Shown here: in pieces, positions 1 to 7,153 of the stretch | Position numbering within the stretch: the stretch's first letter is position 1 | Layout of the letters: every line of letters begins with the position of its first letter | Source of the DNA: a virus | IMG/VR virus record: IMGVR_UViG_3300002920_000097 | Span: 1 to 7,153 of that record | Length of the DNA: 7,153 nucleotides | Reading direction: 5' to 3' (one strand) | Made by a program: the position numbers and the translations under genes | The notes under the pieces: model-generated | What the model was told of the DNA's origin: nothing | The model's input: the letters and a program-made list of their open reading frames with translations, nothing else | The model's database searches: none

Positions 1-77
1 CGCAGTCTCGGCTGGTGATGACCGGATACACAAGTGCTTTCATGTTTGCGCTCCTTGCCTGATGCTTGACCCTATTA
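1..77. repeat. Terminal direct repeat, left copy. It is identical to 7077-7153 and indicates a circular genome or assembly overlap with a 7,076-bp unit.
   Basis: Base-by-base comparison shows that 1-77 (cgcagtctcggctggtgatg...cttgaccctatta) equals 7077-7153. Bases 1-43 duplicate the first 14 codons of the minus-strand 96-aa gene that starts at 7119. Confidence 0.95.
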
Positions 78-101
78 TACACGTCTAAGCGTTCACTGCA
101 A
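44..101 (-). promoter_or_regulatory. Sigma70-type promoter and Shine-Dalgarno for the 96-aa / KorA-like operon (its gene start is at 43, equivalent to 7119).
   Basis: Read on the minus strand: TTGCAG (96-101), a 16-nt spacer, perfect TATAAT (74-79), AAGGAG (51-56), then 7 nt to the ATG at 43. Confidence 0.6.
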
Positions 102-157
102 TACCGTTCGTCGGGCAAAAACTACCGTTTGTCGGGTAAAAGCTACCGTTCGTCGCC
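102..157. repeat. Three tandem iterons with an exact 21-bp period and core TACCGTT(C/T)GTCG.
   Basis: The copies are TACCGTTCGTCGGG at 102-115, TACCGTTTGTCGGG at 123-136 and TACCGTTCGTCGCC at 144-157. The first copy directly abuts the -35 hexamer of the promoter at 74-101. Confidence 0.8.
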
Positions 158-213
158 ACCAGCGGCGCGCGTGCGCGGGGTGTCAGACGCGGGCGAGGTG
201 GTCGAAAGCAGGC

Positions 214-289
214 CCGCTTGCAGAATTGGCGCACGAGAATCGAGGGTCGAGCAGGACGAGGGCGACTAGATCGCTTCGGCGAACGCGAC
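214..289. repeat. 76-bp junction repeat, copy A. It covers the last 7 codons and stop of the Xre-like gene plus 52 nt downstream.
   Basis: It aligns without gaps to 6571-6646 with 69/76 identical bases, and the last 25 nt are identical. The TAG stop is at 266-268. Confidence 0.9.
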
Positions 290-484
290 CGAGACGACGC
301 GAAGCCTAGGATGCTGATTCGTGAGCAGCAGAAAAAGCTCCCACCGCGCTTTGTCAATCTGCCGGACGCCGCGCTCATACTCAGACCACCGCACCGCCGA
401 CGAGAGATGCACGAGATAGGCCGACTGCGCTTGTGTCAAACCAGCACGCAGCCTTGCCGATAGCACTTGGTCGGCTGAGATCAT
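266..484 (-). CDS. Xre-family helix-turn-helix transcriptional regulator (72 aa).
   Basis: The product has a typical HTH_XRE pattern (LRAGLTQAQSAYLVHLSSAVRWSEYERGVRQIDKARWELFLLL). Its ATG overlaps the stop of the upstream ORF as ATGA at 481-484, which suggests translational coupling. The C-terminus VAFAEAI is shared with the 6623-6844 product. Confidence 0.8.
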   Translation of the reverse strand: MISADQVLSARLRAGLTQAQSAYLVHLSSAVRWSEYERGVRQIDKARWELFLLLTNQHPRLRVVSVAFAEAI

Positions 485-783
485 CGATTAGCCTGACCTT
501 GGATGACCGCATCGACGCGCCGAAGCTCATCGAGGACTTCGCACATGCGCTGCCAGAGCTCATCGGAGCGGATTCCGTCGCCTGCATCGTCCACATCCAT
601 CGACTGACGAGAAAGGTCGAAGAACAGCACCGAAAGCGTATAGCGCATTGACTCAAGCTGCTGCTTATCCATGATCGTACCTAGAGCGTAGGGGCCGACG
701 GCCCGGAGGGTGAAAACGGTAGTGCGGGAGGTCATGGTCGTCTCATTGTAAGACTCTATAGACATGGACATAGTATAGCGCAT
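481..783 (-). CDS. Hypothetical small acidic protein, first gene of cassette 1. The start is uncertain (783, 735 or 672).
   Basis: The frame is open and its stop overlaps the Xre-like gene start. Third-position GC looks coding from about 740 downward. I recognised no family. Alternative ATGs at 735 (GAG 8-10 nt upstream) and 672 (AGG 7-9 nt upstream) are equally plausible. Confidence 0.5.
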   Translation of the reverse strand: MRYTMSMSIESYNETTMTSRTTVFTLRAVGPYALGTIMDKQQLESMRYTLSVLFFDLSRQSMDVDDAGDGIRSDELWQRMCEVLDELRRVDAVIQGQANR

Positions 784-810
784 TGAGTTACTCTGCGCTC
801 GAAAATATAT

Positions 811-1620
811 CTATAGCGTAGAGTTACGCGATAACTTTCTCACCGTGGATGGCGACCAGTACATCGTCACCGGTAGATACCTTGGGGACGGCCTGAACGC
901 CCTCTCTAGCGCATGGCCTACGAGACTCCACAGCGTAGGTTTTTTCGGCACACCCGCCGACCAAACGGAATGCGCGCCGTGCGGATAGTCTGACCGGAAC
1001 ACTTGCCGGGTGTCGTAGGCCGCGTGGAGATCGTCACCCCGGAACATCCATCGCTCAGCGACGACGGAATTCTGACCGTCACCAACACGGGCGACGGCCA
1101 TATGAAAGCGGGGAAGGTAGCCTGCGCGACCACCGAATAGGTCATTGAGGATGCCGCCGATGACCGGAATTTTGATCTTGTCGCCTCGAAACATCTTAAC
1201 ACGGTACTCGATGAGGGCCTCCCGGACTTGCTTGTCGATCATGCCGGAGTCTTGGACGATGAGATAAACGTCCCACCCGAGTTTTCGGGCGTGGATGAGC
1301 CAATCGAGGACCTGGGCGCGGCCCTTGTCCTGAAAGGAACGGGCGTTGAGCCATGTACCGAGTTCGTCAAGAATCATAACGCCGTTTCGTTCCTCGTCGT
1401 AGCTGTCCGGGTTGCCGTGACCGACCGCCTCAAGATCGGACGCGGTAGGTTTGTCCGGAATGCGCACGTAATGAACCGCCTTATGAGGAACGAGCTTGTC
1501 TAGGTACAGGTCGACGTTCGACGCGACGCGACGGCCTTGGAGAAGGGCACGTTTAGCCTGCCAGACAGCAAACTTAGTTTTGCCTGTACCGAGCTTCCCC
1601 TCGACACTGTAAACCGGCAT
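811..1620 (-). CDS. zot: Zot / pI-family phage assembly NTPase (269 aa), ATPase domain only.
   Basis: Walker A is GKLGTGKT near the N-terminus and Walker B is VMILDE. The gene follows the pVI-like gene as in inoviruses, and its ATG lies 3 nt after that gene's stop, with GGGGTGAG upstream. I see no hydrophobic transmembrane segment anywhere in the 269 aa. Confidence 0.9.
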   Translation of the reverse strand: MPVYSVEGKLGTGKTKFAVWQAKRALLQGRRVASNVDLYLDKLVPHKAVHYVRIPDKPTASDLEAVGHGNPDSYDEERNGVMILDELGTWLNARSFQDKGRAQVLDWLIHARKLGWDVYLIVQDSGMIDKQVREALIEYRVKMFRGDKIKIPVIGGILNDLFGGRAGYLPRFHMAVARVGDGQNSVVAERWMFRGDDLHAAYDTRQVFRSDYPHGAHSVWSAGVPKKPTLWSLVGHALERAFRPSPRYLPVTMYWSPSTVRKLSRNSTL

Positions 1621-1623
1621 GAC

Positions 1624-1941
1624 TCACCCCACGATCAACGAAGCGATGCGTTCGAGATACGAATACGCTATTTTTGCCGCCCAGAGAACTGCCAAACCGG
1701 TAACCACCGTTCCAGCTATCGGCGGGAACGCCAGACCGATCACCGTTCCATACGACGTGGCAAACAGCGCCGAAATCAACGGGCTAATTGTCGTGTTGAA
1801 CAGCGTGACAAGAGCAACGTAAACCGCCGCAACTGCGGCAACAATGGTAATACGAATGGCCCACTTAAAGCCGACTTCTGCAACGAGAAACGAGAAAAAC
1901 CGAGTGAACCACCCGACAAGCAACGCAGCAAGGACTGGCAT
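1624..1941 (-). CDS. pVI-like small polytopic membrane protein (105 aa), a minor virion or assembly protein by position.
   Basis: The product is almost entirely hydrophobic with about 3 predicted TM stretches (LAALLVGWFTRFFSFLV, IRITIVAAVAAVYVALVTLF, VIGLAFPPIAGTVVTGLAVLWAA). GGAGG lies 9 nt upstream of the ATG. It sits between the adsorption protein gene and zot. Confidence 0.65.
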   Translation of the reverse strand: MPVLAALLVGWFTRFFSFLVAEVGFKWAIRITIVAAVAAVYVALVTLFNTTISPLISALFATSYGTVIGLAFPPIAGTVVTGLAVLWAAKIAYSYLERIASLIVG

Positions 1942-1944
1942 TTT

Positions 1945-3510
1945 TTAGACCTCCGAGTTTCGACGTCCAGAAAGAATACCGATAGCACCGAATAATCCCG
2001 CAGCCGCCCACAACATGGACATAATATCGTGAATCATGGGTTGCCACGGGCAAATGTTGACCTCGCTGAACCCGTACTTGGCGAAAGGCACAGGAATAGG
2101 GCCGCACGCGGAGGGTAGCGTGAACGACCAGTTTATATCAGGAAGATGCGGAAAGCAGGTTTTCCAATCGGTTTTGAGGCAGTTAGGAATAGCCTGTTTG
2201 AATACGTTCTCGCCGTCATCTTTGGGAGGTTGAGGTGTTCCTCTTTCGTCAATCTTACATGGTGGAGTATCCGGCAAACCACACTCCAAATCTTCCTGTT
2301 GAGGACTGTTAGGGTTATTCGGATGAGTCGGGTTAGTAGTCGTCGTCGTCGTCGAAGTTTGATTCCCCTGCGGATCACGTGTCGTAGTTTCAGTCTTGGT
2401 AACGAAATCAATAAGATTGCCGTTCGTAGTTGCCGTCGTCGTCGTTGTAGTCGTAACCGTAGAACCGTCCGGGTTCGTCGTAGTCGTAGTGACCGGATCA
2501 CCAACTTGAATGGTAAAGGACGGGATTTGTAACGACACCGGCCACCTGAATTCGGCATCAGCAGGATCGTCTTTTATCTCGCGGGCGACGGTATCAATAA
2601 CTCCTGACTCATTCGGCAAGCCATTGAAAATAGCGACCAAACGATCCGGCGACATTTTATCTTCGGCCTTAGATATAACCTGATCTGCAGAAATAGGAAC
2701 CTCCGAGGGTGGAAGAGTAGAAACGCAAGACGTACCGTTCCAATAATGACCTACCGGACACCCATTAAGAGGGCGACTAATAATATCGAAAGTTTGAGTA
2801 ATAGGGACAGTGCGAACACATTTATTGCCGGACAAATAGAAGGACGACGCATAAATACCCTGATCCGTGACGGTACCCCACCACTTGCAAGCGCCTTGTT
2901 TTGTTAATCCATGCGGCAAAGGTGCCCACTGACCGCCCCACCAATACACGCCGTATTGATTTCCGTCAGACTGTGGAAACTGATTAGGATGAATGTACTG
3001 TTGCTCTAAAAACTGACCATCACGAAACAAAACGCCAAGCTCGTCGAGCATTTCGCCAAGCTGGTATGCCGTTCCAAGAACCGGGACGAGTTTAACTAAT
3101 GACTTTGCAAGCGTGCGTTTAGCAACTGGCTCAACTATACGGACAGGAAGTTCCGAAGAACGACCCGGAAGCTTGACATTGGCCGGAACATCAATAACGG
3201 CAACTTTATTCGGCGACGACGTAAGGCCATACGCCGACAAAGGGCGAAGGGGCGAATAACCGCCTTGAAACGGGAACGGCTGTTGAACGAGCGTGCCCGA
3301 ATGACGGTTCAGCTTCCAGCCGGTGGCGGTGGGATCGAGGGACCAAGCAAGGCCGGCGACCTTGCCCTGCGGGGACGTGATGAACGCCGCGGCGTTGCGG
3401 CGCGCGTCATCCATGCCGCCCTGCCAAACGATGCCAGCATGGGCGGATGCGGCCATGCCCACGGCCAGAAGCGCCGAGGTGAGCGAACGACTGGTGAGCA
3501 TGGCCGCCAC
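1945..3510 (-). CDS. pIII-like adsorption / minor coat protein (521 aa from GTG 3510, or 518 aa from ATG 3501).
   Basis: It has a signal peptide (LTSALLAVGMAASAHA|G), a Cys-containing N-terminal region, two poly-Thr linkers (TTTTTNPDGSTVTTTTTTTATT and TSTTTTTTNPTHPNNPNSP), and a Cys-rich C-domain ending in a membrane anchor (MSMLWAAAGLFGAIGILSGRR). It lies immediately after the major coat gene. Confidence 0.75.
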   Translation of the reverse strand: MAAMLTSRSLTSALLAVGMAASAHAGIVWQGGMDDARRNAAAFITSPQGKVAGLAWSLDPTATGWKLNRHSGTLVQQPFPFQGGYSPLRPLSAYGLTSSPNKVAVIDVPANVKLPGRSSELPVRIVEPVAKRTLAKSLVKLVPVLGTAYQLGEMLDELGVLFRDGQFLEQQYIHPNQFPQSDGNQYGVYWWGGQWAPLPHGLTKQGACKWWGTVTDQGIYASSFYLSGNKCVRTVPITQTFDIISRPLNGCPVGHYWNGTSCVSTLPPSEVPISADQVISKAEDKMSPDRLVAIFNGLPNESGVIDTVAREIKDDPADAEFRWPVSLQIPSFTIQVGDPVTTTTTNPDGSTVTTTTTTTATTNGNLIDFVTKTETTTRDPQGNQTSTTTTTTNPTHPNNPNSPQQEDLECGLPDTPPCKIDERGTPQPPKDDGENVFKQAIPNCLKTDWKTCFPHLPDINWSFTLPSACGPIPVPFAKYGFSEVNICPWQPMIHDIMSMLWAAAGLFGAIGILSGRRNSEV

Positions 3511-3513
3511 AGA

Positions 3514-3768
3514 TCAAGCCGCGCCGCGAATCTTTTTCACGTACTTGATGGCGACCACGAACACGACGCCGACAGCGGCCAAGCCAACGAGCGCAGCGCC
3601 GTAGGTGGCAATGTCAGCCGAGGCTGTTTGGACGGCAGCATTAAAGGCAGCAGCGCCGCCGCCGCCGCCGCCACCGGCGCCGCCGCCGGTGGTCTGCGCG
3701 AAGGCAGCGAGCGGGCCAGCAACGAGGGCGACGGGGAGGGCGATTTTACGGATGGTGTGCAGTTTCAT
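3514..3768 (-). CDS. Major coat protein (pVIII analogue), an 84-aa precursor.
   Basis: It has a signal peptide ending AFA|Q, a Gly/Ala-rich exposed N-terminus, one hydrophobic helix (YGAALVGLAAVGVVFVVAI) and a basic C-terminus (KYVKKIRGAA). GGAG lies 11 nt upstream of the ATG. Its position precedes the pIII-like gene. Confidence 0.85.
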   Translation of the reverse strand: MKLHTIRKIALPVALVAGPLAAFAQTTGGGAGGGGGGGAAAFNAAVQTASADIATYGAALVGLAAVGVVFVVAIKYVKKIRGAA

Positions 3769-3810
3769 GGCTGAGATGCTCCAGAGAGACGCCAGTACCC
3801 GACTGGCAGC

Positions 3811-3830
3811 GGATCGGGGGACGGCCCCCC
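3811..3830 (-). promoter_or_regulatory. GC hairpin (G5/C5-6 stem, 4-nt loop) between the mini-ORF stop and the coat gene.
   Basis: The plus strand reads cGGGGGacggCCCCCC at 3815-3830. No U-run follows on the minus-strand RNA, so it is not a canonical terminator. It could be an attenuator or an mRNA-stability element. Confidence 0.3.
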
Positions 3831-3834
3831 AGAT

Positions 3835-3948
3835 TCAGACAGCGGAGAGGATGCGACGGACCCAAGCATGGGCGACACCCGAGACGACTCCGACACCGAA
3901 GACAGCCATATAGGCGGCGATGTAGGTGACGAGTTCGGACCAATCCAT
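3835..3948 (-). CDS. Hydrophobic mini-protein, 37 aa (pVII/pIX-type minor coat candidate). It is absent from the ORF track.
   Basis: Hand translation gives MDWSELVTYIAAYMAVFGVGVVSGVAHAWVRRILSAV. The ATG at 3948 lies 3 nt after the stop of the preceding mini-ORF. There is a single TM helix with a basic tail, and the position just upstream of the major coat gene matches Ff gVII/gIX. Confidence 0.55.
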   Translation of the reverse strand: MDWSELVTYIAAYMAVFGVGVVSGVAHAWVRRILSAV

Positions 3949-3951
3949 GAT

Positions 3952-4056
3952 TCACATACGGTTTCCGACGAAGTAGCCAGCCGCGAACACCAAGACGCCG
4001 ATACCGGCGACGATGGCGAGCCAAACGGACGGGTCTAGCAGTTCAGGGTCAGTCAC
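3952..4056 (-). CDS. Hydrophobic mini-protein, 34 aa (pVII/pIX-type minor coat candidate). It is absent from the ORF track.
   Basis: Hand translation from GTG 4056 gives (M)TDPELLDPSVWLAIVAGIGVLVFAAGYFVGNRM. AAGGA lies 6 nt upstream, and the start overlaps the stop of the 108-aa gene (GTGACTGA). Confidence 0.5.
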   Translation of the reverse strand: MTDPELLDPSVWLAIVAGIGVLVFAAGYFVGNRM

Positions 4057-4375
4057 AAATGATCCTTGTCACGTGACCGGTACCGATAAGGACCGGGTGG
4101 GGGTGGACATAGCACGGAACCGAAGGGCGGACCTTCTCGGCCATGAGGCGATCGAGAACAGGAAGACCGTCGGATATCGCAGGAGCAACCGGCGGCGTTT
4201 GGTGATACGACGTCATCCTCGGGGACTGGTCGAGCGGAACCCAGGCAGCGCGATCGACGAGCCAAACGAGAGGGCGACCGTCCGGGGCCTTGGGTGGAGG
4301 ATCGGCTGGTAGCTGGGCGTCAGAGGCGGCGATGTAGCCGAACGCGAGCAGGACGACGGCGAGAACTTCACGCAT
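4049..4375 (-). CDS. Secreted or periplasmic proline-rich hypothetical protein (108 aa).
   Basis: The N-terminal signal peptide is MREVLAVVLLAFGYIAASDA|Q. GAGG lies 8 nt upstream of the ATG, and the start overlaps the Rep stop by 8 nt. I recognised no family. Confidence 0.65.
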   Translation of the reverse strand: MREVLAVVLLAFGYIAASDAQLPADPPPKAPDGRPLVWLVDRAAWVPLDQSPRMTSYHQTPPVAPAISDGLPVLDRLMAEKVRPSVPCYVHPHPVLIGTGHVTRIICD

Positions 4376-5240
4376 GGAACGACCTCAGGGATGACCACGG
4401 ACCGGATACCCATCGAGCCGGTACCTCTCGAATAGCCGACAGAAACATTTGGCCTCGATGCCGCACGATGCGAAATGGAGAGTCCAGTAGCTCGCCCGTT
4501 TCACGCAACACACGACGGCCAGCGCGGGTGACGACTTCGCCGACGCCGTGGAGTTGACGGAGCCACATAGGGAAGTTGAGCCAGGACCGGATTTGACGGG
4601 AAGGGTGCTCAAGTCCGCCGACGCCGTAGGTCCGGCATCCCTTGGGGTAGTCATGACGGCCCCCAATCTTGCTCATGTACTTCATGAGGTAGACCACGGC
4701 ATCGCGGGCGATTTCGCGCTGTGCCATGCCGTAGGGCCAGAACACGGCGCCGGTGCGAGTAGGCTGGTCCCACTTGGGCATACTCAGATGCTTAGGAAGC
4801 CAAAGCGCGACGTGATAGTGAACCGTGCCTTTCTGCTGAAGTTCGGCGACCCAGACGTACCGGGGATGGGCACCGGTTTTCTTCGCCCAATGGCGAAAGC
4901 GCTTGATGGCGTCCGAGATGTGGCGCGGGTTCCAGTCGTGGGCACCGTTGCCGAGAGTGCCGCGAGTGTCGTAGGTGAGGGTGACGAACCACACGCGGTA
5001 GCCGTGGGGACACTCTTGGGAATGGAGCTTGCCAGCAGCCCAGACGTTACGACGAAGGGCGGCGAGACGACGCTCCCGGAGCTTGACGGGGTCCGTTGAG
5101 ATGGGAATCCAGTTGTCCGGGTAAGCGTGGACACTTGTTTTAGATGAGACAAGCCCCGCCGCCCCGGCCTCTGCACCCGCGCTGCGCGCGTGTGCGGCGG
5201 CCGTAGCGACGGCCCCATGCTCAGTTTGATGGGCGTGCAT
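4368..5240 (-). CDS. Rolling-circle replication initiator (HUH endonuclease, pII analogue), 290 aa from ATG 5240.
   Basis: The three RCR motifs are present in order: FVTLTYD (motif 1), VHYHVALW (HUH, motif 2) and AVVYLMKYMSK (catalytic Tyr, motif 3). The track ORF extends to 5486, but that extension is P/R/S-rich and overlaps a better-looking ORF in another frame. Confidence 0.85.
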   Translation of the reverse strand: MHAHQTEHGAVATAAAHARSAGAEAGAAGLVSSKTSVHAYPDNWIPISTDPVKLRERRLAALRRNVWAAGKLHSQECPHGYRVWFVTLTYDTRGTLGNGAHDWNPRHISDAIKRFRHWAKKTGAHPRYVWVAELQQKGTVHYHVALWLPKHLSMPKWDQPTRTGAVFWPYGMAQREIARDAVVYLMKYMSKIGGRHDYPKGCRTYGVGGLEHPSRQIRSWLNFPMWLRQLHGVGEVVTRAGRRVLRETGELLDSPFRIVRHRGQMFLSAIREVPARWVSGPWSSLRSFHA

Positions 5241-5250
5241 GGGGTGGCCC

Positions 5251-5472
5251 TCAGAGGGTGTAGCCGCCGATGGGAATGCCATCGGGGCCGTGGATGGTGG
5301 CCTCCACCGCCAACCGACGACCTTCTGGCTGCACGGTGTAGGTGACGCAGGTAATGCCGCCCGGGGTGTCGTCGGCGATCTGCTGGGCATCGGCCCGAAG
5401 GAGGATGCCGAGCAGCGCAGAGACGACCACGCTTTGGGCGTCCGTCCATTCCTCACGCTTGGGCATGGACAT
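5251..5472 (-). CDS. Hypothetical protein (73 aa) between gV and Rep.
   Basis: The ATG at 5472 is preceded by GAGGGG. Third-position GC is very high (about 85% by hand count), as expected for a true frame in this genome. The stop lies 10 nt before the Rep ATG. Confidence 0.6.
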   Translation of the reverse strand: MSMPKREEWTDAQSVVVSALLGILLRADAQQIADDTPGGITCVTYTVQPEGRRLAVEATIHGPDGIPIGGYTL

Positions 5473-5482
5473 GGCGCACCCC

Positions 5483-5773
5483 TCACGCCGTGGCCGGTTG
5501 CTTGACCGGAGCGAGAGCCACTGCCGCGAGGATCAGACGGCCATCGCGGACGCGAATGGCGGAGGGGTGCAAATGGTAAAGACCGGGAGGGTAGGGGGCT
5601 TGGTCAGCGTCGAGGATAAACTCGAAGCGCTCGGGGTAACGGGCGGGCTTGCCGTCCGGCCCGACCACGAAAGCATACCCGCTCTGGATGCGAAGGTAAT
5701 ACGCTTTGCCCGTTGCCTTGCTTTGGCCCGAGAGTTCACGGACTTGCGAGGACTCAATTTCGACTTTGATCAT
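5483..5773 (-). CDS. gV: Single-stranded DNA-binding protein, homologue of Ff gene V protein (96 aa from ATG 5773).
   Basis: MIKVEIESSQ...GKAYYLRIQSGY...DADQAPYPPGLYHLHPSAIRV...LAPVK aligns by eye along its whole length with recalled M13/fd gVp (MIKVEIKPSQ...GKPYSLNEQLCY...DEGQPAYAPGLYTVHLSSFKV...LVPAK). GGAG lies 7 nt upstream of the ATG at 5773. The track start at 5797 is non-ATG and I disfavour it. Confidence 0.9.
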   Translation of the reverse strand: MIKVEIESSQVRELSGQSKATGKAYYLRIQSGYAFVVGPDGKPARYPERFEFILDADQAPYPPGLYHLHPSAIRVRDGRLILAAVALAPVKQPATA

Positions 5774-5790
5774 GTTTCGCTCCGGTTGAC

Positions 5791-5831
5791 AACCCACGAC
5801 GGGTTACCCGGAGCATAACCCAAAGAGGGTT
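5791..5831. promoter_or_regulatory. Two 15-bp palindromic operator candidates, AACCC-N5-GGGTT, in the gV/repressor divergent region.
   Basis: They are AACCCacgacGGGTT at 5791-5805 and AACCCaaagaGGGTT at 5817-5831, with centres 26 bp apart. I did not see this motif elsewhere in the window. Confidence 0.6.
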
Positions 5832-5841
5832 TGCCATGCAA
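5812..5841 (-). promoter_or_regulatory. Candidate promoter for the gV-Rep-structural operon.
   Basis: Read on the minus strand: TTGCAT (5836-5841), an 18-nt spacer, TATGCT (5812-5817). The -35 hexamer is the reverse complement of the ATGCAA start of the plus-strand repressor gene. The 5817-5831 palindrome fills the spacer. Confidence 0.5.
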
Positions 5842-6147
5842 GAGGCTGAGCCGCTGGTAATCCTCAGGGAGCTAATCGAACGCGCAGCACGTGAAGTCGG
5901 CACCAAGACCGAGCTAGCGCGGCAAGTAGGGGTAAACCCTCAACGCATCAACGACTGGCAAGCCGGTTACCGGCCGTGTCCGCCCGAGGTTGTGGCCGTC
6001 ATCGCCGACATAGCCGGGATGCCCGGCAAGGAATGGTTAGCGCGTGCAACTCTTTGGTACGCAAGGGAAAAACCGTACTTCGAGAGACTGAGGCAAGCCG
6101 TGGGAAAAGCGTGGACGCGGACCGGCGCGGGCACCGTTACGTCTTGA
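5836..6147 (+). CDS. HTH DNA-binding protein, a repressor/immunity-type regulator (103 aa). It is the only plus-strand gene.
   Basis: AGAGGG lies 8 nt upstream of the ATG. The HTH segment is GTKTELARQVGVNPQRINDWQAG. Its divergent orientation relative to gV resembles the repressors of temperate inoviruses. Confidence 0.75.
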   Translation: MQEAEPLVILRELIERAAREVGTKTELARQVGVNPQRINDWQAGYRPCPPEVVAVIADIAGMPGKEWLARATLWYAREKPYFERLRQAVGKAWTRTGAGTVTS

Positions 6148-6252
6148 CTATGCGCCGCTTTGGCACTGGCCTTTGGTGAACAGGTGAAACTCGCAGCCAA
6201 AGTTCCACAATTTGTATTAGATCAATCGGTAAGTGATTTCCAATTGAAAAAT

Positions 6253-6281
6253 ATCATACCGTCAGCGTAGAATCTTTGCAA
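6253..6281 (-). promoter_or_regulatory. Near-consensus sigma70 promoter in the AT-rich island of the large intergenic region, firing leftward and antisense to the repressor gene.
   Basis: Read on the minus strand: TTGCAA (6276-6281), an exact 17-nt spacer, TATGAT (6253-6258). A plus-strand TTGAAA (6244-6249), 18-nt spacer, TAGAAT (6268-6273) is interleaved with it. Confidence 0.5.
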
Positions 6282-6570
6282 CGTCGGGAACGAGACGAAC
6301 AGACCCGTACACGACCACGCAGTAGAAGACAGTCTGAACAGGGACACGAACGAGCGGAAAACGGGAAGCAGCCTTGAAGGTGAACGGCTGGTGTGGCGCT
6401 TTGTGATGCTGTCGGTAGTAGTCGCGGTAGTACACGCCAACGGTATCCCCCCCGGTTCCCCTACGCGCGTCCACCGGATCGGGACGCGCTACAGCAAGCC
6501 GTCAACAACGCTACCACACGCGGTACGGACCTGCGACGCGCTCCGGGCGCGGACGGCGCCGCGCCGGGGA

Positions 6571-6646
6571 CCGCCTGCAGGGTTGGCGCACGAGAATGCA
6601 GGGTCTAGCAGGACGAGGGCAACTAGATCGCTTCGGCGAACGCGAC
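6571..6646. repeat. 76-bp junction repeat, copy B. It covers the last 7 codons and stop of the KorA-like gene plus 52 nt downstream.
   Basis: 69/76 bases are identical to 214-289 without gaps. The TAG stop is at 6623-6625. Confidence 0.9.
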
Positions 6647-6844
6647 GAGCTCATCAGCTTTCCGGACACGACGGACCGCGTTTGTGACACGCTGCAAACT
6701 GATGCTGTGAAGACGCGCAGCGTCAACCGGACGAAGCCCATCGACGAGCACGAGACGCGCAGCTTGGCGCGCAGGCCCGGCGCGCATGCGTATCAAGCGC
6801 GCGATGCAGTCAAAGCGCGCGTGCGTCATCAGATGTTCGGACAT
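6623..6844 (-). CDS. TrfB/KorA-like HTH transcriptional repressor (73 aa from ATG 6844, or 68 aa from the coupled ATG 6829).
   Basis: ARLVLVDGLRPVDAARLHSISLQRVTNAVRRV matches the recalled RK2 KorA segment ARGVLVDGKPQATFATSLGLTRGAVSQAVHRV. The in-frame ATG at 6829 shares its A with the upstream gene's TGA (TGATG). The C-terminus is VAFAEAI. Confidence 0.7.
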   Translation of the reverse strand: MSEHLMTHARFDCIARLIRMRAGPARQAARLVLVDGLRPVDAARLHSISLQRVTNAVRRVRKADELVAFAEAI

Positions 6845-7119
6845 ACAGACACGCGATGCACAGTGATCGTGTCGTCGAATGACATCTCGTGCGCGATCTC
6901 GTGCAGCTTGTCTTGCACGTCAACATACGCTGATCGCATCGCGAGCACTTCAACGCGCGAGACGCTGCGCACGTCATGCGTGCCACCGCGCTTGATCTTG
7001 TATCCATCGTCAATGAGGGCTCGGATAGCGTCGTCTTTCGTGTCGCGCTCGATGACGATGGGGGGCGCAGCGTATACGCAGTCTCGGCTGGTGATGACCG
7101 GATACACAAGTGCTTTCAT
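6829..7119 (-). CDS. Hypothetical protein (96 aa), first gene of cassette 2.
   Basis: The ATG at 7119 has a strong AAGGAG 7 nt upstream and a TATAAT promoter (seen in the equivalent copy at 44-101). I recognised no family. Confidence 0.7.
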   Translation of the reverse strand: MKALVYPVITSRDCVYAAPPIVIERDTKDDAIRALIDDGYKIKRGGTHDVRSVSRVEVLAMRSAYVDVQDKLHEIAHEMSFDDTITVHRVSVCPNI

Positions 7120-7153
7120 GTTTGCGCTCCTTGCCTGATGCTTGACCCTATTA
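7077..7153. repeat. Terminal direct repeat, right copy, identical to 1-77.
   Basis: See the feature at 1-77. An overlap of exactly 77 nt is what a de Bruijn assembler with k=77 leaves on a circular contig. Confidence 0.95.

Follow-up and report, generated by a model that had tools for sequence, protein, structure and literature searches.

Three AlgR-type boxes phased at 21 bp as a putative operator of an acquired regulator cassette in an inovirus

What reads three short direct repeats that are set exactly 21 bp apart against the promoter of a small phage operon? The repeats lie in the first 157 positions of IMG/VR virus record IMGVR_UViG_3300002920_000097, and the whole stretch of 7,153 nt analysed here is referred to as the window. 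A preliminary description had likened the repeats to plasmid iterons or centromeres and had named the KorA-like protein encoded by the operon as their ligand. Our analysis of the sequence points elsewhere: the array probably consists of three consensus boxes for a host AlgR-type regulator of the LytTR family, which would control, and probably activate, the promoter of the cassette.

The core TACCGTTYGTCG was found exactly three times in the window, with starts at 102, 123 and 144, against about 0.01 expected from shuffles, and none of 200 shuffles reached three matches; the three cores and their exact period were thus confirmed as first described. TRF reported a period of 21 with 2.6 copies, and a separate repeat search gave spacings of 21 and 21. 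The 12-mers of the array read TACCGTTCGTCG (102-113), TACCGTTTGTCG (123-134) and TACCGTTCGTCG (144-155), and on the plus strand they contain the 9-bp cores of box 1 (CCGTTCGTC, 104-112, unit 102-122), which is the promoter-proximal one, box 2 (CCGTTTGTC, 125-133, unit 123-143) and box 3 (CCGTTCGTC, 146-154). The cores are separated by two 12-bp spacers, GGGCAAAAACTA at 113-124 and GGGTAAAAGCTA at 134-145, also given for the plus strand, both of which follow the pattern GG-nn-AAA-n-C-n-A with an A/T-rich centre. Such phasing supports the proposal of a protein-binding array on one face of the DNA, the binding itself being predicted.

The array directly abuts the -35 of the promoter of a two-gene operon on the minus strand, in agreement with the preliminary description. 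The -35 hexamer TTGCAG (101-96) is only 2 nt from the core of box 1, and it is followed by a 16-nt spacer, the -10 hexamer TATAAT (79-74), the Shine-Dalgarno sequence AAGGAG (57-52) and the ATG of ORF96 (43-41). This promoter had been called near-consensus; the -35 matches TTGACA at only 3/6 positions and the spacer is 16 nt, and for these reasons we describe it as a consensus -10 with a weak -35. A generic promoter scan of the window did not list the TTGCAG-N16-TATAAT site. A pairing of this kind, with a perfect -10 and a poor -35, would typically mark a promoter that depends on an activator. Assuming that transcription starts 7 nt after the -10, the centres of boxes 1, 2 and 3 fall at about -41, -62 and -83. 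No plus-strand promoter was seen after box 3 when the sequence was read by eye.

The window carries an exact 77-nt terminal repeat, and because positions 1-77 recur exactly at 7077-7153, as expected of an assembler overlap, it represents a circular genome of 7076 bp. ORF96 and its promoter cross the contig junction, position 43 being the same as 7119. The phage is an inovirus, and nearly all of its genes are on the minus strand. ORF96 (6829-7119, minus), the first gene of the controlled operon, is followed by the second, which encodes a KorA/TrfB-like HTH protein of 73 aa (6623-6844, minus); next come a non-coding stretch (6147-6623) and, on the plus strand, YdaS103, a YdaS/HTH repressor-like gene (5836-6147). 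The other genes are all on the minus strand and encode an ssDNA-binding protein (ssDBP, 5797-5483), an HUH Rep assigned by Pfam to the REP_ORF2-G2P type (5486-4368), a likely major coat protein (3768-3514), a pIII-like protein (3510-1945), a pVI-like protein (1941-1624), Zot/pI (1620-811), ORF100 (783-481) and Xre72, a 72-aa Xre-type HTH protein (484-266). The pI was 47% identical to pI of Ralstonia phage 1 NP-2014, If1 and M13, and a whole-window DNA similarity search of the INPHARED phages, in near and distant modes, returned no match. A record look-up of contigs encoding the window Zot, P0130 or P0132 found none.

Xre72 showed a weak NCBIfam match (E = 0.001, below the cut-off) to the VC1465 family Xer recombination activation factor, which hints at XerCD-dependent integration. 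The non-coding region after the YdaS103 gene contains a palindrome, TTTCCAATTGAAAA, at 6237-6250 and a face-to-face pair of promoter-like sites, one on the plus strand (6244-6273, 10/12) and one on the minus strand (6281-6253). A single near-consensus box, CTGTTCGTC, is located at 6302-6294 on the minus strand, 12 nt upstream of the minus-strand -35 there.

A 79-nt direct duplication, the copies of which are 90% identical, brackets the array, the promoter, ORF96 and the KorA-like gene. Copy 1 (211-289, plus) takes in the 3′ end of Xre72 and the sequence downstream of it and forms the left boundary, copy 2 (6568-6646, plus) forms the right one, and the cassette together with one copy measures 719 bp. 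The last eight codons of Xre72 and of the KorA-like protein both come from the duplication, and the two proteins share the C-terminus AFAEAI. The closest full-length relative of the window, L167 (6583 bp), carries pVI, Zot, an ORF100-like gene, Xre72 (90%), YdaS103 (76%), ssDBP and Rep, and the array, ORF96 and the KorA-like gene are absent from it; its Xre72 3′ end runs directly into a non-coding region matching window 6202-6649. The same three elements are absent from a smaller relative, L048 (5338 bp). L167 and L048 are 85-90% identical to the window in ssDBP and about 58-62% identical in Rep, and each has a single homologous copy of the duplication, located in the main intergenic region. 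No phased array was found in the related inoviruses L048-L059, L167 and L168. Apart from the array, the promoter and the two genes, the inovirus is L167-like; these elements are an acquired accessory cassette that entered behind its Zot/Xre72 operon, and the duplicated region is a possible hot spot of the recombination that exchanges modules. A related prophage was found in a 322-kb contig together with a two-component sensor carrying a RisS periplasmic domain, which we take to be typical of Betaproteobacteria.

Since L167, L048 and further relatives do without the array, it is outside the core replication, packaging and maintenance functions of these phages. This bears on the reading in which the repeats serve replication, as iterons, or partition, as a centromere, and maintain an episomal replicative form. 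Three direct repeats with a 21-bp period and A-tracts are indeed seen in many plasmid iteron and parC arrays. However, the Rep of the window is a rolling-circle HUH protein, no iteron-binding initiator or partition NTPase was found, and the ten window ORFs scanned included no ParA, ParM or TubZ-type gene. Moreover, L167 and L048 retain the homologous ssDBP and Rep with no array, and the same boxes stand before pilin genes in chromosomes. With cores that match a regulator consensus at 12-bp spacers (see below), the likeness to plasmid elements was not upheld, and we consider a role in replication or partition very improbable. The repeats were also considered as terminase-binding (cos/pac) sites or transposon ends, an idea that was dropped because of the AlgR match and the chromosomal pilin contexts.

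The preliminary description had further related the array to CGGTA motifs at 6413-6446. This cluster (6413-6447), composed of two copies of CGGTAGTA and one of AACGGTAT, shares with the repeats no more than CGGTA, a 5-mer found 28 times in the window, and its TACCG starts follow one another at 12 and 16 nt instead of 21. The array-less L167 and L048 conserve the stretch, with CCGTG in place of CCGTT. The proposed relation could not be sustained; as judged from these comparisons, the cluster belongs to the core intergenic sequence and has no relation to the boxes.

A far closer likeness was found among the sites of AlgR. The three window cores matched the published AlgR consensus CCGTTCGTC at 9/9, 8/9 and 9/9 positions for boxes 1, 2 and 3, respectively, a consensus that was derived from footprints on algD, algC and rhlA and from ChIP-seq (PMC4064291, PMC4787818). 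Boxes 1 and 3 are thus identical to the consensus, and the core of box 2 is identical to the RB3 site of algD, CCGTTTGTC (PMC4064291). AlgR is a LytTR-family regulator, and the family binds direct repeats of 8-13 bp that are about 12 bp apart (PMC4064291). Because Pfam detected no LytTR domain in the ten window ORFs scanned, such a regulator would have to be encoded by the host. The array-bearing phage loci examined likewise contained no LytTR ORF.

The exact box pair at a 21-bp period was then found at no fewer than 47 loci, namely 31 loci of IMG/VR and 16 loci of GTDB genomes. With 22 fixed and 2 two-fold positions, we estimate that far fewer than 1 match per collection would arise by chance; neither the flanks nor the 8-9-nt spacers were related between loci. 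The array is absent from close relatives, and the box pair is present in many unrelated loci. An unbiased spacing scan of IMG/VR for CCGTTCGTC-N(2-32)-CCGTTCGTC, covering at least 120 loci, placed 27/106 distinct contexts in the gap-12 class among the matches listed, followed, again among the matches listed, by gap 18 (10 contexts), gap 10 (9) and gap 13 (8), so that 12 bp was the strongly favoured gap; only newly fetched loci were counted, which biases these figures against the 21-bp class. The consensus of the 27 gap-12 units, (t/g)A-CCGTTCGTC-GG-nn-AAA-n-C with an A/T-rich spacer centre, is followed closely by the window units. The longest array seen was in a Burkholderiaceae MAG (L034, 5388-5471), in which three perfect boxes and a fourth, degenerate one, CACCGTTGGTCG, are all set at a 21-bp period.

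In these units the conserved part was a G+C-rich 9-13-mer and not the A-tract, and this bears on the possibility that no protein is involved, with the repeats acting as a phased A-tract bend like an UP element or as an RNA element at the 3′ end of a long operon. A-tracts do occur every 21 bp, and the array would be transcribed if the Zot-Xre72 operon reads through. Besides the position of the conserved bases, the RNA fold of 95-270 speaks against it, being no better than shuffles on the minus strand (z = +1.4), and Rfam gave no match to the window. We see scarcely any chance that the repeats work in this way.

The chromosomal neighbours of the box pair pointed towards AlgR. In L046 the order is ispH, box pair, fimU/GspH, pilV, pilW and pilX, and the fimU-pilVWXY1 operon is a classic target of phospho-AlgR (PMC4064291). 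In Pseudomonas the FimS/AlgZ-AlgR signal controls the minor pilins of the type IV pilus. Compared with the pair upstream of this fimU-like gene, the boxes of the window are inverted relative to their promoter. In L032 the pair is about 600 nt upstream of an ORF with a PilY1 domain (>1768 aa), a 100-aa ORF lying between them, and in L033 and L038 it stands just after a LytTR response-regulator gene.

The position of the pairs relative to promoters was also regular. For 90 non-redundant arrays, sigma-70-like sites with at least 9/12 matches were collected from the 70-nt flanks. On the same strand the predicted -35 elements began 8-10 or 20 nt after the last core, and on the opposite strand 1-3 or 10-13 nt from the first core, with only two single outliers (27 and 29 nt) outside these four classes. 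The window, with an offset of 2 on the opposite strand, falls in a class shared with six other loci (L003, L017, L028, L064, L103 and L151). Offset classes that are one helical turn apart in each orientation would fit an asymmetric, monomeric activator in contact with RNA polymerase, the analogy being with class I and class II sites, which depend on orientation.

A second inovirus with boxes was found in L028, a phiLf/phiXv2-like Xanthomonas/Stenotrophomonas prophage whose structural genes are 85% identical to those of the Xanthomonas phages phiLf2 and phiXv2. A perfect box pair (6580-6612) is located just after its Zot operon, and 1 nt from the pair a leftward TTGTTT-N16-TATAAT promoter reads into an unrelated, unannotated accessory gene of 106 aa. 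The layout is the same as in the window: Zot operon, boxes, leftward promoter and accessory gene. The pair was absent from the published Xanthomonas inoviruses phiXv2 and fSU1.

We then considered the cassette genes themselves. A word-indexed search revealed no homologue of ORF96, and an exhaustive search revealed a small family of 95-99-aa proteins (P0121-P0128). The AlphaFold (AF2) model built from the family alignment has an alpha/beta fold with a pLDDT of 92 and found no match in the PDB (best E = 0.3). ORF96 had been considered as a hidden LytTR or other DNA-binding fold, and this was dropped in view of the missing PDB match; because a confidently modelled fold matches nothing there, ORF96 is neither LytTR-like nor a recognisable DNA binder. 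No boxes were found upstream of its homologues in L170-L174. The KorA-like protein matched Pfam PF16509 with E = 4e-4, which is below the cut-off, homologues at about 50% identity do carry PF16509, and a homologue at 74% identity is encoded just upstream of an ORF read by its motifs as a TrwC-type relaxase. On account of these homologues and the relaxase-like neighbour, the earlier statement that the operon ends in a plasmid-type KorA/TrfB-like protein is a fair one.

The step from this protein to the array is a different matter. In that proposal the ORF96-korA operon is autoregulated through binding of a phage-encoded regulator (the KorA-like protein, Xre72 or YdaS103) to the repeats, and several points agree with it: the last gene of the operon encodes an HTH protein of the KorA superfamily, cassettes of this type are commonly autoregulated, the array and the genes were acquired together, and a weak Xre72-like ORF adjoins the boxes in L103. 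The boxes nevertheless recur independently of these phage proteins. At the 47 or more loci with identical boxes and spacing, which amount to 1.3 Mb, no homologue of ORF96 or of the KorA-like protein was found, and the only matches to window proteins were weak ones to Xre72 in L103 and to YdaS103 in L028, the latter 6 kb from the pair, and those to ssDBP/Rep in L126, which is another inovirus. Conversely, the loci of KorA-like homologues L175 and L176 have no array, and Xre72 and YdaS103 are both present in the array-less L167. A repeat search of 1-300 detected no inverted repeat suited to a dimeric HTH protein. Nothing links the KorA-like protein to the boxes, neither an inverted repeat by the promoter nor arrays in L175 and L176, and it lost its place as the obvious ligand; binding by any of the three phage regulators seems unlikely to us.

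The taxonomic spread of the box pair raises another alternative. More than 100 viral contigs carry the pair at 12-bp spacing, among them inoviruses of at least two lineages and many tailed-phage contigs, where it is near the terminase module, and it was also found in bacteria of four phyla, the genomes being those of Alpha-, Beta- and Gammaproteobacteria, Bacteroidota, Verrucomicrobiota and Actinomycetota. We know of no AlgR-type specificity described for Actinomycetota, Bacteroidota or Verrucomicrobiota, and the range is unexpectedly wide for one DNA specificity. This LytTR specificity may be conserved very widely; otherwise, the motif would have to be read by some other factor. The Verrucomicrobiota with the exact pair included Opitutaceae, and in Chitinophagaceae the pair was next to a LytTR gene. 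It was also seen in an Actinomycetales MAG and in the isolate genome of a Nocardia sp. (L043), where a 966-aa SARP/NB-ARC regulator starts 47 nt away; L042, L039 and L033/L038/L045 are the other loci from these Actinomycetota, Verrucomicrobiota and Chitinophagaceae.

A different conserved factor, encoded by the host or by a mobile element, could thus be the binder, the AlgR match being coincidental or true for a subset of hosts. The presence of the pair across at least four phyla, including the isolate Nocardia genome, would agree with this, as would the neighbourhood of the arrays: BLAST and phmmer clustering of neighbouring ORFs revealed no shared small DNA-binding protein, only terminase large subunits at 1-2.5 kb. 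Several arrays are, in addition, next to sigma-54 promoters. Near-perfect sites of this kind (TGGCACG-N4-TTGC) were found by the box pairs in L006, L015, L003, L013, L017 and L035, either 8-9 nt after the boxes or 45-60 nt away and reading into them. Against such a factor stand the 9/9 identity to an experimentally defined site combined with the family-typical 12-bp gap, the pairs before minor-pilin and pilY1 genes and beside LytTR genes, and the fact that LytTR regulators are themselves widespread. We regard another factor as improbable, marginally less so than a regulator of the phage.

Two features of the tailed-phage contigs may be added. In L001-L031 and many of L060-L166, the pairs were often 1-2.5 kb upstream of the terminase large-subunit gene and often less than 300 nt from the end of the locus or contig, which suggests that the pairs flag promoters located at the ends of genomes or where early and late regions meet. 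In L003, L013 and L017, repeated GTGGAACA motifs surround the sigma-54 promoter.

Returning to the AlgR-type regulator as the probable reader of the array, we infer the following course of events. Monomers of the host protein would occupy the 9-bp cores, 12 bp apart, head-to-tail on one face of the DNA, and the bound, probably phosphorylated, regulator would recruit RNA polymerase to the poor -35 and so switch on ORF96 and the KorA-like regulator. Expression of an accessory regulator of the phage would in this way be tied to a two-component signal of its host. The main alternative for the sign of regulation is repression by occlusion of the -35, the boxes being inverted relative to the promoter. 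If an AlgR-like regulator drives the cassette, phage gene expression would be directly linked to the surface signalling of the host. The type IV pilus is a plausible receptor of this phage, and if the module gates the acquired regulator cassette, phage behaviour would depend on the pathway that controls type IV pili.

Two features are of note here, an array on a phage accessory cassette and a consensus pair that is common in phage genomes, and the second, broader one, a by-product of this analysis, may matter more than the cassette itself, as it asks how conserved the DNA specificity of LytTR regulators is. Our searches of the literature found no description of a phage-wide box pair at fixed promoter offsets, and a search with the array 12-mer gave coincidental matches only (a 16S probe and a soybean sequence). 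We put forward tentatively, as a possibility that falls somewhat short of an even chance, that AlgR-type (LytTR) box pairs at fixed promoter offsets are a widespread phage module that reads a two-component signal of the host, one linked to the state of the surface, the envelope or the type IV pilus. If so, LytTR DNA specificity would be far more conserved than is currently recognised. The box pair also offers a ready-made motif for the prediction of phage promoters that depend on host signals.

Among known systems, the plasmid iterons and the IncP KorA operator share with the window tandem repeats of about 21 bp near a promoter and a KorA-superfamily gene in the operon. Unlike iteron plasmids, the window has no iteron-type initiator. 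KorA operators are palindromes, whereas the window array has no palindrome and its repeats are common where KorA-like genes are absent. Overall, the preliminary description was right on the geometry and on promoter control, and mostly wrong as an interpretation, since it missed the kind of element and its ligand; the element is probably an operator array of the known LytTR/AlgR kind.

The resemblance is closest to the AlgR sites of P. aeruginosa (algD RB1-RB3, algC ABS1, fimU ABS1/2, mucR and czcR), the 9-bp cores of which are identical to those of the window. As with RB3 of algD, which is near -45 and is oriented opposite to RB1 and RB2 (PMC4064291), one window box is located immediately upstream of the promoter core. 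In P. aeruginosa, most known sites occur singly or scattered or are degenerate, and 12-bp-spaced repeats are not their usual arrangement (PMC4064291). The window, by contrast, has three boxes that are perfect or nearly so and keep a strict 21-bp phase; they belong to an accessory cassette of a phage, in a host that is not known to be Pseudomonas. The LytTR operators of Gram-positive bacteria consist of at least two imperfect direct repeats of 8-13 bp at an activator-dependent promoter, with the exact spacing being critical (PMC4064291). With those of AgrA (P2/P3), ComE, PlnC/D and VirR, the window shares direct repeats about 12 bp apart that are placed next to the -35; it differs from them in the sequence of the core, in having three boxes rather than two, and in the arrangement of these boxes, which are inverted relative to the promoter and bring a core to within 2 nt of the -35.

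Follow-up and report, generated by a model that had tools for sequence, protein, structure and literature searches.

Background

Types of CTXphi, a phage with rstR/ig-2 immunity modules and an RS1 satellite, differ by the exchange of one module for another. In M13 and in plasmids with rolling-circle replication, deletions and insertions have their end points at short homologies, the product of illegitimate or homology-facilitated illegitimate recombination. Tailed phages reportedly carry morons, described by Hendrix and colleagues as autonomously expressed genes between conserved genes. The Ralstonia phages phiRSS0 and phiRSS1 differ by a 626-nt unit consisting of a regulator and attP, whose way in and out is unknown according to the authors (PMC3816273).

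Here, we analysed a 7,153-nt metagenome contig from IMG/VR (the window), in which a 719-bp regulatory module is flanked by direct repeats. Like the unit that distinguishes phiRSS0 from phiRSS1, this module is a short HTH-regulator unit that adjoins the intergenic region in an inovirus integrating at dif and that some close relatives have and others lack (PMC3816273). It differs in being a second, separate unit without attP, with an operon of the conjugative-element type, and in having long flanking direct repeats that offer an obvious exit route. As in CTXphi, an integrating filamentous phage has a variable, exchangeable regulatory region within conserved DNA, and tandem prophage arrays occur (in the relative L024). 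Unlike CTXphi, the window has two unrelated regulator cassettes in tandem, the second apparently of non-phage origin. This cassette 2 resembles a moron in being an apparently foreign, self-contained unit with its own promoter, situated between conserved backbone features and absent from close relatives. It differs from morons in having an inovirus as host, in lacking any detected terminator of its own, in the duplication of 79 nt of backbone, and in a last gene that has lost its 3' end and borrows its neighbour's codons and stop.

The Window Is a Circular Inovirus Genome

The ends of the window overlap by 77 nt (positions 1–77 and 7077–7153, 100% identity), giving a true length of a 7,076-bp circle. 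Inoviruses, or filamentous ssDNA phages, were recognised by a Zot/pI-type assembly ATPase, a rolling-circle Rep, an ssDNA-binding protein, a small hydrophobic coat protein and a pIII-like adsorption protein, encoded on one strand of a small circle. By this standard the window is an inovirus genome; its Pfam matches include Zot (PF05707, E = 4.5e-24), REP_ORF2-G2P (E = 7.7e-28) and Phage_DNA_bind (E = 1.2e-10), and a PHROG search found pI (E = 4e-90). Whole-genome megablast and blastn searches against 50,697 GenBank phages gave no match, and no transposase or integrase was found among the ORFs and Pfam matches of the window. The genes, repeat copies, insert, intergenic block and attP candidate described below are annotated on the minus strand.

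Two Regulator Cassettes

The resident cassette 1 consists of p100 (481–783) and the Xre-type HTH gene xre72 (266–484), for which p100 is the upstream partner, joined by an ATGA stop/start overlap. The start of p100 is probably M17 (coordinate 735), giving 84 aa; its homologue in L014 is also 84 aa long (70% identity), and the match in L013 is 63% identical. Among 47 homologues found for xre72, most carry PF13560, and the closest (72–89% identity, from other samples) end in ..RLRVVSxxFAEAL. Judged by these endings, the VAFAEAI tail of xre72 is native to its family. A weak match between xre72 and the VC1465/XafT Xer-activation family (NCBIfam, E = 1e-3, 19 bits where the cut-off is 70) spans the generic HTH alone and serves as no more than a lead, and similarity to MqsA-type HTH proteins was weak (E = 0.064 and 0.008).

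Cassette 2 brings 640 bp of unique inserted DNA, of which the first part is 6647–7153 in the window; on the circle, it runs from 6647 to 7076 and then from 1 to 210. Its 5' part, segment X (44–210), contains three iterons, CCGAC(G/A)AACGGTA, spaced by 21 nt (102–114, 123–135 and 144–156), followed by a −35-like TTGCAG (96–101), a −10 TATAAT (74–79) and a Shine–Dalgarno AGGAG (51–55). The three iteron matches compare with 0.31 expected and are confined to segment X, with none elsewhere in the genome. Downstream are p96 (6829–7119), the first gene of the cassette, and korA73 (6623–6844), a KorA/TrfB-like HTH gene. The initial sequence-only reading had placed iterons, a promoter, a 96-aa gene and a KorA-like gene between the repeats, all of which we confirmed. 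It had also called the regulators Xre-like and TrfB/KorA-like; their best Pfam matches do differ, although both score below the gathering cut-off, with xre72 matching HTH_31 (E = 7.8e-5, 23.3 bits against 27) and korA73 matching KORA (PF16509, E = 4.4e-4, 20.8 bits against 26.7, profile positions 1–59 of 84).

The korA73 homologues P0008-15 (49–55% identity) have precomputed PF16509 hits, and the PLSDB matches of korA73 are annotated as KorA or TrfB-related. Like IncP KorA/TrfB (PF16509), korA73 is a small HTH protein that matches the N-terminal DNA-binding part of the KORA model, and its gene stands at the end of an operon with repeated candidate operators ahead of it. It differs from these proteins in its length of 73 aa, in lacking the KorA-type C-terminal domain and in scoring below the Pfam cut-off. 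The iteron CCGACGAACGGTA is unlike what we take to be the IncP KorA operator, and we regard the iterons as candidate operators through which the cassette 2 operon would be autoregulated. Homologues of korA73 end in ..ADELV followed by TLAASFDRK..; the five closest are invariant up to ADELV, with unrelated tails from there on. From this alignment, the C-terminus of korA73 after ..ADELV appears to have been replaced by AFAEAI*.

Neither p100 nor p96 matched a family in Pfam, PHROGs, NCBIfam or PADLOC. We considered a type II toxin–antitoxin pair for either cassette and rejected it, as neither protein matched a toxin family and L023 has xre but lacks p100. A foreign base composition of cassette 2 was likewise rejected, its G+C content (59.8%) being indistinguishable from that of the window overall (58.5%). 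An AlphaFold2 model of p96, made with no alignment, was unusable (mean pLDDT of 45.8) and was not taken to a fold search. Exact-protein look-ups gave no record of xre72, korA73, P0002 or P0004.

A 79-nt Repeat Ends Both Regulator Genes

Copy A of the repeat (211–289) comprises the last seven codons and stop of xre72 (266–289) and 55 nt downstream (211–265). In copy B (6568–6646), the same 24-nt tail with its stop is fused to korA73 and is also followed by 55 nt, after which a conserved intergenic block begins. Both tails read GTC GCG TTC GCC GAA GCG ATC TAG (VAFAEAI*) and end the ORFs at 266–484(−) and 6623–6844(−). The copies are identical at 71 of 79 positions, and their starts are 6,357 bp apart or, the short way round the circle and across the junction, 719 bp. 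The sequence-only reading had described direct repeats of 76 bp, 91% identical and 719 bp apart, with 52 nt of non-coding DNA after the shared codons; this description holds (69/76), the longer form adding three nucleotides. An ungapped score of 55, where 200 dinucleotide-type shuffles gave at most 16, places the similarity far above chance, and it is absent from 300 nt of flanking sequence on both sides, except for 4 nt beyond a 1-nt gap. All eight differences are non-coding and the 24-nt tail is perfectly identical; the longest identical run is 25 nt. The 25-mer common to both copies was absent from IMG/VR in an exact search, and the exact repeat core was absent from the 57 loci searched for it.

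Upstream of the tail, the two regulators had been read as unrelated, and we found no meaningful relationship there. BLASTP of the proteins, both small HTH proteins, gave E = 8e-5 with the tails included; without them, a single comparison gave E = 0.018 (33% identity over 54 aa), and p100 and p96 have no similarity to each other. True paralogy of the HTH genes, with similar 3' ends, would also have to accommodate that each protein belongs to a large family of its own, with different tails and genomic contexts. The same doubling could come from an assembly chimera in which two phage variants were joined at the repeat, since the window is a metagenome contig known from assembly alone. With eight differences, however, the longest stretch common to both copies is 25 identical bases, less than the 77-nt terminal overlap that suggests the assembler k-mer, which makes a mis-join improbable. 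We consider either of these explanations, chimera or paralogy, extremely unlikely.

Relatives Carry a Single Copy of the Repeat

The sequence-only reading had suggested a search for relatives with one cassette, and four related inoviruses (L013, L014/15, L023 and L001) were found to have a single copy of the repeat, in the configuration predicted for a 6,357-bp deletion. The left flank of this single copy is that of copy A and the right flank that of copy B. In coding sense, the 5' flank of copy A is common to L001, L013, L014 and L023, while the 3' flank of copy B is common to these four and to L024. The insert of cassette 2 is absent from L001, L013, L014/15, L023 and L024; no second two-cassette genome was found.

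Such single-copy genomes could also have arisen by loss, if the two-cassette state were ancestral and the module had been removed by recombination between the repeats. A repeat-by-repeat deletion would yield exactly the observed structure, A-like on the left and B-like on the right, and loss of regulatory DNA does occur in this clade, as L001 keeps remnants of xre72 and HTH103. Yet copies A and B are 90% alike, while either matches the repeat of any relative at no more than 62 of 81 positions (at most 77%); their 24-nt tails are the same as each other and differ from every relative's at 5–8 positions. Because the copies are closest to each other and their tails unlike those of every relative, the duplication is placed in the lineage of the window itself. 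Cassette 2 is missing from four diverged relatives and from the outgroup L024, and, with the tail native to xre, a single-copy stage must precede the graft. We therefore hold an ancestral two-cassette state to be very improbable.

Excision between the repeats had been said to leave a precise 6,357-bp phage. The arithmetic is right and such an event would be exact in principle; it is expected to be rare, with copies 90% alike and at most 25 identical bases running.

A Possible Functional Role of the Repeat

The sequence-only reading offered as an alternative that the repeat is a site needed after each regulator, such as a terminator, recombination or packaging site, which our results do not support. 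A scan found no terminator-like site in 211–289 or 6568–6646, the fold energies of the repeat are no better than those of shuffled sequences (z = +0.70, +0.33 and +0.84) and Rfam has no match to it, which rules out an intrinsic terminator, a stable hairpin or a known RNA. A tRNA 3' end, considered by eye, was likewise dropped, as the Rfam scan gave no tRNA-family match.

Nor is the repeat an attachment site, because the attP candidate of the clade lies elsewhere. In Tepidimonas alkaliphilus, L024 forms a tandem prophage (2 × 5,697 bp) bounded by GCCGTGGTTTACACCATATAAATTGTGGAACTTTT. Its ends map to a dif-like 35-mer whose counterpart in the window is a dif-like attP candidate at 6200–6227, GATTGATCTAA TACAAA TTGTGGAACTT, with the same XerC-side arm as the L024 boundary. 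This site is ~340–350 nt from copy B, and read from its sequence, the repeat is missing the AT-rich core of a dif-like site; attP and dif were both rejected. Target-site duplications of transposons or insertion sequences are typically 2–14 bp and accompany terminal inverted repeats and a transposase; with a 79-nt duplication, insert ends that match as inverted repeats at 6 of 40 positions and no transposase, this origin was ruled out. As regards an integron-type or other site-specific cassette system, in which a structured recombination core would recur beside many cargos and be served by its own recombinase, the repeat brackets one cargo and has no stable fold, and an 11-mer of its core, TGCGCCAACCC, recurs beside the iteron of L017.

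Abutting copy B is a conserved G+C-rich intergenic block (6450–6567), with a hairpin CCGGCGCGG-N6-CCGCGCC(C)GG. The block has 86–93% identity to L001, L014, L023 and L024, against ~70–80% for genes, with long invariant runs, and we infer that it is a candidate cis-acting element, either an origin or a packaging signal. That the repeat itself is a cis-element needed 3' of each regulator operon (for termination, RNA stability, packaging or replication, or protein binding) and is maintained in two copies by selection would fit the unchanged 24-nt tail, set against eight changes elsewhere, the merging of its 3' end with the clade's most conserved DNA and the second occurrence of the core 11-mer beside the L017 iteron block. 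Besides the missing terminator-like site and Rfam match and the z-scores of +0.33 to +0.84, what opposes this is that the non-coding part is ~70–77% conserved among relatives, below the adjoining block. In L024, all but the last ~10 nt of the repeat are missing, and in L014 and L023, which have no stop codon there, the region is simply read through. A functional cis-element of this kind seems distinctly unlikely.

Cassette 2 Resembles Operons of Conjugative Elements

The insert has 73% DNA identity to L022 over 493 nt. In tblastn on the collected contigs, p96 has homologues of 66–67% identity in L022 and L059, each immediately preceding a korA-like gene, and one of 40% identity in L019/L020; a word-indexed protein search, PLSDB proteins and IMG/VR gave none. 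Directly after the korA homologue, L058 and L059 encode a TrwC relaxase (PF08751, E = 4e-61 and 7e-46), and the ORF following it in L022 starts with the same N-terminus as these relaxases. This 29-aa fragment alone had no match in Pfam, PDB or PLSDB; we read it as a relaxase because of its longer homologues in L058 and L059, which makes three independent contigs with a TrwC gene in this position. Neighbouring genes in donor-type loci encode a plasmid-type protein with Replicase and PriCT_1 domains, a D12 methylase and a TraR/DksA zinc finger. No inovirus genes were found in L016-L022, and L058 and L059 resemble the window in their korA and p96 homologues only. In L017, a 48-nt block of iteron and promoter is 92% identical and precedes another cargo and a korA-like gene. 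On these gene neighbourhoods, the relatives of cassette 2 appear to be an operon just upstream of TrwC relaxases, rather than phage genes.

More distant korA contexts include L060, the end of a tailed prophage beside an integrase; neither L060 nor L061/62 has iteron or repeat-like DNA. Searches of IMG/VR with the promoter pattern and the korA alignment returned nothing, and a DNA search of PLSDB with segment X and copy A gave chance-level matches only.

A position upstream of TrwC, as would befit a relaxosome accessory operon or the oriT region of a MOBF (TrwC) conjugative element, is seen in the homologues in L058, L059 and L022; the window has no relaxase. The captured module might be more than a spare repressor and form the leading part of a transfer operon, combining operator- or oriT-like iterons with two accessory or regulatory proteins that usually precede TrwC, although we think this joint reading very unlikely to hold. 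Were it true, a filamentous phage bearing the module could be mobilised by the relaxase and mating channel of the element; alternatively, the phage regulator could control the transfer genes of the element, for example for superinfection exclusion, and the pilus among these genes may be the phage receptor. A related reading would make the repeat core ATTCTCGTGCGCCAA a docking motif for module entry and exit in inovirus genomes.

Probable Capture of the Operon at a Duplicated Junction

We consider it probable that the 79-nt repeat is a duplicated insertion junction, the scar left by an operon taken up from a donor resembling a conjugative element. The sequence-only reading had proposed, as one option, that a cassette was inserted through recombination at a conserved junction, and this is supported by the relatives with one copy, the gene family to which the tail is native, the relaxase-linked context of the homologues and the right-hand breakpoint, which can be read to the base on the donor side. 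At this breakpoint, the sequence is GCTGATGAGCTCGTC|AAAATCGCG.. in L058, GCTGATGAGCTCGTC|GCGTTCGCC.. in the window and ..GTCTCGGTC|GCGTTCGCC in the resident xre gene.

The original backbone would have had the order Zot, cassette 1 (p100-xre72), 55 nt and the conserved intergenic block, as in L013, L014 and L023. Two illegitimate joints would then have captured a self-contained 640-bp operon with three iterons, a promoter, p96 and a gene for a KorA/TrfB-like repressor. At the left joint, the nature of which is presumed, the phage sequence would have been exited at the border of the conserved intergenic block (window 211|210). Re-entry, at the right joint, would have taken place 79 nt upstream of this exit, within the last xre72 codons, at a CTCG(G)TC microhomology just past korA codon V67. 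Because re-entry was upstream of exit, the stretch between the joints would be present twice, and korA would have gained AFAEAI and a stop and lost ..TLAASFDRK. Such an upstream return would be the arrangement that spares both xre72 and the conserved intergenic block. A one-step mechanism, either template switching or break-joining between single-stranded replication intermediates, may have produced it. As in recombination of single-strand replicons, the right joint lies at an imperfect microhomology of 6–7 nt, and a duplication is expected when the second joint is upstream of the first; the difference is that the mechanism in the window is deduced from sequence alone. The ten per cent divergence between copies A and B means that the arrangement is old, and gene conversion between them could hide a still older origin.

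The differences between the copies are unevenly distributed, a pattern that counts against a simple capture and fits a single homologous or site-directed crossover with a repeat-bearing donor in the 15-nt core that is identical between A and B, ATTCTCGTGCGCCAA. States unique to copy B lie in the 5' non-coding half and those unique to copy A in the last 15 nt, where 11 of 15 positions are identical against 60 of 64 elsewhere. The donor, a small circle or a related phage, would have had the order repeat, X, p96 and korA::tail, so that copy A would be backbone in its 5' part and donor in its 3' part, and copy B the reverse. Segregation of the differences by position, with the identical core between them, agrees with this, as does the polymorphic state A at 6606 that copy B has in common with L014 and L024. 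Still, there are ~6 independent differences, for which the probability of segregating by chance is roughly 0.05–0.1, and deletion in relatives or unequal constraint would give the same pattern. Such a crossover would only shift the joints R|X and korA|tail to an unseen earlier donor and needs more events, and the searches turned up neither a donor of this kind nor a 719-bp circle. We regard it as unlikely and retain the direct capture at two illegitimate joints. For that capture, the donor may have had a core-like motif (TGCGCCAA), given the 11-mer near the L017 iteron, which occurs once in 552 kb of collected loci, 22 nt upstream of that iteron.

Modular Evolution of the Regulatory Region

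If captured as proposed, a very small phage genome gained a foreign regulatory operon with its neighbours undamaged and with a breakpoint readable to the base. The cost would have been one gene without its own C-terminus, which uses that of its neighbour, and the flanking duplication would provide a built-in, probably slow, route to exact loss of the module. This is clean but ordinary modular phage evolution, a further example of an event type already known and not a new type of genetic element. It would document gene flow from conjugative elements to inoviruses of thermophilic or freshwater Burkholderiales, and it bears on the gain and loss of regulator units by filamentous phages, a question raised for phiRSS0 and phiRSS1 (PMC3816273). 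Regulatory change in this clade appears to have its hot-spot in the DNA separating gene I (Zot) from the conserved intergenic block. The clade of the window also has a separate unit of HTH103 and attP (5858–6413) that is present or absent between its members, the same dimorphism as in phiRSS0 and phiRSS1.

Genome organisation

An exact 77-nt terminal overlap (1-77 = 7077-7153), whose length suggests an assembler k-mer size, closes the window into a circle of 7,076 bp. The genome is that of an inovirus, with all core genes on the minus strand: an ssDNA-binding protein (SSB, 5483-5797), Rep (inside ORF 4368-5486), an 84-aa coat-like protein (3514-3768), a 521-aa pIII-like protein (1945-3510) and Zot/pI (811-1620). 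Zot/pI is 269-270 aa long clade-wide (window and relatives L001, L013 and L023), covers only positions 1-223 of the 353 in the PHROG pI profile, and showed no membrane segment by eye.

The genes and segments downstream of Zot are also on the minus strand. They begin with the resident regulator cassette 1, composed of p100 (481-783) and xre72 (266-484), which share an ATGA overlap. Direct repeats of the GTATAGCGCATTGA type at 638-661, 773-796 and about 812-825, between Zot and cassette 1 and within the annotated 5' end of p100, may be cassette 1 operators; the true p100 start is probably M17, at coordinate 735. Repeat copy A (211-289) is followed by the 167-nt segment X (44-210), which carries three iterons, a TATAAT promoter and a Shine-Dalgarno sequence, and then by cassette 2, in which the start of korA73 (6623-6844) overlaps the stop of p96 (6829-7119). 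Repeat copy B (6568-6646) precedes a highly conserved G+C-rich block (about 6450-6567) and an AT-rich stretch. A third regulator gene, the YdaS/Cro-like HTH103 (5836-6147, plus strand), is divergent from the replication genes.

A direct repeat brackets cassette 2

The sequence-only reading had described a two-gene module between 76-bp repeats that join one C-terminus to two unrelated regulators. The bracketing repeats are borne out at 79 nt, with 71/79 identical positions, 719 bp apart over the circle junction. Their score of 55 compares with at most 16 in 200 shuffled genomes, and similarity is lost abruptly at both edges. Each copy is made up of the seven final codons of an HTH gene (VAFAEAI), its stop codon and the 55 nt that follow. 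The iterons, promoter, 96-aa gene and KorA-like gene all lie between the copies, as described. The regulators are also essentially unrelated upstream of the shared tail: a single comparison without the tail gave E = 0.018, the best family matches differ (HTH_31 for xre72, KORA for korA73), and the partner genes p100 and p96 have no common similarity.

None of the eight differences between the copies falls in the 24-nt tail. States unique to copy B lie in the 5' non-coding half and those unique to copy A in the last 15 nt adjoining X (11/15 identity against 60/64 elsewhere), and a perfect 15-nt core separates the two. As the longest identical run is only 25 bases, recombination between the copies should be infrequent, which fits the module persisting long enough for 10% divergence. 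Nested stems are possible at the junction of copy A and X (150-240, minus strand; CGTGCGC..GCGGGC.. facing ..GCCCGC..GCGCACG), where a copy-A-specific substitution at 213 creates GCGGGC; this fold is no better than shuffles (z = 0.84).

Relatives carry a single repeat copy

The whole window genome had no match among GenBank phages, and relatives were recovered through protein-anchored searches. The gene order is Zot, p152, an xre72 homologue (89%), 250 nt and SSB in L013 (Logan SRR21554418), p84, an xre homologue, 230 nt and SSB in L014/L015, and Zot, an xre homologue and intergenic DNA in L023. In L001, a minimal 5,338-bp circle from IMG/VR without any of the three HTH genes, cassette 1 is lost, leaving its last 17 codons (L001 1088-1152, ending in YQHPRRRAVLIPSAESI and a stop). 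As it keeps this remnant and the repeat, L001 is a deletion derivative. All of these relatives have one repeat copy, which aligns upstream to the flank of copy A and downstream to that of copy B. This is exactly the 6,357-bp configuration predicted for a phage lacking the module, and the suggested check for relatives with a single cassette found them. Neither cassette is present in L024, a Tepidimonas alkaliphilus prophage, which is similar to the window from the replication genes across the intergenic DNA as far as window position 6572, at the 3' edge of copy B. The relatives therefore support the proposal that a cassette was inserted at this junction.

The two copies resemble each other more than either resembles a relative's repeat, for which identity is at most 62/81, and they share tail states found in no relative. 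The duplication therefore took place in the lineage of the window itself, when cassette 1 was already present.

The tail and its stop codon are native to xre72 and were grafted onto korA73. The closest xre72 homologues, from five other samples, end in ..QHPRLRVVSxxFAEAL, some being longer where the stop is lost, whereas the five nearest korA73 homologues show no variation up to ADELV, after which they continue with TLAASFDRKRS, KIASSFDRKRA, ALAAAHK and similar ends. Since tails in the korA family vary in length and sequence, such a replacement was presumably tolerated. At the joint, GCTGATGAGCTCGTC is followed by AAAATCGCG in the korA-bearing contig L058 and by GCGTTCGCC in the window, and the resident xre gene reads GTCTCGGTC followed by GCGTTCGCC. 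This places the right joint at an imperfect CTCG(G)TC microhomology, where the reading frame happens to be kept.

Cassette 2 resembles an operon of mobile elements

In contig L059, a gene for a TrwC relaxase (PF08751, E = 7e-46) comes directly after homologues of p96 (67%) and korA (76%). A korA homologue (74%) also precedes TrwC in L058 (E = 4e-61), and in L022, p96 (66%) and korA (67%) precede an ORF that shares its N-terminus with the L058 relaxase; L022 DNA is 73% identical to cassette 2 over 493 nt. No homologue of any window inovirus protein was detected on the contigs of more distant korA-like genes, which encode a plasmid-type replicase/primase, a D12 methylase, a TraR/DksA-type protein and an ArdC-like peptidase scoring below the Pfam cut-off. 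One such gene lies at the end of a tailed prophage, with an adjoining integrase. The phage has three occurrences of the iteron CCGAC(G/A)AACGGTA, all of them in X. A 48-nt block with one iteron and the -35 and -10 elements is 92% identical in L017, upstream of different cargo and a 60%-identical korA. From these contexts, we read cassette 2 and X as a self-contained operon native to mobile elements, conjugative ones among them, and probably autoregulated, and infer that KorA73 binds the iterons.

Downstream of the korA-like module in L020, all three frames of 2715-3408 show a short-period repeated peptide pattern (..PPCRRLR..). This indicates a regularly spaced DNA repeat array, which may be CRISPR-like.

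Proposed mechanism of capture

The simplest account would be one event with two illegitimate joints. The path would leave phage sequence at the left joint, between 211 and 210 on the border of the conserved block, and would re-enter it at the right joint, at the CTCG(G)TC microhomology 79 nt further upstream. Re-entry upstream duplicates backbone and re-entry downstream would have deleted part of the conserved block, which is presumably why the surviving product carries a duplication. A plausible route would be template switching between single-stranded intermediates, such as rolling-circle phage DNA and a plasmid strand undergoing transfer. The uneven differences around the perfect core also fit a crossover within that core, if the donor ended in a repeat-like sequence of its own; they fit unequal constraint equally well, or chance, with about 6 events that are independent. 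In 552 kb of DNA from the fetched loci, the core 11-mer TGCGCCAACCC, as in copy B, is found a single time, at L017 1596-1606, 22 nt upstream of the iteron and promoter block (chance roughly estimated at ~0.01). The ends of the 640-bp insert are not inverted repeats.

The suggestion that the repeat is instead a functional site needed after each regulator found no support. Neither copy contains a terminator-like site, folding, with or without flanks, was no more stable than in shuffles (z between -0.3 and +0.8), and the repeat matched no Rfam family. Nor is it attP: the L024 prophage ends map to a dif-like 35-mer, whose window counterpart lies at 6200-6227 (minus strand). The 55-nt non-coding part is about 70-77% conserved between lineages, against 86-93%, with long invariant runs, for the adjacent block 6450-6567. 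This block is the clade's most conserved DNA (genes, 70-80%) and carries a hairpin, CCGGCGCGG-N6-CCGCGCC(C)GG, and further paired stretches. As a candidate origin or packaging signal it is better placed than the repeat.

The capture of cassette 2 is an instance of an already known kind of event, in the class of morons and similar mosaic gains. Among filamentous phages, it can be placed beside the variable regulatory regions of CTXphi. The 626-nt regulator and attP unit of phiRSS0/phiRSS1 (PMC3816273) is another comparable case. The window is particular in that two unrelated regulator cassettes stand one behind the other, that the second derives, on this reading, from a conjugative element, and that the grafting of a tail from one gene to the other can be read in the sequence. 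A reading in which the phage gained control functions of a transfer operon, or oriT-like sequence, and through these interacts with such an element is, in our view, improbable.

Probable integration route and the HTH103 unit

L024 consists of two tandem prophage copies (2 x 5,697 bp, 99.9% identical) bounded by the dif-like 35-mer at 5459-5493, 11156-11190 and 16853-16887. Together with the dif-like attP, this tandem prophage in T. alkaliphilus suggests that the clade probably integrates via host XerCD and that the host is probably a member of Burkholderiales. Xre72 has a weak NCBIfam match to VC1465/XafT Xer recombination activation factors (E = 1e-3, 19 bits against a cut-off of 70), intriguing in a dif-integrating phage and limited to the generic HTH.

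A unit comprising HTH103 and attP (5858-6413) is present in L023 and L024 and absent from L001, L013 and L014/L015. L001 keeps the first seven HTH103 codons, and A(c/t)TACC microhomology occurs at both edges of the unit. Separate from cassette 2, this unit mirrors the 626-nt regulator and attP unit that distinguishes the integrating and non-integrating forms phiRSS0 and phiRSS1, whose mode of gain and loss was described as unknown (PMC3816273). In the AT-rich stretch beside attP, the genome's best sigma-70-like sites (6244-6281) stand back to back: TTGAAA-18-TAGAAT (10/12) on the plus strand and, on the minus strand, TTGCAA-17-TATGAT. A putative 70-aa minus-strand ORF (6262-6474) has a counterpart in L023 called as a 106-aa gene.
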